Position numbers and translations under genes: made by a program. From Vicingus sp. (GTDB lineage Bacteria > Bacteroidota > Bacteroidia > Flavobacteriales_E > Vicingaceae): a stretch of DNA of 64,000 bases. The stretch spans positions 10,413 to 74,412 of the forward strand of contig JAVHRO010000080.1 in NCBI GenBank assembly GCA_036171675.1, read 5' to 3'. The notes beneath the pieces are model-generated. The model ran no database searches. It was not told the DNA's origin and saw only the letters and a program-made list of their open reading frames with translations. Positions 1 through 64,000 of the stretch are shown one piece after another. Position 1 is the stretch's first letter, and the number at the start of each line of letters is the position of its first letter.

Positions 1-677
1 AAACAACCCTCTACATCATCACATTAATTTTTATGTCTTGTACATATAGTCAAGAAGATAAAAAAGCAATAGTTATTCCTATTGAGAATAACTTTACAGC
101 AATAGATATCACCGCTCTTGATAACATCATTTTAGAAAAAGGTACAACGCAAAAAATAGAAATTACCAAAGGGCAAGAGTATCAAAGCCTTTTAAAATAT
201 AGTGTAATCAACAATAAATTGGTTATCTCAAAAGAAAGCACCAAAAAAAATAGGCAAATCCATTTAAAAATTACCTATCAAAATTTGAATGAGTTAAAAT
301 TGGTTAATGTAGCAAATGTATCGTGTGTAAATGCCATCAATACTACCAATCTAACGGCTGCAATACACAATGTTGCCAATGTAACCCTTGCTGTTAATTG
401 CGACCAACTCAACTTAATTTGTACCAATTCGGCAGATTTAACCCTAACAGGGCAATCGAAAACCAACGAAATTGAAGTAAAAAATACAGCCGATTTAGAT
501 TTTTCTAAACTTGTTGTAGAACAAATAAATTTAGTAGCTAAAAATGGTGCAAATGGAAAAATAAATACATCAGGAAAACTTTCTTTGATACTTGAAAATT
601 ATGCTTCATTTTCGGTAAAAGGTTCTCCAACTATCATTAAAAAAGAAGTTAAAAATGTGGCTAATTTTAAAATGTAA
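1..677 (+). CDS. DUF2807 / head GIN domain lipoprotein (5' end just outside window)
   Basis: Repeated N-A/V-x-L beta-helix-like units typical of DUF2807. Frame is open from base 3 (TTLYIITLIFMSC), giving a lipobox, so the real start lies upstream of the track ATG at 33. Confidence 0.75.
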   Translation, partial: TTLYIITLIFMSCTYSQEDKKAIVIPIENNFTAIDITALDNIILEKGTTQKIEITKGQEYQSLLKYSVINNKLVISKESTKKNRQIHLKITYQNLNELKLVNVANVSCVNAINTTNLTAAIHNVANVTLAVNCDQLNLICTNSADLTLTGQSKTNEIEVKNTADLDFSKLVVEQINLVAKNGANGKINTSGKLSLILENYASFSVKGSPTIIKKEVKNVANFKM

Positions 678-730
678 CAATTTATTGATGTGTAGATGTG
701 AAAATGTGTAAATGTGAATATTAGGTATTG

Positions 731-889
731 GTGTCATTCTGAACGATATTTTACAAACTGAGGTACGAAGTTTAGTAGAATGAAGTGAAGAATCTAAATA
801 AAAACAGAATCACTATTATAAACAGATTCTTCACTTCATTTTTCTACCCCGATATTCATCGGGATGAAAAATTTTGTTCGGAATGACAC
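731..889. repeat. REP/MITE-like palindromic element
   Basis: gtgtcattctgaac(731)...gaagtgaagaatct(782-795) is inverted to agattcttcacttc(824-837)...gttcggaatgacac(876-889); same family at 38705-39054. Confidence 0.8.
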
Positions 890-934
890 AAGAAAACAGC
901 ATCTGCGTAAATCTGTGACATCTGCGAGAAAAAA

Positions 935-1090
935 ATGACAAAAAAACAACTTAAATTTACTCCAGAACACGACCAAATCATCGTTTTAAAAGATGGTAAA
1001 ATGTTAGAGATAGGTCATCACCAACAATTGGTTGCCGATAAAAACTACTACTTCAATCTAGTTAAAAACCAATTGGAGTTAGGTAATTAG
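935..1090 (+). pseudogene. C-terminal remnant of an ABC transporter (peptidase-domain ABC exporter-like)
   Basis: Translates ...DQIIVLKDGKMLEIGHHQQLVADKNYYFNLVKNQLELGN*, the post-H-loop tail of an ABC ATPase; no Walker motifs remain. Confidence 0.7.
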
Positions 1091-1111
1091 TTCCTCTTTT
1101 TTCCTTAAATC

Positions 1112-1125
1112 GTGATGAATATCAT
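1112..1125. promoter_or_regulatory. Putative FNR/CRP-family operator
   Basis: gTGAT-gaat-ATCAt resembles TTGAT-N4-ATCAA; about 80 bp upstream of the 2Fe-2S fragment. Confidence 0.35.
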
Positions 1126-1201
1126 TTTAATTTAAGTTCTATTTATTGAATTTTACGAGTCTTCAACATTTTCAAATGTTGGAGGGTTAAAATTCATTAC
1201 T

Positions 1202-1340
1202 ATGCAAATCATCAAATTAATCGTTAACGGAAAAGAACACAATGTAATTGTTGAGCCACACGAAACATTGGCTCACGTTTTACGAGAAAATTTGTGTTGC
1301 TATAGACGGTAAAAATGCTCTTTTTTGGAGTTGACCCAAA
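1202..1340 (+). pseudogene. Truncated (2Fe-2S)-binding protein (CoxS/XdhC small-subunit-like N-terminus)
   Basis: MQIIKLIVNGKEHNVIVEPHETLAHVLRENL then stop at 1312; VAIDGK follows in a shifted frame; the Cys cluster motif between them is missing. Confidence 0.65.
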
Positions 1341-1522
1341 ACCTATTGTAGGAGAAAGCTTGGTTTCTGTCAACAAACAAGAACTCGTTAAAAAAGAATC
1401 AAAGGCTCTCGTTTAGTTGATATCTATTCCAAAAAGTAAAAAAGAGAAATGATATGAGTATATTTGAATAGAAGTTTTGAAAAATTAATAAATGAAACTC
1501 GTGGTGTATTTGATAAAAATTT

Positions 1523-1565
1523 GTCCATTCGAGTGTCTCGCAGTATTACGGGATGTATCGAAACC
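1523..1565. repeat. REP-like repeat, copy 1
   Basis: gtccattcgagtgtctcgcagtattacgggatgtatcga, near-identical to 25109-25151. Confidence 0.65.
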
Positions 1566-1672
1566 ACAGCGTAGCATCAACCGAATAAAGTGAGTTCACG
1601 AACACCTATAAAAAAATAAGCCCAAATGCACTTCGGGTTAAAGGAAAAATAATTGTTGTAAAAATAAATAAA

Positions 1673-2200
1673 ATGGAAAACAATCCAATTAAAGTAATGT
1701 ATGATGAACATTTCATCATTAAAAAAGCAGAAAAAACAATTGGCAGTATTGATTGTTTATGGGAAAAAGACGCCCCAAGGTACATTGAAGTAATAACACA
1801 ACTGATCGATTTTTTTAGAAACTATTCCGATGGTTATCATCATCATAAAGAAGAGGGCATTTTATTTCCTGCCATAAAAGACCATCCTGATTTTGTGTTG
1901 CAAGAAATGATTGATGAATTTAATGAGCACCATAATTCTTTTAGAGAATATACAAGGGATATTGTAGAAGCAATCGATAATAATGAATTTCCAAAATCGT
2001 ACAATCTTTTGCAGGAATATTTTAACGATTTGCTCGACCATATTGCTGCAGAAGATGAAGAATTGTTTGTTTTGGCTGAAAATTTAATGAGTGATGACGA
2101 ATTAGAAACCATGTATTTTAAATTTAAAGATGTTGATATGGAATTAGGATTAGAACGTAAAAAATCATACGAGCAAATGATTACTACATTAGAAATTTAA
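1673..2200 (+). CDS. Hemerythrin-like (HHE cation-binding) domain protein
   Basis: HHHKEEGILFP, EH and HIAAEDEELF di-iron ligand motifs. Confidence 0.9.
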   Translation: MENNPIKVMYDEHFIIKKAEKTIGSIDCLWEKDAPRYIEVITQLIDFFRNYSDGYHHHKEEGILFPAIKDHPDFVLQEMIDEFNEHHNSFREYTRDIVEAIDNNEFPKSYNLLQEYFNDLLDHIAAEDEELFVLAENLMSDDELETMYFKFKDVDMELGLERKKSYEQMITTLEI

Positions 2201-2299
2201 GTAAACATAAAAAATCATCTACACGAAAAATCAAGTTTAACATTCAAATTTATTTGGTCAATGCTTTTAGATTGGAATTGAAAAATCAAATCCTTTAAT

Positions 2300-2307
2300 T
2301 AGCTTTG
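2300..2307 (+). promoter_or_regulatory. Bacteroidota sigma-A -7 element
   Basis: TAGCTTTG matches TAnnTTTG, 20 nt before the phnA ATG. Confidence 0.55.
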
Positions 2308-2327
2308 CCCATATTAAATAAAATAAA

Positions 2328-2669
2328 ATGCAAGAAGAAATAACCCCATGTCCACAATGCAAATCGCCTTATGGATATCCAACTGACAATGATTTATTTT
2401 CATGCCCTGAGTGTGGCTTTGAATGGAGTCCGAAAGAACTGGCTGCCGAATACGAATTGGTTGTTAAAGATGCTAATGGAAAAATTTTACAAAATGGCGA
2501 TGATGTAGTAATCGTAAAAGATTTACCGGTAAAAGGATTTCAAAAATCGATAAAAGTAGGAACAAAAGTAAAAAACATTAGACTAGTAGAAGGCGACCAT
2601 AATATCGATTGTAAAGTTGATGGCTTTGGTGGAATGGCATTAAAATCGGAGTTTGTAAAAAAAGCATAG
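2328..2669 (+). CDS. phnA: PhnA/YjdM zinc-ribbon protein
   Basis: CPQC...CPECGFEW zinc ribbon plus KDANG..LQNGD.V..KDL.VKG PhnA domain. Confidence 0.9.
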
Positions 2670-2684
2670 GATAAATAAGTTGCT

Positions 2685-3614
2685 TTGAAAACATCAAAAC
2701 CTTATAACGATTACTCTTCTTTTATAAAGCAAAAATTTAGCGAACGGGTACAAAAAATCTCGCTAGACACTGGTTTTACTTGTCCAAATAGAGACGGCTC
2801 AAAAGGAGTTGGCGGATGTACATATTGCAACAACAATAGTTTTAATCCCTATTATTGCAAACCAAGCAAAAGCATTACTCAACAATTGGATGAAGGCATT
2901 GCTTTTTTTTCAAAAAAATACAAAACACAACAATACTTGGCTTATTTTCAGGCATATACTAATACCTATGCCGATATAACTTTAGTAAAAGAATTGTATC
3001 ATGATGCCATTAACCACCCAGATGTAATAGGGTTAGTGATTGGCACTCGCCCCGATTGTATCAACGAAGAACTCGTTGAATTTTTAGCCGAATTTGCAAA
3101 AACAAAATATATAGCACTTGAATTTGGCGTAGAAAGCACATTAAATAGAACACTCGATTTAATTAACCGTTGCCATACATTTGAAGAAACCAAGCAGGCT
3201 TACGAACTATGTAAAAACAAAGGATTGCATTTAGGAGCTCATTTAATTATTGGGCTCCCTGGCGAAACGCGTGAAGAAATGTTGAACCATGCTGTTGAGG
3301 TTTCTAAATTACCTGTAAACACAGTAAAAATTCACCAGTTACAAATCATAAAACACACGATGATGGCTAAGCAACTTCAGGAAACACCTGAAATGTTTAA
3401 CTTGTTTGAAGCCGATGATTATATCGAATTTATTTGTGATTTTGTTGCCTTACTAAGGCCAGATATTATTATTGAACGCTTTATCAGCGAATCACCACCT
3501 CATTTGTTAGTTGCCCCAAAATGGAATGGATTGAAAAACTTTGAAATGGTTGATAAAATTGAAAAACGAATGAATGAAAGAGGTATTTGGCAAGGGAAGA
3601 ATATAGCAGGCTAA
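2685..3614 (+). CDS. TIGR01212 family radical SAM protein (YhcC-like)
   Basis: GFTCPNRDG..GGCTYC motif, YFQAYTNTY, GTRPDC, HLIIGLPGE; TTG start. Confidence 0.9.
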   Translation: MKTSKPYNDYSSFIKQKFSERVQKISLDTGFTCPNRDGSKGVGGCTYCNNNSFNPYYCKPSKSITQQLDEGIAFFSKKYKTQQYLAYFQAYTNTYADITLVKELYHDAINHPDVIGLVIGTRPDCINEELVEFLAEFAKTKYIALEFGVESTLNRTLDLINRCHTFEETKQAYELCKNKGLHLGAHLIIGLPGETREEMLNHAVEVSKLPVNTVKIHQLQIIKHTMMAKQLQETPEMFNLFEADDYIEFICDFVALLRPDIIIERFISESPPHLLVAPKWNGLKNFEMVDKIEKRMNERGIWQGKNIAG

Positions 3615-4717
3615 CCCAATTTATACATTTTTCCTGGTAACGATTTTACAACACCTTTAAATTCCATTTGAAGTAATAACGACGAAGTTTTGCTCATGGG
3701 AAATTTGGTTAATAGAGCCATATCGTCAATCGCAATTTTTTCATGTTGTTGAATTACAGCTATTATTTTTTTTTCATCATTATTTAATTCAACAAACAAA
3801 TTTATCTGTTTATTGCTAATTGGCTTGTCGGCTTCCCAACCCATAATATATTCAACATCTTTTACCGATTGAATTAAATGTGCCTTGTTTTGTTTAATTA
3901 AGTCATTACATCCTTCCGATTGGGTATCCGTTATTTTTCCAGGTAGGGCAAAAACATCTCGGTTGTAGTCATTCGCTAAATTGGCAGTAATTAACGAGCC
4001 ACCTTTATTACTCGACTCTATAACAATGGTAACATCAGCCATTCCTGCAACAATTCTATTTCTTTTTGGAAAATTTTCACGATCGGGTTTCGTGCCACTT
4101 TTAAATTCTGATACCAAACCTCCTTGTTCTAGCATTTGTTTTGCTGTAGATCGGTGTATGTTAGGATAAATTTTGTCTAAACCATGAGCCAACACACCAA
4201 CGGTAGATAACTTATTTTTTAGAGCGGCTTTGTGAGCACAAATATCAATTCCAAATGCCAATCCACTTACAATAAGCGGTTGGTGTGGAACAAGATCTGC
4301 TATTAATTTTTCACAAAACTCTTTCCCATAATCGGTAGCATTTCTGGTTCCAACTATGCTAATTATTTTTGAAGCATTGAAATCAATATTTCCTAATGAA
4401 AACATCACAAGTGGTCCATCCTCACAAAAAGTTAATCGTTTTGGATAATGTTCATCTAAAAAGGTAAGAGCATTGATGTTGTTTTTTTCGATAAATACCC
4501 ACTCAGTCTCAGCAATGGAAAGGGCTTCAGTTTTATGTTGTAAAATATTTTGGGCATTAACAGCACCAATGCCCGGAATTTTTTCGAGTAACGATTTTTT
4601 CTCCTTAAAAACATGTTCAGCACTGCCGCAATAAGCAATTAACTTTTTTGCGGTAATACTTCCAATGTTAGGAATTTCGGTTAATGCAATAAAGTAAACG
4701 ATTTCTTTTTTATTCAA
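3611..4717 (-). CDS. dprA: DNA-processing protein DprA
   Basis: IVGTR, IVSGLAFGIDICAH, FPKRNRIVAG, GGSLITA, C-terminal winged helix (LLQMEFKG). Confidence 0.95.
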   Translation of the reverse strand: MNKKEIVYFIALTEIPNIGSITAKKLIAYCGSAEHVFKEKKSLLEKIPGIGAVNAQNILQHKTEALSIAETEWVFIEKNNINALTFLDEHYPKRLTFCEDGPLVMFSLGNIDFNASKIISIVGTRNATDYGKEFCEKLIADLVPHQPLIVSGLAFGIDICAHKAALKNKLSTVGVLAHGLDKIYPNIHRSTAKQMLEQGGLVSEFKSGTKPDRENFPKRNRIVAGMADVTIVIESSNKGGSLITANLANDYNRDVFALPGKITDTQSEGCNDLIKQNKAHLIQSVKDVEYIMGWEADKPISNKQINLFVELNNDEKKIIAVIQQHEKIAIDDMALLTKFPMSKTSSLLLQMEFKGVVKSLPGKMYKLG

Positions 4718-4806
4718 TGGAAGCTAATATTTAGAATGGTAAAAATAATAATTAGATTTACGACATAAAAAATTGATGAGCACAAATAATCTAATTTGTT
4801 GTTTTT

Positions 4807-4814
4807 CAAAACTA
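4807..4814 (-). promoter_or_regulatory. Bacteroidota -7 element for dprA
   Basis: TAGTTTTG on the minus strand about 90 nt upstream of the dprA start. Confidence 0.4.
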
Positions 4815-4818
4815 TAGT

Positions 4819-5556
4819 ATGATGCAAAAATGCTGTATAATAGTTCCATGTTACAATGAAGGGGATCGAATTCTAGAAGAAGAATTTGTTTCTTTCGTAA
4901 ATGAATATCCTACATTTACAATTCTTTTCGTGAATGATGGTAGTAGCGACCATACCTTAGCAAAAATTGAACAATTAGCTAAAAAAACTACCCGAATTAA
5001 AATTAGTTCACTCGAACAAAACTCAGGAAAGGCGGCAGCCGTTAGATTTGGTGTTTTAGAGGCATTAAAAGATGAAGGATTCACCTATTTTGCATTTTTA
5101 GATGCTGATTTAGCCATTCCATTTTCGGAGTTTTTGAGATTATACCATATTACATTAATTAACAAGGAGTTAATGTTTACTTTTTTGTCAAAGATAAGAA
5201 GAGCAGATGCCGAAGTTAAACAATCTTACAAAAGATTTTTAATGGGACGAATATTGTCGTTATTTGCTAGATTCAGTCTAAAATTACCAGTTTATGACAC
5301 GCAATGTGGTTGCAAATTAATGAACAGAGAAATAGCCGAATTGGTTTTTTCCAAGCCTTTTATTAGCGCTTGGTTATTTGATATCGAAATTTTTTGGAGA
5401 ATTTTAAACCAAAAAAACCAGCTCTATTTTAAAACGAATACCCTAGAAGTTCCTCTCAACAAATTAATGGATAGGGGAAGTTCTAAGGTAAGTGGAAAAG
5501 CAATATTTAAGTTGCCTTTCGAGTTTATTAAAATACATCGAACATATTCAAAATGA
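4819..5556 (+). CDS. Glycosyltransferase family 2 (polyprenyl-phosphate glycosyltransferase-like)
   Basis: IVPCYNE, VNDGSSD, NSGKAAAVR, FLDADL, DTQCGCK, WLFDIE. Confidence 0.9.
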   Translation: MMQKCCIIVPCYNEGDRILEEEFVSFVNEYPTFTILFVNDGSSDHTLAKIEQLAKKTTRIKISSLEQNSGKAAAVRFGVLEALKDEGFTYFAFLDADLAIPFSEFLRLYHITLINKELMFTFLSKIRRADAEVKQSYKRFLMGRILSLFARFSLKLPVYDTQCGCKLMNREIAELVFSKPFISAWLFDIEIFWRILNQKNQLYFKTNTLEVPLNKLMDRGSSKVSGKAIFKLPFEFIKIHRTYSK

Positions 5557-7727
5557 GGGGGAACCTTAAAAATATTTTTCTAGATTTTTACCAACAACAT
5601 AAATATCCTATTTGGTTGGTGGTAATTGTTCTGCTCACACTGTATCCCTTTAGTTTGTTTTTATATATCCCGAAATGGGATAATATTAATGGATACCTAC
5701 CCTACCGATATTTTATAAGCGACTATTTGTGGAATGGACATTTACCACTCTGGAATCCATTTCAACGGTTTGGTTATCCGGGTTATGCAGACTTACAAAG
5801 TGGTTGCTGGTATCCAATTGTATGGGTTTTGATGTTGTTTGGGAAGTACAATATTACCTCCTTAATGGTTGAATTACTAATTACTTTTTTGGTTGCTGGT
5901 CTTGGTATGTTTACCTTAAGTAATTATGTTCATGAATGCAAAAAAACAGCATTAATTATTGGTATTAGTTATGCACTTTCTGGGTTTATGGTTGGTTCAA
6001 CACAGTTAATGGTGTTTTTAATTGGAGTGGCTTGGTTGCCTTGGTGTATTTGGGCAATATTAAATTTTTTCAGCACATTTAATTATAAATATATTTTATG
6101 GTCGGCTGTTTTTGTTTCAATGCAAATTACCGGAGCTAGCCCTCAATTTACCATTATACTAGCGTACATTTTTGTGGGAATCTTCCTATATAATTTTTGG
6201 AAAAATAAAGCCAAAATTTATCAATTGAAATCAATTATTGTTGGCGGAATACTCCTTGTTTTAACAATGATAATTTTTTTACTACCCTATATTCAGTCGT
6301 TTTTAGAATTTTCACCATATTTTAATCGGGTAGATAAATTAGCTTATCAAGGCTTTTTGATTTCCAACCCTTTTGTGTTTAGCGACTATATTTCATTTGT
6401 TTTTCCATATTCTGTTATTTCAGATTGTGAACATTTTAAAATCACCGACCTTTCCCTCCGAAACGCCTATATTGGCATTGTTGGATTAGCTGCGTTTATC
6501 GTTACACTTACTCAGCTTAATACAAAGAACAACTATTTTTTTCCATTGCTGCTGGCCATTATTGTGTCTTTAATTATTGCATTGGGCGATGAATGTTTTA
6601 TTTATAAGTATTTGTATCATCTTCCTGGTTTTGGATTGTTTAGACACCCTTCTTTTTTTAGAGCCTACACCATGTTCTCTATGCTTTTATTAGCTGGTTT
6701 TTCAATTAAAGAAATGTTATATAAGGATACTTTTTCAGTACTCCAGAAACGTGTATTAATGTTATTAACGGGGTTATTTGTGTTAATGTTAGTGGTTGTA
6801 TTTAGCAAAACCTCAATAGCAGAAATTATTGAAAATATTAATCAACTACTCTTATTGACGGAAATACATACCACCAAAATTTATAGTCATTTATTTATCA
6901 ATATTTTGTTACTGTTAATGTTGGGAGCTTTAACCTACTTGCTTGCAAAATTCACTAATCTTTCATTTTTTGGAACAATGTTGTTTTTTATGGTGTTCGA
7001 TTTGGCTATTCAAACAAGATTAACAGCTCCAACAACCATACATTATAACTTTTCTCACAAAGATTTAACTACTTACTTTAATACTCTTCCTAATGACCTA
7101 AATCAACACTACAACAACACGCCATTTAAAAAATTAGACGATACTCAAGGACTTCTTTCTACTAATGGAATTTGGCAGAATGTAGCAACGTTTAACAAAA
7201 CTATTTCAAGCGTTGGAGTAAATCCTATGAGATTTAAAAGTTTTGATTTGGCCGAAGAAAACGGTGTTTTGTCAAGAAATCTGGAAAACCCTATTTTATT
7301 TTTTCCAACCCAAGTTTATCATCCAAACGACACCTTAAAGTCTGGGTTTATTTGGGATACACCTGCTCCGGTACTAATTGTTGAAAATAGTACTTCGTTA
7401 GAAAACATTAACGTTGGTTATAATCAATTTTCTGCATCCATTTCAAACACTTCAAAAAATGAACAATGGTTGGTATTAAACCAAAATTACCATCATTTAT
7501 GGAAGGCTTTTTATAACGGTAACGAGTTACACATTTCTAAAGTAAACGAAATGGTTATGGGGGTTCAAATACCAAAACAAAGTAGCGGATCTGTTCAGTT
7601 TATATATAATTCGCCTTGGTTAATTTATGCAGCACTAATCAGTATATTTAGTTATTTAATTGTGTTGTATTGGTGGTTCTTGAGCACTAGAAAATCTGCT
7701 GTAGAGCAAAACCAAAACAATAAATAA
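5553..7727 (+). CDS. YfhO-like multi-pass membrane protein (GT-C fold glycosyltransferase)
   Basis: GHLPLWNPFQRFGYP N-terminal motif, many TM helices, C-terminal LVLNQNYHHLWKA..NG domain. Confidence 0.8.
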   Translation: MRGNLKNIFLDFYQQHKYPIWLVVIVLLTLYPFSLFLYIPKWDNINGYLPYRYFISDYLWNGHLPLWNPFQRFGYPGYADLQSGCWYPIVWVLMLFGKYNITSLMVELLITFLVAGLGMFTLSNYVHECKKTALIIGISYALSGFMVGSTQLMVFLIGVAWLPWCIWAILNFFSTFNYKYILWSAVFVSMQITGASPQFTIILAYIFVGIFLYNFWKNKAKIYQLKSIIVGGILLVLTMIIFLLPYIQSFLEFSPYFNRVDKLAYQGFLISNPFVFSDYISFVFPYSVISDCEHFKITDLSLRNAYIGIVGLAAFIVTLTQLNTKNNYFFPLLLAIIVSLIIALGDECFIYKYLYHLPGFGLFRHPSFFRAYTMFSMLLLAGFSIKEMLYKDTFSVLQKRVLMLLTGLFVLMLVVVFSKTSIAEIIENINQLLLLTEIHTTKIYSHLFINILLLLMLGALTYLLAKFTNLSFFGTMLFFMVFDLAIQTRLTAPTTIHYNFSHKDLTTYFNTLPNDLNQHYNNTPFKKLDDTQGLLSTNGIWQNVATFNKTISSVGVNPMRFKSFDLAEENGVLSRNLENPILFFPTQVYHPNDTLKSGFIWDTPAPVLIVENSTSLENINVGYNQFSASISNTSKNEQWLVLNQNYHHLWKAFYNGNELHISKVNEMVMGVQIPKQSSGSVQFIYNSPWLIYAALISIFSYLIVLYWWFLSTRKSAVEQNQNNK

Positions 7728-8906
7728 TACTGTTAAAGTATTGTACTCACGATATAAATTCTCATTCATAGTTAAATTGGTGAATTTATAACAATAGTCA
7801 ACAATCAACCATGCTAAAGAAGTAACTACAGCTAGTAGAAGAATCCTTTTAGAACACATTAAATAAGTGAAAAATGCTGGGGAAATACTTACAGATTCGG
7901 TTAATATTTTTCCAAAAATTGGCAGCACAATTAATATAGGCAGCATCAAAACCCTTGATTCTTCTGCATATGAAGAGATTATTACTAAAATGGTATTGAT
8001 AACAAAAGTGAACCAAAAGGCGGTAATTACTTTGGTTTCATTTGTTAATTTTTTTTGATAATAGGTTATTAAAAAAATAGGTAATAGATAAACTGAAATA
8101 AAGGACAATATTGTTTTGCTTAGATTAATCCATCCAATTAAGTTTTTATGAATTTTAGCAAACTTTTCAGGTAACAATGCTTGTGTTTCTTGCAATAGTT
8201 GTGGGTTAGTTTTGAAAAAATAAAGCAAGTAAATAAAATAAATCAAAACCGGTACGCTAATGATGAACACTTTATAAAAAAATTTCATATTGCTTTTTAA
8301 ACTATTTTTTATTTGAAGGTTCATCATAAATAAAAATATTGCAGGTAGCAGTAGTAGTGAATTTTCTCTTGTAATTGTTGCCAAAGCAAATCCACCAGCA
8401 AAAAGCAAGTTCTTATTCATTTTTAAAAATATCAAACTTATAAAAATGAAAAAATATTGAATGGGCTCATCGTAGGTGGCAATTGGAATAAAATATGCCA
8501 GTAACACCGAAAAACTTGAATAAAATATTAATGTTGACCATAATGCTTGTATCCTTGATAGGGCGTGTAGTTTAGCTAAATAATAGATTAATATCCCATT
8601 GAAAAAAGTGAACAAAAAATTTATACAAACAAATGCTACGCTAATTCTGATATTAAAGCCATTTGCAATCGCTTTTATTAGAAAAGTAGTGATAGGCCTT
8701 GCCTTAAAATCGGGTAAGGTTTGATGAAAATCTACTGCCCATGGCAAAAACCCATCGGTTACAATTATGTTTTCTTTAACTAGAATATTTTGGTCAACAT
8801 AATTAATCATGGTGTTGGTGAAAGTAGAAACGTGTAAATAAAAACTTAACAACGTTAACGTTAAACAGATGGTAAATATCCAAATTGTTTCTTTACTTTT
8901 TTTCAT
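7656..8906 (-). CDS. Multi-pass membrane protein, GT-C/PMT-like
   Basis: About 10 hydrophobic segments with TYDEP and TRENSLLL loops typical of GT-C folds. Confidence 0.6.
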   Translation of the reverse strand: MKKSKETIWIFTICLTLTLLSFYLHVSTFTNTMINYVDQNILVKENIIVTDGFLPWAVDFHQTLPDFKARPITTFLIKAIANGFNIRISVAFVCINFLFTFFNGILIYYLAKLHALSRIQALWSTLIFYSSFSVLLAYFIPIATYDEPIQYFFIFISLIFLKMNKNLLFAGGFALATITRENSLLLLPAIFLFMMNLQIKNSLKSNMKFFYKVFIISVPVLIYFIYLLYFFKTNPQLLQETQALLPEKFAKIHKNLIGWINLSKTILSFISVYLLPIFLITYYQKKLTNETKVITAFWFTFVINTILVIISSYAEESRVLMLPILIVLPIFGKILTESVSISPAFFTYLMCSKRILLLAVVTSLAWLIVDYCYKFTNLTMNENLYREYNTLTVLFIVLVLLYSRFSSAQEPPIQHN

Positions 8907-8947
8907 GAATCGTCAATAAACGAATTTATAGTATGCAAATAAACAAA

Positions 8948-8979
8948 AAAAAGGCTTGGGGTTTCCTCCAAGCCTTTTT
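8948..8979. terminator. Intrinsic terminator downstream of the T9SS cargo gene
   Basis: aaaaaggcttgg-ggtttcct-ccaagccttttt perfect stem with A/T tails. Confidence 0.85.
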
Positions 8980-8998
8980 AAATACAATTTATAAGTAA

Positions 8999-11401
8999 TT
9001 ATTGAATTACAATTTTATGAACTTCAACACCTTTTGTTGAGGTAATATTTACAAAATAAACTCCTTTGGCTTCTTCTCTTAAATCAATTTCTTGATGAGC
9101 AGCAGTAAGGCTATTTTTGTAAACCACTTGACCTTGTAAATTCATTACTTCAACAGTTGCTTTTTCGCCAACTTTAGTGGTTATATTAAACAAACCATTG
9201 TTTGGGTTTGGATAAATGGTAAATACATGGTTAGTTTTTGTTTCGATAGAGGTTGATAGATCAACTGTAATATCATCAATGAAAATTCTCCACATACCTG
9301 GATCGCTATAAGCATAGAAACCAATATTATAGTTTCCAGATATAGCAGGTGTAAATTGTGCTGTTGCGTTAGCAAATGTGATGTTATTAAAAGTACTATC
9401 AAACAACAAATTCGTCATAGATCCAGAACTTTGAGCAGTACCATACATAACTTTTAATTTTTCTGAGTATGTTGCGCTTTGAGCTCTATAAGCAAAAGAT
9501 AATTGATAAGTTTGACCTCCAGTTAGGTTCAATGTTGGTGTAAAAACCCAATCATCATCAGCTATAGAACCATTGTAAGTAATGGCTAATGAGTTTGGTG
9601 CTGTATTAAAAACTGTATTGTAAGAAACCCAAGTATAAGCATCTGCATTTGCGTTATCTACTAACCATCCACATGGAGTGTTTGGTGTTGTTACTCCATC
9701 AAAGTTTTCTGTCCATGGGAAAGTTGATATTGTAGGAGGTATACAAGGAGTCATAAATGTTAATGGACCAGTCCAATTTGAAGTATCGCCAACGCCACAT
9801 GTAGATCTCACATAAAACTGGTAAGCCATATCTGGCATTAAAGGTTGAACTGTGTAAGGATTGCTTGTGGTTGTGTCAATAGTACCTGTGCCTAAAGCAA
9901 ATCCTGCTACGCCCCATTGAACTTGCCATTCGGTTGCTGTTCCATTTTCTGTCCAACCTACCAATGCATAAAAAGGATTAACAAAAATAGCTGTTAAATT
10001 AGATGGAGCCGAACATGTTGGGGCTTCATGAATATCAACATCATCAATAGCAACATCATCGAAATAATCTGTTCCGTTAGTTTCATTCACGATAAATTTT
10101 AATTGAATAGGACCCGTTACAGTAAGTGAAGATAAATTAACAATAATTTTTTCCCACTCGCCACTAAATGTATTAGTGTTATGTGTGTAGAAACCTACAT
10201 TCCATGAAGCACCATCCCATACATCAATCGAAAAATCAACATTAGTATAGCCTTCGTTATTGCTGATTAAATAAAAAGATAATTCTGGGCTTGCCAACGC
10301 ACTCACATCAACTAATGGGCTTGCTAAAGTCGTATTTAAACTACTTGGTGAGGAATCATCTACCCAAGCAAAATATGATCCGCTTGTTGTTGCTCCTCCC
10401 ATGGTACCATTATTACCTAAATGGTTAAATATACCAGTATTAGAAAACATCCATGGTTCTGTATTTGAAGCACCTTGATTCCAACAGTTTGGAATAGTAC
10501 CAGCATTCTCAAAATTTTCATTCCAAGGAGCAATCAATGGAGTACATAAAGTAGTAAATGTAAAAGGACCAGTCCAAGTGCTTGTACCTGAACCACCGCA
10601 ATCTGCTTGAACATAAAATTGGTAAGAAGTATTTGGGCTTAGCCCTATTAAGCTATACGGATTGGTAGTTGTTCCTGTCACCGGAATTCCTGTTCCTTGA
10701 GCAAATCCTGTTGTTCCCCACTCTAAATTCCAAGTGGTTGCAGTACCATTTTCTGTCCAACCTAAATTAGCAGAGTTATAAGTTATTCCTGATGCTGTTA
10801 ATGCAGATAAAGGAAGACATGCTGGAACAACTTCAACGCTAACGTCATCTAAAAAAATGTTATTTCCATATTCAGATATCCCTTTGAAAATAATATAGTT
10901 GGTAGCTGTATTAAATGTGCCTGGTATTGCAAAAGTGTATTTATACCAACCATTACCAGGTTCTGAAGGGGTTGCACCAATGTGTCTATTTATTGTTCCT
11001 AGAAGTGTTCCAGCAGCAGACGCTTGAGTAGTATTGGCATAAACCTCAACTTTATCAAAACTAGAGGAATAAGCAGCATCCCTATACATCCAAAATGAAA
11101 CTTGGTATGGACCCCCAACTGACAAATCAACAACAGCACTTGCCAAATCAGCAGCTAACCCAGTAGCGTAACTATAAGCGTTAAATTCAGCCATAGCAGT
11201 ACCACTGTGCGTAGTACATGTTGGACTAGTACCTGAAGATACGCTAAACCAGGTGTTTGTTCCACCACTTCCAGCTACTTGAATGTTAGTCCACCCAGTT
11301 GGAGGAAATGTACCCCCATCAAAGTTTTCAGTGAGTACTTGTGCATTTGCCTGCCAACTAAATAAAGCAAGAAATGTCGTTAAAAAGGTAATTTTTTTCA
11401 T
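8999..11401 (-). CDS. T9SS type A sorting domain protein with FN3 and adhesin/MAM-like modules
   Basis: Signal peptide; two FN3 repeats (GWTENGTAT); ENF-x-G and IDDV module boundaries; C-terminal IYPNPNNG...KGVYFV..HKIVIQ. Confidence 0.9.
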   Translation of the reverse strand: MKKITFLTTFLALFSWQANAQVLTENFDGGTFPPTGWTNIQVAGSGGTNTWFSVSSGTSPTCTTHSGTAMAEFNAYSYATGLAADLASAVVDLSVGGPYQVSFWMYRDAAYSSSFDKVEVYANTTQASAAGTLLGTINRHIGATPSEPGNGWYKYTFAIPGTFNTATNYIIFKGISEYGNNIFLDDVSVEVVPACLPLSALTASGITYNSANLGWTENGTATTWNLEWGTTGFAQGTGIPVTGTTTNPYSLIGLSPNTSYQFYVQADCGGSGTSTWTGPFTFTTLCTPLIAPWNENFENAGTIPNCWNQGASNTEPWMFSNTGIFNHLGNNGTMGGATTSGSYFAWVDDSSPSSLNTTLASPLVDVSALASPELSFYLISNNEGYTNVDFSIDVWDGASWNVGFYTHNTNTFSGEWEKIIVNLSSLTVTGPIQLKFIVNETNGTDYFDDVAIDDVDIHEAPTCSAPSNLTAIFVNPFYALVGWTENGTATEWQVQWGVAGFALGTGTIDTTTSNPYTVQPLMPDMAYQFYVRSTCGVGDTSNWTGPLTFMTPCIPPTISTFPWTENFDGVTTPNTPCGWLVDNANADAYTWVSYNTVFNTAPNSLAITYNGSIADDDWVFTPTLNLTGGQTYQLSFAYRAQSATYSEKLKVMYGTAQSSGSMTNLLFDSTFNNITFANATAQFTPAISGNYNIGFYAYSDPGMWRIFIDDITVDLSTSIETKTNHVFTIYPNPNNGLFNITTKVGEKATVEVMNLQGQVVYKNSLTAAHQEIDLREEAKGVYFVNITSTKGVEVHKIVIQ

Positions 11402-11514
11402 ACTATTAAGGTTTTAGTGAATAAATAAGATGTGTAATAAATTCAAATTTCGATAAAAAATAAACAAAAAACATGAATTTAATCACTTTTTAAACTTTTA
11501 GGCTTTCTTCGTGG

Positions 11515-12639
11515 TTACTTTTTATCAGCTAAAAACAAACGTTTTACCCTTGGAGAGATGGAAGATAAAATTTCGTAGGGTATGGTTTGAAGCAGTGCAG
11601 ACAAATTAAGGGTTGATGGTTGGTCGTAAAAAATAAATACTTCATCATCTTCTTTACAGTTAATATCCGTTACATCAATCATACACATATCCATACATAT
11701 CGAACCTATTGTTGGTGCATATTTTCCATTCAGTTTCATTTGCCATTTGCCATTTCCAATTCTTCGGCTAATTCCATCAGCATAACCAATAGGTAAGGTT
11801 GCAATTTGCATTTCTTTTTTTGCCAAGCCTCTTCTCCCATAACCAATGGTGTCTCCTTTTGGAATGGTTTTAAGTTGGGCAATTTTACATTTTAAAACAA
11901 CAACATTTTTTATGTGTTTGGAATCTTTTTCATCGGCAACAAAGCCATACAAAGCTATACCCAAACGAACCATATCAAATTGGGCACCAGAAAAACGTAA
12001 TGCTCCATTCGAATTTAAAATGTGTTTATCAAATTGATAAGTAATTTTTTTTTCGATTGCTGGTATTAATTGATTAAACAAACTGATTTGTTTTTGGGTA
12101 AACTCGTCATGTTCTGGCTGATCGGAAGTAGCTAAATGTGAAAAAACACTTTCTATTTTAATAACAGGATTTTTTTTTAATTGATGAATTAATTTAGGGA
12201 CTTCATTTGCACTAAAGCCTAACCGATGCATACCCGTATCGAGTTTAATATTAATGAAATAGTGTTCGAATTTTGTTGGATGATGAGCCAACGCTTTTAT
12301 CAATGCTTTTAACGAATGAAACGAAAAAATTACAGGACTTAATTGGTGTTCAATAATTAAATCGAAACTTTCCAACTCTGGTTTCATTACCATTATTGGA
12401 GTTTTGATTCCTGCTTTTCGCAACTCAACCCCCTCTAATATATTGGCAACCCCAAAATAATCTACCTGTTGATTTTCCATCAATTTAGCCACGCCTGTTG
12501 GTCCTAAACCGTAGCCGTAAGCCTTTACCATTACCATTATCTTGGTGGTGGGTTTTAGTTTCGATTTAATGTAATTTAGGTTGTGAACTAAACTTTTAGC
12601 ATCAATTTCGAGGACGGTATCGTAATGGAGTTTTTTAAT
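11515..12639 (-). CDS. alr: Alanine racemase (start codon uncertain, upstream of track ATG 12537)
   Basis: MVKAYGYG PLP lysine, KLDTGMHRLG, IGYADG, GSICMDM; the open frame upstream reads HYDTVLEIDAKSLVHNLNYIKSKL. Confidence 0.9.
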   Translation of the reverse strand: MKKLHYDTVLEIDAKSLVHNLNYIKSKLKPTTKIMVMVKAYGYGLGPTGVAKLMENQQVDYFGVANILEGVELRKAGIKTPIMVMKPELESFDLIIEHQLSPVIFSFHSLKALIKALAHHPTKFEHYFINIKLDTGMHRLGFSANEVPKLIHQLKKNPVIKIESVFSHLATSDQPEHDEFTQKQISLFNQLIPAIEKKITYQFDKHILNSNGALRFSGAQFDMVRLGIALYGFVADEKDSKHIKNVVVLKCKIAQLKTIPKGDTIGYGRRGLAKKEMQIATLPIGYADGISRRIGNGKWQMKLNGKYAPTIGSICMDMCMIDVTDINCKEDDEVFIFYDQPSTLNLSALLQTIPYEILSSISPRVKRLFLADKK

Positions 12640-12656
12640 GTTTCTTAAATTTAGTA

Positions 12657-13229
12657 TTAATTATTTGCATTAAAACAGCTTCTACAAAGTGGTTCATACG
12701 CATCTAACTCACCCAGTTGAACTAATTTTTCACCAGCAACAATACGGTGAGAATAATGAGCCAACTCACCACATTTTACACAAATTGCATGTACTTTAGT
12801 AACATATTCGGCACAAGCCATAATACCCGGCATGGGTCCAAATGGATTGCCTTTATAGTCCATATCCAATCCTGCTACAATTACCCGAATTCCACTAGCA
12901 GCAAGTTGGTTACATACGTTAACTAATCCATCGTCAAAAAATTGAGCCTCATCAATACCAACCACATCAACATTATTAGCCAATAAAATTATATTTGATG
13001 ATGATGGAACAGGTGTAGAATGAATTTCATTGGCATCGTGCGAAACCACTTTTTCTACATCATAACGGGTATCGATTTCTGGCTTAAAAATTTCTAATTT
13101 TTGTTTGGCAAATTGAGCACGTTTCATTCTACGAATCAACTCTTCGGTTTTACCCGAAAACATTGAGCCGCAAATCACTTCAATCCAACCTCTTTTTTTT
13201 GTTGGGTTTGTGGTATTTTCTAAAAACAT
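12657..13229 (-). CDS. tdk: Thymidine kinase
   Basis: [13 protein letters not shown]-loop, IDEAQFF, zinc motifs C..CG and CRSC. Confidence 0.97.
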
Positions 13230-13242
13230 GCGTTAATCTTCT

Positions 13243-13250
13243 TAATTTTG
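13243..13250 (+). promoter_or_regulatory. Bacteroidota -7 element
   Basis: TAATTTTG overlaps the track's TTG start at 13248, favouring ATG 13311. Confidence 0.5.
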
Positions 13251-13310
13251 AAGTACGTTACAAAAGTAAATTACTTAATTTTAATTTTTAATATAAATCT
13301 TGTCGAAGTT

Positions 13311-13961
13311 ATGGAAATTGAACAATTGCGCAAAGAATTTAATCAAATTTTGGATAACATCAACGAACATTCAGCTCGATTTACTGAAAAACCTTACTTA
13401 CCACTTTTGGAAGTAAATGTAATGATGGCAAAAATCAATAAACTTCAAGAAACCGCCGCCATACTAAAATACCTGCTAATTAATAAAGACGAAAAGCGAC
13501 GCCAATTAGAAAAAATAGAGGAAAAAACACCAATAATAGCAACTGTTAATGAGCCAAAAGAAAAAATAGTTAACCCAACCGTGGCTCTTGTTGCTCAAGA
13601 AGAAGAAAAACCTATTATTGAAACACTAACTCCAGTTTATCAATCCGAAATAATCCATAAAAAAGTTATTGAACATAACCCTCCTCTAACTGAAAGTAAA
13701 TCAGTTAGTGATAAGTTTTTACATGCACCAATTTCGTCACTAAAAGACGCCTTTTCGTTAAACGACAGGTATTTGTTTGCTAATGAATTGTTTAAAAAAG
13801 ATATGACGTTATTTAACGAAACCATCAAAAATATTGATGCATGTAAATCGATTGCTGAAGCCCAAGAATTATTGAGCAAATTAAAAACTGTCTTTAATTG
13901 GGACGACGAAAACGAAAGAGTAATTAACTTTTACGAATTGGTTGAACGTAGATTTTTATAA
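13311..13961 (+). CDS. Conserved Bacteroidota hypothetical protein
   Basis: C-terminal AFSLNDRYLFANELF...W...F..LVERRF; abuts the next gene; start reassigned to ATG 13311. Confidence 0.7.
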   Translation: MEIEQLRKEFNQILDNINEHSARFTEKPYLPLLEVNVMMAKINKLQETAAILKYLLINKDEKRRQLEKIEEKTPIIATVNEPKEKIVNPTVALVAQEEEKPIIETLTPVYQSEIIHKKVIEHNPPLTESKSVSDKFLHAPISSLKDAFSLNDRYLFANELFKKDMTLFNETIKNIDACKSIAEAQELLSKLKTVFNWDDENERVINFYELVERRFL

Positions 13962-15227
13962 ATGAACTTGTTTCGCTTATATGGTTTATTAGTGCTTGGA
14001 CTAATTTTTAATACTTCCAACGCCCAAAACCTTTCCTATGCAAAAAAAATAATTGACACGCTTACTTCTCCAGTATTTGAAGGCAGAGGTGCTGTAAATA
14101 ATGGAGAACAAAAGGCTGCACAATTTATTGAAGAAGAATTTAAGCGTTTAGGATTACAAGCCATTAACAGCCGATACATACAAAAATTTAATTATCCGAT
14201 TAATACCTTTCCTGGTGAATTAACGGTACGTGTTGACCAAAAAAATATGGTTGCAGGAATTGATTATTTGGTACTTCCACAATCGTGTAAAATGACGGGC
14301 GATTTTCAATTAATTTGGTATTCCGAATCGAATATTCCAAGTATAAAAAAATTGAAAAAGTTGGCTACTGAGCAGTTTTTTGAGAACAAATTTGTAGTGA
14401 TTGACCACCTTGGAGCCAAACAAAAGTTAGAAGAATTTGATTTGCTAAAACGAAATACCATAGGGGCTTCGGGTATTATTTTACTTGAAGAAAACAAACT
14501 CACTCACTCGCTTTCGTCCAATCTTACCGACTTTGTAACCCTTGTGGTGATGAGAACATCAATAAACAGTTTTTCCAAAACTATTTCAGTACATATCGAC
14601 CAAAAATATGTTTCAAGTTGTTCATCACAAAATTTAATTGGAAAACTTATTGGAACAACACAACCCGATTCAATCGTAGTTGTTACGGCACATTACGACC
14701 ATTTAGGAAGAATGGGTAAAGATGTTTATTTTCCAGGAGCCAACGACAATGCAAGTGGTGTAGCCATGTTGTTAAACTTAGCTGAATATTACAGTGAAAA
14801 TCCACCTAAAAAGTCGATTGTTTTTATGGCATTCGGTGCCGAAGAAGCTGGAATTATTGGGTCAAAATATTTTACCGAACATCCAACATTTGCATTAAAA
14901 AGTATTAATTTTTTACTCAATCTCGATTTAATGGGAACGGGTGTTGATGGTATTCAAGTCGTAAATGGTTCAGTTTACCAATCGCATTTCGATAAACTTG
15001 TTGAAATTAACGAACGAGAACATTATTTACCACAAATAAAAATAAGAGGGAAGGCTGCCAACTCCGACCATTATTGGTTTTCAGAAAAGGGAGTTCCTGC
15101 ATTTTTTATTTATACCTTGGGAGGAATTACTGCCTATCACGATGTTTATGATGTGTCTTCGACTTTACCTCTTACAAAATTTGAAGATTGTTTCAGATTA
15201 ATAAAAAATTTTGTAGACGATTTGTAG
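13962..15227 (+). CDS. M28 family metallopeptidase, secreted
   Basis: Signal peptide; AHYDH, GANDNASG, AEEAG, SDHYWF, AYHDVYD. Confidence 0.9.
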   Translation: MNLFRLYGLLVLGLIFNTSNAQNLSYAKKIIDTLTSPVFEGRGAVNNGEQKAAQFIEEEFKRLGLQAINSRYIQKFNYPINTFPGELTVRVDQKNMVAGIDYLVLPQSCKMTGDFQLIWYSESNIPSIKKLKKLATEQFFENKFVVIDHLGAKQKLEEFDLLKRNTIGASGIILLEENKLTHSLSSNLTDFVTLVVMRTSINSFSKTISVHIDQKYVSSCSSQNLIGKLIGTTQPDSIVVVTAHYDHLGRMGKDVYFPGANDNASGVAMLLNLAEYYSENPPKKSIVFMAFGAEEAGIIGSKYFTEHPTFALKSINFLLNLDLMGTGVDGIQVVNGSVYQSHFDKLVEINEREHYLPQIKIRGKAANSDHYWFSEKGVPAFFIYTLGGITAYHDVYDVSSTLPLTKFEDCFRLIKNFVDDL

Positions 15228-15228
15228 T

Positions 15229-15236
15229 TAACTTTG
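15229..15236 (+). promoter_or_regulatory. Bacteroidota -7 element
   Basis: TAACTTTG 19 nt before the thioesterase ATG. Confidence 0.55.
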
Positions 15237-15255
15237 CAGAAGTAAACAAGGAACC

Positions 15256-15768
15256 ATGAGCAAAACAAAAACAGCAGAATCGACAAAAGCAATTATGACA
15301 GAAATTGTGTTGCCTAACGATACCAATACGTTGAACAATTTAATGGGAGGACGTTTGTTGCATTGGATGGATATTTGTTCAGCCATTTCTGCACATCGTT
15401 GTTGCAATAGAGTCGTTGTTACTGCATCGGTAAACAATGTTTCATTTTCGCACCCCATCCGATTAGGTGACATTGTTACCCTCGAAGCAAAAGTTTCCAG
15501 AACGTTTAACTCATCCATGGAAGTTTTTATTGATGTTTTTGTTGAAGATCATCGAACCGGAACAAGAAAACAATGTAATAACGCCATTTATACCTTTGTT
15601 GCGGTAGATCAAATTGGTAATCCCATAAGCGTTCCAGAATTAACTCCCGAAACTAACGATGAACACGAACGTTTTGCAGGGGCATTAAGAAGAAGACAAT
15701 TGAGTTTGATTTTAGCTGGAAAAATGAAACCTTCTGATGCCACAGAATTAAAAAAAATATTTGAGTAA
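15256..15768 (+). CDS. Acyl-CoA thioesterase (HotDog fold)
   Basis: VLPNDTNTLNNLMGGRLLHWMD, VVTASV..VSF..PI..GD. Confidence 0.92.
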   Translation: MSKTKTAESTKAIMTEIVLPNDTNTLNNLMGGRLLHWMDICSAISAHRCCNRVVVTASVNNVSFSHPIRLGDIVTLEAKVSRTFNSSMEVFIDVFVEDHRTGTRKQCNNAIYTFVAVDQIGNPISVPELTPETNDEHERFAGALRRRQLSLILAGKMKPSDATELKKIFE

Positions 15769-15844
15769 CGCCTTAGTTATTAAATAAAAAAATTCGGAAT
15801 TAAACCATTGCTATTGGTTAATTTTATAAATTCGCAACCCCTAA

Positions 15845-16855
15845 ATGAAGTTAGATTTTTACATAAGCCAGTTATTGTTTCGTTACGATTGTGTTATCGT
15901 TCCGAATCTAGGTGGATTTGTAACTAACTACAAACCCGCGAGTATACATCCCATAAAAGACACTTTTTACCCACCCTCAAAAGGTATTTCGTTTAATAAA
16001 AATTTGATTCATAACGATGGATTATTGGCGAATGCCATAAGTTTAGATACTCAAATTACCTACGAGGCAGCTTTACAATTGATTGAAAAAATTGTGATAA
16101 GCATTCAGCAAGAGTTAAAAAACAGAAATAAAGTTAGTTTCGAAAATGTTGGTGTGCTGTTTTACGACCCTGAAAATCGGCTTCAATTTGAGCCTTCGTC
16201 GGTGGTGAACTATTTGCTCGAATCTTATGGTTTAAGTTCATTTCAACAGTTTAATATAAAACGTAAAACCCTTGAAGATCAACTTAAGGAAACCCCAATA
16301 CTACCTATACGTTCAACTCAAAAAACCAAAAAATGGATGGCCGCTGCTGCGGTTATTATTCCGTTAGCTGTATTAACCATTTGGATTCCTACTCAATACG
16401 ATTTAGGTGCCGAGGTGAATTTTGCAAATTTAAATCCATTTAAATCTACTGCGCTTTCTGTTTATACAGAACGAACCACATTGCCATCGTTCGAAAAAAT
16501 TGAGTTGCCTAAAGTTGATGAAGCCAATCACACAGTAACATTTTTAAAAAACGAAACACCTATAATTATTACTCAAAAGGTGTATGAATCGCTAAATAAA
16601 ATAGATTCTACTTATGTAAAGACAAAAGTAAACTTATTCAATTTTCATGTTATTGGAGGTTGTTTTGCCGAAAAAAGCAATGCCGAAAAATTTGTTAAAG
16701 AATTGCTAAATGCTGGATTCAATGCTTCTATAATTGGAAAACGAAAAGGTTTATTTAATGTTAGTTATGGCGGTTTTACCTCTAGAAAAGAAGCTGTAGA
16801 GGGCTTGGCTTTAGCCAAAAATCACAACCCAAAAGCTTGGATTTTAACGCTATAA
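15845..16855 (+). CDS. HU-CCDC81 domain plus SPOR domain protein
   Basis: N-terminal YDCVIVPNLGGF...NDGLLA, one TM segment, C-terminal FHVIGGCF..KSNA...PKAWIL. Confidence 0.85.
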   Translation: MKLDFYISQLLFRYDCVIVPNLGGFVTNYKPASIHPIKDTFYPPSKGISFNKNLIHNDGLLANAISLDTQITYEAALQLIEKIVISIQQELKNRNKVSFENVGVLFYDPENRLQFEPSSVVNYLLESYGLSSFQQFNIKRKTLEDQLKETPILPIRSTQKTKKWMAAAAVIIPLAVLTIWIPTQYDLGAEVNFANLNPFKSTALSVYTERTTLPSFEKIELPKVDEANHTVTFLKNETPIIITQKVYESLNKIDSTYVKTKVNLFNFHVIGGCFAEKSNAEKFVKELLNAGFNASIIGKRKGLFNVSYGGFTSRKEAVEGLALAKNHNPKAWILTL

Positions 16856-16865
16856 CACGTTTTTA

Positions 16866-18191
16866 TTAGTTAATTCCAAGTAGATACGATTGGTTAATCC
16901 AATGCGCAGTATCTTTTTGAATATCAACCACAAACAAACTTTCGGGAGCATTTTTAAGCAATGGTAATTTAGCTATTGAGTGGGTTGAAGAAATTTGATT
17001 AGCGCGTTCTGTTAATTGAATATCGTAATTTTTTACTTTTCCTGTAACGATATCAGAAACAACCATCCAACCATTTCCTACGAAAAAGAATACAAGAACA
17101 AAAAAGAATGCTTTTTTTGAAAGTGAAAAGACCAATTTTTTTGTAAAAAATTTGCCTTGGTTAATGGCTAACCCCAACATAAATAGTACAAAAAATAAAC
17201 TAGCAACATTTAATGTTCGGTGCTGTCCTAAAATTCCTGTGGTCCAATAGGTAGGGAAAATACATAGGAAAAGTATGGCAAAAAACACCGCTAATTCTAA
17301 CTTCCAATTTAACTTTTTTAATAATGGAATGGCGTGTTGATGATATTCGGCAATAATAAAAATCATTACTATTCCAGAAAAAGCTAAGAGCCATGTCAAC
17401 GAAAATCTAGCCATTTGCATACCCGAATAAAGCAGTGAATAACTAAAATTTTTATTGTTCGAATAGGTCAACATTCTAACGTCGTTGCCAGGAGAAAATG
17501 ATAAAATGGCGATAAAAATTACGGCAATAATGAGATGAATCGTAAAAAATACCTTATTGTTTTTAGTTTTATATTGGCTGTAATAAAATAGTAACACCGC
17601 CACTAAACCCATAATTAGCGCTATCGATTCTTTCATGCCAATAATTAGAATTAGCATCAACAATAAAATGGCTTGATGAACCGATTTATTCACAATATAC
17701 GTTTGCTGAAAATACTTGACTAAAAATCCAAAATAATATAGCGCAAAACACAATCCTAATTGATAGTAAATTACACTTGTTTGCCAATAAAAAGCTTCGG
17801 CTAAATCGGTAGTTGAGCCTAAAATTGTCAACACAAAACACAAACTTATGATGGATTTGTCCAACCATTTTAGTGAATAAAAAATGGTATGAATAAAATA
17901 AAATGCGCTTGAAACAAAAAGTAAAAAACAAATGAATAAAAATGTTCTATAATACATCAATTCGTTCAGTGAAATAGGAAATGAATACATAAAAATATTA
18001 CCAGTGTACAAGCCATTGGTATAAAAGTACGAATCGACCAATGTTTTTAACAATGGAACTTGTTTGGCTTGATAAGCAAAGCCTAAATCGTCGGCAATGG
18101 GATGTGGAAATCCAAAAAGGTATAAAAAGGGGATGAATAGGACCAGTAAAAAAAATAAAATAGAGCGTTTTTGTTTTTTTGAACTTTCCAT
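16866..18191 (-). CDS. DUF6056-like membrane protein (probable GT-C glycosyltransferase)
   Basis: HPIADD first-loop acidic motif, EAFYW, SPGNDVR, many TM helices. Confidence 0.7.
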   Translation of the reverse strand: MESSKKQKRSILFFLLVLFIPFLYLFGFPHPIADDLGFAYQAKQVPLLKTLVDSYFYTNGLYTGNIFMYSFPISLNELMYYRTFLFICFLLFVSSAFYFIHTIFYSLKWLDKSIISLCFVLTILGSTTDLAEAFYWQTSVIYYQLGLCFALYYFGFLVKYFQQTYIVNKSVHQAILLLMLILIIGMKESIALIMGLVAVLLFYYSQYKTKNNKVFFTIHLIIAVIFIAILSFSPGNDVRMLTYSNNKNFSYSLLYSGMQMARFSLTWLLAFSGIVMIFIIAEYHQHAIPLLKKLNWKLELAVFFAILFLCIFPTYWTTGILGQHRTLNVASLFFVLFMLGLAINQGKFFTKKLVFSLSKKAFFFVLVFFFVGNGWMVVSDIVTGKVKNYDIQLTERANQISSTHSIAKLPLLKNAPESLFVVDIQKDTAHWINQSYLLGIN

Positions 18192-18193
18192 GC

Positions 18194-19150
18194 TTAACTA
18201 AAAAAAGCGTGTTCAATTTTATCTGCTAAAACCGACGAAAGTTTGATGTACGATTCCACCGTCCAACCCGCCACATGAGGACTTAATATTACTTTTTCGG
18301 ATTTAGTAAGATAAATAAAATCTTCAGGTAATGCTTTTTTGCTGATGGTTTCGAACGATTTGGTTTCGTATTCTAACACATCTAAACAAGCCCCTAAAAT
18401 GTATCCCGATTTTAATCCTTGAACCAAATCGGCAATTTTTACATGATTACCCCTTGCTGTATTTATCAAATAAAATGGCTTTTTGCACGAATTGATAAAC
18501 GCTGCATTTATATAGTATTGCGTTTCGAGAGTTAATGGCAAGTGTATGCTTATGATGTCTGCTTTTTCTTTCAATGCTTCTAACGAAACCTCCTGAATTA
18601 GTGAAGTTCCAAAACCAGTTTTATATTTATCATGAGCCAAAATAGTGCAATCGAAACCTGCTAATTTGTTAGCGAACGAACTTCCCATAAAACCAAAACC
18701 AATTATTCCAACAGTTTTTCCCGACAGTTCTAACCCACGGTTTCCTTCTCTATCCCAAGTGACATTTCGAACTTCGGTGTCGCCTTTTTTGAGCTGATTA
18801 AACAGTGCTAACAACATTCCTACTGCATGTTCGCCAACAGCATCCCTATTTCCTTCAGGTGAATTAATAACTTTTACCCCTTGTTGTTGGGCATAATCCA
18901 CATCAATATTTTCTAATCCAGCGCCTGATCGAGCAATAAATTTAAGATGTATAGCTGCATCTAAAAAAAGTTTATCGATGGTTATTCTGCTTCGAATAAC
19001 TACACCTTGATAATTGCATATTTTAGCCTCTAAATCGGCTTTTGATGAGTTGTAATCGTGCTCGCAAACTACACCAAGTTTTACTAAGCGTTGCTCTAAA
19101 ATGGGGTGAACCGAATCGATAAATAAGACTTTTTTTATCACAACAAACAA
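18194..19150 (-). CDS. D-2-hydroxyacid dehydrogenase (SerA-like, no ACT domain)
   Basis: RSGAGLENID, GIIGFGFMG Rossmann motif, NTARG, LDVLE, SPHVAG. Confidence 0.9.
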   Translation of the reverse strand: MFVVIKKVLFIDSVHPILEQRLVKLGVVCEHDYNSSKADLEAKICNYQGVVIRSRITIDKLFLDAAIHLKFIARSGAGLENIDVDYAQQQGVKVINSPEGNRDAVGEHAVGMLLALFNQLKKGDTEVRNVTWDREGNRGLELSGKTVGIIGFGFMGSSFANKLAGFDCTILAHDKYKTGFGTSLIQEVSLEALKEKADIISIHLPLTLETQYYINAAFINSCKKPFYLINTARGNHVKIADLVQGLKSGYILGACLDVLEYETKSFETISKKALPEDFIYLTKSEKVILSPHVAGWTVESYIKLSSVLADKIEHAFFS

Positions 19151-19158
19151 TTTTTTTG

Positions 19159-19166
19159 CAAAGGTA
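19159..19166 (-). promoter_or_regulatory. Bacteroidota -7 element
   Basis: TACCTTTG on the minus strand 8 nt before the TTG at 19150. Confidence 0.5.
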
Positions 19167-19380
19167 GTGATAGTGATTAATAATGCTTGAATTCAATCTT
19201 CAAAATCAAAAAAAATTATTGCAAATATACTGTTCTCGCCACTTTTTTGTGTCATATGTTACCACACATAAATCGAACAAACATTTTTGTTAATTTTAAC
19301 CAACAAATAGGCTTAATTTTTAAGCTATTCGTTATAAAACAACCATAATTCAAATTTTTGACACCAAAACTCTAATAAAC

Positions 19381-19510
19381 TACCTCGGGGCAGAGCCCCA
19401 GAGGTATTAGTGAATAACAGCCACAGATTCACTGATTTTCAAAAATCTTTTTTAATCTGTGAATCTGTGGCAAAAAAAATCGAAGCAGAGCTTCGAGGAA
19501 TTAAACCTAA
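19381..19510. repeat. Cluster of REP-like hairpins
   Basis: tacctcggggcagagccccagaggta (19381-19406); gccacagattcac...gtgaatctgtggc (19420-19471); related gaagcagagcttcgagg. Confidence 0.7.
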
Positions 19511-19579
19511 AGAGATTGAATTGCAGCAAGGTGGTTGGTAAGCTATTTTAGACCATTTTAAAAAGTATGTGGATGAAAA

Positions 19580-20380
19580 TTAACCCCTTTCCACCAAAAA
19601 CCAGGAATTTAACAGGTTTTCTTTGTTGTAGAGCATTCGTTTTTTGGTTTCCCAGTTCATTACCTCTGCACCAGAAGCTACAGCAATGGCTTGTCCTGCA
19701 GCGGTGTCCCATTCCATGGTTGGAGCAAAACGCGGGTAACTATCGGCACTGCCTTCGGCAACCATACATAATTTTAACGAGCTTCCTTTCGAAAGCATAT
19801 CCACCTCAGCGTGTTTTGTCCGTTGTTCGTTCATGTACGCTTCAGTTTCGGCGCTCATGTGGGAACGGCTTCCTACAACAATAAAGTTTTTTCTGTTGTA
19901 TTTTAAAGGCAATTTTTTTGAACCAATTATTAATTTTTTTATATCGGTAACTGGAGGGTGGAGATTGCAAATTTTGTAAGCTCCAATGGTTAAATCAGAA
20001 AAATACATCTCTTCGGTTACTGGTACATAAATTACTCCCATGATAGCCTCTCCATTTTCAATTAGGGCAATGTTTACAGTAAATTCGCCATTGCGTTTTA
20101 CAAATTCTCTGGTTCCGTCCAATGGGTCGACCATCCAAAATTGTTTCCACGTTTTTCTAATTTCATAAGGAGTTTGTTTGCCTTCTTCGCTTAATATGGG
20201 TAAATGGGTTATCTCTAATAATTTTTCGATAGCTAAATGAGCATTTTTATCCGCTAGAGTTAATGGTGTGTTGTCTTCCTTATGCTCCACTATAAATTCC
20301 GATTTGTATATGGTAAGAATTTCCTCTCCACCTTTTAATGCGGCATTTATGGCTGTAATCAATAATTGTTCTCTAGTCAT
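19580..20380 (-). CDS. cysQ: 3'(2'),5'-bisphosphate nucleotidase CysQ
   Basis: PLTLAD, LSEEG, VDPLDGTREF, GEFTVNIAL, EWDTAAG. Confidence 0.95.
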   Translation of the reverse strand: MTREQLLITAINAALKGGEEILTIYKSEFIVEHKEDNTPLTLADKNAHLAIEKLLEITHLPILSEEGKQTPYEIRKTWKQFWMVDPLDGTREFVKRNGEFTVNIALIENGEAIMGVIYVPVTEEMYFSDLTIGAYKICNLHPPVTDIKKLIIGSKKLPLKYNRKNFIVVGSRSHMSAETEAYMNEQRTKHAEVDMLSKGSSLKLCMVAEGSADSYPRFAPTMEWDTAAGQAIAVASGAEVMNWETKKRMLYNKENLLNSWFLVERG

Positions 20381-21286
20381 TTAACCAAAATAATTGTTCA
20401 ATTCAGGTTTATTTATTTTTTGTGCAATTTCGTTTAAAATGGCATTGGCTAATCGGCTCGCACCAAATCTAAACAAATGATTGTTTAGCCACTCGTGGCC
20501 TAAGGTCTGCTCAACTAATTTTAAATAATTTTTAGCGGTTTCAACATCACCAATTCCCCCAGCCGGTTTCATCCCTACTTTTATACCTGTAGCTTTATAA
20601 AAATCGTTGATAGCATTTAACATGATATAAACCGAGTTGTAGGTGGCTCCCTCAGTAATTTTACCTGTTGATGTTTTTATAAAATCAGCCCCTGCATACA
20701 TGGCCAAATCACTGGCAATTCGAATATTTTTATTGTTTTGAAGTTCTCCACTTTCAATAATTACTTTTAAATGGATATCGCCGCAACACTTTTTAATGGC
20801 TACAATTTCATCAAAAACTTCTTGGTAATTACCTTCCAATAATTTCCCTCTCGAAATCACCATGTCAATTTCTGTTGCACCTTGTTGAATGGTCCAATCA
20901 ATCTCGTTTAATTTAACGTCAAGGTTAGACTGGCCAGATGGAAAAGCTCCAGCAACACAAGCGGTATTAACATTAGTGTTTGCTAATTTTGAGCTCACTA
21001 AATTGGCAAAAGTAGGATATACACATATTGCAGCTACATTGCTAAATTCGATATATTGATCAAGGGCAACCACTTTATCGCTCATCTTACCAATTTTAGT
21101 GTTGGTGTCGGCACCCTCTAACGAAGTTAAATCCAGCAAACTAAACAGTAATTTTAAAAACTCAACATCTTTAGCACGATTGAAATCGTTTGCTAATTTT
21201 GCTTTAATTTCACTAGAAAAATCGTTACTAATTACAAAAGAATCGTTAAGACTTGGAATATCTTTAATGTTTGAAATTGGAATCAT
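20381..21286 (-). CDS. deoC: Deoxyribose-phosphate aldolase
   Basis: LDLTSLEG, AAICVYP, GATEIDMVI, LKVIIESGEL, DFIKTSTGK, KPAGGI, FRFGAS. Confidence 0.95.
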   Translation of the reverse strand: MIPISNIKDIPSLNDSFVISNDFSSEIKAKLANDFNRAKDVEFLKLLFSLLDLTSLEGADTNTKIGKMSDKVVALDQYIEFSNVAAICVYPTFANLVSSKLANTNVNTACVAGAFPSGQSNLDVKLNEIDWTIQQGATEIDMVISRGKLLEGNYQEVFDEIVAIKKCCGDIHLKVIIESGELQNNKNIRIASDLAMYAGADFIKTSTGKITEGATYNSVYIMLNAINDFYKATGIKVGMKPAGGIGDVETAKNYLKLVEQTLGHEWLNNHLFRFGASRLANAILNEIAQKINKPELNNYFG

Positions 21287-21319
21287 TTTATACGTTTATT
21301 AAATTCTTAATTTTGTTTT

Positions 21320-21931
21320 ATGATGTTAACTAATCAAAATAATATCTTTCCTATTTTCGATAGCATTTTACAAAGAAAAGATAAAGAATCGTTACTTCGA
21401 CAAAAATCGGTAGTAATTTGGTTAACAGGGCTGTCAGGTTCTGGTAAAACCACCATTGCTATTGGGCTAGAAAAAGCGTTAAATGCTAAAGGAATATTAA
21501 CTCAAATTTTAGATGGCGACAATATTAGAGCAGGAATTAATAATAATTTAGGCTTTAGTGATGAAGACCGAACCGAAAATATTAGAAGAATTGCAGAGGT
21601 TTCCAAGTTGTTTTTAAACTGTGGCATTGTAACCATCAATTGTTTTGTGAGTCCTACCCATGAAATTCGACAACAAGCAAAATTGATTATTGGTGAAGAA
21701 GACTTTTTAGAAATTTTCATCAACACCCCTATAGAAATTTGTGAACAACGCGATGTAAAAGGCTTGTATAAAAAAGCCAGAGCTGGAGCAATAAAAGATT
21801 TTACAGGAATAAGTTCTCCTTTTGAAACTCCAACAAAGCCCTTTTTGGAAGTAAAAACTGTTAATAAAACCATCGACGAATCGGTAAATGAAATTCTCGA
21901 CAAAGTTGTATCAAAAATTAAATTCCATTAA
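21320..21931 (+). CDS. cysC: Adenylyl-sulfate kinase
   Basis: WLTGLSGSGKTT, LDGDNIR, RDVKGLY, FTGISSPFE. Confidence 0.97.
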   Translation: MMLTNQNNIFPIFDSILQRKDKESLLRQKSVVIWLTGLSGSGKTTIAIGLEKALNAKGILTQILDGDNIRAGINNNLGFSDEDRTENIRRIAEVSKLFLNCGIVTINCFVSPTHEIRQQAKLIIGEEDFLEIFINTPIEICEQRDVKGLYKKARAGAIKDFTGISSPFETPTKPFLEVKTVNKTIDESVNEILDKVVSKIKFH

Positions 21932-22263
21932 TGGTTAAGTCTGTATTATTATTTTTACTCATCGTGCTTTCTATGCAAATAAGCGCTATAACTCTACCAA
22001 CCGATTCTGTTGCAGTAGATTCAATGGATACCAAGCCTGCAACTACTAGAAAGCATGTACGTGCCAAAGCAATAATTTTTACCATTTTAACAGGCCCACT
22101 TGGTGGACATCGAATTTACCTTGGAACCAGACCAGGTGCTCCAATAATTTACGCCGTTACATTAGGCGGGTTAGGTATTTTACCTGTTATAGATTTGTTT
22201 AACATTATTTTTACGAAAGACCTATCGGTATTTGAACAAAATAAAAAAATTATTATGTGGTAG
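21931..22263 (+). CDS. TM2 domain-containing protein
   Basis: ILTGPLGGHRIYLG...TLGGLGILPVID. Confidence 0.85.
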   Translation: MVKSVLLFLLIVLSMQISAITLPTDSVAVDSMDTKPATTRKHVRAKAIIFTILTGPLGGHRIYLGTRPGAPIIYAVTLGGLGILPVIDLFNIIFTKDLSVFEQNKKIIMW

Positions 22264-22286
22264 CATAACTCAACTCAGTAAAAAAT

Positions 22287-23267
22287 ATGGTAAAAATTGG
22301 TAACATCGAATTAGGGGATTTTCCATTAATATTAGCTCCCATGGAAGATGTGAGTGACCCTCCTTTTCGTGCGTTGTGTAAAAAACATGGTGCCGATTTA
22401 ATGTTCACCGAATTTATTTCATCAGAAGGATTAATTAGAGATGCTGCAAAAAGTAGAAAAAAGTTAGATATTTTTGAATACGAACGCCCCATTGGTATTC
22501 AGATTTATGGCAACGACATTGAATCTATGCGTATTGCAACCGATGTAACCACTCAAGCTATGCCCGATATTATTGATATCAACTTCGGTTGTCCAGTAAA
22601 AAAAGTAGCTTGTAAAGGTTCGGGGGCTGGTATTTTAAAAGACATTCCAAAAATGGTGAGCTTAACCGCCGAAATTGTAAATTCGACCCATTTGCCTGTA
22701 ACGGTTAAAACTCGTTTAGGGTGGGACGATAAATCAAAACACATCGTGGAAGTTGCCGAACGACTACAAGATGTGGGTATAAAAGCCATTTCTATACATG
22801 GAAGAACGCGTTCACAAATGTATAAAGGAGAAGCCGATTGGAGCCTAATTGGAGAAGTAAAAAATAATCCAAGAATGCACATTCCTATTTTTGGTAATGG
22901 CGATGTTACCACACCTGAAAAAACTAAAGAAAACAGAGATAGGTTTGGTGTTGATGGGGTTATGATAGGACGAGCTAGTATCGGCTATCCTTGGATTTTT
23001 AATGAAATAAAACATTTTTTAACTACTGGCACACATTTAGAAAAGCCAACTATTCAACAAAGGTTAGAAGCGGTAAAAGAACATATACGTTTGGCAGTAG
23101 AATGGAAAGGTGAAATGGTGGGTTTACTAGAAATGCGCTCGCACTATGGTAATTATTTTAAAGGAACTGCCGATTTTAAAGATTACCGCAGGGCATTAGT
23201 TACCGCAAAAAACCTCAACGAAATTAACGACGTACTACACGCCATTGAGCAACACATTATTCGTTAA
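22287..23267 (+). CDS. dusB: tRNA-dihydrouridine synthase DusB
   Basis: LAPME, TEFISSEG, DINFGCP, TVKTRLG, IHGRTR, GNGDV. Confidence 0.95.
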   Translation: MVKIGNIELGDFPLILAPMEDVSDPPFRALCKKHGADLMFTEFISSEGLIRDAAKSRKKLDIFEYERPIGIQIYGNDIESMRIATDVTTQAMPDIIDINFGCPVKKVACKGSGAGILKDIPKMVSLTAEIVNSTHLPVTVKTRLGWDDKSKHIVEVAERLQDVGIKAISIHGRTRSQMYKGEADWSLIGEVKNNPRMHIPIFGNGDVTTPEKTKENRDRFGVDGVMIGRASIGYPWIFNEIKHFLTTGTHLEKPTIQQRLEAVKEHIRLAVEWKGEMVGLLEMRSHYGNYFKGTADFKDYRRALVTAKNLNEINDVLHAIEQHIIR

Positions 23268-23269
23268 TG

Positions 23270-24022
23270 TTATTTTGCCTTGTTAGCCTTTTTAATGTAA
23301 AGCTCTAGCGCTTTAGTCATGGATGGTGATTCTGGTTTTGGAGCCGAAATATCTACAATAAGTCCAGCTTTTTCAGCCGCATGCAATGTGGTTGGACCAA
23401 ACACCGCAATTCTAGTATTATTTTGTTTAAACTTAGGAAAATTTTGAAACAACGATTTTATTCCTGAAGGGCTAAAAAATACCAACACATCGTAATTCAC
23501 ATCCGATAAATCCGACAAATCGCTACAAACCGTGCGATATAGGGTGGCTATACTATATTTAATACCAAATTCATCAAGCAATTCAGGTATGTTTTGTCTT
23601 AAAATATCGGCACTTGGCAACAAAAAATTAGCGTCTTTATGTTTCTTTATCACCGTCATTAAATCTGCAAAGGTTTGTTGACCAAAAAATATTTTTCTTT
23701 TTCGGTAAACAATATACTTTTGAAGATATAAAGCTGTAGATTCCGAAATACAGAAATATTTAACCTCTTCCGAAATTGTTACCCTCATTTCTTCAGCCAT
23801 TCTAAAGTAATGATCAACTGCATTTCTACTCGTAAAAATAACAGCATCATGTTCTAATAAATTAACTTTCTGTAATCGAAACTCTTTTGCAGGGACACCT
23901 TCAACATGTATGAAAGATCGAAAATCAATTTTTACTTTACACAATTCAGCTAAATCAAAATATGGGGATTTTTCCGTTTCCGGTTTGGGTTGAGAAACTA
24001 AAATACTTTTTACTTTCAGCAT
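23270..24022 (-). CDS. hemD: Uroporphyrinogen-III synthase
   Basis: ILVSQP, VIFTSRNAV, LYRTV, VFFSPSGI, FGPTT. Confidence 0.88.
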   Translation of the reverse strand: MLKVKSILVSQPKPETEKSPYFDLAELCKVKIDFRSFIHVEGVPAKEFRLQKVNLLEHDAVIFTSRNAVDHYFRMAEEMRVTISEEVKYFCISESTALYLQKYIVYRKRKIFFGQQTFADLMTVIKKHKDANFLLPSADILRQNIPELLDEFGIKYSIATLYRTVCSDLSDLSDVNYDVLVFFSPSGIKSLFQNFPKFKQNNTRIAVFGPTTLHAAEKAGLIVDISAPKPESPSMTKALELYIKKANKAK

Positions 24023-24056
24023 TTTCCTAATGTTTTGTGTTTTAGTCGAATTGGCG

Positions 24057-24857
24057 TTATTTAAAGATAAAAAACTTGCCTAAAACGACTAATGGTAAAA
24101 TTTCGAGCGTACAAATGTACAAAATAATATATAAAAATGAAACTTTAAAGGAAATACCCATTACAAAAAAACGCATAAATCTGATAATTAGACTAATAAG
24201 AATTAATGGGATAATGATATAGAATAAAATGGTATGACTAGCAATATGAGAGAAATACATTAGCGCAATAGCTGGGATTAGTAATAAGCCTAGCAAATAA
24301 TTATAAAGTAACAAATTGTAGGAATATGAAGGAAGTATTTCAACTTGAGAAAAAATAATGGCTAAAAGAGCGTTAAACAAAAATTTAAGTGCATAGCTCA
24401 ATATAACTAAACCAACTATTTGAAGGAATAATAATAAACCCACATCAAGCCGACCATAACGAATACTTACGGAATAAATTAACAAAGAAGTAGTGAATAA
24501 AAAAATCAAGAATAACCCTAAATTTACTCGATGAAAAAACACTTTTTCATCTCTAACAACTTCATTAGCGGAGTAATATGAAAATAACGACTTGTAAATT
24601 TGATTAAACCGATTTATTCCAAATGCCCTTATAAACGCCAATATTAAAACGGAAATTGTTAATATTATTGATGGCCATGTTGTGTTCACCGCAACATTTA
24701 TAGTTGGTTGAAAAGATATTTTTTGATCTTGTTTTAAAAGTTTTGTAGTATTAACCTTAACTTTTCGAACCGGGATTTTGCTGGTATTGCCTAATTCAAA
24801 AGCCACTGAATCTTGAACTATGGTGTCGTTTTGTATGATGGTGGTTGGGGTTGGCAC
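24057..24857 (-). CDS. DUF4271 domain membrane protein
   Basis: Multi-TM; C-terminal YIILYICTLEILP; upstream of hemD in the same orientation. Confidence 0.8.
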   Translation of the reverse strand: MPTPTTIIQNDTIVQDSVAFELGNTSKIPVRKVKVNTTKLLKQDQKISFQPTINVAVNTTWPSIILTISVLILAFIRAFGINRFNQIYKSLFSYYSANEVVRDEKVFFHRVNLGLFLIFLFTTSLLIYSVSIRYGRLDVGLLLFLQIVGLVILSYALKFLFNALLAIIFSQVEILPSYSYNLLLYNYLLGLLLIPAIALMYFSHIASHTILFYIIIPLILISLIIRFMRFFVMGISFKVSFLYIILYICTLEILPLVVLGKFFIFK

Positions 24858-25108
24858 TTCAATAAAACTATTTGTGTGTGTTTACTTTTTTCGAACATAA
24901 ATTTCTGAGCAATATTCAACTTTTATTCATTCTAAAAACGTTTTCTTGCTAACTTACATAGTAAGACTAACCGCATCAATTTGTGGAATGAAATAAATAA
25001 AATTACTCATTCCTACAAAAATAGTTTATTTGAAGGGTTTGGGAAATAATTGTTTTAAATAATTATTTAACCCGTTATGCATTTAGAAGAATTTTTAATA
25101 AAAAATTT

Positions 25109-25151
25109 GTCACTTCGATTGTCTCGCAGTAATGCGGGATGTATCAAGAAG
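25109..25151. repeat. REP-like repeat, copy 2
   Basis: gtcacttcgattgtctcgcagtaatgcgggatgtatcaagaag; matches 1523-1565. Confidence 0.65.
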
Positions 25152-25286
25152 AGAAAAAACTTTGTAAAATTCCATTTAAAATTTGGCGAATCTTGTTTTT
25201 ATACAAAACAATATATTGTATAATGAGTATCGTTTCACAATATTCAATCGAATTTCAATTTTATTGTAAAAAAATCAAAATAAAAT

Positions 25287-25316
25287 TTTGTAATTAAAAT
25301 TTTTGTTTTACTTTTG
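25287..25316 (+). promoter_or_regulatory. Bacteroidota sigma-A promoter of the met operon
   Basis: TTTG (25287-25290), 18 nt spacer, TACTTTTG (25309-25316). Confidence 0.65.
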
Positions 25317-25358
25317 CCCCATCAATCATTTACAAGTTCTGTAAAAAGTTTTTGTAAC

Positions 25359-25486
25359 TGTTTATAAAGAAGAAGCGAGAGATTAGGCTCTATGACCTTC
25401 TGGCAACCAACTTAAAGTCCCGATAAAAAGGGATTGGAAAACAGGTGCCAAATCCTAACCACGTCTTAGGCGTGGGAAAATAAATA
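25359..25486 (+). ncRNA. SAM-I (S-box) riboswitch
   Basis: P1 tgtttat/ataaata; aaagaagaagcgagagattaggctctatgacc P2 kink-turn region; tggcaacc...ggtgcca P3; aatcc; ccacg/cgtgg P4; upstream of metY. Confidence 0.88.
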
Positions 25487-25495
25487 AATTACAAA

Positions 25496-25651
25496 ATGAA
25501 AACAAAAGCAAAAAACCAACTCAACAACTCCGAGAGATTTTCGAATCTTAAGAACGGGATTACTTCGGTCTTCCAACTTCGGTCTTCCGACTCTTTTACT
25601 GAATCCTTTTCAGCAAAAATGATGTGTTGCATGTGCTGTTGCATGTGTTAA
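25496..25651 (+). CDS. Met/Cys-rich leader peptide (uORF, 51 aa)
   Basis: MKTKAKNQLNNSERFSNLKNGITSVFQLRSSDSFTESFSAKMMCCMCCCMC*; last 10 codons all Met or Cys; AT-rich initiation context. Confidence 0.75.
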   Translation: MKTKAKNQLNNSERFSNLKNGITSVFQLRSSDSFTESFSAKMMCCMCCCMC

Positions 25652-25783
25652 TACATCTTTATTTCAAATAACATTCTCGAAAATTAAGATGTAGGTTTTC
25701 CTAAAGGAACAACCATATCCTGTAATAGCTATTTTTTCAAAAATCAGTAAACCAATTAATTATTTATAAATCTTAAAAACTAA

Positions 25784-27133
<1,350 letters not shown>

Positions 27134-27136
27134 ACC

Positions 27137-28186
27137 ATGAACACTCAACAGTTTAAATACAACAACAAATTTCAATTGGAATCGGGAAGAACACTTCCTG
27201 AATTCCAATTGGGATTTACTACATTGGGCAAACTAAATGCTGCAAAAGATAATGTCATTTGGATTACTCATGCGTTAACAGCCAACTCCAATCCTGAAGA
27301 ATGGTGGAATGGTTTAGTGGGCAAGGGAAAGTTTTTTAATCCTGAACAACATTTTATTGTTTGTGCCAATATGTTGGGGTCGCCTTATGGTTCAACCAAT
27401 CCTTTATCGGTAAACCCGCAAACAGGAAATAAGTATTATCATCATTTTCCAACACTCACCATTCGAGATATTGTAAATGCCTTTGAGTTACTGCGTCAAT
27501 ATTTGGGAATTATCAAAATCAATACGTTGGTAGGTGGTTCATTGGGCGGACAACAAGCTTTAGAGTGGGCAATACAACAACCTGAATTAATAGAAAACCT
27601 GTTTTTAATTGCCACCAATGCCCAACATTCGCCATGGGGAATTGCTTTTAACGAAAGTCAGCGTTTGGCGATAAAAGCCGACAGAACATGGTTTTCATAC
27701 AGTGATGATGCCGGAATAAAAGGTTTAAAGGCTGCCCGGGCAATTGCTTTGTTGAGTTATAGAAACTACCAAACCTATCAAATTTCACAAGAAGATTTGG
27801 AAGAAAAAACAGATGATTTCAATGCTGCTTCTTACCAAAATTACCAAGGCGAAAAATTGGTAAATCGGTTTAATGCTTATTCATATTGGCAGTTGTCAAA
27901 AGCAATGGATAGCCACCATGTGGGACGAAACAGAGGGAGTATTGTTCAAGCATTAAATTTAATACAAGCAAACACGTTGGTAGTCGCAATTGAGTCTGAT
28001 GTGTTGTTTCCTGTTTCTGAGTCGGTTACGTTGAAAGAAAATATCAAAAATAGTGAGTTGAAAATTATAGATTCGCTTTACGGACACGATGGATTTCTAT
28101 TAGAAACCGAACAATTAAAAAACATTTTTGAAAATTTTTACATCACCAAAAAACTAAAAAAAGAAATTTATGAGTACACCGACTAA
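27137..28186 (+). CDS. metX: Homoserine O-acyltransferase MetX
   Basis: HALTANS, GGSLGG nucleophile, SDVLFP, GHDGFL. Confidence 0.93.
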   Translation: MNTQQFKYNNKFQLESGRTLPEFQLGFTTLGKLNAAKDNVIWITHALTANSNPEEWWNGLVGKGKFFNPEQHFIVCANMLGSPYGSTNPLSVNPQTGNKYYHHFPTLTIRDIVNAFELLRQYLGIIKINTLVGGSLGGQQALEWAIQQPELIENLFLIATNAQHSPWGIAFNESQRLAIKADRTWFSYSDDAGIKGLKAARAIALLSYRNYQTYQISQEDLEEKTDDFNAASYQNYQGEKLVNRFNAYSYWQLSKAMDSHHVGRNRGSIVQALNLIQANTLVVAIESDVLFPVSESVTLKENIKNSELKIIDSLYGHDGFLLETEQLKNIFENFYITKKLKKEIYEYTD

Positions 28187-29387
28187 AAACATAGGGCTTA
28201 TAGGGTTTGGCACAGTTGGAAATGGGTTCTACAACTATTTAGTACAAAACAACGAAGACAAGCAATTGGCAACCGTAGTTATAAAAAATGCATCGAAAAG
28301 TAGAATACCTGATACGTTGAATTTTACAACCGATGTAAATGAAGTTTATAAAAACAAAGAAATAAACACCGTTGTAGAATTAATCAGCGATGATAAAGAG
28401 GCATTCAACATCGTAAAAAAAGCCTTATTACAAGGCAAAAGTGTAGTTTCGGCAAACAAAAAAATGATTGCTCACCATTTGGAAGAGTTGGTGGAATTGG
28501 AGCAACAATTCGGCGGTAAATTTTTATACGAAGGAGCTGTTGCTGGTAGTATTCCCATCCTAAAAATCATTAACGAACACTATGCTTTTGATGAAATTAC
28601 CGAAATACGTGGCATTTTAAACGGAACATCCAACTACATTTTAACTCAACTTTTCGAGAAAGGAATGGATTATAAGGAAGCATTAAAACAAGCTCAAGAA
28701 GCTGGATTTGCAGAGGTTAATCCAGCATCAGATGTAGAAGGTTATGATGCACTTTATAAGTTGTTAATTTTAGCTGCTCATGCTTTTGGTAAATTTATTT
28801 TACCCGAAAAAGTATTAGCTATTGGTATCAACAATATAAAACCAGTTGATATTACTTTTGCTAAAAGGAATAATTTAACCATTAAATTGTTAGGTTCTGT
28901 CAAAAACATAAACAATAAACTTACCTTAAGTGTTATCTCAACTTTTGTTGATGAAAGTGACGAATTATACCCTATTAAAAATGAATACAATGCAGTTGAA
29001 GTAATTTCTAAAAACTTAGGTTCTCAATTGTATAAAGGTAAAGGTGCCGGGTGCTTACCTACAGGGCATGTGGTTTATACCGATTATAAATCTATTGAAA
29101 GTGCAAAATATACTTATAAAAATACCTCATCGGGAAAACGAATAAAACACGAAACCAATCAAACTATTTGGTTGTATTCTGATAAGATTGCACTTTTAGA
29201 GAACTATTTAGATGATGTTGTTTTCTTTGGTGGTTCTCAAGGTTATGGCAACATTAAAATTGCCGATTTAATAAAAACAAAAAATTTAATACATATTCAC
29301 AATATTTCAATCGTTGCAATACCTGAAAAAATAGTAAAAAAGTTAACTTTGAACATTAAAAATATTGAGCTAATAGAATATGTTTAA
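28170..29387 (+). CDS. hom: Homoserine dehydrogenase (stand-alone)
   Basis: GLIGFGTVG, VVSANK, YEGAVAGSIP, GILNGTSNYIL, DVEGYDA..K. Confidence 0.92.
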   Translation: MSTPTKNIGLIGFGTVGNGFYNYLVQNNEDKQLATVVIKNASKSRIPDTLNFTTDVNEVYKNKEINTVVELISDDKEAFNIVKKALLQGKSVVSANKKMIAHHLEELVELEQQFGGKFLYEGAVAGSIPILKIINEHYAFDEITEIRGILNGTSNYILTQLFEKGMDYKEALKQAQEAGFAEVNPASDVEGYDALYKLLILAAHAFGKFILPEKVLAIGINNIKPVDITFAKRNNLTIKLLGSVKNINNKLTLSVISTFVDESDELYPIKNEYNAVEVISKNLGSQLYKGKGAGCLPTGHVVYTDYKSIESAKYTYKNTSSGKRIKHETNQTIWLYSDKIALLENYLDDVVFFGGSQGYGNIKIADLIKTKNLIHIHNISIVAIPEKIVKKLTLNIKNIELIEYV

Positions 29388-29417
29388 AATGGCTTTTTTG
29401 TTTTATTACGGTGCAAT

Positions 29418-30104
29418 ATGATTAATAAGGTTAAAAGAATTGTTTCGGAAGCTGAAATAGAGTTGTTAAATATTAAATACAAAAAACTATCGGTAGAAGA
29501 GCGTGTGGAGGAATTGTATAACGATTTTGAGGCAAAAGAAATTATGTTAACCTCTTCATTTGCGGCTACATCAGCGTTTTTATTGCATGTTTTTTCTAAA
29601 ATTAATTCAACCCAAAAAATTTATTTCATCAACACAGGTTACCATTTTAAAGACACCTTAGCGTACAAAGAACAATTGATTAGACTGTATCAATTAAATG
29701 TAGAAGATGTTTCTGCTGAAAAATGGGAACACGAATTTACTACCAAAGATGAAACGTGGAAAAAAGATCCAGACATGTGCTGTTCAATTAATAAAGTAAA
29801 ACCATTGGAATTAATAAAGGAGCGATATACCGTTTGGGTTTCTGGTTTGATGGAATGGCAAAGCGACCATAGAGCCACTTTAGATATTTTTGAAGACCGT
29901 GGGGGAATATTAAAATTTTATCCATTACTGGATGTAACTAAACAAAAAAGAGAAGAATATATCAAAAAAAACAATCTACCATTTCATCCATTAATTTCGA
30001 AAGGATATTCATCAATTGGTTGTAAACACTGCACAATCCCAGGTGATGATAGAGAAGGAAGATGGAACAATAACCCCAAAACAGAATGTGGGCTACACTT
30101 ATAA
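29418..30104 (+). CDS. cysH: APS/PAPS reductase CysH
   Basis: TSSF, NTGYHF, CC...CKHC, GRW, C-terminal ECGLH. Confidence 0.92.
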   Translation: MINKVKRIVSEAEIELLNIKYKKLSVEERVEELYNDFEAKEIMLTSSFAATSAFLLHVFSKINSTQKIYFINTGYHFKDTLAYKEQLIRLYQLNVEDVSAEKWEHEFTTKDETWKKDPDMCCSINKVKPLELIKERYTVWVSGLMEWQSDHRATLDIFEDRGGILKFYPLLDVTKQKREEYIKKNNLPFHPLISKGYSSIGCKHCTIPGDDREGRWNNNPKTECGLHL

Positions 30105-30134
30105 TAGCCACACCATAAATTAAAATACCTTACA

Positions 30135-30350
30135 TTATTCAACAGGAAGTTTAACTTGAATCTTATTCAGTTGCTTGGTTTGGTTATTGATTGCTTTTGG
30201 TGTTGGTGTTGGCGCAACTTCTTTGGTTTTTTCAGTTTGAGTTGCTTTCTCGGACGATGTGCTAGTGGCTGAAGGTGTTGATGTTTGAGCCGTTTTGCAA
30301 CTTGTAAAAGCTAATAACACAAGAGCTAATAAACTTACATTTTTAATCAT
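30135..30350 (-). CDS. Small Ser/Thr-rich lipoprotein
   Basis: Lipobox FTSC followed by low-complexity STPSATSTSSE; clean intergenic fit. Confidence 0.7.
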   Translation of the reverse strand: MIKNVSLLALVLLAFTSCKTAQTSTPSATSTSSEKATQTEKTKEVAPTPTPKAINNQTKQLNKIQVKLPVE

Positions 30351-30380
30351 AACATTTAATTTTTGGTAAAGTTAAACTTA

Positions 30381-31589
30381 TTATAAATATTTTCTGGTTA
30401 AAACTTTTACTGGAAACCAAGACGCAATAATTCCAATACAAATTACAATTAATGAAATGCTAGCAAAATCAATAAATTTAAGTTCCATCGGATAAAAATC
30501 TACAATTCCGCCATTAAGCCTCAATAAACCAAACGTCATTTGTAACCAGCACAGCAACGCACCAATAATCATTCCAGAAAATGCTCCTAACAAGTTGATG
30601 AGCATTCCTTCGGCAAAAAATAGTCGTCTGATTAGCCTATTATTAGCACCCATCGTTTTTAAAATCCAAACATCTTCTTTTTTATCGAGAATTAACATGG
30701 TTAAAGAACCAATAATATTGAATGACGCAATTACCAAAATAAAAGAAAGGATTAAAAATGTAATCCATTTTTCTGTTTCGTTGGTCTTAAAAACCAATTC
30801 ATTTAACTCGTGACGATTTTGAATGCGGAAGTTTTTTCCAAGAATTTTATGTAAATCGTTGGTCATATTTTTCCAATTGCTATTGGGTTTTAGCTGCAAT
30901 TCTATTGATGAGACTTGATTAGGTTTGTTTAGCAATTCTCTAACAAATGCTAATGAGCCTACCACATACTTGGTGTCGAAATCGGGGCTTATTGAAAAAA
31001 CTCCCGATGGGCTAGCATATTTTCGGTTAAATTCGTCGGTTGGTATTAGCGATTTTTGATTGCCTTTTTTTGGGATAATTACACTAACATCTTCTAAAGC
31101 ATTGGAATTAATAAATAACGACAAATTGTTGGCAATTCCATAACCAAAAAGCAAAAAATGCTTGGTTTCGGTATCCGATTGGTATTGACCATCAACCATA
31201 AGCGAATCTAACCCTGTAATTTTAAAAAATTGGGGCTCAACACCTTTTAACGTTGCAACAGTTTGCTTTTCGCCGTATTTAAATAGCGCTACATCTTCAA
31301 TATTTTCTGTTAAAAAGGCAATATCTTTAATGGTCAAAACCTTATTTTTTGGGAATGTTGACACATCAAAAGTTTTTCCAACTAATGCAGTGATTTTTAT
31401 ATCAGGGTCGAATGATGCGTAGAGTTTTTCTACTAAAGTTTGTAGTCCGTTAAATGCTGATAATACTATGACCAATGCCATGGTGGCGACGCCAATTCCA
31501 CTTACCGAAATCCAAGATATAATATTAATTACATTGTGCGATTTTTTTGAAATCAGGTATCGTTTGGCTATGTAAAATGGTAGGTTCAC
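30381..31589 (-). CDS. Lipoprotein-releasing ABC transporter permease LolC/E
   Basis: YIAKRYL.SKK, VLSAFNGL, FNIIGSLTML..K, FtsX-type C-terminus. Confidence 0.88.
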   Translation of the reverse strand: MNLPFYIAKRYLISKKSHNVINIISWISVSGIGVATMALVIVLSAFNGLQTLVEKLYASFDPDIKITALVGKTFDVSTFPKNKVLTIKDIAFLTENIEDVALFKYGEKQTVATLKGVEPQFFKITGLDSLMVDGQYQSDTETKHFLLFGYGIANNLSLFINSNALEDVSVIIPKKGNQKSLIPTDEFNRKYASPSGVFSISPDFDTKYVVGSLAFVRELLNKPNQVSSIELQLKPNSNWKNMTNDLHKILGKNFRIQNRHELNELVFKTNETEKWITFLILSFILVIASFNIIGSLTMLILDKKEDVWILKTMGANNRLIRRLFFAEGMLINLLGAFSGMIIGALLCWLQMTFGLLRLNGGIVDFYPMELKFIDFASISLIVICIGIIASWFPVKVLTRKYL

Positions 31590-31660
31590 AGTTTATCAGT
31601 TGTCAGTTCACAGTTAGCAGTCTTCAAACTTCTGACTTCGGTCTTCTGACTTCCAGCTTT
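31590..31660. repeat. Short-period (about 7 nt) tandem repeats
   Basis: cagttgtcagttcacagttagcag and cttctgacttcggtcttctgacttcc. Confidence 0.55.
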
Positions 31661-32002
31661 TCATAAATCTTTCATAGCTTCTTCTAAAGCTTCAGCATAA
31701 TCTATAGAATCGTCTAAATAGAAAGCCACTTCAGGAGTAATTCGCAATTGGTTTTTTATTCTGTTGCCCAATGCACCACGAACCAATTTTGATTGTGCAT
31801 TAGCAGATTTTATGCACTCCATAGGGTCTAATGCACCAAAAACACTTAAATACACTTTAGCAAAACTAAAATCTGGCGACACCCTTACTACTGTTACACT
31901 TACCATAGTGCCTGGAAACCAATTGGTACTATTTTGTTGAAAAATAGTACTCAACTCTTTTTGCAACAATCGGGCAACCTTGTTTTGTCTTACTGTACTC
32001 AT
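31661..32002 (-). CDS. rbfA: 30S ribosome-binding factor A
   Basis: RQNKVARLLQKEL, VRVSPD...AKVYLS, LRITPE..FYLDDS. Confidence 0.95.
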   Translation of the reverse strand: MSTVRQNKVARLLQKELSTIFQQNSTNWFPGTMVSVTVVRVSPDFSFAKVYLSVFGALDPMECIKSANAQSKLVRGALGNRIKNQLRITPEVAFYLDDSIDYAEALEEAMKDL

Positions 32003-32029
32003 GCAACAAAGATATGAAATACACTTGAG

Positions 32030-33226
32030 TTAATACAACAACTCGTTGGGGTAAATTCTAAGATGGGTTTTTTTTATGTTGTTGTACAACACTTCTTTTA
32101 ACTCGTCGATATTAATTTTTTTAAAAGCCGAAATATACACGGTAGGATGCGTGTTTTTACTCATCCACATTTTTTTTAAATCGTCGAGTGAATAATTTTC
32201 TTTAGTCACCGGCGATAGGTCGTCTGCATCTTTTTTGTTATAGGTAAAAGCGTCAATTTTATTAAACACCATAATTATGGGCTTATCTAAGGCCTTTAAT
32301 TCGCCCAATGTTTCATTTACCACATTAATTTGGTCTTCAAAATTGGGATGAGAAATATCTACAACATGAACTAAAACATCAGCTTCTCCTACCTCGTCAA
32401 GTGTCGATTTAAACGATTCCACCAAATGATGAGGCAATTTCCTGATAAACCCAACGGTATCGGTTAACAAAAAAGGCAAATTATCTATTACTACTTTTCG
32501 AATAGTGGTATCGAGCGTTGCAAATAATTTGTTCTCTGCAAATACGTCAGATTTGCTCAACATATTCATAATAGTAGATTTACCCACATTGGTATATCCT
32601 ACCAAAGCTACCCGAACCATTTGGGTACGTTGTTTTCGTTGTATAGATTTTTGACGGTCAATATCTTTAAGCTTTTCCTTAAGTAATGCTATTTTGGTTA
32701 AAATAATTCGTCTATCCGTTTCAATCTGTGTTTCACCAGGACCACGCAGCCCAATACCACCTTTTTGTCGTTCTAAGTGAGTCCACATCCTCGTTAAACG
32801 AGGTAATAAATATTGGCATTGAGCTAATTCAACTTGGGTACGAGCATTTGATGTTTGTGCTCTACTAGCAAAAATATCAAGAATTAAACTACTCCTATCC
32901 AACACTTTAATGTCTAAAACGCGTTCAATATTTCTAGCTTGCGAAGGCGATAATTCATCATCAAAAATAATAACATGAACCTCGTTTTCTTGGGTATAAG
33001 TTAAAATCTCATCCAGCTTTCCCTTGCCTACAAAGGTTTTTGGATCGGGGTATTCTAATTTTTGAGTAAATCGTTTAACTTCTATTGCGCCAGCTGTTTC
33101 AGCCAAAAAAGCCAATTCATCCAGATATTCTTTTAATTGAATAGCATCTTGATTTTTAGTAACAACACCTACTAAAACAGCTCTTTCCTGAATGGCCTCG
33201 TTAGTTATATGAAGTTTGTCTTTCAT
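32030..33226 (-). CDS. hflX: GTPase HflX
   Basis: GPGETQIETDRR, GYTNVGKST, LFATLD, DTVGFI, NKID. Confidence 0.97.
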   Translation of the reverse strand: MKDKLHITNEAIQERAVLVGVVTKNQDAIQLKEYLDELAFLAETAGAIEVKRFTQKLEYPDPKTFVGKGKLDEILTYTQENEVHVIIFDDELSPSQARNIERVLDIKVLDRSSLILDIFASRAQTSNARTQVELAQCQYLLPRLTRMWTHLERQKGGIGLRGPGETQIETDRRIILTKIALLKEKLKDIDRQKSIQRKQRTQMVRVALVGYTNVGKSTIMNMLSKSDVFAENKLFATLDTTIRKVVIDNLPFLLTDTVGFIRKLPHHLVESFKSTLDEVGEADVLVHVVDISHPNFEDQINVVNETLGELKALDKPIIMVFNKIDAFTYNKKDADDLSPVTKENYSLDDLKKMWMSKNTHPTVYISAFKKINIDELKEVLYNNIKKTHLRIYPNELLY

Positions 33227-33278
33227 GGTTTATTGACTAATACATTAATTGTTTGGCACGAAATACACCAATTATAAT

Positions 33279-33719
33279 TTAATACATTCCTGCGCCCAAG
33301 ATGGTTGGTTTTATTAAGCCTGCCCACAAAATTAACACAAATGCTATGGTATAGAATATAGCACTTTTCTTAAATTTTATTTCGCTCGTTTCAGCTTTTT
33401 TAGATAAAACTCTGCCTAGCGTAATCAGCACAATAGCAATCAACATAGTAAAACCATGTTCAACTACCCAAAATCGAAGGGTGGCGTCTTTCATAGCCAC
33501 TGCCATTCCAACAATTTTAGGGCTAACAAAATAAATAATTACACCAAAAACAAATTGCAAATGAGTTACACTTAATAATATTAAAGCGATTAAGTTATCA
33601 TTTTTAGAATATTCCTTTTTTCCAAACCAACCACTAAAAGATTTTATTATAGCAATTACAAGAAAAATGACAACCAACCATCTAAATCCAGCATGAAGAT
33701 GTAAAAACGCATTATACAT
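33279..33719 (-). CDS. Four-TM Bacteroidota membrane protein ('cytochrome B'-like hypothetical)
   Basis: HLHAGFRW, THLQ, EHGFTM conserved His positions across 4 TM helices. Confidence 0.7.
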   Translation of the reverse strand: MYNAFLHLHAGFRWLVVIFLVIAIIKSFSGWFGKKEYSKNDNLIALILLSVTHLQFVFGVIIYFVSPKIVGMAVAMKDATLRFWVVEHGFTMLIAIVLITLGRVLSKKAETSEIKFKKSAIFYTIAFVLILWAGLIKPTILGAGMY

Positions 33720-33863
33720 AGTTAAATATTTTTAGTTCGACCACAAAATTAATTAAAAACAAGTGGATAATGGATAGTCTAAAAATAATTAGCTAAAACA
33801 TTAAAATACCAACTTTGTATAAACTTAAAACGGTATTTTTGAATCAACGTTAATTCCAACCCA

Positions 33864-36800
33864 ATGATTAAATTTTTATTGACCATTTTTTTGTTACTAA
33901 AATTCGTCTGCTTAAATGCGCAAGAAACCTTTATAACTAACGGAACTCACAACAAAATCCAAAATTACTACGCTTTTAAAAATGCAACCATTTTTGTTGA
34001 TTATCAAACCAAAATTGAAAACGGTGTTTTAATTATTAAAGAAGGAAAAGTTGTTGAAGTCGGGACTACAAATGCGGTAAAAATTCCTGCGAATGCGGTT
34101 GTTTACGATTTAAAAGGCAAATTTATTTACCCTTCGTTAATAGATATTTATACAGATTATGGTATGCCAAAAGTTGAAAAAGAAGGTAGAGAACGTTTTA
34201 ATCAACAATTTGAAACCAATAAAAAGGGGGCATACAATTGGAATCAAGCTGTACACCCTGAAGTTGAATCAGGACAATTGTTTGCTGTTGACGATAAAAA
34301 AGCGGAAGAATTAAGGAAATTAGGTTTTGGAACTGTTTTGACGCATCAGCAAGACGGAATTGTTAGAGGTACTTCAGCATTGGTAACGCTTGCTAATGAC
34401 CAAGCCAATCAAATAATGATTAACGATAAAGTGGCTTCACATTTATCGTTTAACAAAGGCTCTTCTACACAAGATTATCCGGGATCGTTAATGGGTTCTA
34501 TTGCCTTAATTCGACAAACGTATTACGATGTAGATTGGTATTTTAATAACAAAAATTTACCAGAATACAACATTTCATTAGCAAAAATGATGGAAAATTG
34601 GGCATTACCTTCCATTTTTGAGGTGCAAGATAAACTAGATATTTTACGTGCCGACAAAATTGGTGATGAGTTTGAAGTACAATACATTTTTAAAGGTGTT
34701 GGTGATGAATATGAAAGAATTAACGAAATTAAAGCAACTGGCGGAAAATTAATTATTCCAGTAAATTTCCCCGAAGCTTATGATGTTGCCGACCCTTATG
34801 TTGCTATGTTGATTCCGTTTAGTGATTTAAAAAGATGGGAAATGGCCCCTTACAACTTAGGAATTATTGCTAAAAATCAAGTAGATTTTGCCATAACAAC
34901 GAGTGGTTTAAAGGACCAAAAAGTGTTTTTCGAAAACCTTAGAAAAGCCATAAAAAATGGACTAACCGAACAAGATGCCCTTAAAGCATTAACGTATTCG
35001 CCTGCCCAATTTGTAAAGGCTTACGATAAAGTGGGTAGTTTGGAAAAAGACAAGTTGGCGAATTTTATCATTACTTCAAGTAACTTATTCGACGAAAAAA
35101 ATATCATACACGAAAACTGGATCAAAGGAACAAAATATCTTATCAACGATTACAATGTTCTTGATATTCGTGGAACTTACAATTTGAAAATTGCCGAAAA
35201 AGTATATGCTCTAAAAGTAAAAGGCGAACTAGAAAGTCTTATTGGAGAAATTCAACTCAGTAATAAAAATGGTAGTGGAAAATTTGATACCACCAACATT
35301 GCTGTTGATATTAAACTGCAAACCAATAACATTTCGTTAAACTTTAATCCAAACGACGAATTTTCTAAAAACATGATTCGGTTAAGCGGTTATGTAAATT
35401 ACAACACCGTAATTTGGGAGGGAAATGGACAATTTGCCAATGGTGAATGGCTGAAATGGTCGGCTATAAAAGGAGAAAACGTAAAAGAAATTAAAAACAA
35501 AACGGATACAACGAAAATTGATTCGTTAATAATCCCAAAAATGTATTACCCCAACATGAGTTTTGGTTTTGACTCTATTCCAAAAGCAACAACCATTTTA
35601 ATCAAAAACACCACTGTTTGGACTAACGAAACAGAAGGAATTTTAAAAAATACCGATGTATTGTTGAAAGATGGAAAAATAGTTCAAATAGGTAAAGATT
35701 TGGTTGCAGATAGTGCTTTGGAGGTGGATGGAACAAACAAACACTTAACAGCAGGAATTATTGACGAACACTCACACATTGCCATAAGCAGAGGCGTTAA
35801 CGAATGTACACAGGCTGTTACTGCCGAAGTAAGCATTGCTGATGTGGTAGATTGCGACGATATTAACATTTACCGACAATTAGCTGGTGGTGTGGTGGCT
35901 TCTCAATTGCTACATGGCTCATGTAACCCTATTGGCGGACAATCGGCATTAATAAAACTAAAATGGGGAAGTAGCCCTGAGGAGATGAAAATTAAGGAAA
36001 CCGACGGTTTTATCAAATTTGCGTTGGGCGAAAATGTAAAACAATCGAACTGGGGTCCATTTAACCGTTCACGTTTTCCTCAAACCCGAATGGGTGTGGA
36101 GCAAGTTTATTACGATGCATTTATTCGTGCAAAAGAATACCAAAATGCTTGGAATGCCTTTGCAACACTTTCCCCTAAAATGAAAGAAACAAGTTACGCT
36201 CCACGTATCGATTTAGAAATGGAAACCCTAAACGAAATCTTAAACAAAGAACGTTTCATTTCTTGTCATTCCTATGTTCAATCGGAAATTAATATGCTCA
36301 TGCACGTTGCCGATTCGATGGGTTTTAGCGTAAATACATTTACCCATATTTTAGAAGGATATAAAATTGCCGACAAAATGAAAGCACATGCTGCCGGGGG
36401 AGCAACTTTCTCCGATTGGTGGGCATACAAATTTGAAGTAAACGATGCCATTCCATACAATGCTGCTATCATGAATAAACAAGGAATTGTTACCGCTATC
36501 AATTCTGATGATGCAGAAATGGGGCGTCGGTTAAATCAGGAGGCAGCTAAATCGGTTAAATATGGCGGAATGAGTGAAGAAGATGCTTTAAAAATGGTAA
36601 CCTTAAATCCTGCAAAATTATTGCATTTAGATAATCAAATAGGAAGTATTAAAGTGGGTAAGAGTGCCGATGTGGTATTATGGACAGCAAATCCTCTATC
36701 TATTTATGCAACCGTTGATAAAACCATTATAGAAGGTGTGGTTTATTTTGATAGAGTAACCGATGAATTGTTGCAAAAGAAATTTGCAGCCGAAAAAACT

Positions 36801-36908
36801 ACCTTAATTGAAAAAATGCTTGAGGTGAAAAAAAATGGAGGGAAAACCCAAAAACCTCAGGCAAAACCTAAACATAATTATCATTGCGATACGGTTGGCG
36901 AACTATAA
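33864..36908 (+). CDS. Secreted amidohydrolase family protein with two amidohydrolase domains
   Basis: Signal peptide; second domain GIIDEHSH, CHSY, FTHILEG, NSDD, VTLNPA; first domain has IDIYTD in place of the HxH motif. Confidence 0.88.
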   Translation: MIKFLLTIFLLLKFVCLNAQETFITNGTHNKIQNYYAFKNATIFVDYQTKIENGVLIIKEGKVVEVGTTNAVKIPANAVVYDLKGKFIYPSLIDIYTDYGMPKVEKEGRERFNQQFETNKKGAYNWNQAVHPEVESGQLFAVDDKKAEELRKLGFGTVLTHQQDGIVRGTSALVTLANDQANQIMINDKVASHLSFNKGSSTQDYPGSLMGSIALIRQTYYDVDWYFNNKNLPEYNISLAKMMENWALPSIFEVQDKLDILRADKIGDEFEVQYIFKGVGDEYERINEIKATGGKLIIPVNFPEAYDVADPYVAMLIPFSDLKRWEMAPYNLGIIAKNQVDFAITTSGLKDQKVFFENLRKAIKNGLTEQDALKALTYSPAQFVKAYDKVGSLEKDKLANFIITSSNLFDEKNIIHENWIKGTKYLINDYNVLDIRGTYNLKIAEKVYALKVKGELESLIGEIQLSNKNGSGKFDTTNIAVDIKLQTNNISLNFNPNDEFSKNMIRLSGYVNYNTVIWEGNGQFANGEWLKWSAIKGENVKEIKNKTDTTKIDSLIIPKMYYPNMSFGFDSIPKATTILIKNTTVWTNETEGILKNTDVLLKDGKIVQIGKDLVADSALEVDGTNKHLTAGIIDEHSHIAISRGVNECTQAVTAEVSIADVVDCDDINIYRQLAGGVVASQLLHGSCNPIGGQSALIKLKWGSSPEEMKIKETDGFIKFALGENVKQSNWGPFNRSRFPQTRMGVEQVYYDAFIRAKEYQNAWNAFATLSPKMKETSYAPRIDLEMETLNEILNKERFISCHSYVQSEINMLMHVADSMGFSVNTFTHILEGYKIADKMKAHAAGGATFSDWWAYKFEVNDAIPYNAAIMNKQGIVTAINSDDAEMGRRLNQEAAKSVKYGGMSEEDALKMVTLNPAKLLHLDNQIGSIKVGKSADVVLWTANPLSIYATVDKTIIEGVVYFDRVTDELLQKKFAAEKTTLIEKMLEVKKNGGKTQKPQAKPKHNYHCDTVGEL

Positions 36909-36969
36909 TTAGACAATTAAATGATTTGAAAATGTGATAATTAATATACTCGCATCAAACATAAAAATT

Positions 36970-38268
36970 ATGAAAACAACATCTATTTTACTAGCAATAA
37001 CTTTCTTCTTTCTTTTTTCAACTTTCTACTGTGTAGCACAAGTTGAAACTCCTGCACCAACACAAACCAAATCCATTTTATTAATGAATGGTGTTGCTCA
37101 TTTAGGCAACGGAAATGTCATTGAAAATTCAGTTATTGCTTTTAAACACGGAAAACTGACTATGGTTGCCGATGCTCGTGTGGTAAAAATTAATCCAAAA
37201 GAATTTGACACTATAATTAATATACAGGGCAAACATGTTTATCCTGGATTTATTGCTCCAAACTCTACTTTGGGTTTGGTAGAAATTGATGCCGTTAGAG
37301 CAAGTGATGACCAATATGAAACAGGAAATTTTACTCCTCATGTTCGCTCGTTAATTGCCTATAATGCCGAATCGAAAATTACCACTACGGTTAGAAGTAA
37401 TGGGGTGTTGATGGCACAAATAACGCCAAGAGGAAACGTGGTTTCAGGTACTTCCTCAATTGTTCAGTTGGATGCATGGAACTGGGAAGATGCTACATAC
37501 AAAAAAGACGACGGAATTCATGTAAACTGGCATCGAATGTATAATCCTTGGACTGGAAAACCCAACGAAAAATACACCGAAAATGTAAATGAGTTAAAAA
37601 CCTTTTTTGCCGATGCTTTGGCTTACTCAAAGGTAGCAAGTTATCCCGAAAAAAACCTGCGTTTCGAATCCATGAGGGGTTTGTTTAATGGTTCTCAAAC
37701 CTTGTATATCCATACCAATTATGTAAAAGAAATTACCGATGCCGTTTATTTTGCAAAGGCTTACGATATTAAAAAAGTAGTTCTTGTTGGTGGTTATGAT
37801 GCTTGGATGGTGGCTGATATGCTAAAAGATAATAATGTTTCAATCATGTTAAAAAGAGTTCACGATTTGCCTATAAACCAAGATGATGATGTGTATTTAC
37901 CGTACAAATTACCCAAGAAATTGTTAGCTGCTGGCGTGTTATTTTGTATAGAAAATTCGGGCGATATGGAAGCTATGAATACACGAAATTTACCTTTTTT
38001 AGCTGGAACTACTGCTGCTTATGGTTTAACCAAAGAACAAGCCTTACAACTAATTACTTTAAATACAGCTAAAATTTTGGGCATTGATGCAACTTGTGGT
38101 AGTCTTGAACCGGGAAAAGACGCTACCTTGTTTATCTCAACAGGTGATGCATTAGACATGGAAACCAACAATGTAGAAGAAGCATTTATTCAAGGTAGAA
38201 AACTTGATTTAGACAATTTCCAGAAAAAATTATACAAAAAGTATAGCGAGAAGTACGAGGTAAAATAA
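36970..38268 (+). CDS. Secreted amidohydrolase family protein (degenerate metal site)
   Basis: GKHVYPGFIAPNSTLG, ITLNTAKILG..GSLEPGKDA; start reassigned to ATG 36970 (signal peptide MKTTSILL). Confidence 0.85.
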   Translation: MKTTSILLAITFFFLFSTFYCVAQVETPAPTQTKSILLMNGVAHLGNGNVIENSVIAFKHGKLTMVADARVVKINPKEFDTIINIQGKHVYPGFIAPNSTLGLVEIDAVRASDDQYETGNFTPHVRSLIAYNAESKITTTVRSNGVLMAQITPRGNVVSGTSSIVQLDAWNWEDATYKKDDGIHVNWHRMYNPWTGKPNEKYTENVNELKTFFADALAYSKVASYPEKNLRFESMRGLFNGSQTLYIHTNYVKEITDAVYFAKAYDIKKVVLVGGYDAWMVADMLKDNNVSIMLKRVHDLPINQDDDVYLPYKLPKKLLAAGVLFCIENSGDMEAMNTRNLPFLAGTTAAYGLTKEQALQLITLNTAKILGIDATCGSLEPGKDATLFISTGDALDMETNNVEEAFIQGRKLDLDNFQKKLYKKYSEKYEVK

Positions 38269-38339
38269 AGGCAAAGTTAAAAAGGGTCACTTCGTTCGTT
38301 CAAATGGAGGTTCATCATTTACTGCTTTTTCTTTCGCTA

Positions 38340-39054
38340 TCTTCGTCCCCCGAGTACTCGGGGGAACCAGTGGTTAATTGTTAATAGAAATAGGAAAGTA
38401 TTGTGATCTATCCGTCAGCTGACGGACTGCCTACGTAGGAGAGGGGTTGAGTACGTCCCTGCGAAGGCAGGGAACCAGTGGTTTTCCTTATTATATTCGA
38501 AATAATTAGGAATAGTGTTTTGGTCTAGACTCCTGCCTTCGCAGGAGAGGTGTTTCAGCCAACGTTCTGAGTACTCGGGACAATAGTTATTTTGTTTGTG
38601 GGGACACAAACGAAAGCTAGGAAAACTGTCAATTCGTCCGTCAGCTGACGGATTACGAAGCGTATCGAGAAAGCGATAGTTTTTATCTAAAATTTCTTTT
38701 GTTTGTCATGCTGAACAATATTTTGTGTCCTAGCCTGCCCCGATTTCTCGGGGAGTATTCGGGGCTACAAAATGAAGTGAAGCATCTATTTTAAAACATT
38801 TGTTCCTTTTCAATCAGATTATTAATATCATTTTTATTGTTATAAATAGGTATTAATTCTACTTTGTGGTCTTCACTTCGTTTGTTTTACATAAATCATA
38901 CTGATTTCTGAACAAACATCGTTCAGAATGACAAGAGGCTCATCATTTCGTGTTTATCTTTCTTTTGTCATACCTTCCTTTCTTTTGTCATGCTGAACAA
39001 AATTTATGCAAAAAACCAGTTGGGGTTTTTGTAAATAAATGAAGTGAAGCATCT
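38340..39054. repeat. Dense REP/palindrome cluster
   Basis: cccccgagtactcggggg (38347-38364); tccgtcagctgacgga x2 (38411-38426, 38637-38652); ccctgcgaaggcaggg/ctcctgccttcgcaggag; gtcatgctgaac...gaagtgaagcatct x2. Confidence 0.85.
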
Positions 39055-39172
39055 AATTTTTTCCAGCACATCAAATACTGATTAACCCTATTACTATTAA
39101 TTATCATCCTCAGATTTTATAACTCCATATTTATCTGTTTTAAGATTATTTATTTCAAATTTTCAGCTTGAT

Positions 39173-41722
39173 TTAATGCTCTCTACATTTTGCACAATAT
39201 AAATTTTTAATGGTCTGATTATCAAAAACTGGCAGAGAAATGTTACATCCACCAATAAACATATCACACCATTCTTCATTTGTAAGTTTATCAATACTCT
39301 CTTGAATTACAAGTTCATAATTCGAATAGATGGGGTCATATGACTTCAAAAAGTAGTAACATTTTACATAAAGTTGATAATGTTGGGGTTCGTAATTCGG
39401 TTCATTTATTAATTCCTCTAATATAGGCATCGCCCAATGTAATTCTCCCATAAAAATAAAATATTGAGCAATTTGAAATTTAAAATCATTGCTATATTTT
39501 TCCAAATCTTTTGTATAATATTCATGTAAATATGGTTTTGCTTTTTTAACCATTGAATATTTACCGTTTGATTCAAGATAATATTCGTTAACATAATTGT
39601 GTTGAAGTCTACAATTAAGGGCTTCAATTGTATCAATACCAAAATTTGCTTTCGTTAAATAACTAATTAAATATTTTAATCTTTTCTCCTCTTCTTTATA
39701 CCCAATATTTTCATTAACATTAAAAGAAGTGAAGTAAAAATGTGTTTTTAATTCCTGTGAGTCAAACGATTTTATTTCTATTAACGATTTTAATTCATTT
39801 AAAAGAACAGCATTTGACATCTTATTAGGTGAATATTGATAATCAAATAACAATCTGTCATATTTCAAATCAGGTTGATTAACATAAGGCAAGGAAAGTT
39901 GGTCGTACGAAAGTTCACCATCTATAACTTTATTAAAAAGAAAATTCTGAATATCTATTAGTCGTTTTATACTACTTGACTGTAACTTTTCGTTTTCTTT
40001 AACCAATATTGAATTAAATTCCTCTATGGCATTTTTAATCGTTATTTCGTTACTTATTATAGATTTCAAAAACAATTTCACATAAACATATCTTTGGTCT
40101 TTTAAATAATTTTCTAAACGTAACACATTGTTAGAGTCGTTAATAAAACTTCTAATCTCTACAGTATCCATGTTCGATAAATAAGAAAACTCCGTATTCT
40201 TTATTTGATTAAAAAACAGGTCCCAATTCTCCGTTGTTGTTAATTTAAAATCTATTGATTCTACTTGATTAACTTTAAAACAATCGAGTATGACATCAGC
40301 TCTTTTTCTAAACAAATGTTCATTAATTTCTTTTGTGCCTTCAACACTTGCATAAGATTCTAATGTTGCCTTTTGAACTATGGTTCCACTGTTTTTTAAT
40401 TCCTCAATTTTTTTATTCACGATGTTATGATCAAATTCTGTTTTATTTTGTTCAAATACTACTTTAAACCTTATAGAATTATTGAGTTTATTTGGCAAAT
40501 AATTGAAATTAGGAAATTCTTTTTTTATTGGTAATTCTGGAATTTCATTGGTTAGTTTTTCACCACAGATAGATATTCCTTCTATTATTTTACAAATTCT
40601 ATTATGAGAATAAATTAAAATGTTTAAATTAAATCTCTCTCCTTTAGCAGATAAAGGAAACTGTCCTATATTAATTGTTAAAAATTCATCTTTATCTAAA
40701 TGAATTTTTTTAGCTTTTAATTCTTCTTCTTTTTGTTTAATAGCATCTAGAATAGATTTTTTAAACATTGGAGGAGTAATGTACCCATCAAATTCACAGC
40801 GTCCATTTCGTCTGGTAGGTACTATGTAATTATCACTTAAGTTGCAGGAGTAATTGTATTTAAACAATACTGTTTCCATTGATAAACCATCTTTTTTATG
40901 TTTAAAATATGATTTTATACTATTTAAATCCCTCATTCTAATTCCAAAATAAAGAGAATCATTATAATAACCGGTAGCAATAGTATTAATGTTAAATACA
41001 GAGGTTCGAGTGTCTGAACAAAATTTATTTTTTTTATTTTCTTTTATACCATAAGCGTGCTTTTTATGTATATTACCTATGATGGGTTCAAAATTTTTAA
41101 GTAATTCTTCGGGGATTTCTTCAGCAAATGGAAAAAGAGGTTCATTTTTTTTGTATAAATACAAATTATTTACCGTAGCAAATTTTTGGACACATCTTAA
41201 TTCATTTAAATTTTCATTATATATTATGGATACACCTGTAATATCATAATCACTGGTAATAATATTGGCATAATGACCGGGAGAATTTACCCAAAGTAAC
41301 CTCATTGCTTTTGCTGCTTCTAAATAGGTATCTGTTCTAATTGCCTCTCCTTTTATTTGAAAGCTTGAATGAAGTGATATTTGAACTAGATTCTCTCCAA
41401 CTCCATAATTCTTGGCTCCAAAAAATTCTGCTCGTAGTTGAGGAGTGTACTTGTTAGGTTTCTTATTTTCATAATGACTTAGAAGCCTATGTTGATTTAA
41501 ATAAACAGCATGATCAGCAGCTGCTATGTATAAAATAGAGTCATTTACTAATTTCGGTATTCCTAAATCAGTTCGAACATCATCAATTTGTTTTTTAACT
41601 AGGTGTTCTAAATATTTGATGTTTAAATTTTTAGTGTCGATAACATCCATTGGCGATTGACACCATCCAATTAATGGTAACATGAAGATTAAAATAATGA
41701 TATTTAATTTCGAAGGTTTCAT
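39173..41722 (-). CDS. Large secreted CAP (SCP) domain protein with OmpA-like and TPR-like regions
   Basis: Signal peptide; AADHA.YL, LSHYE, VGENL, WVNSPGHYANI; SYASVEG...N..L...RA motif at about aa 460-480. Confidence 0.75.
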   Translation of the reverse strand: MKPSKLNIIILIFMLPLIGWCQSPMDVIDTKNLNIKYLEHLVKKQIDDVRTDLGIPKLVNDSILYIAAADHAVYLNQHRLLSHYENKKPNKYTPQLRAEFFGAKNYGVGENLVQISLHSSFQIKGEAIRTDTYLEAAKAMRLLWVNSPGHYANIITSDYDITGVSIIYNENLNELRCVQKFATVNNLYLYKKNEPLFPFAEEIPEELLKNFEPIIGNIHKKHAYGIKENKKNKFCSDTRTSVFNINTIATGYYNDSLYFGIRMRDLNSIKSYFKHKKDGLSMETVLFKYNYSCNLSDNYIVPTRRNGRCEFDGYITPPMFKKSILDAIKQKEEELKAKKIHLDKDEFLTINIGQFPLSAKGERFNLNILIYSHNRICKIIEGISICGEKLTNEIPELPIKKEFPNFNYLPNKLNNSIRFKVVFEQNKTEFDHNIVNKKIEELKNSGTIVQKATLESYASVEGTKEINEHLFRKRADVILDCFKVNQVESIDFKLTTTENWDLFFNQIKNTEFSYLSNMDTVEIRSFINDSNNVLRLENYLKDQRYVYVKLFLKSIISNEITIKNAIEEFNSILVKENEKLQSSSIKRLIDIQNFLFNKVIDGELSYDQLSLPYVNQPDLKYDRLLFDYQYSPNKMSNAVLLNELKSLIEIKSFDSQELKTHFYFTSFNVNENIGYKEEEKRLKYLISYLTKANFGIDTIEALNCRLQHNYVNEYYLESNGKYSMVKKAKPYLHEYYTKDLEKYSNDFKFQIAQYFIFMGELHWAMPILEELINEPNYEPQHYQLYVKCYYFLKSYDPIYSNYELVIQESIDKLTNEEWCDMFIGGCNISLPVFDNQTIKNLYCAKCREH

Positions 41723-41737
41723 AAATTTAATTTATTT

Positions 41738-41899
41738 AACGTGAGTTCGATATAAGAAGTTCAATTGTAAGTTTTGTCATATTGAGTGAATTTTCAGAGA
41801 AAATTTGTATCGAAATAGACAAAACGATTTGTTTTAGATACTAAAATCTTGCAGATTTTCACTCAAACTGACATCGTTTTGTTATATCGAACTCACGTT
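41738..41899. mobile_element. MITE-like element with 18-bp terminal inverted repeats
   Basis: aacgtgagttcgatataa (41738-41755) / ttatatcgaactcacgtt (41882-41899); internal gtcatattgagtgaa...ttcactcaaactgac pair; no ORF. Confidence 0.55.
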
Positions 41900-41973
41900 T
41901 ACTTAGTGAACAATAAATTCGAACTGACATTTGTGTTTATTTCAACCGTTTGGTGAAACTTTTAATTTTTTAC

Positions 41974-43008
41974 CTACACCGCAATACTTACCAACGCGAT
42001 TCTTATTCGGTCTTTTCTTTTTACTATGGCAATGCTCATCCCCATTTTTTTTGTATGGATGAGTTCTTGGTTTTTTTTAAGGTATTCAACTAGCTCGTTA
42101 GTAACCAAATCGATATTAAAATCGTTCGCTTTTTTTTCGATAACCAAATGGCAAATGTGTTTTTGTGTTTTAAAACCTATCATTCCTTTGGTGTTGATGG
42201 TTTCTTGTTTTGATAAAATAATGTTTTGCGTTTCTTTGGTGGCTGGTCTTATGTTTACAATAGCCCTGGCACTTCGGTTGGCTTCATCATTTAGTTTATT
42301 GGTTTGTTTTGGTTTAATGTTTAAAACCTTTAATATTTTATCCAGCACCGAGCTCAACATTTCTTGCTGAATGTTTACATAATTTGGCATTAAATTTTTG
42401 TTCTTTTTTGTTGCCAACGGTTCGTTTATGTAGTTGGGTGTCTTATAACCGTAAGAAAACACATTGGTTCCCCAAACATTATCTTCGTTGATGCAAAATG
42501 CAACGCCATGCCTTATAAAACCTTGCGACAACATGTTCTCGTTATATGCAGGCGAGGATTTCCATTGCTCAAATGATTCTTTGGCAATGTTTATGGCAGT
42601 TTCCTCTACGGTTTTTCCTTTACAACTAAAGTTTAGTAAAATGTTTTCGCCGTTAATAGAAAATTCGGGTTTGTTTTCGGCAGCATAAAAATAGCGGTTT
42701 TCGGCATTTTTATCGGTCGAGCATTTTTCTTGGTGCGAAAGCCTTTGGTATATACGCATCCAGTAGCTGTGGTTTCTGGCTGATAACCACATGGTTTCGT
42801 CCCAAGCCAATAATGGCAAGTTGTTTTCGCTACGGTATTGGTTTATTAGTTTGTTAAACTCTAAGGCAGCAGCTCGTTCAATGGCGAGTGTTTTGTTGTT
42901 GTCTTTGTTTTCTACCAGCTCTTGCAAACCACTTATGGTGTAAAATTGAGCAGTGCTTGTGTTGGTGCATATCAATATCACCCCAAGTATTAAGCTTATT
43001 TTTTTCAT
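41974..43008 (-). CDS. Secreted CAP (SCP) domain protein
   Basis: INQYR..NNL, ARNHS.WM, LSHQE, GENIL, QWKSSPAYNENML. Confidence 0.8.
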   Translation of the reverse strand: MKKISLILGVILICTNTSTAQFYTISGLQELVENKDNNKTLAIERAAALEFNKLINQYRSENNLPLLAWDETMWLSARNHSYWMRIYQRLSHQEKCSTDKNAENRYFYAAENKPEFSINGENILLNFSCKGKTVEETAINIAKESFEQWKSSPAYNENMLSQGFIRHGVAFCINEDNVWGTNVFSYGYKTPNYINEPLATKKNKNLMPNYVNIQQEMLSSVLDKILKVLNIKPKQTNKLNDEANRSARAIVNIRPATKETQNIILSKQETINTKGMIGFKTQKHICHLVIEKKANDFNIDLVTNELVEYLKKNQELIHTKKMGMSIAIVKRKDRIRIALVSIAV

Positions 43009-43367
43009 GGTAATTAGGTTTTAATGTGATTAAACAAACAACGAGTGCATATTGTTTAAAATTGTATAAACCAGTAAAATAACTATATAATTCTATTTTA
43101 TTGTTTTAAATAAGAATATAATATTGATTATTGTATAAAACACAAAATAAAAGAAAACACAATAAATATAAAGTTTTGTAATTTTATTTTTAAATAACAA
43201 ACAACTGTCCTATATAAATCGGTAAATTCGTTTGTTGTATAATAGATGGTTTGTAGTTGCTAGCATACAAAGCTTTGCTTCAAATTAAAAACAGTTTAAG
43301 ATAAAAATTCAGCACATCTAACAAAATGAGATAAATAATGTTTAACAAGTAAAAGATTTAATATAAA

Positions 43368-43655
43368 ATGAATGATTTTATTGAAGAACTTAGAAAGAAT
43401 TTAATCTATTTTAATTGGGATATATTCTATAATAGTAAATTAGATATAGAAGAATATCGTTTGTCTGATTATTTGTTGTCAAATTGTGTATTTCTAATTT
43501 CAAAAGAAGCCACTGAAATTTCAATAATCATATCTTTAAAAAAAGGAAATATCTACCAACCTTCTAAGGCATATATTATTTCCATTAATTCAAATGAAGG
43601 TAAATTGATTTTAGATTTAATGAATCAAGTAAAAAATCCCCCCCTCTGTCCGTAG
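43368..43655 (+). CDS. Hypothetical protein, probably 3'-truncated by a REP
   Basis: ATG in AT-rich context; the stop codon lies inside the repeat starting at 43648. Confidence 0.45.
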   Translation: MNDFIEELRKNLIYFNWDIFYNSKLDIEEYRLSDYLLSNCVFLISKEATEISIIISLKKGNIYQPSKAYIISINSNEGKLILDLMNQVKNPPLCP

Positions 43656-43790
43656 TTTGAGGCGATAGAGAAGAGCGGTGGCAACTACGGATTTATAACT
43701 AGAAAGTAAATAAAAATTATATTTTGCAAAGAAATTAAGATAATAGTCCGTAGTTGCCATTACACACATGCTTGGCTTCAAACAACGGAC
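43648..43790. repeat. Inverted REP doublet A
   Basis: gtccgtagtttgagg...tggcaactacgga (43648-43691) is the reverse complement, with a different loop, of gtccgtagttgcca...cttcaaacaacggac (43746-43790). Confidence 0.75.
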
Positions 43791-43795
43791 AGATT

Positions 43796-43974
43796 AGCGT
43801 AACTCGAAAATTGGAGATCCCCAGCTGGTGCGAGTTTAGCGTAGCGTAACTCGTTCCGTTTCAATAACTCAACTACTCAACTATACAATTTAATTTTCTT
43901 AGCTGCTGTAAGTCCGAGTTACACTCCATAAACTTCCATTGCATTACAGTTTATTACGCTAAACTCGAACTAGC
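43796..43974. repeat. Inverted REP doublet B
   Basis: gctggtgcgagtttagcgtagcgtaactcg (43824-43853) and inverted cgagttac...tacgctaaactcgaactagc (43915-43974); partial copy at 43796. Confidence 0.75.
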
Positions 43975-43984
43975 CCTCAACACC

Positions 43985-44287
43985 TTGCCAAATAAAACTA
44001 AACAACAATTCAAACTTAGAAGCAAAGCTTTTTTTAAAAAATTTGCTTCTTTTAACTACCAAAATGCGGCATCTTACCAATTACCGAAGTATAAATTAGC
44101 TTGGATTTTTAGCTTATATTTGAATAATAACGAATTAGAATTTGGTACTATATGGACAAACGAAGTAGATTGGTTTAAGTTTGGCTACATTTTCTTTTTT
44201 ATAAACTTGCTGTTTATTTTGCTGTTTTATTTTTTAAGAAACAAACCCAATCCCGATGTTAACGGCCAATTTTTAAAAGAAAACTAA
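43985..44287 (+). CDS. Hypothetical membrane protein fragment
   Basis: TTG start immediately after a REP; one hydrophobic segment; no recognisable motif. Confidence 0.3.
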   Translation: MPNKTKQQFKLRSKAFFKKFASFNYQNAASYQLPKYKLAWIFSLYLNNNELEFGTIWTNEVDWFKFGYIFFFINLLFILLFYFLRNKPNPDVNGQFLKEN

Positions 44288-44871
44288 AAAGAGAGTTAAA
44301 AGTTTTTGCTATTGGTATTATTGCCTTTGTTGCTTTTTTAGGTTTTATGAAAGTTTTTAATTCGTATCAAGAAGTTAGAAAAGTTAAAATAGCAACTGAA
44401 ATTAGTACAATTGAGCTTTCGTTAGTTGATTACGAAACTAAATTAGACAAACGTATAGTATTTGTGGAAAAAATGGACGAGGTTTTTAATTTAGAAGATT
44501 ACTACGGAAATGTAGATGCTTTTTTTAACGATTGGCTTTCTAGGTCTGAAAAACAAAGCTGGATTGATTATATTGTTAATACTTATAATAAAAAAAGAAA
44601 AATAAACCAAACAAATGTACTAACCAAAGAAGAATTTGCAAACACATTAAATACACTGTATGAATCAGTACAAGAAAGTGATGAAGCAAACCAAAAATAT
44701 GATAAGATAAATGAATTAAATTCAGAAAGAGATAAATTATTCTTTTTTGTAAGAGATGGTTACACAAAAAGTGTGTTTTTATTTTTAATCATCGAACTGT
44801 TGGTTTTATATATTCTTCGCTATTCATATTATGGTGTAAGAAGTTTAAATAATTATTTGAAGGATGAGTGA
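44256..44871 (+). pseudogene. Two-TM hypothetical protein with a probable +1 frameshift near the 5' end
   Basis: ATG 44256 reads MLTANF*; removing one T from the T5 run at 44270-44274 joins it to KRKLKRELKVFAIGIIAFVAFLGF and the 44347 ORF. Confidence 0.5.
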
Positions 44872-45019
44872 AAAAATGGAACTAAACGACTGGTTTACAA
44901 TAATATATATTCTGTTAGCTGTGTTTGCTTTTTTCTCACAAGAGGAAAGACAAATTTTACTACTCAAGACAAAAAGCCATTATTCGTAAAATTTCAATAA
45001 ATAAACCCTTTACAGAAAA

Positions 45020-45256
45020 TTATCTTTTAGCATCATAATCATAACTCTCTAATAAATTATGAATGGATTCTATATTACTCACAGCAGTACTTTCTTCATA
45101 ATAAATTATTGTATGAACAGAATCAACAAATTCTTGTGCATTTTCCCACATCCTCTCATGTATGTTGCACAAAGTTGTTCTTAAAAGAAGTTGTTTCTTC
45201 AAATCTTTAATCTCTTTCTCATAATCTTCTGGAGATCTTGATGATAATTTATTCAA
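45020..45256 (-). CDS. Hypothetical protein
   Basis: 78-aa ORF with TTG start in an otherwise empty region; no motif. Confidence 0.35.
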   Translation of the reverse strand: MNKLSSRSPEDYEKEIKDLKKQLLLRTTLCNIHERMWENAQEFVDSVHTIIYYEESTAVSNIESIHNLLESYDYDAKR

Positions 45257-45468
45257 CTCCTCCTTTATTATTTCTCTAATCTTTTCATATTCAATAAATA
45301 GTTATGATTTTCTATTTATCTAAAAAACTGATACAATTTTTAATGGTAAATAATCAATTAATCCAGTACATAAATCAAAACACCCAACACGATTTTAAAG
45401 TGTTGGGTGTTTTTAGTACATTAGTCCCCGCAATTGCGTGGCTATTTAACCTTAATCAATTATTAAAA

Positions 45469-46053
45469 TTACTGAGCAGCAATTTTAAATTTAACCACAA
45501 ATTCATCACTAATCATTTTATCGCCTAGCCCTTCAAAAAATTTACCCGAACCGTACTTAATATCGTAGTTCGTGCGATCAATAGAAACTTCGGCAAAAGC
45601 AGCAAGTTTACCTCCTTTAATTTCTATTAAAGCCTTAAATTCAATAGGTTTTGTAATTCCTTTTATCGTTAAATTCCCAAAAATGGTTGAATAGCCATCT
45701 GCATTTAAAGTAACTTTTAAAATATCAAGAGTAGCAGTTGGGTTGGCTTTAGTATCAAAAAAATCTGGTGAATTTAAATGTCCAACTAGTTTTTCGCTCC
45801 ACTCTCCTTGTAAATCTTTACAAATTATGGAGGTCATATCAATTACAACCGTTGCTTTATCTAATTTACCATCATGTAAAAAAAGGTTGCCCTCTTTAAT
45901 GGATATTTCACCATTATGCTGACCAGTTACTTTTTTGCCTATCCATTCAACACTACTTACTTTGGTGTTGATTTTCAACGATGTTTCATCTCCCGCTTTT
46001 AATGTAAAGCTAACTGTTAATGCGATGGCAATACTTAATAATATTTTTTTCAT
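45469..46053 (-). CDS. YceI family protein
   Basis: Signal peptide; SSVEWIGKKVTGQHNG, HLNSPDFFD, GNLTIKGITK, IDRT.YDIKYGS. Confidence 0.92.
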   Translation of the reverse strand: MKKILLSIAIALTVSFTLKAGDETSLKINTKVSSVEWIGKKVTGQHNGEISIKEGNLFLHDGKLDKATVVIDMTSIICKDLQGEWSEKLVGHLNSPDFFDTKANPTATLDILKVTLNADGYSTIFGNLTIKGITKPIEFKALIEIKGGKLAAFAEVSIDRTNYDIKYGSGKFFEGLGDKMISDEFVVKFKIAAQ

Positions 46054-46204
46054 TTTATTATAAATTTAATGTTTAATGCAAATATATGTATATACATTTA
46101 ATGTTTATACATTTTAAAAAAATATTTGTAAAATAAATTACAAACAACTGTATTTCATACTAATAATTGAGATTATAAATGGTGGTTTAACTATAATTCA
46201 ACAG

Positions 46205-46534
46205 TTATGGTTGCTGAACTTTTTTCTTCCAAACTTGATATTTGAATACTATATTGTTGGAGTTTATATAATAGATGTGTTCTATTTCTACCACTTTTTT
46301 TGGTTTAGTTTCAGCAGTAACCAACTTTTTTTTTCCAAAATAGGCTTCGGTGGTAGTATAAATGTAGGCTTCGGCGTTCTCAAAAACTTTAATTTTTTTA
46401 GCCACACCTTTTTCTTTAATTAAAGCCTCTCTACTTTGTCCTACCAATGGGCTCGTGTAGGTAATTGGACCTTTCGGTGAACAACTTAGTAAAACAAAAA
46501 AAGTCAGTATTAAATAAAGGGCTTTCATAATCAT
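46205..46534 (-). CDS. Hypothetical lipoprotein
   Basis: Lipobox LLSC; upstream neighbour cvpA is in the same orientation. Confidence 0.7.
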   Translation of the reverse strand: MIMKALYLILTFFVLLSCSPKGPITYTSPLVGQSREALIKEKGVAKKIKVFENAEAYIYTTTEAYFGKKKLVTAETKPKKVVEIEHIYYINSNNIVFKYQVWKKKVQQP

Positions 46535-46564
46535 AAAGGTAAAAAAAGAATTGAAAAATAAAAA

Positions 46565-47104
46565 TTAGTTTTCTAAAATTCCTTGCTGCATGGCATTTTC
46601 CGAAATTTTTGGTGTATCTAACTTCAAATTTTTTAACCCAGGAATAACAAGTGGCGCAAAATTTTCGATTGGTTTATATAGAAAAGATGCTTCTTTTTTA
46701 TCTGGTGTAAGAACCTCAACTTCGTTGTTAAACACATTTAGTAAATTTAAAAATACACTTAATATAAACGCAAACTTTAATACGCCAAACAGTAGTCCAA
46801 TCAACCTGTTTAATGTCCCAAGAGCAGCTTTTTTAAGAATACCTTGTAGCAGTTTGGCTAATAAAAAAACCACCATAACTATGAGAATAAAAGTTAACGA
46901 AAAGGAAATCAACGGCATTAATTTAGGCGAAATATCGAACAGTTGACTTAAATATTCGGCGGATAGATATGAAAATTTCAATCCCCCAAAAACACCTAGT
47001 CCTAAAGCAATTAAAGAGGCTATTTCAATAATAAACCCTTTTGAAAATCCTTTATATGCCCCCCAAAGTAATGGTACAATAAAAATAAAATCAAAATAAT
47101 TCAT
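46565..47104 (-). CDS. cvpA: CvpA family protein
   Basis: MNYFD...GAYKGFSKGFI, LNRLIGLLFG.LK, EASFLY. Confidence 0.9.
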   Translation of the reverse strand: MNYFDFIFIVPLLWGAYKGFSKGFIIEIASLIALGLGVFGGLKFSYLSAEYLSQLFDISPKLMPLISFSLTFILIVMVVFLLAKLLQGILKKAALGTLNRLIGLLFGVLKFAFILSVFLNLLNVFNNEVEVLTPDKKEASFLYKPIENFAPLVIPGLKNLKLDTPKISENAMQQGILEN

Positions 47105-47194
47105 TCCACAAAGCTACTTTTCCTTTCTAAGTATGTGTGTGTTGAATAATATTTTTATTAAAATTTGATTGTTTATAGTTTGTAAATATCTACC

Positions 47195-47202
47195 TAATTT
47201 TG
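47195..47202 (+). promoter_or_regulatory. Bacteroidota -7 element (probable leaderless transcript)
   Basis: TAATTTTG ends 4 nt before ATG 47207. Confidence 0.55.
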
Positions 47203-47206
47203 TCCC

Positions 47207-47539
47207 ATGGAAATGGATGTAAAATTAGAATGGGAAAAAGTTAAACTGTTTGTAAAACAACGTTTTAATGAAGACCTTGATGTTCAGAGTATATTGTACA
47301 TCATTGGGCTTCAAGAGTTAGGAAAAAATCATCAGCCACTTAAAAAAGAGCAAAAGATTGATGTGATACATATTGGAATATGTTCGGTTTTGCTTCCGCT
47401 AGGGTATTATCAAAAAAATGGATTGGATGATGAAGGTTGGCCTCATTATACGAACATAAAAAAACTCCCCAACAAGGTTGTTGGAGAGTTACAAGATGTT
47501 TTTATGAAAAAGGCAATAATTAATTATTTTAGCCTCTAA
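47207..47539 (+). CDS. Conserved hypothetical protein
   Basis: LYIIGLQELG, KIDVIHIGIC, GYY...D.EGWPH; own promoter. Confidence 0.75.
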   Translation: MEMDVKLEWEKVKLFVKQRFNEDLDVQSILYIIGLQELGKNHQPLKKEQKIDVIHIGICSVLLPLGYYQKNGLDDEGWPHYTNIKKLPNKVVGELQDVFMKKAIINYFSL

Positions 47540-47541
47540 AC

Positions 47542-48009
47542 TTATTTTAAATTAATGGTTTCTTGGAAATCATTATCTACACTACGTTGTCTAACGCTTT
47601 CAATTTTTACTACTTTATGCCCACTTAATGAGTCTGTTATATTTACGAGCGTTTGTATGGTGTCTATTGGGAAGTTGGAAACATCAAAAATAGTATCATA
47701 ACCAACTATTTGAGAAGTTCTATAATAAACCACATCAACATCTAACACAGCCGAAAATTTAAAATTAAATTTTACGTACCCAGCAGCATCAGTAGTTCCA
47801 GTTTTGTCCATTTCGGCCTCATTAACAATACTCCCAAGTTGAGTAGCGTCGCTACTTGGCCAAGCATGCACAATTGCACCAGATGCTGGAACTCCTTTAT
47901 CATCTAACACAGTAATGTGTAGGCTAGGCGAACGTTCTTTCGCACACGAAAACGCAATAACTCCTATAAAGATTAACAATACAAGTTTGAAGGTTGTTTT
48001 ATTTGCCAT
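47542..48009 (-). CDS. Hypothetical lipoprotein (prealbumin/Ig-like beta sandwich)
   Basis: Lipobox AFSC; ITVLDDKG.PASGAIV...TTDAAG pattern. Confidence 0.65.
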   Translation of the reverse strand: MANKTTFKLVLLIFIGVIAFSCAKERSPSLHITVLDDKGVPASGAIVHAWPSSDATQLGSIVNEAEMDKTGTTDAAGYVKFNFKFSAVLDVDVVYYRTSQIVGYDTIFDVSNFPIDTIQTLVNITDSLSGHKVVKIESVRQRSVDNDFQETINLK

Positions 48010-48085
48010 TTTATTTTATTTTAGCGTTCAAAACTATTTTACAGTTAAATCAATTAGCTTTGTAACTAACAAATTTAATAAAAAA

Positions 48086-48778
48086 ATGTTCACAAATAAA
48101 TTTTTTTATATTTCGATGCTATTGTTTTTCGCTTTGAGCGCGGCCACACTTGCTCAGAAGCAAGAAAAACAACTATTGGTAGTAATTTCAACATCGTATG
48201 GAAATATTAAAATAGCACTATACAACGAAGCCCCAAAACACCGCGATAACTTTATTAAATTGGTAAAAGACGGAGTGCTTAATGGTACGTTGTTTCATCG
48301 GGTAATTAAAAATTTTATGATTCAAGGGGGTGACCCCGATTCAAAAAATGCCGAAAAAGGTGCTGCATTAGGTGAAGGTGGTCTTGGATATACTATTCCT
48401 GCTGAATTTAATGCTGCTTTAATTCATAAAAAGGGAGTATTGGCCGCTGCCCGTGAAAGCGACGAGGTTAATCCTAATAAAGAATCATCAAGTTGCCAAT
48501 TTTATATTGTTCATGGACGAACATTTACACGAGCTGAAATTGATAAAATGCTGAAAGCAAAAAATGCCAAACGTGAACATAAAATTGAATATACCGACGA
48601 GCAATACAAAACCTATGAAACCATAGGCGGAACACCTCATTTAGATATGGATTATACCGTGTTTGGTGAAGTGATTGAAGGACTAGATGTAATTGATAAA
48701 ATTGCTGAAGTTAAAAAAGACAAAAGAGACCGACCTGAAGAAGACATTAAAATGACCTTTAAGATTGTTAAAAAATAA
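48086..48778 (+). CDS. Cyclophilin-type peptidyl-prolyl cis-trans isomerase
   Basis: FHRVIKNFMIQGGD, HKKGVLAAAR, SSCQFYIV, HLDMDYTVFGEV; start reassigned to ATG 48086 after TAGCTTTG (48055-48062). Confidence 0.92.
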   Translation: MFTNKFFYISMLLFFALSAATLAQKQEKQLLVVISTSYGNIKIALYNEAPKHRDNFIKLVKDGVLNGTLFHRVIKNFMIQGGDPDSKNAEKGAALGEGGLGYTIPAEFNAALIHKKGVLAAARESDEVNPNKESSSCQFYIVHGRTFTRAEIDKMLKAKNAKREHKIEYTDEQYKTYETIGGTPHLDMDYTVFGEVIEGLDVIDKIAEVKKDKRDRPEEDIKMTFKIVKK

Positions 48779-48779
48779 A

Positions 48780-49802
48780 ATGAAAGAAAAATTAAGCAAA
48801 GTTTTACAGGAAGTAGAATCGTTTAAAGCAGAAAACCTCGCCAATGTTGAAGAGTTTAGAATAAAAATTTTAGGCTCAAAAGGAATTTTAAAGGAACTAT
48901 TTTCCGATTTTAAGAACGTTCCGAACGAACAAAAAAAAGAAGTGGGTCAACTTATTAACGAAATAAAAGAAAAAGCTCAATTTAAAATTGATGAGTGTAA
49001 AACATTGTTTGAAAGCATTGTAAATGTTGACCATAACATTGATTTAACAAAGCCAGGATTTCCTCATACGATTGGTAGCCGACATCCAATTTCATTGGTT
49101 AAAAACGAAATAATCGAAATTTTTTCGCGTATTGGTTTTACTGTATCTGAAGGCCCAGAAATTGAAGATGATTGGCATAACTTTTCTGCCTTAAATTTTC
49201 CACCAGAACATCCCGCTAGAGACATGCAAGATACCTTTTTTGTTGAATCAGAATCGGGCGAAATAGCTTTACGAACACACACCTCTTCGGTTCAAGTGCG
49301 TATTATGGAAAACTCAAAACCACCTATTCGAACGTTGTCACCCGGAAGAGTGTATAGAAATGAAGCCATCTCAGCTCGAGCACATTGTTTTTTTCACCAA
49401 ATTGAAGGTTTATATATTGCAGAAAAGGTGTCGTTTGCCGATTTAAAACAAACCTTAATGTATTTTGCAAAAGAAATGTTTGGCGAACAAACCGAAATTC
49501 GTCTTCGTCCATCCTATTTTCCTTTTACAGAGCCGAGTGCTGAGGTAGATGTATCTTGCTCGGTTTGTGGTGGAAAGGGATGTAATGTTTGTAAATATTC
49601 TGGATTTTTAGAAATTTTAGGCTGCGGAATGGTTGATCCAAATGTATTAGAAAATTGTGGCATTGATTCAACAAAATATTCAGGTTTTGCTTTTGGAATG
49701 GGGGTAGAACGAATTGCTATGCTAAAATATAAGATCAACGATTTGAGATTGTTTTCAGAAGGAGATGTAAGGTTTTTACGTCAATTTAAATCGGAACAAT
49801 AA
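48780..49802 (+). CDS. pheS: Phenylalanine--tRNA ligase alpha subunit
   Basis: HPARDMQDTF, LRTHTS, FHQIEG, FPFTEPSAE, GCGMV, FAFGMG.ER. Confidence 0.97.
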   Translation: MKEKLSKVLQEVESFKAENLANVEEFRIKILGSKGILKELFSDFKNVPNEQKKEVGQLINEIKEKAQFKIDECKTLFESIVNVDHNIDLTKPGFPHTIGSRHPISLVKNEIIEIFSRIGFTVSEGPEIEDDWHNFSALNFPPEHPARDMQDTFFVESESGEIALRTHTSSVQVRIMENSKPPIRTLSPGRVYRNEAISARAHCFFHQIEGLYIAEKVSFADLKQTLMYFAKEMFGEQTEIRLRPSYFPFTEPSAEVDVSCSVCGGKGCNVCKYSGFLEILGCGMVDPNVLENCGIDSTKYSGFAFGMGVERIAMLKYKINDLRLFSEGDVRFLRQFKSEQ

Positions 49803-49823
49803 TTTTTTCATTACATCATTAGG

Positions 49824-51653
49824 ATGAAAAGACTTTTATGCATCATCTTCAGTGCATTTAGCCAATTTTTAATTGCTCAAACCAACTATTTCGATAGCTT
49901 GGAAATTTCGATTAAAAATTTATCGCCTTTTCAACAACAAAGTGTACTAGTATCATTGCCTTACGATAAAATTGTAGGAAACACCTCCCGTGCAGAAAAA
50001 TTATTTTTGAACGCACTAAAAGTTGCTAAACAAATCAACAACAAAGAATACGAGGCTGATATTTACAATCAACTTGCGCTCATTTATTCATATCAAGGAA
50101 AACAAGACATAAGTCTAAATTACAACTTAAAAGCAATTAACATTTATGAGTTAATTGAAAATAAATCAAAAGCTGGAACCACTTATGGATTGTTAGGTTT
50201 TTCAATGTATACTCGCGATATTGTAAGGGCAAAATTGTATATGCTTAAAGGAATAAAATTGCTTGAAACCAACAATGATTTAGTTGCACTTAATCCACTA
50301 TATGACAATTATGGTATTGTACAAGAGGTTTCTGGGAACATAGATAGTGCTATTTATTATTACAATTTAGCCCTCAAATTAAAACGCAACCAGCGCGATA
50401 GCGTTGGTATTCCGTTTGCATTAGGGCATTTATCTGGCGTTTATTTGCTCAAAAAAGAGTATAAGCACTCTAAAATTTACCTTGATGAATCATATGGAAT
50501 TCGTAAAAAAAGAAATGACACCTATGGCATAGCCGAATGCACCGTACTTTACGGTGATTTTTATTATGCACAGCAGCATTTTAAAGAAGCGTCGGTCTGG
50601 TTTTTGGAAAGCTACAACATGGCACTTAAGAATAAGTATATCCATCTAGCTCAATATGCTTCCCAACATTTATCTAGTTGTTATGAAAACTTGGGAAACA
50701 TGTTGGAGGCAATTAACTATTTAAAAATACAGCAATTGCTTAAAGACTCGATGATAAACGAAAAAACCAACAATGCTTTTGCTAAATATGAAATTCAATT
50801 TGATTCAGAAAAAAAAGAAAAACAAATTTTGGAGCAAAAAGCTAAAATAAGCGAACAAGAACTAAAAAGCAGAATCAGAACAAATCAAATTGTCATGTTG
50901 TCAGCTTTGCTCCTTGTGTTGTTAATTACAAGTTTTTTTGTGTACAAGCAACAAAAATTTAAGCAACAAAAACTCATCGAAGAAAATAGGTTAATGGAAC
51001 AATTGGCTAAAATAGAATTGCAAAACGAGCTTCAACAAGAACGTTTACGAATTTCGAGCGATTTACATGATAATATTGGTTCGCAGCTCACATTTATTAT
51101 TTCTTCAATTGACAACATTCAGTATCTGTTTAAGAATACCAATGACCAACTAAATCATAAATTGGTAAACATATCAACATTTACCCATAACACCATCACC
51201 CAATTGCGTGATACCATTTGGGCATTAAATAAAGATGAAATTAATTTTGATGATTTAAAAGAACGCCTAAACAACTATCTTAATCAGGCAAAATCAGCAC
51301 AAGAAAAAATAAAATTTGAGACCATCAACACCCATACAAATAACTATAAATTAAATGCGTTACAAGGAGTAAATATTTATAGAATTGTACAAGAGTCCAT
51401 TAATAATTCCATTAAGTATTCTGCTGCAACAACAATTTCTTTAGTATTTACCGAAACCAATAATGAACTTAAAATTGCTGTTATCGACGATGGAATTGGG
51501 TTTGTATTGAATAAAATTACGCTAGGGAATGGACTTCAAAACATAAAAAACCGGGCTTTAAAAATTAATGCCTACCTAACTATTAATTCAACTCCCGAAA
51601 AAGGCACATCCATAACGCTAATTATTAAAAAAGATACGATAAATGCCGTATAG
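49824..51653 (+). CDS. TPR-containing sensor histidine kinase (HisKA_3)
   Basis: Periplasmic TPR helices, one TM, RISSDLHDNIGS, DDGIGF...GNGLQNI. Confidence 0.92.
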   Translation: MKRLLCIIFSAFSQFLIAQTNYFDSLEISIKNLSPFQQQSVLVSLPYDKIVGNTSRAEKLFLNALKVAKQINNKEYEADIYNQLALIYSYQGKQDISLNYNLKAINIYELIENKSKAGTTYGLLGFSMYTRDIVRAKLYMLKGIKLLETNNDLVALNPLYDNYGIVQEVSGNIDSAIYYYNLALKLKRNQRDSVGIPFALGHLSGVYLLKKEYKHSKIYLDESYGIRKKRNDTYGIAECTVLYGDFYYAQQHFKEASVWFLESYNMALKNKYIHLAQYASQHLSSCYENLGNMLEAINYLKIQQLLKDSMINEKTNNAFAKYEIQFDSEKKEKQILEQKAKISEQELKSRIRTNQIVMLSALLLVLLITSFFVYKQQKFKQQKLIEENRLMEQLAKIELQNELQQERLRISSDLHDNIGSQLTFIISSIDNIQYLFKNTNDQLNHKLVNISTFTHNTITQLRDTIWALNKDEINFDDLKERLNNYLNQAKSAQEKIKFETINTHTNNYKLNALQGVNIYRIVQESINNSIKYSAATTISLVFTETNNELKIAVIDDGIGFVLNKITLGNGLQNIKNRALKINAYLTINSTPEKGTSITLIIKKDTINAV

Positions 51654-51695
51654 TTTGTAAATTTTTGTGGTATTAACTTTGAATAAAAATTAATT

Positions 51696-52349
51696 ATGCG
51701 GATTCGAATTGCTGTTGCCGAGGATAATGTTTTTTTAGCTCAAGCTATTGAAGAGAAAATTTCATTTTTTGACCATTTAAAATTTAAATTTAAAGGAGCG
51801 AATGGCGCCGAATTAATTGGCAAATTAGACGTTGATCACAATATCGACGTTATTTTGATGGACATACAAATGCCCGAAATGGATGGGATTTCTGCCACGG
51901 CATTTATAAAAAGCAAGTATCCTCAAATTAAAATAATAATGCTTACGGTATTTGATGACGACAACAACATTTTTAATGCGATAAAAGCTGGTGCCGATGG
52001 GTATTTGCTTAAAGAAACAAACCCCGAAGATTTAAATAAAAGTATTTTAGAAGTGCTCGATGGTGGTGCTGCTATGACCCCTTCAATTGCCTTGAAAACA
52101 TTAAATTTACTGCGATTTCCAGAGCGCTTAACACAAGATAAAATTGTTCAAGACGAGATTTCCTTAAGTAGTAGAGAAGTAGAAATTTTAGATCAACTTT
52201 CAAAAGGATTAAACTATCAGAATATTGCCGACAACTTATTTATTAGTCCAGCAACAGTCCGAAAACACATCGAAAATATCTACAAAAAATTACAAGTTCA
52301 TAATAAAATAGAAGCGATTCAAAAAGCCATAAAACTTGATTTGTTGTAA
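51696..52349 (+). CDS. NarL/LuxR-family response regulator
   Basis: EDN, LMDIQMP, GYLLK; LSSRE...GLNYQNIA..LFISPATVRKH; TAACTTTG at 51674-51681. Confidence 0.95.
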   Translation: MRIRIAVAEDNVFLAQAIEEKISFFDHLKFKFKGANGAELIGKLDVDHNIDVILMDIQMPEMDGISATAFIKSKYPQIKIIMLTVFDDDNNIFNAIKAGADGYLLKETNPEDLNKSILEVLDGGAAMTPSIALKTLNLLRFPERLTQDKIVQDEISLSSREVEILDQLSKGLNYQNIADNLFISPATVRKHIENIYKKLQVHNKIEAIQKAIKLDLL

Positions 52350-52570
52350 ACCCCGAAACACCTTTTTTATAATTTAAAGAATCATACTGAATCATGAATA
52401 AGTGCTATTCACTATCTGTTCTCATTTTCAGCCATCAAATTCATAGCTATCAATGCTCTATCTGTCTGTTTTGGTTTTCGTATTTGATAATCAATGAACA
52501 ACTTTTATTTTTACCATATTTTTAACCAAACCACGGGTTGTCTAAATAATTTAGCCTTTAATTAGAATGT

Positions 52571-52607
52571 TAGAGGCTAATCAGTTGAGCAGCCTCTACT
52601 TGTTTTT
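52571..52607 (+). terminator. Probable intrinsic terminator
   Basis: tagaggct-aatcagttgagc-agcctcta stem followed by cttgttttt. Confidence 0.4.
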
Positions 52608-52708
52608 AACGCAACGAGCTAAATCTTTAAAATATTTAAAGTAAATAATTACTTTAGCACATTATTTATACTAAAAGGCGTTAAAATAAGTTATACTTGA
52701 TTTAAAAA

Positions 52709-55300
52709 TTGAAATTTTCTACATACATAAAAGGGTTTATTCTAATTTTTGTTGTTTTGCTGGCGGCTTGTTCCACCAAAAAAAACTCGTTCACTCGCAG
52801 GGTATATCACAACACCACCACTCGATACAATTATTATTTTAACGCAAAAGAAATAATGAAACTAACCAATCAAAAGTTAGTTGAAGATAATGTTGATGAT
52901 TTTTCTGAATTATTACCGCTATTTATTCTTCCAAACGAAGAAAAATCAAAAGGTTTATATCCAGACATGGATAAGGTTATAGATAAATGTTCTGAAGCAA
53001 TTGATAGGCATTCAATATTTGTTAACAAAGAAGAACACAACAAATGGATTGATGAGTGCTATATGCTTATCGGTAAAGCTCGTTATTACAAAGGAGAGCA
53101 TTATTTAGCAATAGAAGTATTCGAATACCTTGCAAAAGCATATAATAACAAACCCGAACAAAATGCGGCTTTAATTTGGTTGGCCCGAACTCATATGAAA
53201 GTGAATGAAATGAGTAAGGCAGAATCCTATTTAAAGTTGATGGATGAAGGATCCGATCCACCTGATAAATATAAAAGTGAGTACAATGCGGTATATGCTG
53301 ATTTTTTAATAAAAAACAAACAGTATGATGATGCCATTGCAAAACTGGAAGAAGCCCTAAAATTTACAAAAAACAGCATTGATAAGCAACGATTTACGTA
53401 TGTATTAGCACAATTATGGCTTAAAAAGAAAGAGTTTGGAAAATCTTCTGAACTTTTTGCCAAGGTTATTAGTCTTAAACCACGATACGACATGATGTTC
53501 AATGCTCAAATTAGCAGAGCTTTATCGTTTGACGTCGAAGGAAAAGACAATGATGAAGTTAAAAAAATGTTAACCAAAATGCAGCGTGATGCTAAAAACA
53601 AGGAATTCTTGGATCAGATTTATTATGCATTAGCTGATATCGCTTTTAAACAAAATGATGAGCCACTTGGAATTGCCTATTTAAAAAAATCCACTGCAAC
53701 GAGTGTAAATAACCAGAAACAAAAGGCTATGTCCTATTTACGTTTAGGTGAGTTGTATTACGATAAGCCACAGTATGTTCCATCGCAAATGTATTATGAT
53801 AGTTGTGTCTCCATTTTACCACAAACCTATGCCAATTATGATAACATTTATGACAGAAGTAGGGCTTTAAAAAAATTGGTGAATCATATTAATACGGTTC
53901 AATTGCAAGATAGCTTGCAGAAAATGGCATTGGACGAAAATTATCGAAAAAGGGCCATTGACGAGCTTGTTGAAAAAGAAAAATTGGATGAACAACTAAA
54001 AGCCCAGCAAGAAGCTTCAAAATTGAATAATTCAGGCTCACAATCCAATTCTGGCACAGGAATAAATGATAATTCTAATGGTAAATGGTATTTCTATAAC
54101 CCAACTATAATAAGTTTTGGGGTGTTGGATTTTGAAAAAAATTGGGGAAATCGAAAACTTGAAGACAACTGGAGAAGAAGTAATAAACAAGCTAACATCA
54201 ATTTTGATGAGGACTTTACTGAGGAATTAACCGATTCTACTACTTCTGATAGTTTAGTGATAAACGAAAAAACTAATCCAGATTATTACCTTAAATTTTT
54301 GCCACTCACGGATAAAAAAATGACGGCATCTCACAATAAAATTATTGAAGCGTTATATGCCCAAGGAAATATTTACCGTGAAGATTTTAATGATTATAAC
54401 CATTCCATAGCAGCTTTTGAAGAATTATTAAACCGTTATGATACTTGCAGATACGTATTGCCAACCTGGTACAACCTCTATCGAATTAGTTTGGTTACCA
54501 ATGATGACACCATGAAGGAGAAATACAGGAAATTAATCATTCAAAATTACCCTGAAAGTGAGTATGCAAAAATTATTCAAGACCCTACCTACAATAAAGC
54601 CACTCGCGAAAATAGAAAACGAGTAGATAATTATTACAGCATTATTTTCGATTTTTATAAAGAAAAAAATTACGCACTAGTATTAACTCGAGTTGAAAAA
54701 GCAAAATCAATTTTTGCTGACAATCATTTACAAGACAAGTTCGATTTTCTTGCAGCACTTTCTATCGGACATATTGCTCCAATAGACACATTTCAATTGG
54801 CACTTGAAAATGTGATTAAAAACCATGCTGCATCTACGGTTGCTGGTGAGGCAAAAATAATTTTAGACGAAATAAAAAAATTAAAATCAACTAGTTCTGC
54901 ACCAATAACTTCAGACGCCGATGTTGTTAAATATAAATTCAAAGCTGCTGAAAAGTATTCGTTTGTGTTGGTTGTGCCTTCAATGGATAAAAATACCAAT
55001 CAGTACAAAGTAGATATTTCAAATTTTAATTCGATTTTTTACAATTCAAAAACGTTTAATATAAACAGTATGTTTTTAAATCCATTAAACCAATTGATAG
55101 TAATTAAAGAATTTGATGATGAAAATGCTGCTCTTGATTATTACCAATCATTTATTATAAATAAGGAAAACCTAGAATCAATTAATTCCAAAAACTACTC
55201 AAGATTTGTGATTTCGGATGAGAATTTCGTAGTTTTGTATAAAGATAAAGATATTAAAGATTACCTAACATTCTTTACCAAACAATTTGGTTTAGAATAA
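52709..55300 (+). CDS. sprE: T9SS/gliding periplasmic TPR lipoprotein SprE/PorW
   Basis: Lipobox LAAC; STKKNSFTRRVYHNTTTRYNYYFNA, KWYFYNP, WGNRKLEDNWRRS; TPR repeats; precedes bactofilin and atp genes. Confidence 0.8.
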   Translation: MKFSTYIKGFILIFVVLLAACSTKKNSFTRRVYHNTTTRYNYYFNAKEIMKLTNQKLVEDNVDDFSELLPLFILPNEEKSKGLYPDMDKVIDKCSEAIDRHSIFVNKEEHNKWIDECYMLIGKARYYKGEHYLAIEVFEYLAKAYNNKPEQNAALIWLARTHMKVNEMSKAESYLKLMDEGSDPPDKYKSEYNAVYADFLIKNKQYDDAIAKLEEALKFTKNSIDKQRFTYVLAQLWLKKKEFGKSSELFAKVISLKPRYDMMFNAQISRALSFDVEGKDNDEVKKMLTKMQRDAKNKEFLDQIYYALADIAFKQNDEPLGIAYLKKSTATSVNNQKQKAMSYLRLGELYYDKPQYVPSQMYYDSCVSILPQTYANYDNIYDRSRALKKLVNHINTVQLQDSLQKMALDENYRKRAIDELVEKEKLDEQLKAQQEASKLNNSGSQSNSGTGINDNSNGKWYFYNPTIISFGVLDFEKNWGNRKLEDNWRRSNKQANINFDEDFTEELTDSTTSDSLVINEKTNPDYYLKFLPLTDKKMTASHNKIIEALYAQGNIYREDFNDYNHSIAAFEELLNRYDTCRYVLPTWYNLYRISLVTNDDTMKEKYRKLIIQNYPESEYAKIIQDPTYNKATRENRKRVDNYYSIIFDFYKEKNYALVLTRVEKAKSIFADNHLQDKFDFLAALSIGHIAPIDTFQLALENVIKNHAASTVAGEAKIILDEIKKLKSTSSAPITSDADVVKYKFKAAEKYSFVLVVPSMDKNTNQYKVDISNFNSIFYNSKTFNINSMFLNPLNQLIVIKEFDDENAALDYYQSFIINKENLESINSKNYSRFVISDENFVVLYKDKDIKDYLTFFTKQFGLE

Positions 55301-55350
55301 TCTTTTTATATATTTGCCTTATATTATATATCAAAATTCTTTACTTAGAA

Positions 55351-55779
55351 ATGTTTAACAAAAAACCTTTTACCATGGCGAAAAATCAAGAAGTTGATGC
55401 TTCAGCAATCAATATTATAAGAAAAGGCACTGAAATTAAAGGGGAAATTAAATGTGCAGGCGATATTCGTATTGACGGAGTTTTATCTGGTAAAATTTTT
55501 ACTGAAGGTAAATTGGTAGTTGGTCAGTCTGGAACTATTGATGGTGATGTGGTGTGCAGAAATGCTGATATTTCGGGAACTATTCATGCAAATATTTCCG
55601 TAAAAGAGTTATTATTGTTAAAGTCATCTGCCAACATTATTGGCGACATAAAAACAGGTAAATTATCTATTGAACCTGGTGCTAATTTTACAGGCGCTTG
55701 CAACATGGGCGGGGTAGTAAAAGGCATAAAAAATGAAGAAAAAAGAGAACCCATCGAAAAAGTCCAACAATTCGCTTAA
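55351..55779 (+). CDS. Bactofilin (polymer-forming cytoskeletal protein)
   Basis: NII.KGTEIKGEI...GDIRIDG...GKLVVG..G.IDG...IEPGA.FTG; TATATTTG at 55309-55316; start may be 55375. Confidence 0.92.
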   Translation: MFNKKPFTMAKNQEVDASAINIIRKGTEIKGEIKCAGDIRIDGVLSGKIFTEGKLVVGQSGTIDGDVVCRNADISGTIHANISVKELLLLKSSANIIGDIKTGKLSIEPGANFTGACNMGGVVKGIKNEEKREPIEKVQQFA

Positions 55780-55984
55780 TCAATACGCCCGATTTTCCAG
55801 TGTGGCCATACAAATGGGAGTTATTATTGGGTTCAGTGCATGGGGTGGTAAAAAACTTGACACCTATTTTAATCTAAGTAAGCCTTATTTAACTATAGTT
55901 TGCGCCCTTACAGGTGTTGCAATTGCATTGTATTTTATAATTAGGGAAGTAACAAACATGGGGAATAAAAATGAAGGGAATTAA
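55733..55984 (+). CDS. AtpZ/AtpI family protein
   Basis: YARFSSVAIQMG..IG...GG..LD; two TM helices. Confidence 0.85.
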   Translation: MKKKENPSKKSNNSLNQYARFSSVAIQMGVIIGFSAWGGKKLDTYFNLSKPYLTIVCALTGVAIALYFIIREVTNMGNKNEGN

Positions 55985-56354
55985 TATTTACCTACTGTTA
56001 TTTGTGTTTTCTTTGCTGCTTTTTGGGCTTCATTTTTTTCTCAATTCAACTTCATTTTTTGAATTTATTTTGACAAAAGAGCTAATTAAAATTCACGTAT
56101 TTATTTCTTTTTTTTCGTTAATGGTTGTTTTTTTGTCAGGGTTGGTAATTAAAAAGTTTCCAGACAAGGTGGGTTTTACTTATCTTGGTTTAGTATTGTT
56201 TAAAATAATTGCCTCGTCTTTCCTCATGTTTTCGTTTTTATCCAGCGATAAGACTCATGGTAAAATAATAGTGTTAAATTTCTTAGTAATTTTCTTTTTG
56301 CATATTGTTTTTGAAGTTTGGTTTCTTCTTGGTAAGTTAAAAAAAATTGACTAG
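55971..56354 (+). CDS. Four-TM membrane protein upstream of atpB (ATP synthase I-like)
   Basis: Four hydrophobic segments, FPDKVGFTYL; position before the atp operon. Confidence 0.65.
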   Translation: MKGINIYLLLFVFSLLLFGLHFFLNSTSFFEFILTKELIKIHVFISFFSLMVVFLSGLVIKKFPDKVGFTYLGLVLFKIIASSFLMFSFLSSDKTHGKIIVLNFLVIFFLHIVFEVWFLLGKLKKID

Positions 56355-56500
56355 AAAAATAGTGTTTTTAGCTTCTGTTTTTTGGCATAAATAACTGGAT
56401 AATAAAACTTTATAAATTGAGTCTCTTTCTTATTGGCTCGGGGATAATAAAATCAACTAATTATTTAATAATAATACATTGTCTAAATAGAATATTTAAC

Positions 56501-56508
56501 TACATTTG
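56501..56508 (+). promoter_or_regulatory. Bacteroidota -7 element of the atp operon
   Basis: TACATTTG 33 nt before the atpB ATG. Confidence 0.55.
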
Positions 56509-56541
56509 TAGCCAATTTTAAGGTCCAGAAAAATTAGGCAT

Positions 56542-57684
56542 ATGTTTAAAAATAATTTCATAAAAACAATAGTTTTTTCAATACTTTCACTCGTTTTTAT
56601 GACCAATGTTTATGCAAAAAATCAAGATAAAATTATTGCAGAACATGGCGAAAATCATAAAACAGCAGCGACAGACGAAAAGTACGATCCGATTCCAGCA
56701 ATAATGAGTCACGTTGCCGATGCTCATGATTGGCATTTTTTTGAGTATAAAGGCGAAGGATATTCAATGCCATTACCTATTATTTTATGGACAGAAAAGG
56801 GGTTGATAATGTTTATGTCAAGCAAATTCCATCATGATAATACAGGAGCACATCCAGTTGATGTTAACGGTATGAGATTTATTCGATTCAATGAAAAAAT
56901 TTATCAATTCACTGAAAGTGCGTATTTGGCACAGATGAGACTAACTGATAGAGCTCCAATTGAATTCAATTACGAAACAACTGTTCGCCCAATTGACTTA
57001 TCCATTACAAAAAATATTTTTGCTATGTTAATGTCGGTGGCTTTAATGTTTTTTGTGTTTATTAAAACCGCCAACTATTATAAAAAAAATGGAGCAGTTG
57101 CACCAAAAGGAATTGCATCATTTATGGAAACGCTTATTGTTTTTGTTAGAGATGATATCGCTAGAACGAATATTGGTGAAAAAAAATATCAAAAGTTTAT
57201 GCCATTTTTATTAACCGTATTTTTCTTCATTTGGTTTAATAACATGCTTGGATTAGTGCCTTGGATTGGTGGTGCAAATTTAACTGGAAATATTGCTGTT
57301 ACTATGGTTTTAGCAGTATTTACCTTGGTGGTGACCAACCTAAACGGAAACAAAGCTTACTGGGGGCATATTTTTTGGATGCCCGGAGCACCTTGGCCAG
57401 TAAAATTATTGTTAGCACCAATTGAATTAGTGGGCGTTGTAACCAAGCCATTTGCATTAATGATTCGTTTATTCGCAAACATCACAGCTGGGCATATTGT
57501 AGTGTTGAGTTTGATTTCGTTAATTTTTATTTTTAAAAGTCTTGCAATGAGTGTTGTTGCAGTACCATTTGCATTATTTATTTCTGTGTTAGAGCTTTTG
57601 GTAGCTTTTTTACAGGCTTATGTTTTTACAATGCTTTCAGCCTTGTTCATCGGAACAGCTGTAGCAGAACATGAACATCATTAA
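56542..57684 (+). CDS. atpB: F0F1 ATP synthase subunit a
   Basis: DLSITKN, ANLTGNI, IRLFANITAGH, LQAYVFTMLS. Confidence 0.97.
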   Translation: MFKNNFIKTIVFSILSLVFMTNVYAKNQDKIIAEHGENHKTAATDEKYDPIPAIMSHVADAHDWHFFEYKGEGYSMPLPIILWTEKGLIMFMSSKFHHDNTGAHPVDVNGMRFIRFNEKIYQFTESAYLAQMRLTDRAPIEFNYETTVRPIDLSITKNIFAMLMSVALMFFVFIKTANYYKKNGAVAPKGIASFMETLIVFVRDDIARTNIGEKKYQKFMPFLLTVFFFIWFNNMLGLVPWIGGANLTGNIAVTMVLAVFTLVVTNLNGNKAYWGHIFWMPGAPWPVKLLLAPIELVGVVTKPFALMIRLFANITAGHIVVLSLISLIFIFKSLAMSVVAVPFALFISVLELLVAFLQAYVFTMLSALFIGTAVAEHEHH

Positions 57685-57691
57685 TTTGTAA

Positions 57692-57925
<234 letters not shown>

Positions 57926-57931
57926 AAAACT

Positions 57932-57968
57932 AAAACCAACTTATTGCGATTGGCAGTAAGTTGGTTTT
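57932..57968 (+). terminator. Stem-loop between atpE and atpF (partial terminator or mRNA stabiliser)
   Basis: aaaaccaacttattgc-gattg-gcagtaagttggtttt. Confidence 0.6.
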
Positions 57969-57992
57969 TAATTAAACATTAAAAAAAATAAA

Positions 57993-58493
57993 ATGAACAA
58001 TCCTTTAGTAACCCCTGAGCTTGGTCTTATTGTTTGGACAACGCTTGTATTTTGTATATTATTCTTTTTATTAGCAAAATATGCTTGGAAACCAATTTTA
58101 AATGCCGTTAAAGAAAGAGAAACTTCGATTGAAAACGCTTTAAATTTAGCTGAACAAACTAAAAGAGAAATGGCTGAACTTTCCGCTTCAAATGAAGTGC
58201 TTTTAAATAAAGCTAGAGAAGAGCGAGATGAAATGTTTAAGGAAGCACGTGTGGTTAGAGATAAAATGATTAACGAGGCTAAAACTACAGCAAATACTGA
58301 AGCTGAAAAAATCATTTCTCAAGCTAGACAGGCAATTCAACACGAAAAAATGGCTGCTATTACAGATTTAAAAAATCAGGTAGCAACTTTATCCATTGAA
58401 ATTGCTGAAAAAATATTAAAACAAGAACTGTCAAATGCCGAAAAACAAAAAGCATTAATTGATAGTGTAGTAAGCGAAATTAATCTAAACTAA
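57993..58493 (+). CDS. atpF: F0F1 ATP synthase subunit b
   Basis: PELGLIVWT, AKYAWKPIL..VKERE, coiled coil. Confidence 0.95.
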   Translation: MNNPLVTPELGLIVWTTLVFCILFFLLAKYAWKPILNAVKERETSIENALNLAEQTKREMAELSASNEVLLNKAREERDEMFKEARVVRDKMINEAKTTANTEAEKIISQARQAIQHEKMAAITDLKNQVATLSIEIAEKILKQELSNAEKQKALIDSVVSEINLN

Positions 58494-58501
58494 TATTTTA
58501 G

Positions 58502-59056
58502 ATGAAAGATATAAAAGTTGCTTCACGTTACGCCAAGTCATTGCTTGGCATTGCTATTGAAAATAATTGCGTAGAAGAAATTTTTTCTGATATGCGATTA
58601 ATTAGCAAGGTTTGTCTTGAAAATAGAGAATTGATTTCACTTATCAAAAGCCCTATTGTTAGAGGAGATATTAAGTTAAAAATTTTAAACGAAATCTTTA
58701 CTGCAATCAATACCGTATCTGCTTCTTTCATTAAAATTATTGTGGCAAAAAAACGTGAAGGTTTGTTGGCTGATATTGCCGATTCATTTATTGAAGCCTA
58801 CAAAGTTCATAAAAATATCAAAACTGCATTTGTTACTTCAGCTACGGTATTAACAGCTGAACAAAAGGACAGAATCAAACAACTCATTAACAAAACATAT
58901 CATTCTACCATCGAATTTGAGCAAATTATTGATCCATCTATTTTAGGTGGAATTGTGTTGAGAATTGATGATATACAATTTGATGAAAGCATTAAACGTA
59001 AGCTTCAAAATTTAGTCATGGAATTTGACGAAAATCCTTATGTAAAAGAATTTTAA
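58502..59056 (+). CDS. atpH: F0F1 ATP synthase subunit delta
   Basis: VASRYAKSL, DPSILGGIVLRI. Confidence 0.95.
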   Translation: MKDIKVASRYAKSLLGIAIENNCVEEIFSDMRLISKVCLENRELISLIKSPIVRGDIKLKILNEIFTAINTVSASFIKIIVAKKREGLLADIADSFIEAYKVHKNIKTAFVTSATVLTAEQKDRIKQLINKTYHSTIEFEQIIDPSILGGIVLRIDDIQFDESIKRKLQNLVMEFDENPYVKEF

Positions 59057-59130
59057 CAGACAGAAGTAACATAGAAAGTGAATGTTGAATTCACTGAATA
59101 GAAACAATAAATAACGAAAAATAAATAAAA

Positions 59131-60711
59131 ATGGCCGAAGTAAAACCCGCAGAAGTATCAGCTATTCTAAGACAACAATTAGCTGGATTTAAAACGGAAG
59201 CACAACTTGAAGAAGTAGGAACAATTTTGCAAGTAGGTGATGGTATCGCTCGTATTTACGGATTATCACAAGTACAAGCAGGTGAATTAATTGAGTTTAA
59301 AAATGGTTTGAATGCTATTGTGTTAAACCTTGAAGAAGACAACGTTGGTGCTGTACTATTAGGCTCATCAACTGGTGTTAGAGAAGGTGATACCGTAAAA
59401 AGAACCAAAAAAATTGCTTCCATAAAAGTAGGAGAAGGAATGTTGGGTAGAGTTGTAGATACACTTGGGAATCCAATTGACGGAAAAGGACCAATAGCTG
59501 GTGAATTATATGAAATGCCATTGGAAAGAAAAGCTCCAGGGGTTATTTTTAGAGAACCTGTTGCCGAACCAATGCAAACTGGAATTAAAGCTATTGATGC
59601 GATGATTCCTGTTGGTAGAGGACAAAGAGAGTTGGTAATTGGTGACCGACAAACTGGAAAAACTACCGTTTGTATCGATACCATTATTAACCAAAAAGAA
59701 TTTTACGACAGAGGTGAACCTGTATTTTGCATCTATGTTGCTACAGGTCAAAAAGGTTCAACAGTTGCTGGTATTGTTAAAACATTAGAAGATAACGGCG
59801 CAATGGCTTATACAGTTGTTGTTGCTGCTAATGCTTCCGACCCGGCTCCTATGCAATTTTATTCTCCATTTGCTGGAGCTGCAATAGGTGAATTTTTTAG
59901 AGATTCAGGTCGTCCTGCATTAATTATTTATGATGATTTATCGAAACAAGCTGTTGCTTACCGTGAAGTTTCTTTATTGTTAAGACGTCCACCAGGACGT
60001 GAGGCTTACCCAGGCGATGTATTTTACTTGCACTCAAGATTGTTAGAAAGAGCTGCCAAAATCAATGCTTCGGATGAAATTGCAAAAAACATGAACGATT
60101 TACCCGAATCAATTAAACACTTGGTAAAAGGTGGAGGTTCATTAACCGCTCTTCCTATTATTGAAACACAAGCTGGCGACGTTTCTGCTTATATTCCAAC
60201 TAACGTAATTTCGATTACCGATGGTCAAATTTTCTTGGAATCAGATTTATTCAACCAAGGTGTTCGACCTGCTATCAACGTTGGTATCTCAGTATCAAGG
60301 GTAGGTGGTAATGCACAAATTAAATCAATGAAAAAAGTGGCTGGCACATTGAAACTTGACCAAGCACAATATAGAGAATTAGAGGCATTCTCTAAATTTG
60401 GCTCTGACTTAGATGCTGCAACCATGGCCGTTTTAGATAAAGGAAAACGTAATGTTGAAATCTTAAAACAAGGTCAAAACGCACCACTTCCAGTTGAAAA
60501 ACAAGTTGCTATTATTTATTTAGGCACAAAAGGTTTAATTAATCGTGTTCCTGTAAATAAAGTTAGAGAGTTTGAAGTTGAATATTTGTCATTTTTAGAA
60601 AACAAACATAGAGAGGTGTTAGATTTGTTAAAAGCCGGAAAATTTGACGATCAAATAACTTCAACACTTGAAAAAGTAGCTTCAGAATTAACAGCGAAAT
60701 ATAAAGCTTAA
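59131..60711 (+). CDS. atpA: F0F1 ATP synthase subunit alpha
   Basis: [31 protein letters not shown]. Confidence 0.99.
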
Positions 60712-60784
60712 TGTACCAATAAAATAATGTAACAATTTTTAAATTGCTACATTAGTAAATTGATGAATTGGTAAATTATTAGAA

Positions 60785-61663
60785 ATGGCAAATTTAAAAG
60801 AAATAAGAAATAGAATTGTCTCGATATCATCGACAAGGCAGATTACCTCTGCAATGAAAATGGTTTCGGCAGCAAAATTACGTAAGGCACAAGATGCAGT
60901 TACTCAAATGCGTCCTTATTCTAGAAAGTTGCAAGAAATTTTAGAAAATTTAAGTGCAGGTTTAGATAGTACTGAGGGAGTTTATAGCCAACAACGTGAA
61001 GTAAAAAACGTACTTTTTGTGAGTATTGCTGGTAATAGAGGTCTTTGTGGTGGTTTCAACAACAATGTATTTAAAACCATTAAAAAAGTTGCTGAAAACG
61101 ATTACAAAGATTGTAATATTACCCTTGTGGCTGTTGGTAAAAAAAGCATGGACGCCTTTAAATCGTCGCCTTGGTCAGAAAAAGGTCGAGAGATATTTTC
61201 AAAAAGCACTGAAATTATTGACAAAATAACATTTGTAAATGCTTCAGAAATTGCTGAATTATTAATGGAAGAATTTGAAGCCAAGCGTCAGGACAAAATT
61301 GTATTGGTATATAATCAATTTAAAAATGCTGCTATTCAAGAAATTCAGGTTGAACAGTTTTTACCAATTGTACCAACTGCCAATACATCAACTACCACTT
61401 CAAATGCTGAATACATTTTTGAACCTGACAAAGAATTTATTGTTCAAGAATTGATACCTAAATCGTTAAAAACGCAATTCTTTAAAGCGTTATTAGACTC
61501 ACAAGCATCAGAACATGGTGCTAGAATGACTGCCATGCATAAAGCAACTGACAATGCTACTGATTTAATTAACGCATTAAAACTAAGCTACAATAAAGCA
61601 CGTCAAGCAGCCATTACCAACGAAATTTTAGAAATTGTTGCTGGTGCAGAGGCCTTGAATTAA
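60785..61663 (+). CDS. atpG: F0F1 ATP synthase subunit gamma
   Basis: QITSAMKMVSAAKL, NRGLCGGFN, RQAAITNEILEI. Confidence 0.99.
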   Translation: MANLKEIRNRIVSISSTRQITSAMKMVSAAKLRKAQDAVTQMRPYSRKLQEILENLSAGLDSTEGVYSQQREVKNVLFVSIAGNRGLCGGFNNNVFKTIKKVAENDYKDCNITLVAVGKKSMDAFKSSPWSEKGREIFSKSTEIIDKITFVNASEIAELLMEEFEAKRQDKIVLVYNQFKNAAIQEIQVEQFLPIVPTANTSTTTSNAEYIFEPDKEFIVQELIPKSLKTQFFKALLDSQASEHGARMTAMHKATDNATDLINALKLSYNKARQAAITNEILEIVAGAEALN

Positions 61664-61804
61664 TTTTATTAATAAATAGATTTGAAAACCCTCCTATTAA
61701 ACAGTAAGGAAACATAAAAAAGTAAAACAAAAAAACGCTGTAACATTTTACAGATTTGAAAATTTGGCGATTTCGAAGCACAAAACGGTGTGAATTGTCC
61801 TTTA

Positions 61805-62071
61805 TTATGCCGCTTTCTGTGGGTATAAATGCTGTTGGAATTCTATAAACAGTCTACTGATGTTTGCAAGGTCTCCTAAAATGTCTTTTGCGTCCTCTAA
61901 CAATTGATATTTGTTTGTAAGCAAGATGATGGGCAGTTTATCTTGATCGAGTACCTCTACACCAGTTTCAATGTGCTTGCTCAATACAAATTCTATAAAC
62001 TCCTTTTGTTTGTTGTCAAGCAATGCAAAAATGGTCACTTTTGCTGCTGCAACTCTTTCTTGCCGAGTCAA
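61805..62071 (-). pseudogene. C-terminal remnant of type I restriction enzyme subunit R (EcoEI R C-terminal domain)
   Basis: TRQERV...QKEFIEFVL..IETGV..LD...FIEFQQHLY matches my recollection of this domain; no helicase or nuclease part, no hsdM/hsdS. Confidence 0.7.
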
Positions 62072-62095
62072 TGGTTTAACTTTTTGCTTAACAAA

Positions 62096-63649
62096 CTAAA
62101 ATCCTAGCAACGTAACACCAACACTTACAGGATACAATTCTGGTCCTCTATTGTTTTCGAATAATGGAGTTAAGCTATACGTAGCAAAAAGGTTTACCCA
62201 ACCAATACCCGCTCGAGCGGTTAAACTCAGTTTAAATGGATTGGTATTAAAATCTTGATTGTCTTTTACTTTTTGCTCGTTACCATCAATTTTATATACG
62301 TATTTCATTCGAGTAGTAAATTTGTACCCAACAATGGCTCCAGCCGATAAATGAAACGATTTGTTTTTTTTGTTGCCCGTATTAATTTCAAATAACAATG
62401 GTGCATCTACATAAAATGTTTTGAAACGGTTTTTTGAATAATTTAATGTTGTATCAACCACTCCCCATGTATAATTTTCGTTGTAAGCATTGATGTTGTT
62501 GTACACAAAACGTCCTCCATTCGGAATTAACCTTACATTGTGTTTAAGTTCGTAGTTGTTGTATTCCAATCCTAAACCGGTAACAACACCCACATGCTCT
62601 TGATAAATTTTAAAGAAATATTCGAAAAAATTGATGTTAACCACCCACGATTTTTCGTAATCTAACTCCATAAATTGAGTTACTTTTTTAGGGTTGGTAG
62701 TCTCTAACGACACATCGTGATTCAAGTTAAAACTCCCATGGTTGTTTACAAAACCATTTATACCCAAATCGATTCCAGCCCAGTGGTTTCTACGCTTTTT
62801 TTTTGTTCGATTTACCGAAATAGAATCGTTAATAATTAATATATTGGTTCTGCCTAATCGCACCTTTGTGGTGTCGTTAACCACTCTAACATTGTTTTCG
62901 CCAACACCTGTAATGGTTACCTCGTCGCCTTCAATAACCACTTTATCGGTTCCAACATTTACTTTTAAATTATCGCTAGTTCTAATATCTGATGCGCCAG
63001 AAGAGGTTAAGGTATTTATAGCTGGATTACCCAACACTTTTACATCACTTGCACCAGAAACTGATCCTGTAATTTCGTTTTTTGGATTAACCGACAAACT
63101 AGATGCACCAGAAGCTTTAACACGAACCGCATCGGCTTCAAACTCTTTTGTTTTAACACTACTTGCACCAGAGGCATCAATAACAAACTCTTGAGTAGTT
63201 CCTTTTAATTTTACATCGCTGGCACCACTTGTTTTTAAGTTGAGAACACTTGTTTTTAAATTCAAATCGATAGTTGATGCCCCACTTGTTTTTATTTCAA
63301 AATTGGTTAACGCTAGCACGCCTTCGTTTTTAATGCTCGAAGCCCCACTAATATCAGCTCGTTCTAACGACGTAAATGTCAGCTTAATTTTCATGTCCAA
63401 CTGGGCTTTAATTTTTCCCTTAGCAAAAATATTTAGCGTGTTGTCGTTAATTTCGGTAACCAAGTTGCCTAAATATTCTTCGGGCACACCAATAATTTCA
63501 ATTTGGTTGGTGGTCCCTTGAATAAGATCGATATTAAATGCCGATGACACTTTTAGTGCATTAAAATCGGCTAAATTTCTTACATTGTTTTGTGCTTTAG
63601 CAAACATTGCACTTATAACAATTGAAATAAATAGAATATATTTTTTCAT
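62096..63649 (-). CDS. DUF2807 (head GIN) domain fused to an outer-membrane beta-barrel
   Basis: Signal peptide; repeated SGAS units; NHWAGIDLGING...GLGLEYNNY...FATYSLTPLF; terminal Phe. Confidence 0.8.
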   Translation of the reverse strand: MKKYILFISIVISAMFAKAQNNVRNLADFNALKVSSAFNIDLIQGTTNQIEIIGVPEEYLGNLVTEINDNTLNIFAKGKIKAQLDMKIKLTFTSLERADISGASSIKNEGVLALTNFEIKTSGASTIDLNLKTSVLNLKTSGASDVKLKGTTQEFVIDASGASSVKTKEFEADAVRVKASGASSLSVNPKNEITGSVSGASDVKVLGNPAINTLTSSGASDIRTSDNLKVNVGTDKVVIEGDEVTITGVGENNVRVVNDTTKVRLGRTNILIINDSISVNRTKKKRRNHWAGIDLGINGFVNNHGSFNLNHDVSLETTNPKKVTQFMELDYEKSWVVNINFFEYFFKIYQEHVGVVTGLGLEYNNYELKHNVRLIPNGGRFVYNNINAYNENYTWGVVDTTLNYSKNRFKTFYVDAPLLFEINTGNKKNKSFHLSAGAIVGYKFTTRMKYVYKIDGNEQKVKDNQDFNTNPFKLSLTARAGIGWVNLFATYSLTPLFENNRGPELYPVSVGVTLLGF

Positions 63650-63762
63650 AATGGTTATTTTTAAAATTGATGGTTAAGTATTTTAATAATAAAACGTACT
63701 ATAGTTTGTTTGTTTTCGTATGTGACGCTTAAGGGTTTCGATTTGTTACAGGGCGATAAAAA

Positions 63763-64000
63763 TTATTGTCTAATTTTTCGTGAAAACGAGAATCCACCTA
63801 TATTTAAAGCGTATGCTTCGGTTTTACCATCAGCTTTTTCTAAGGTTTCCACCTCAGCTTTTTTTCCTAAAACTTTTGCCACCAAATTTACAGCAACCAA
63901 TTCTGTAGGAGCGTTTTTAGTTTCCTTTTCTAAAATTCGTTTTTGGACCTCTTTTTTAAGCAATTCCGAAACAGTTAAAAACTCATCGTTCTCCATGGTA
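63763..64000 (-). CDS. Hypothetical protein, 3' part (5' end likely beyond window)
   Basis: Frame is open to the window edge; ends YALNIGGFSFSRK; may be an anti-sigma-like C-terminus (weak). Confidence 0.55.
   Translation of the reverse strand, partial: TMENDEFLTVSELLKKEVQKRILEKETKNAPTELVAVNLVAKVLGKKAEVETLEKADGKTEAYALNIGGFSFSRKIRQ

Follow-up and report, generated by a model that had tools for sequence, protein, structure and literature searches.

In the 64,000-nucleotide stretch of Vicingus sp. DNA analysed here (the window), the metY operon is preceded by a SAM-I riboswitch aptamer whose closing helix runs up to the start codon of a leader open reading frame (uORF) that finishes in a block of methionine and cysteine codons. 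The architecture of this leader, meaning the aptamer, its spacing, the open frame and the alternative helices, is close to certain. What it suggests is a composite device in which the aptamer would use the ribosome on the leader ORF as its platform, and we put the probability of the whole chain of events at about 0.6. One of the puzzles of riboswitch control in Bacteroidota is that the phylum does without the Shine-Dalgarno (SD) sequence: what, then, is a ligand-bound aptamer to hide? This leader offers a concrete and testable answer, namely that the closing helix of the aptamer reaches across the start of a leader peptide's reading frame, as far as its first codon.

Table 1. Features of the metY leader and operon, in window coordinates.
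Feature	Position	Strand	Basis and remarks
Candidate -33 promoter element, TTTG	25287-25290	+	read from sequence; precedes the -7 box by 18 nt
Candidate Bacteroidetes -7 promoter box, TACTTTTG	25309-25316	+	pattern match
P1 extension, 5' strand, UUUUGUAA	25350-25357	+	pairs with 25489-25496; MFE fold
SAM-I riboswitch aptamer (RF00162)	25359-25486	+	cmscan, energy folding
P1 extension, 3' strand, UUACAAAA	25489-25496	+	ends with the A of the uORF AUG; A at -3 included
uORF, 51 codons plus stop, MKTKAKNQLNNSERFSNLKNGITSVFQLRSSDSFTESFSAKMMCCMCCCMC	25496-25651	+	open frame; conserved in relatives
REP-like dispersed repeat (ACTTCGGTCTTCC, twice), in frame within the uORF	25562-25592	+	genome matches
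Regulatory codon block, AUG AUG UGU UGC AUG UGC UGU UGC AUG UGU	25619-25648	+	attenuator region 1
T1, candidate intrinsic terminator or pause: hairpin 25621-25657, U-tract UUUAUUUC 25658-25665	25621-25665	+	folding, conservation
Alternative 2:3 helix: 25652-25659 (UACAUCUU) with 25686-25693 (AAGAUGUA)	25652-25693	+	folding, permutation
T2, candidate second terminator: hairpin 3:4 25688-25719, U-run 25730-25738	25688-25738	+	folding
Regulated operon, metY-metX-hom-cysH-like	25790-30104	+	Pfam matches
metY (O-acetylhomoserine sulfhydrylase)	25790-27133	+	Cys_Met_Meta_PP, 4e-134
metX	27137-28186	+	Abhydrolase_1
hom	28170-29387	+	Homoserine_dh
cysH-like PAPS reductase	29418-30104	+	PAPS_reduct

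The aptamer of the metY leader

The preliminary description of this DNA had recognised a SAM-I riboswitch and proposed a check with Infernal against RF00162. The identification holds: cmscan against Rfam gives RF00162 on the forward strand at 63.9 bits (E 1.6e-12; gathering score 44.4 bits), the match runs the full length of the model (positions 1-108 of 108) and it is the sole Rfam match across the 64 kb. The structure line of cmscan and independent energy folding both recover the four-helix junction P1-P4, in which P1 is formed by 25359-25365 with 25480-25486 and the loop of P3 holds a 25-nt insertion. The position, in the 5' leader of a metY-metX-hom-cysH operon, is that of genes of the methionine, cysteine and SAM type. 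Judged by its sequence this is a genuine and ordinary member of SAM-I, and it is predicted to sense SAM.

The candidate -7 box predicts a transcription start near 25322-25326. A TAnnTTTG box lies 47-58 nt upstream of the TTTATA of P1 in 29 of the 30 family loci, the family being the relatives recovered by DNA similarity to the window's leader, and since this box is conserved upstream of the 5' flank of the aptamer, the flank should belong to the transcript. The TTTG further upstream is a tentative -33 assignment, its spacing from the -7 box agreeing with what we take to be the Bacteroidetes promoter consensus. One family locus has two TAnnTTTG boxes, one of them 66 nt from the P1 TTTATA.

As a full-length aptamer ahead of methionine and sulfur genes the metY leader resembles any S-box riboswitch, but there the likeness ends. 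This leader is without the classical platform, in which an antiterminator uses the P1 3' strand and an intrinsic terminator follows, there is no SD to sequester, and the closing helix meets the start of the leader ORF, not that of the regulated gene. Exactly 9 nt (25487-25495, AAUUACAAA) separate P1 from the ATG, just as had been counted from the letters (P1 ends at 25486 and the ATG is 25496-25498), and no hairpin with a U-tract is present there, the space being too short for one. The earlier remark that no obvious terminator stands between aptamer and uORF start is thus right, but it overlooks T1, a candidate terminator further down the leader. A consensus terminator scan of 24800-26000 returned 0 terminator-like sites, T1 having escaped it on account of the bulges and the many G-U pairs in its stem. 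Reading upstream of 25496 also reveals no SD, as expected given that the ribosomes of Bacteroidota do not use one (PMC6847099).

The same genome contains a useful contrast. A second SAM-I aptamer (76 bits), placed ahead of metH on the evidence of a relative's longer contig, has AACCCCUU...AAGGGGUUUUUUAUUUUU after it, and the 3' strand of its P1 matches the 5' side of the terminator. The metH copy therefore has the classical terminator, from which it follows that the organism can pair SAM-I with intrinsic terminators and that the metY copy differs in kind. Unlike the metH copy, the metY aptamer appears to have no expression platform of its own.

The closing helix and the start of the leader ORF

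Beyond P1 the closing helix is predicted to continue. When 25323-25530 is folded without constraint, the minimum free energy (MFE) structure comprises the whole aptamer, P1 and an extension of eight pairs, such that P1 and the extension together would span the start of the uORF from -17 to +1. Positions -3, -2 and -1 of the uORF are each an A and fall within the extension. In this fold, whose energies, like all others given here, rest on nearest-neighbour models applied to A-U-rich RNA, the pairs of P1 and the extension have probabilities mostly of 0.5-0.6 (0.32-0.58 within the extension, with the outermost pair at 0.32), the structure in which the 3' strand is free is only 0.8 kcal/mol worse than the MFE, and the closed helix has a predicted occupancy of about 50% without ligand. 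Such a near-balance between closed and open forms would be the behaviour expected where a ligand tips the helix closed.

Within the family the helix ends between -4 and +5 relative to the A of the AUG in all 30 leaders, and 87% of the extension cells in the alignment are paired compared with 40-58% when the partner strand is slid by 1-3 columns. Two-sided covariation amounts to one pair, which does not exceed the shuffle control, and for this reason we claim conserved pairing potential within the family and not covariation. Across the phylum, the aptamer's own 5' flank stacks 3.89 pairs on the spacer versus 2.94 ± 0.16 for flanks swapped in from other loci, and the duplex of P1 and flank in 56 class A leaders (defined below) reaches -8.55 kcal/mol with the own flank versus -6.42 ± 0.28 kcal/mol with swapped ones; since the extension helix is A-U rich, part of this pairing reflects base composition. 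In this flank-swap permutation the differences in stacking and in duplex energy are significant, those in the number and the end position of the extension pairs are not. A mononucleotide-shuffle test of 5' flank against spacer in the 56 leaders was also not significant (mean z -0.36), flank swapping between loci being in our judgement the better control. Between orders, compensatory pairing is found directly before the AUG, as GGUU/AACC, GAUU/AAUC and GUCUU/AAGAC, and CAG/CUG pairs there too.

How widespread is this layout? Our phylum sample consisted of 80 Bacteroidota loci encoding a MetY relative, drawn from Sphingobacteriales, Cytophagales, Chitinophagales, Saprospirales and Flavobacteriales-like genomes, and in 65 of them Rfam places a SAM-I aptamer ahead of metY. 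In 55 of these 65 leaders an ATG no more than 17 nt past P1 begins a uORF that has 23-57 codons (median 42) and stops short of metY; leaders with such a P1-proximal ATG and uORF constitute class A. The ATG falls 6-11 nt after P1 in 53 of the 65, as against 3.1% of shuffled leaders. The arrangement is therewith present in some 80% of the sampled SAM-I metY leaders, in several classes, and on this count the adjacency of P1 and ATG is a conserved layout that exceeds chance expectation. The sampled loci are related by descent, and the p-values of the permutations given here and below overstate their independence accordingly.

The remaining 10 of the 65 leaders, mostly from Chitinophagaceae, have no P1-proximal ATG. 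At least 6 of these follow the textbook arrangement, the terminator GCUCAUCUGAUUUAUCGGGUGAGCUUUUUU having a 5' arm that can base-pair with the P1 3' strand (AGAUAAGUCAGAU). Two of these leaders (L037 and L040) have an aptamer with its own terminator and a poly-Cys uORF 360-460 nt further downstream, and with the uORF lying apart from the aptamer in this way the two modules are separable. It might be supposed from such leaders, in which each module can work alone, that aptamer and peptide are merely independent neighbours in the window too: the aptamer would repress through Rho acting on an untranslated leader, through RNA decay or as a roadblock, the peptide would attenuate by itself, and their adjacency would reflect compaction. 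The body of the uORF is A/C-rich and G-poor, which resembles a Rho loading site. We consider this explanation unlikely, as it leaves the 6-11 nt spacing in 53 of 65 leaders of several classes without a reason, as the spacer pairs better with its own 5' flank than with those of other loci, and as aptamers without a terminator always adjoin the ATG. A Rho route that needs the uORF to be untranslated would, moreover, be a version of the reading in which the aptamer controls entry of the ribosome.

The leader ORF and the helices around its stop codon

The uORF ends in the tail MMCCMCCCMC, encoded by a regulatory block of four Met and six Cys codons. In all 30 family loci the frame is open from the P1-proximal ATG to the Met/Cys tail, over lengths of 35-59 codons, and the changes in length preserve it. 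All that is retained of the peptide is the C-terminal richness in Cys and Met and a Lys-rich start, while the middle varies freely. This middle part includes the REP-like segment, which on its own matches dozens of other sites in this and related genomes; relatives are without the repeat or have variants of it, and the frame is preserved regardless. The survival of an open frame from the P1-proximal ATG through all this variation speaks for the importance of initiation at that codon. Across the phylum, at least four Cys are found within the last 12 codons of 41 of the 55 class A uORFs, and in Algoriphagus and Cyclobacterium the P1-proximal ATG and uORF are retained with few Cys codons.

Could the product be a functional small protein rich in Cys and Met, for instance a metal- or sulfur-binding one, whose synthesis the riboswitch makes SAM-dependent? 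The frame is conserved and, at 35-59 codons in the family, exceeds most leader peptides. We regard this as very unlikely, given that only the tail and the Lys-rich start are kept, that in-frame REP-like insertions are tolerated, that the uORF has no match in Pfam, and that its codons serve also as the arm of a candidate terminator.

This double use of the codons occurs in T1, which overlaps the end of the uORF: its 5' arm consists of Met/Cys codons and its 3' arm of the UAA stop with the next 6 nt. The hairpin has a predicted energy of -18.6 kcal/mol (z -5.2), a stability reached by 0 of 200 shuffles. Its geometry is found in 30 of 30 family leaders, with a U-tract after the stem and energies mostly of -14 to -25 kcal/mol, a few being weaker; the stem mostly starts 28-36 nt before the stop codon and ends 8-13 nt past it. 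The 3' arm, although non-coding, tracks the codons, reading ACAUC after GAUGU in one group of the family and GCAUCAU after AUGAUGC in another.

T1 also allows a reading that involves RNA only, in which the aptamer is a riboswitch with a very long loop whose P1 3' strand, freed when SAM is absent, acts as the antiterminator against T1, translation being irrelevant. T1 is by folding a good terminator candidate, and the A-rich 3' strand of P1 has 7 nt of A-U complementarity to the U-tract. This complementarity is not specific to the locus, since in the long-range pairing test the own partner does no better than those of other loci (region 2, p 0.22; region 1, p 0.46), and in view of this lack of lineage-specific complementarity we reject a pairing between that strand and T1. 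The pairing is also weak, at -2.4 kcal/mol in the window compared with -18.6 for T1, and would join segments about 130 nt apart, while the conserved open frame and its Met/Cys codons would go unexplained. We hold the RNA-only reading to be extremely improbable.

An alternative to T1 exists within the leader. The two strands of the 2:3 helix, one from the 3' arm of T1 and the other from the 5' side of the 3:4 hairpin, are perfectly complementary (-7.6 kcal/mol, z -2.4), and this helix is mutually exclusive with both T1 and the 3:4 hairpin. Across the family the partners belong together: for the 1:2 pairing the own strands give -9.99 kcal/mol versus -8.18 ± 0.36 for partners from other loci, and for the 2:3 pairing -10.76 versus -7.83 ± 0.44 (p<0.002 in both cases). 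The second candidate terminator, T2, is weak in the window (-10.7 kcal/mol, z -1.7), its U-run lying 10 nt past the stem; several relatives (e.g. L084 and L093) have a more canonical T2 stem and U-tract. As predicted from these foldings, the helices 1:2, 2:3 and 3:4 have the topology that is typical of a trp- or his-type attenuator. These results come from constrained folding of each sequence and from permutation across loci, which were used because a MAFFT alignment is not structure-aware; RNAalifold on such an alignment of the 30 family attenuators gave no consensus pairs. Beyond the family the structures that follow the uORF vary between orders, and a loose scan for a hairpin plus U-tract in the 55 class A leaders of other orders was too permissive to discriminate.

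The proposed two-input switch and its relatives

Taken together, the features above lend themselves to the following scheme. Bound SAM would keep 25350-25365 paired with 25480-25496, thereby burying the uORF start from -17 to +1. In Flavobacterium johnsoniae it is mRNA structure and an A at -3, rather than an SD, that modulate initiation (PMC6847099), and because ribosomes of Bacteroidota ignore the SD and need an unstructured, A-rich start, a buried start codon should leave the uORF untranslated. Where no ribosome enters, the Met/Cys codon block would pair with the stop region to give T1, and transcription would end before metY. When SAM is low, by analogy with attenuators of the trp and his type, the helix would open, and the ribosome would enter and melt T1. 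The outcome would then depend upon tRNA charging. If charging of Met-tRNA or Cys-tRNA is low, the ribosome would stall on the first Met/Cys codons of region 1, leaving region 2 (25652-25659) to pair with region 3 (25686-25693); the 2:3 helix would block 3:4, and RNA polymerase would read on into metY-metX-hom-cysH. Given an ample supply of both amino acids, the ribosome would reach the stop codon and cover region 2, with the consequence that 3:4 would form. The net logic would be an operon that is switched on only if SAM is low and Cys/Met-tRNA charging is low as well.

The first part of this scheme, the gating of uORF initiation by SAM, we regard as likely. It had already been put forward in the preliminary description, and the conserved spacing, the lack of a platform belonging to the aptamer itself, the helix over the start codon and the lack of lineage-specific pairing between P1 and T1 all agree with it. 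The further idea given there, of a serial switch reading first SAM and then Cys/Met-tRNA, gains support too, with the amendment that terminator-like hairpins lie at and after the uORF stop. For the 2:3/3:4 logic within the window the chances are about even. Melting of T1 requires a ribosome that keeps pace with RNA polymerase, i.e. a pause, and none is visible in the sequence; Rho-dependent termination could also replace or supplement T1.

In the proposed mechanism the feedback sign is correct for both inputs. One may nevertheless accept the gating and dispute what follows from it. Translation of the uORF might repress metY, as with the M. tuberculosis metE uORF, or only the melting of T1 might count, with the codons there just to build the hairpin. 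These variants have some appeal in that repeats of AUG, UGU and UGC are self-complementary, which means that a run of Met and Cys codons yields a hairpin for free; T2, furthermore, is weak in the window, and the uORFs of Algoriphagus and Cyclobacterium are P1-proximal yet Cys-poor. With a repressive uORF, on the other hand, SAM would activate methionine synthesis, which is the wrong feedback. Were T1 the only point of coupling, the conserved 2:3 alternative would be without a role, and Cys or Met runs persist in 41 of 55 leaders although the structures that flank them differ greatly. Both variants together strike us as quite improbable, and the scheme in which a stalled ribosome selects between 2:3 and 3:4 is preferred.

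As regards known systems, the closest in the downstream part are the attenuators of the trpL, hisL and thrL type, which likewise have a short ORF with codons for the end product, mutually exclusive 1:2, 2:3 and 3:4 helices and U-tracts after the hairpins, which in the window follows directly for T1 but only 10 nt off for T2. The differences here are that ribosome entry seems to be under the control of a metabolite aptamer, that the 1:2 helix itself bears a U-tract, and that the leader, at 51 codons, is long and has its control codons, a mixture of Met and Cys, only in the last stretch. Ligand-sensing leaders that hold a uORF also have precedents. The Mg2+ leader of Salmonella mgtA, from the work of Park et al. 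in 2010, reportedly has a proline-rich uORF, mgtL, inside its switching region, whereas the uORF described here would be gated at its start. A uORF under the control of a riboswitch is known from the M. tuberculosis B12 switch before ppe2, where translation of the uORF is required for expression and works by termination-reinitiation (PMC11260477). As in ppe2 and mgtA, a ligand-sensing leader RNA and a translated uORF (translation being predicted in our case) would act on one downstream gene, but neither of those two systems senses SAM or Cys/Met. The ppe2 type of arrangement, with a uORF stop that overlaps or abuts the start of the main ORF, is absent: from the last base of the uORF at 25651 to the metY ATG at 25790 there are 138 nt, and this distance excludes termination-reinitiation at metY.

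Leader peptides that read cysteine have been described in the form of uORFC-8-2 before cysS in Rhodobacterales (PMC8632094) and as the polycysteine sORFs of mycobacteria (bioRxiv 10.1101/834739). The combination of SAM with the charging of a sulfur amino-acid tRNA in a single leader, as proposed here, is met with in the tandem SAM-I/T-box(Met) logic gates of Firmicutes (PMC9481103) and in the SAM-I riboswitch of Xanthomonas, which also binds uncharged tRNA-fMet (PMC7270179). In contrast to both, charging would here be read by a translating ribosome and not by an RNA that binds tRNA, and in contrast to the SAM-I/T-box tandems the two sensors would share one platform instead of having one each. 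If the scheme is true, the leader would be a two-input gate of natural origin in which a riboswitch is joined to an attenuator that the ribosome reads, as opposed to the two RNA sensors of the Firmicutes. A search of the full-text literature, with most subscription journals outside its scope, found no published description of a SAM-I aptamer followed by a Cys/Met leader peptide in Bacteroidota.

Whether Bacteroidota possess, phylum-wide, a riboswitch class with the ribosome as its platform, in which the aptamer does no more than admit or exclude the ribosome that works a Cys/Met-codon attenuator and so computes low SAM and low charging, is in our estimate an evenly balanced proposition. Surveys of riboswitches that look only for terminators or for occlusion of an SD would misclassify the expression platform in such genomes. 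The uORF itself is unannotated and merits addition to the genome annotation.

Arrangement of the SAM-I aptamer and the leader ORF across the Bacteroidota

In the Chitinophagaceae-type leaders L037 and L040, the SAM-I aptamer has a terminator of its own and a distinct poly-Cys uORF of 25 codons, with the tails ..CICCRCCMP and ..CICCCCCMP respectively, lies immediately 5' of metY, so that the two modules are uncoupled. In the leaders of Algoriphagus, Belliella and Cyclobacterium (L008, L011, L020, L021, L028 and L031) the ATG is retained 7-9 nt past P1, the closing helix of the aptamer, and the uORF, of 25-41 codons, has few or no Cys codons; these Cys-poor leaders may represent a variant in which SAM is the sole gate. 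Downstream of the uORF, Cytophagales and Ohtaekwangia-type leaders have one conserved element in common, CAGCAACAC...UAGCCUAYGACCUGCCAAGUGACAGG...GGUUACGGCUA, with no obvious U-tract, and here CAGCAACA is the putative pairing partner of the uORF Cys codons.

The second SAM-I riboswitch of the window's own genome has an antiterminator and terminator of the textbook type (AACCCCTT..AAGGGGTTTTTTATTTTT), and the gene downstream of its ortholog in one relative (L113) is metH.

Features of the window and of related leaders (L007-L040, loci of the Bacteroidota metY survey; L091-L107, leaders of the window's family)
Feature	Position	Remarks
REP-like direct repeat, ACTTCGGTCTTCC x2	window 25562-25592	in frame within the uORF
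Small hairpin, CACnnnnnGUG	~12-22 nt upstream of P1, directly upstream of the P1 extension	L091-L107
Different small hairpin	window 25329-25345	
Leaders with separate modules	L037 1221-1905; L040 1314-1908	Chitinophagaceae-type
Conserved post-uORF element	~20-110 nt 3' of the uORF stop	L007, L009, L010, L012, L014, L015, L019, L025
Second SAM-I riboswitch	G000:C57:3169-3296 (= L081 1501-1628)	76 bits; ortholog L113

Variation among relatives

The small hairpin 5' of P1 has compensatory variants, CGU..ACG in L097 and UGC..GCA in L102. Variants of the REP-like repeat are found in the relatives L087 and L088 and the repeat is absent from L084, with the uORF frame kept in every case; on its own, the 31-nt segment matches dozens of further sites in the same and related genomes.

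In many relatives (L087, L091, L093, L095, L096 and others) metX (MSTKIYTYKK...LESGRKL) replaces metY as the gene after the leader, and the same leader therefore travels with either first operon gene. In L088, from a relative of the same genus, an ATCAATT tandem repeat of at least eight copies, about 90 nt 3' of the uORF stop, separates the leader from the gene that follows it.

Follow-up and report, generated by a model that had tools for sequence, protein, structure and literature searches.

The classical leader-peptide attenuators are trpL, hisL, leuL, thrL, and ilvL of the Proteobacteria, together with the Bacteroid-trp leader of the Bacteroidetes. The combination of a ligand-sensing RNA with a uORF was reportedly described by Park, Cromie and Groisman in 2010, who are said to have found a Mg2+ riboswitch and the proline-codon uORF mgtL in the mgtA leader of Salmonella. 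The context of the mgtA leader is treated elsewhere (PMC6460261; PMC12360218). In Mycobacterium tuberculosis, a B12 riboswitch controls the translation of a uORF and thereby sets downstream expression (Kipkorir et al., 2024, PMC11260477). Leaders that unite a riboswitch and a uORF are therefore already known. The same is true for attenuation by Cys codons in a uORF, and thus this principle is not new. The leaderless polycysteine sORFs of mycobacteria are Cys-responsive attenuators, in which a stalled ribosome blocks the attenuating fold (Canestrari et al., bioRxiv 10.1101/834739; riboswitches and Bacteroidetes are not mentioned in that study). The uORFC-8-2 motif upstream of cysS in Rhodobacterales contains conserved Cys codons in a stem, which is followed by a terminator, and it has been read as a case of ribosome-mediated attenuation (Brewer et al., 2021, PMC8632094). 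In translational SAM-I riboswitches, the ribosome binding site lies in the 3'-side of P1 (Barrick and Breaker, 2007, PMC2258182). No report of a Cys/Met leader peptide coupled to a SAM riboswitch, be it in Bacteroidota or in another group, came up in a full-text literature search that lay mostly outside the subscription journals.

The leader analyzed here is located in a window of 64,000 nt, by which the whole stretch of DNA that was analyzed is meant (features in Table 1). It resembles the classical attenuators in that a short ORF rich in product codons is present in the leader of a biosynthetic operon, that region 1 contains the regulatory codons and region 2 adjoins the stop codon, and that the predicted helices 1:2, 2:3, and 3:4 exclude one another. 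Unlike in the classical attenuators, Cys and Met, which are outside of the classical set, would be sensed, a riboswitch is fused to the leader, and a U-tract adjoins hairpin 1:2 but not hairpin 3:4. A feature shared with the mycobacterial sORFs is a series of consecutive Cys codons, in a uORF that precedes sulfur-related genes. However, these sORFs are leaderless, whereas the AUG is preceded here by a candidate promoter and a 128-nt aptamer, so that about 170 nt are untranslated; in addition, Met codons are mixed in, the phylum is a different one, and there is no homology. The uORFC-8-2 motif differs in having two Cys codons, in regulating a tRNA synthetase gene, and in lacking a riboswitch. 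With mgtA/mgtL the leader has in common that a ligand-sensing RNA and a uORF with amino acid-specific codons occur in one leader, both of which would act on downstream transcription, but ligand, amino acid, and phylum differ. Furthermore, the mgtA uORF lies inside the alternative stems of the riboswitch and acts in a Rho-dependent manner, whereas the uORF described here starts right after P1 and extends over about 150 nt. The B12 leader of M. tuberculosis belongs to another riboswitch class; its uORF acts through termination-reinitiation or suppression, and no amino acid sensing is ascribed to it there. As in translational SAM-I riboswitches, the 3'-strand of P1 overlaps or adjoins the initiation region, so that a SAM-stabilized P1 would block initiation; unlike in these, the controlled ORF would be a sensor uORF instead of an enzyme gene, and there is no Shine-Dalgarno sequence to sequester.

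Table 1. Features of the metY leader and the downstream operon (positions within the window).
Feature	Position	Strand	Details
Candidate Bacteroidota-type promoter	25287-25316	+	-33 TTTG (25287-25290), 18-nt spacer, -7 TACTTTTG (25309-25316)
P1 extension, 5'-strand, UUUUGUAA	25350-25357	+	partner strand 25489-25496 (local MFE fold)
SAM-I riboswitch aptamer (RF00162)	25359-25486	+	cmscan 63.9 bits, E = 2.9e-14
P1 extension, 3'-strand, UUACAAAA	25489-25496	+	covers -7 to +1 of the uORF start
Putative leader-peptide uORF	25496-25651	+	conserved in genus, family, and phylum
Dispersed short repeat CTTCGGTCTTCC, two copies	25563-25588	+	in-frame insertion in the variable middle of the uORF
Putative sensor codons MMCCMCCCMC	25619-25648	+	followed by UAA at 25649-25651
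Hairpin H1 (regions 1:2)	25621-25657	+	-18.6 kcal/mol; z = -2.75 versus dinucleotide shuffles
Alternative helix 2:3	25654-25691	+	25654-25665 (CAUCUUUAUUUC) with 25679-25691 (GAAAAUUAAGAUG)
U-rich tract UUUAUUUC	25658-25665	+	directly after H1; read from the sequence
Hairpin H2 (regions 3:4), candidate terminator/attenuating hairpin	25688-25719	+	-10.7 kcal/mol
Operon metY-metX-hom-cysH	25790-30104	+	Pfam and NCBIfam matches
metY	25790-27133	+	TIGR01326, 675 bits
metX, alpha/beta hydrolase of MetX type	27137-28186	+	Pfam/NCBIfam matches
hom, homoserine dehydrogenase	28170-29387	+	Pfam/NCBIfam matches
cysH, PAPS/APS reductase	29418-30104	+	NF002537, 204 bits

The initial annotation had described a uORF of 51 codons that ends in MMCCMCCCMC, has no further Met or Cys apart from the start, and is separated by 138 nt from the metY-metX-hom-cysH operon. 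All of its statements about the sequence are correct. Translation of the ORF yields MKTKAKNQLNNSERFSNLKNGITSVFQLRSSDSFTESFSAKMMCCMCCCMC, followed by the stop codon, and the final ten codons read AUG AUG UGU UGC AUG UGC UGU UGC AUG UGU, i.e., four Met and six Cys codons. The ATG is the sole possible start, because an in-frame TAA is present at 25481-25483, and the distance from the stop codon to the metY start, as well as the profile matches of the downstream genes, agree with the earlier description. No annotated homolog of the peptide was found in a protein search of 5.8 billion protein clusters. The uORF is thus absent from the predicted-protein collection that was searched, and it is evidently overlooked by gene callers.

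For the analysis of conservation, 80 metY loci were sampled from public genomes, which included Sphingobacteriales, Cytophagales, Chitinophagales, Saprospiraceae, Hymenobacter, Marinilabiliales, and others. An ATG-initiated ORF was scored when it had at least 20 codons, at least five Met or Cys among its last ten residues, and a position within 400 nt upstream. The initial annotation had suggested looking for such short ORFs upstream of metY across Bacteroidota, and they were indeed found in 43 of the 80 loci, in several orders of the phylum. In contrast, the same test retrieved none on the opposite strand of the 80 loci, none in 50 dinucleotide shuffles, and one in the 1946 further windows of 400 nt taken from these loci. 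The whole genome of 3.06 Mb contains three short ORFs with at least six Met or Cys among the last ten residues; the two others were rejected as not genuine, since each is contained in a long ORF in another frame.

The Cys/Met run is the sole part of the peptide that is conserved across the genus, the family, and several orders. It is always C-terminal and is mostly found 90-220 nt before metY or metX; the latter gene directly follows the leader in four of nine genus genomes. Within the nine leaders of the genus the tails are (M)MMCCMCCCMC, MCCMCCCIC, or, in one case, MCCCFSH, while the middle of the uORF varies in sequence and in length (41-59 codons). All length differences are multiples of three, and thus the indels are in frame. 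Examples of tails from other genera of the family are MMMCCMCCCMY, CCGLMCCCMCCCMC, MMHSMCCCCMC, and HCMCWCCCR. At the third positions of the Cys codons only changes between U and C were observed in relatives. Both UGU and UGC are used throughout the phylum, where Cys makes up 57% and Met 13% of the residues in 49 tails. A balanced mixture of Met and Cys is therefore a trait of the family of the window, and Cys dominates phylum-wide. Taken together, the uORF is with high probability real, conserved, and regulatory.

Upstream of the uORF a SAM-I riboswitch aptamer was detected, which was not part of the reading in the initial annotation. The match covers the full length of the Rfam model (1-108), is well above the gathering score of 44.4, and ends 9 nt before the AUG of the uORF. 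A sigma-70 scan returned only background promoters, and a candidate promoter was then found by regex with a Bacteroidota-type pattern, the consensus of which we take to be TTTG-N17-22-TAnnTTTG. All nine leaders of the genus share the pattern at this position, and it would put the transcription start at about 25322-25326. A simple terminator scan of the region 24800-26000 revealed no terminator.

A SAM-I element precedes metY in 65 of the 80 loci according to Rfam scans, and in 42 of these 65 it occurs together with a Met/Cys-tailed uORF. With a looser test, which asked for an ATG-initiated ORF next to the aptamer, with a minimum of 24 codons and a stop upstream of metY, the number rose to 55 of 65, while only one of 22 metH-type SAM-I leaders from the family of the window gave a positive result. 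Other SAM-I leaders have a different organization. In the second SAM-I element of this genome (contig C57), a homolog of which precedes metH in relatives from the genus, a textbook terminator immediately follows the aptamer. The best-scoring SAM-I elements in the sampled genomes of the family likewise lie before metH and have a classical terminator at that position, and metY leaders of Chitinophagaceae that lack the uORF also have a terminator right after the aptamer. In contrast, no terminator was seen between aptamer and AUG in leaders of the uORF type, and therefore the start of the uORF seems to be the only visible expression platform of this riboswitch.

A structural link between aptamer and uORF is suggested by a local fold of the segment 25335-25510, in which P1 (25359-25365 with 25480-25486) is stacked on an 8-bp extension that reaches over the start codon region. 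The fold of the whole leader paired the P1 flank with distant sequence; it was treated as an artefact, and local segments were folded instead. The pair probabilities of the extension are 0.54-0.90 in the local fold, and relatives have retained it with other sequences, e.g., GUUUGUGAUU/AAUUACAAA, UGAUUUGUAAU/AUUGCAAA, and UGCAAU/AUUGCA. For the two flanks of the aptamer (12 nt each), the median complementarity was -2.6 kcal/mol for 49 leaders of the uORF type versus -0.85 kcal/mol for 26 leaders of the terminator type (Mann-Whitney p = 1e-5). In a cruder shuffle test with 39 metY loci the signal of the extension was modest (mean z = -1.1). Translation in Bacteroidetes starts without Shine-Dalgarno pairing, and both the structure of the mRNA and an A at position -3 modulate its initiation (Baez et al., PMC6847099). 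The uORF start has an A at -3 and an A-rich context. The arrangement thus fits the translational type of SAM-I riboswitch, with the uORF as the controlled ORF, and binding of SAM would hinder initiation on the uORF.

In 39 of the 42 loci with both elements the AUG follows 1-16 nt after the end of the aptamer, with a mode of 7-10 nt, which leaves no room for another expression platform. It could be argued that this closeness has no functional meaning and that two uncoupled switches are arranged in series, a SAM riboswitch that acts via Rho or RNA decay and a uORF that is a self-contained Cys/Met attenuator. The two modules are indeed separable, because the uORF module occurs without a SAM aptamer in two loci (L078, L068), the aptamer lies 325-463 nt upstream in three others (L039, L042, L048), and SAM-I elements without a uORF exist as well. 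However, complementarity of the P1 flanks that reaches the AUG is specific for the uORF type, and the terminator, still present in other SAM-I leaders of the same genomes, has been lost from this type. An uncoupled arrangement is therefore considered unlikely, and it is the most serious competitor of a coupled switch.

Downstream of the aptamer, the Met/Cys codons are part of a predicted set of alternative hairpins. They form the 5'-arm of hairpin H1, and the last codons, the stop codon, and the sequence ACAUC form its 3'-arm. In the nine sequences of the clade 91% of the cells of H1 are paired. Equivalent hairpins, with z-values from -2.3 to -5.5, are present in seven of nine family leaders from other genera, and in the remaining two (L149, L152) the hairpin is placed after the Cys/Met run. 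Overall, the codon run pairs with the stop region in 33 of 49 leaders. The U-rich tract directly after H1 (UUUAUUUC) is conserved in the clade and is also part of region 2; it could act as a pause or termination tract. A pyrimidine- or U-rich tail follows the equivalent hairpin in seven of the nine family leaders. Repeats of AUG and UGY codons pair with themselves via G-U wobbles, and this property of the codons could by itself account for a part of H1.

The alternative helix 2:3 excludes H1 as well as the base of H2. In the alignment 86% of its cells are paired versus 34-57% with slid partners, and in one relative (L088) it is kept as ACAUUACC/GGUAAUGU. On its own it is weak (-4.2 kcal/mol), and it strips just the outer 5 bp from H2. 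For H2, 87% of the cells are paired and three pairs have changed on both sides. The nearest U-run (25732-25737) lies 12 nt after the stem, so that H2 would be a poor intrinsic terminator in this genome; in two sister leaders (L154, L158) a U5-U6 tract follows the homologous hairpin without a gap. H1 with its U-rich tail is a more constant feature than H2 with a U-tract. For H1 and H2 together, the alignment of nine leaders has 89% standard pairs versus 30-54% after sliding, and six pairs are changed on both sides. When the Met/Cys codons were masked to mimic a stalled ribosome, the predicted fold switched to helix 2:3 and the outer 5 bp of H2 were lost, while masking for a ribosome at the stop codon restored the full H2. 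The predicted leader fold in the clade of the window, with its mutually exclusive helices 1:2, 2:3, and 3:4, is thus of the topology of a trp-type attenuator.

This set of mutually exclusive helices was found in the clade of the window, and the downstream folds differ in other lineages outside of the family. RNAalifold analyses of groups around Mucilaginibacter, Pedobacter, and Chryseolinea-like bacteria yielded lineage-specific structures and no single consensus. In a generic search for hairpins followed by U residues in 39 distant loci, the U-rich UGU codons acted as a confounder and few true terminators were obtained; outside of the family a canonical terminator was often undetectable.

The uORF might be a mere expression platform of the riboswitch, in which case any translation would melt an H1 terminator or block Rho, and the Met/Cys codons would be a by-product of a UG-rich hairpin without any sensing of tRNAs. 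The run is, however, kept as codons in spite of differing nucleotide sequences, GC contents, and downstream structures. It is always C-terminal and always in frame with the aptamer-adjacent AUG, it is retained in leaders without a riboswitch, and the amounts of Cys and Met in the 49 tails are far from what a hairpin alone would need. A role as a mere platform could explain the U-rich tract directly after H1 in the family of the window (seven of nine leaders from other genera), the self-pairing of the AUG/UGY repeats, and the aptamer-adjacent uORFs of Cyclobacteriaceae, which have just 1-3 Cys codons. Nevertheless, the constancy of the codons makes it quite improbable that the uORF is a platform devoid of tRNA sensing.

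These results also bear on the proposal of the initial annotation that the uORF is the leader of a dual Met/Cys-tRNA sensor. The C-terminal conservation of the run, the in-frame indels, and the embedding in alternative hairpins speak for this proposal, and a Cys/Met-stalling leader peptide that would report the supply of sulfur amino acids is strongly supported by the comparative data. Two qualifications apply: Cys dominates over Met in the phylum, and the uORF does not stand alone but is fused to a SAM-I element. The leader most likely has at least two inputs, with the SAM-I riboswitch gating the translation of the uORF.

The peptide itself could be the product that matters, for example as a small Cys-rich metal-binding peptide, as a sulfur store, or as a RiPP precursor, and it would then be merely co-transcribed with metY. 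Its ORF is conserved with 32-59 codons and a Cys-rich C-terminus, and some Cytophagales-like loci share the motif LRAY(L/F)..L..SI in the middle. However, conservation across the phylum is limited to the Cys/Met run, and the remaining part is variable and tolerates an inserted repeat. This repeat (CTTCGGTCTTCC) has seven exact and 24 near copies in the own genome and many matches in genomes of the genus; it is missing from two sister leaders (L084, L085), in which the frame of the uORF is preserved. In addition, no Pfam or NCBIfam family, curated RiPP precursor models among them, was matched by the peptide at the applied thresholds, so that a Cys-rich RiPP precursor (for example SCIFF) is not indicated, no maturase or exporter gene adjoins it, and its position between the riboswitch and metY or metX is fixed. 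A functional peptide is thus very unlikely, and the uORF appears to be a regulatory reading frame and not to encode a functional protein. Finally, the uORF might be a random open frame of an AT-rich spacer, and a 51-codon ORF on the opposite strand (25489-25644) could be cited in favor. This view is refuted by the shuffle, opposite-strand, and genome-scan controls, as the uORF is the single genuine case in its own genome, and it deserves practically no credence.

The genes downstream of the leader are in agreement with a sensor for both sulfur amino acids. The uORF lies in a neighborhood of DUF4271, hemD, and metY, and metY encodes a 447-aa protein of the O-acetylhomoserine/O-acetylserine (OAH/OAS) sulfhydrylase family. 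A gene for serine acetyltransferase (cysE) was not found in the genome, which is estimated to be 100% complete; the best match to TIGR01172 had 30 bits. CysK-like genes gave only sub-threshold matches, one of which has an open frame of 454 aa. The cells thus probably obtain cysteine from homocysteine or through the bifunctional MetY. Because cysE is lacking, the metY-metX-hom-cysH operon probably supplies both Met and Cys. In that case sulfur would enter both amino acids through this operon, which would account for a leader with Cys, Met, and SAM as its inputs.

Starting from the observed parts, their conservation and spacing, and the alternative pairings, we infer a gating of initiation by SAM, a stalling of ribosomes, and a stop of transcription. 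The leader is probably a composite switch with two sensors, in which a SAM-I aptamer gates a Cys/Met leader-peptide uORF that attenuates downstream transcription. The aptamer has no terminator of its own, and P1 with its extension borders on the start region of the uORF and covers it. With SAM bound, the closed P1 and the extension would hinder the entry of the 30S subunit; initiation in Bacteroidota works without a Shine-Dalgarno sequence and needs an unstructured A-rich start region. On an untranslated uORF, H1 and H2 would form and transcription would be attenuated. At a low level of SAM, ribosomes would enter the uORF and reach the ten consecutive Met/Cys codons in the 5'-arm of H1. If Cys-tRNA or Met-tRNA were scarce, the ribosome would stall there and hold H1 open, region 2 could pair with region 3, the base of H2 would be lost, and RNA polymerase would read into metY. 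If both tRNAs were charged, the ribosome would proceed to the UAA inside region 2 and leave, H1 and H2 would form, and attenuation would result. The stop of transcription might occur at H1 with its U-tract, at H2, or via Rho.

A strict AND logic, in which both SAM and Cys/Met have to be low, would leave the operon off during a shortage of Cys with ample SAM.

Beyond this locus, we lean somewhat towards a more general view, namely that the SAM-I riboswitches of sulfur operons in Bacteroidota use a translated sensor uORF as their expression platform. SAM would control the entry of the ribosome and the same ribosome would measure the charging of Cys- and Met-tRNAs, which would amount to a two-input gate that is conserved across several orders.

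If the proposed mechanism is true, it would reveal how riboswitch regulation can operate in a phylum without Shine-Dalgarno sequences, i.e., by gating a uORF rather than the gene. It would also be a natural logic gate, which unites a metabolite sensor for SAM and a sensor for the charging of Cys- and Met-tRNAs on one RNA, and it would add to a major phylum a leader-peptide attenuator for Cys and Met, two amino acids that are not represented in the classical textbook set. The element is short and conserved, and thus amenable to standard reporters. Furthermore, the regulation would be tied to the physiology of these bacteria, which lack cysE and in which one operon probably supplies both sulfur amino acids.

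In Cyclobacteriaceae, seven loci (L010, L013, L022, L023, L030, L033, L046) retain an ATG 7-9 nt past the SAM-I aptamer, and the uORFs starting there comprise 25-52 codons with just 1-3 Cys. Translation of the uORF in itself, even of one lacking the Cys run, may be part of the riboswitch output. The leader of Carboxylicivirga (L078) is without SAM-I and mostly Met, ending in MMMCMMMTR. At locus L068, two Met/Cys-rich uORFs lie in tandem upstream of metY. Within the genus, metX directly follows the riboswitch-uORF leader in 4/9 genomes (L086, L088, L089, L091), with metY absent from the locus.

The features of the leader and of other loci in the genome are compiled in the table. All nine leaders of the genus keep, about 45 nt 5' of the aptamer, a pattern which we take to be a candidate promoter of the Bacteroidota type. 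In its middle part the uORF contains, in frame, a dispersed short repeat with a period of 7 nt, which is present in 7 exact and 24 near copies in the genome under study and in dozens of copies in the genus genomes, and which resembles a family of REP-like repeats of intergenic regions. In Chryseolinea/Ohtaekwangia-like leaders (L011, L012, L016, L017, L026, L047, L053) the uORF middle is conserved at the peptide level as LRAY(L/F)..L..SI, which could reflect either a constraint on the RNA or an element that acts in the nascent peptide. A small hairpin, CUGAA..UUCAG, immediately precedes the Met/Cys run, and hairpins ending just 5' of U-rich UGU codons were also found in several distant lineages (L014, L019, L044, L045, L047). 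The hairpin before the run may act as a signal at which RNA polymerase pauses, keeping it in step with the ribosome. The minus strand is also open across the uORF span, and this frame is taken as chance, because none of the 80 relatives' metY loci has an antisense ORF with a Met/Cys tail.

Features of the leader and of other loci in the same genome (window positions, or contig:positions)
Feature	Location	Detail
Candidate promoter	25287-25316	TTTG-N18-TAnnTTTG
Minus-strand open frame	25489-25644	51 codons
7-nt-period repeat	25563-25588	CTTCGGTCTTCC; variants e.g. GACTTCT, AACTTCC
Further repeat sites	contigs C6, C14, C56, C99, C133	
Hairpin	25599-25613	
CysK-like gene	C79:5348-6250	
CysK-like gene	C158:32337-33248	
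Second SAM-I	C57:3169-3296	L001

As to cysteine supply, cysE was not found in the whole genome (top TIGR01172 match, 30 bits). Both CysK-like genes score under the equivalog cut-off, and one of them, with an open frame of 454 aa, may encode a cystathionine beta-synthase; judged from this gene content, homocysteine is probably the source of cysteine.

The second SAM-I of the genome carries a classical terminator immediately 3' of its aptamer. Its contig stops before the downstream gene is visible, and in the sampled genus and family genomes (L112-L141) the equivalent SAM-I lies upstream of metH. Within one family, two genes are thus served by two different SAM-I output designs.
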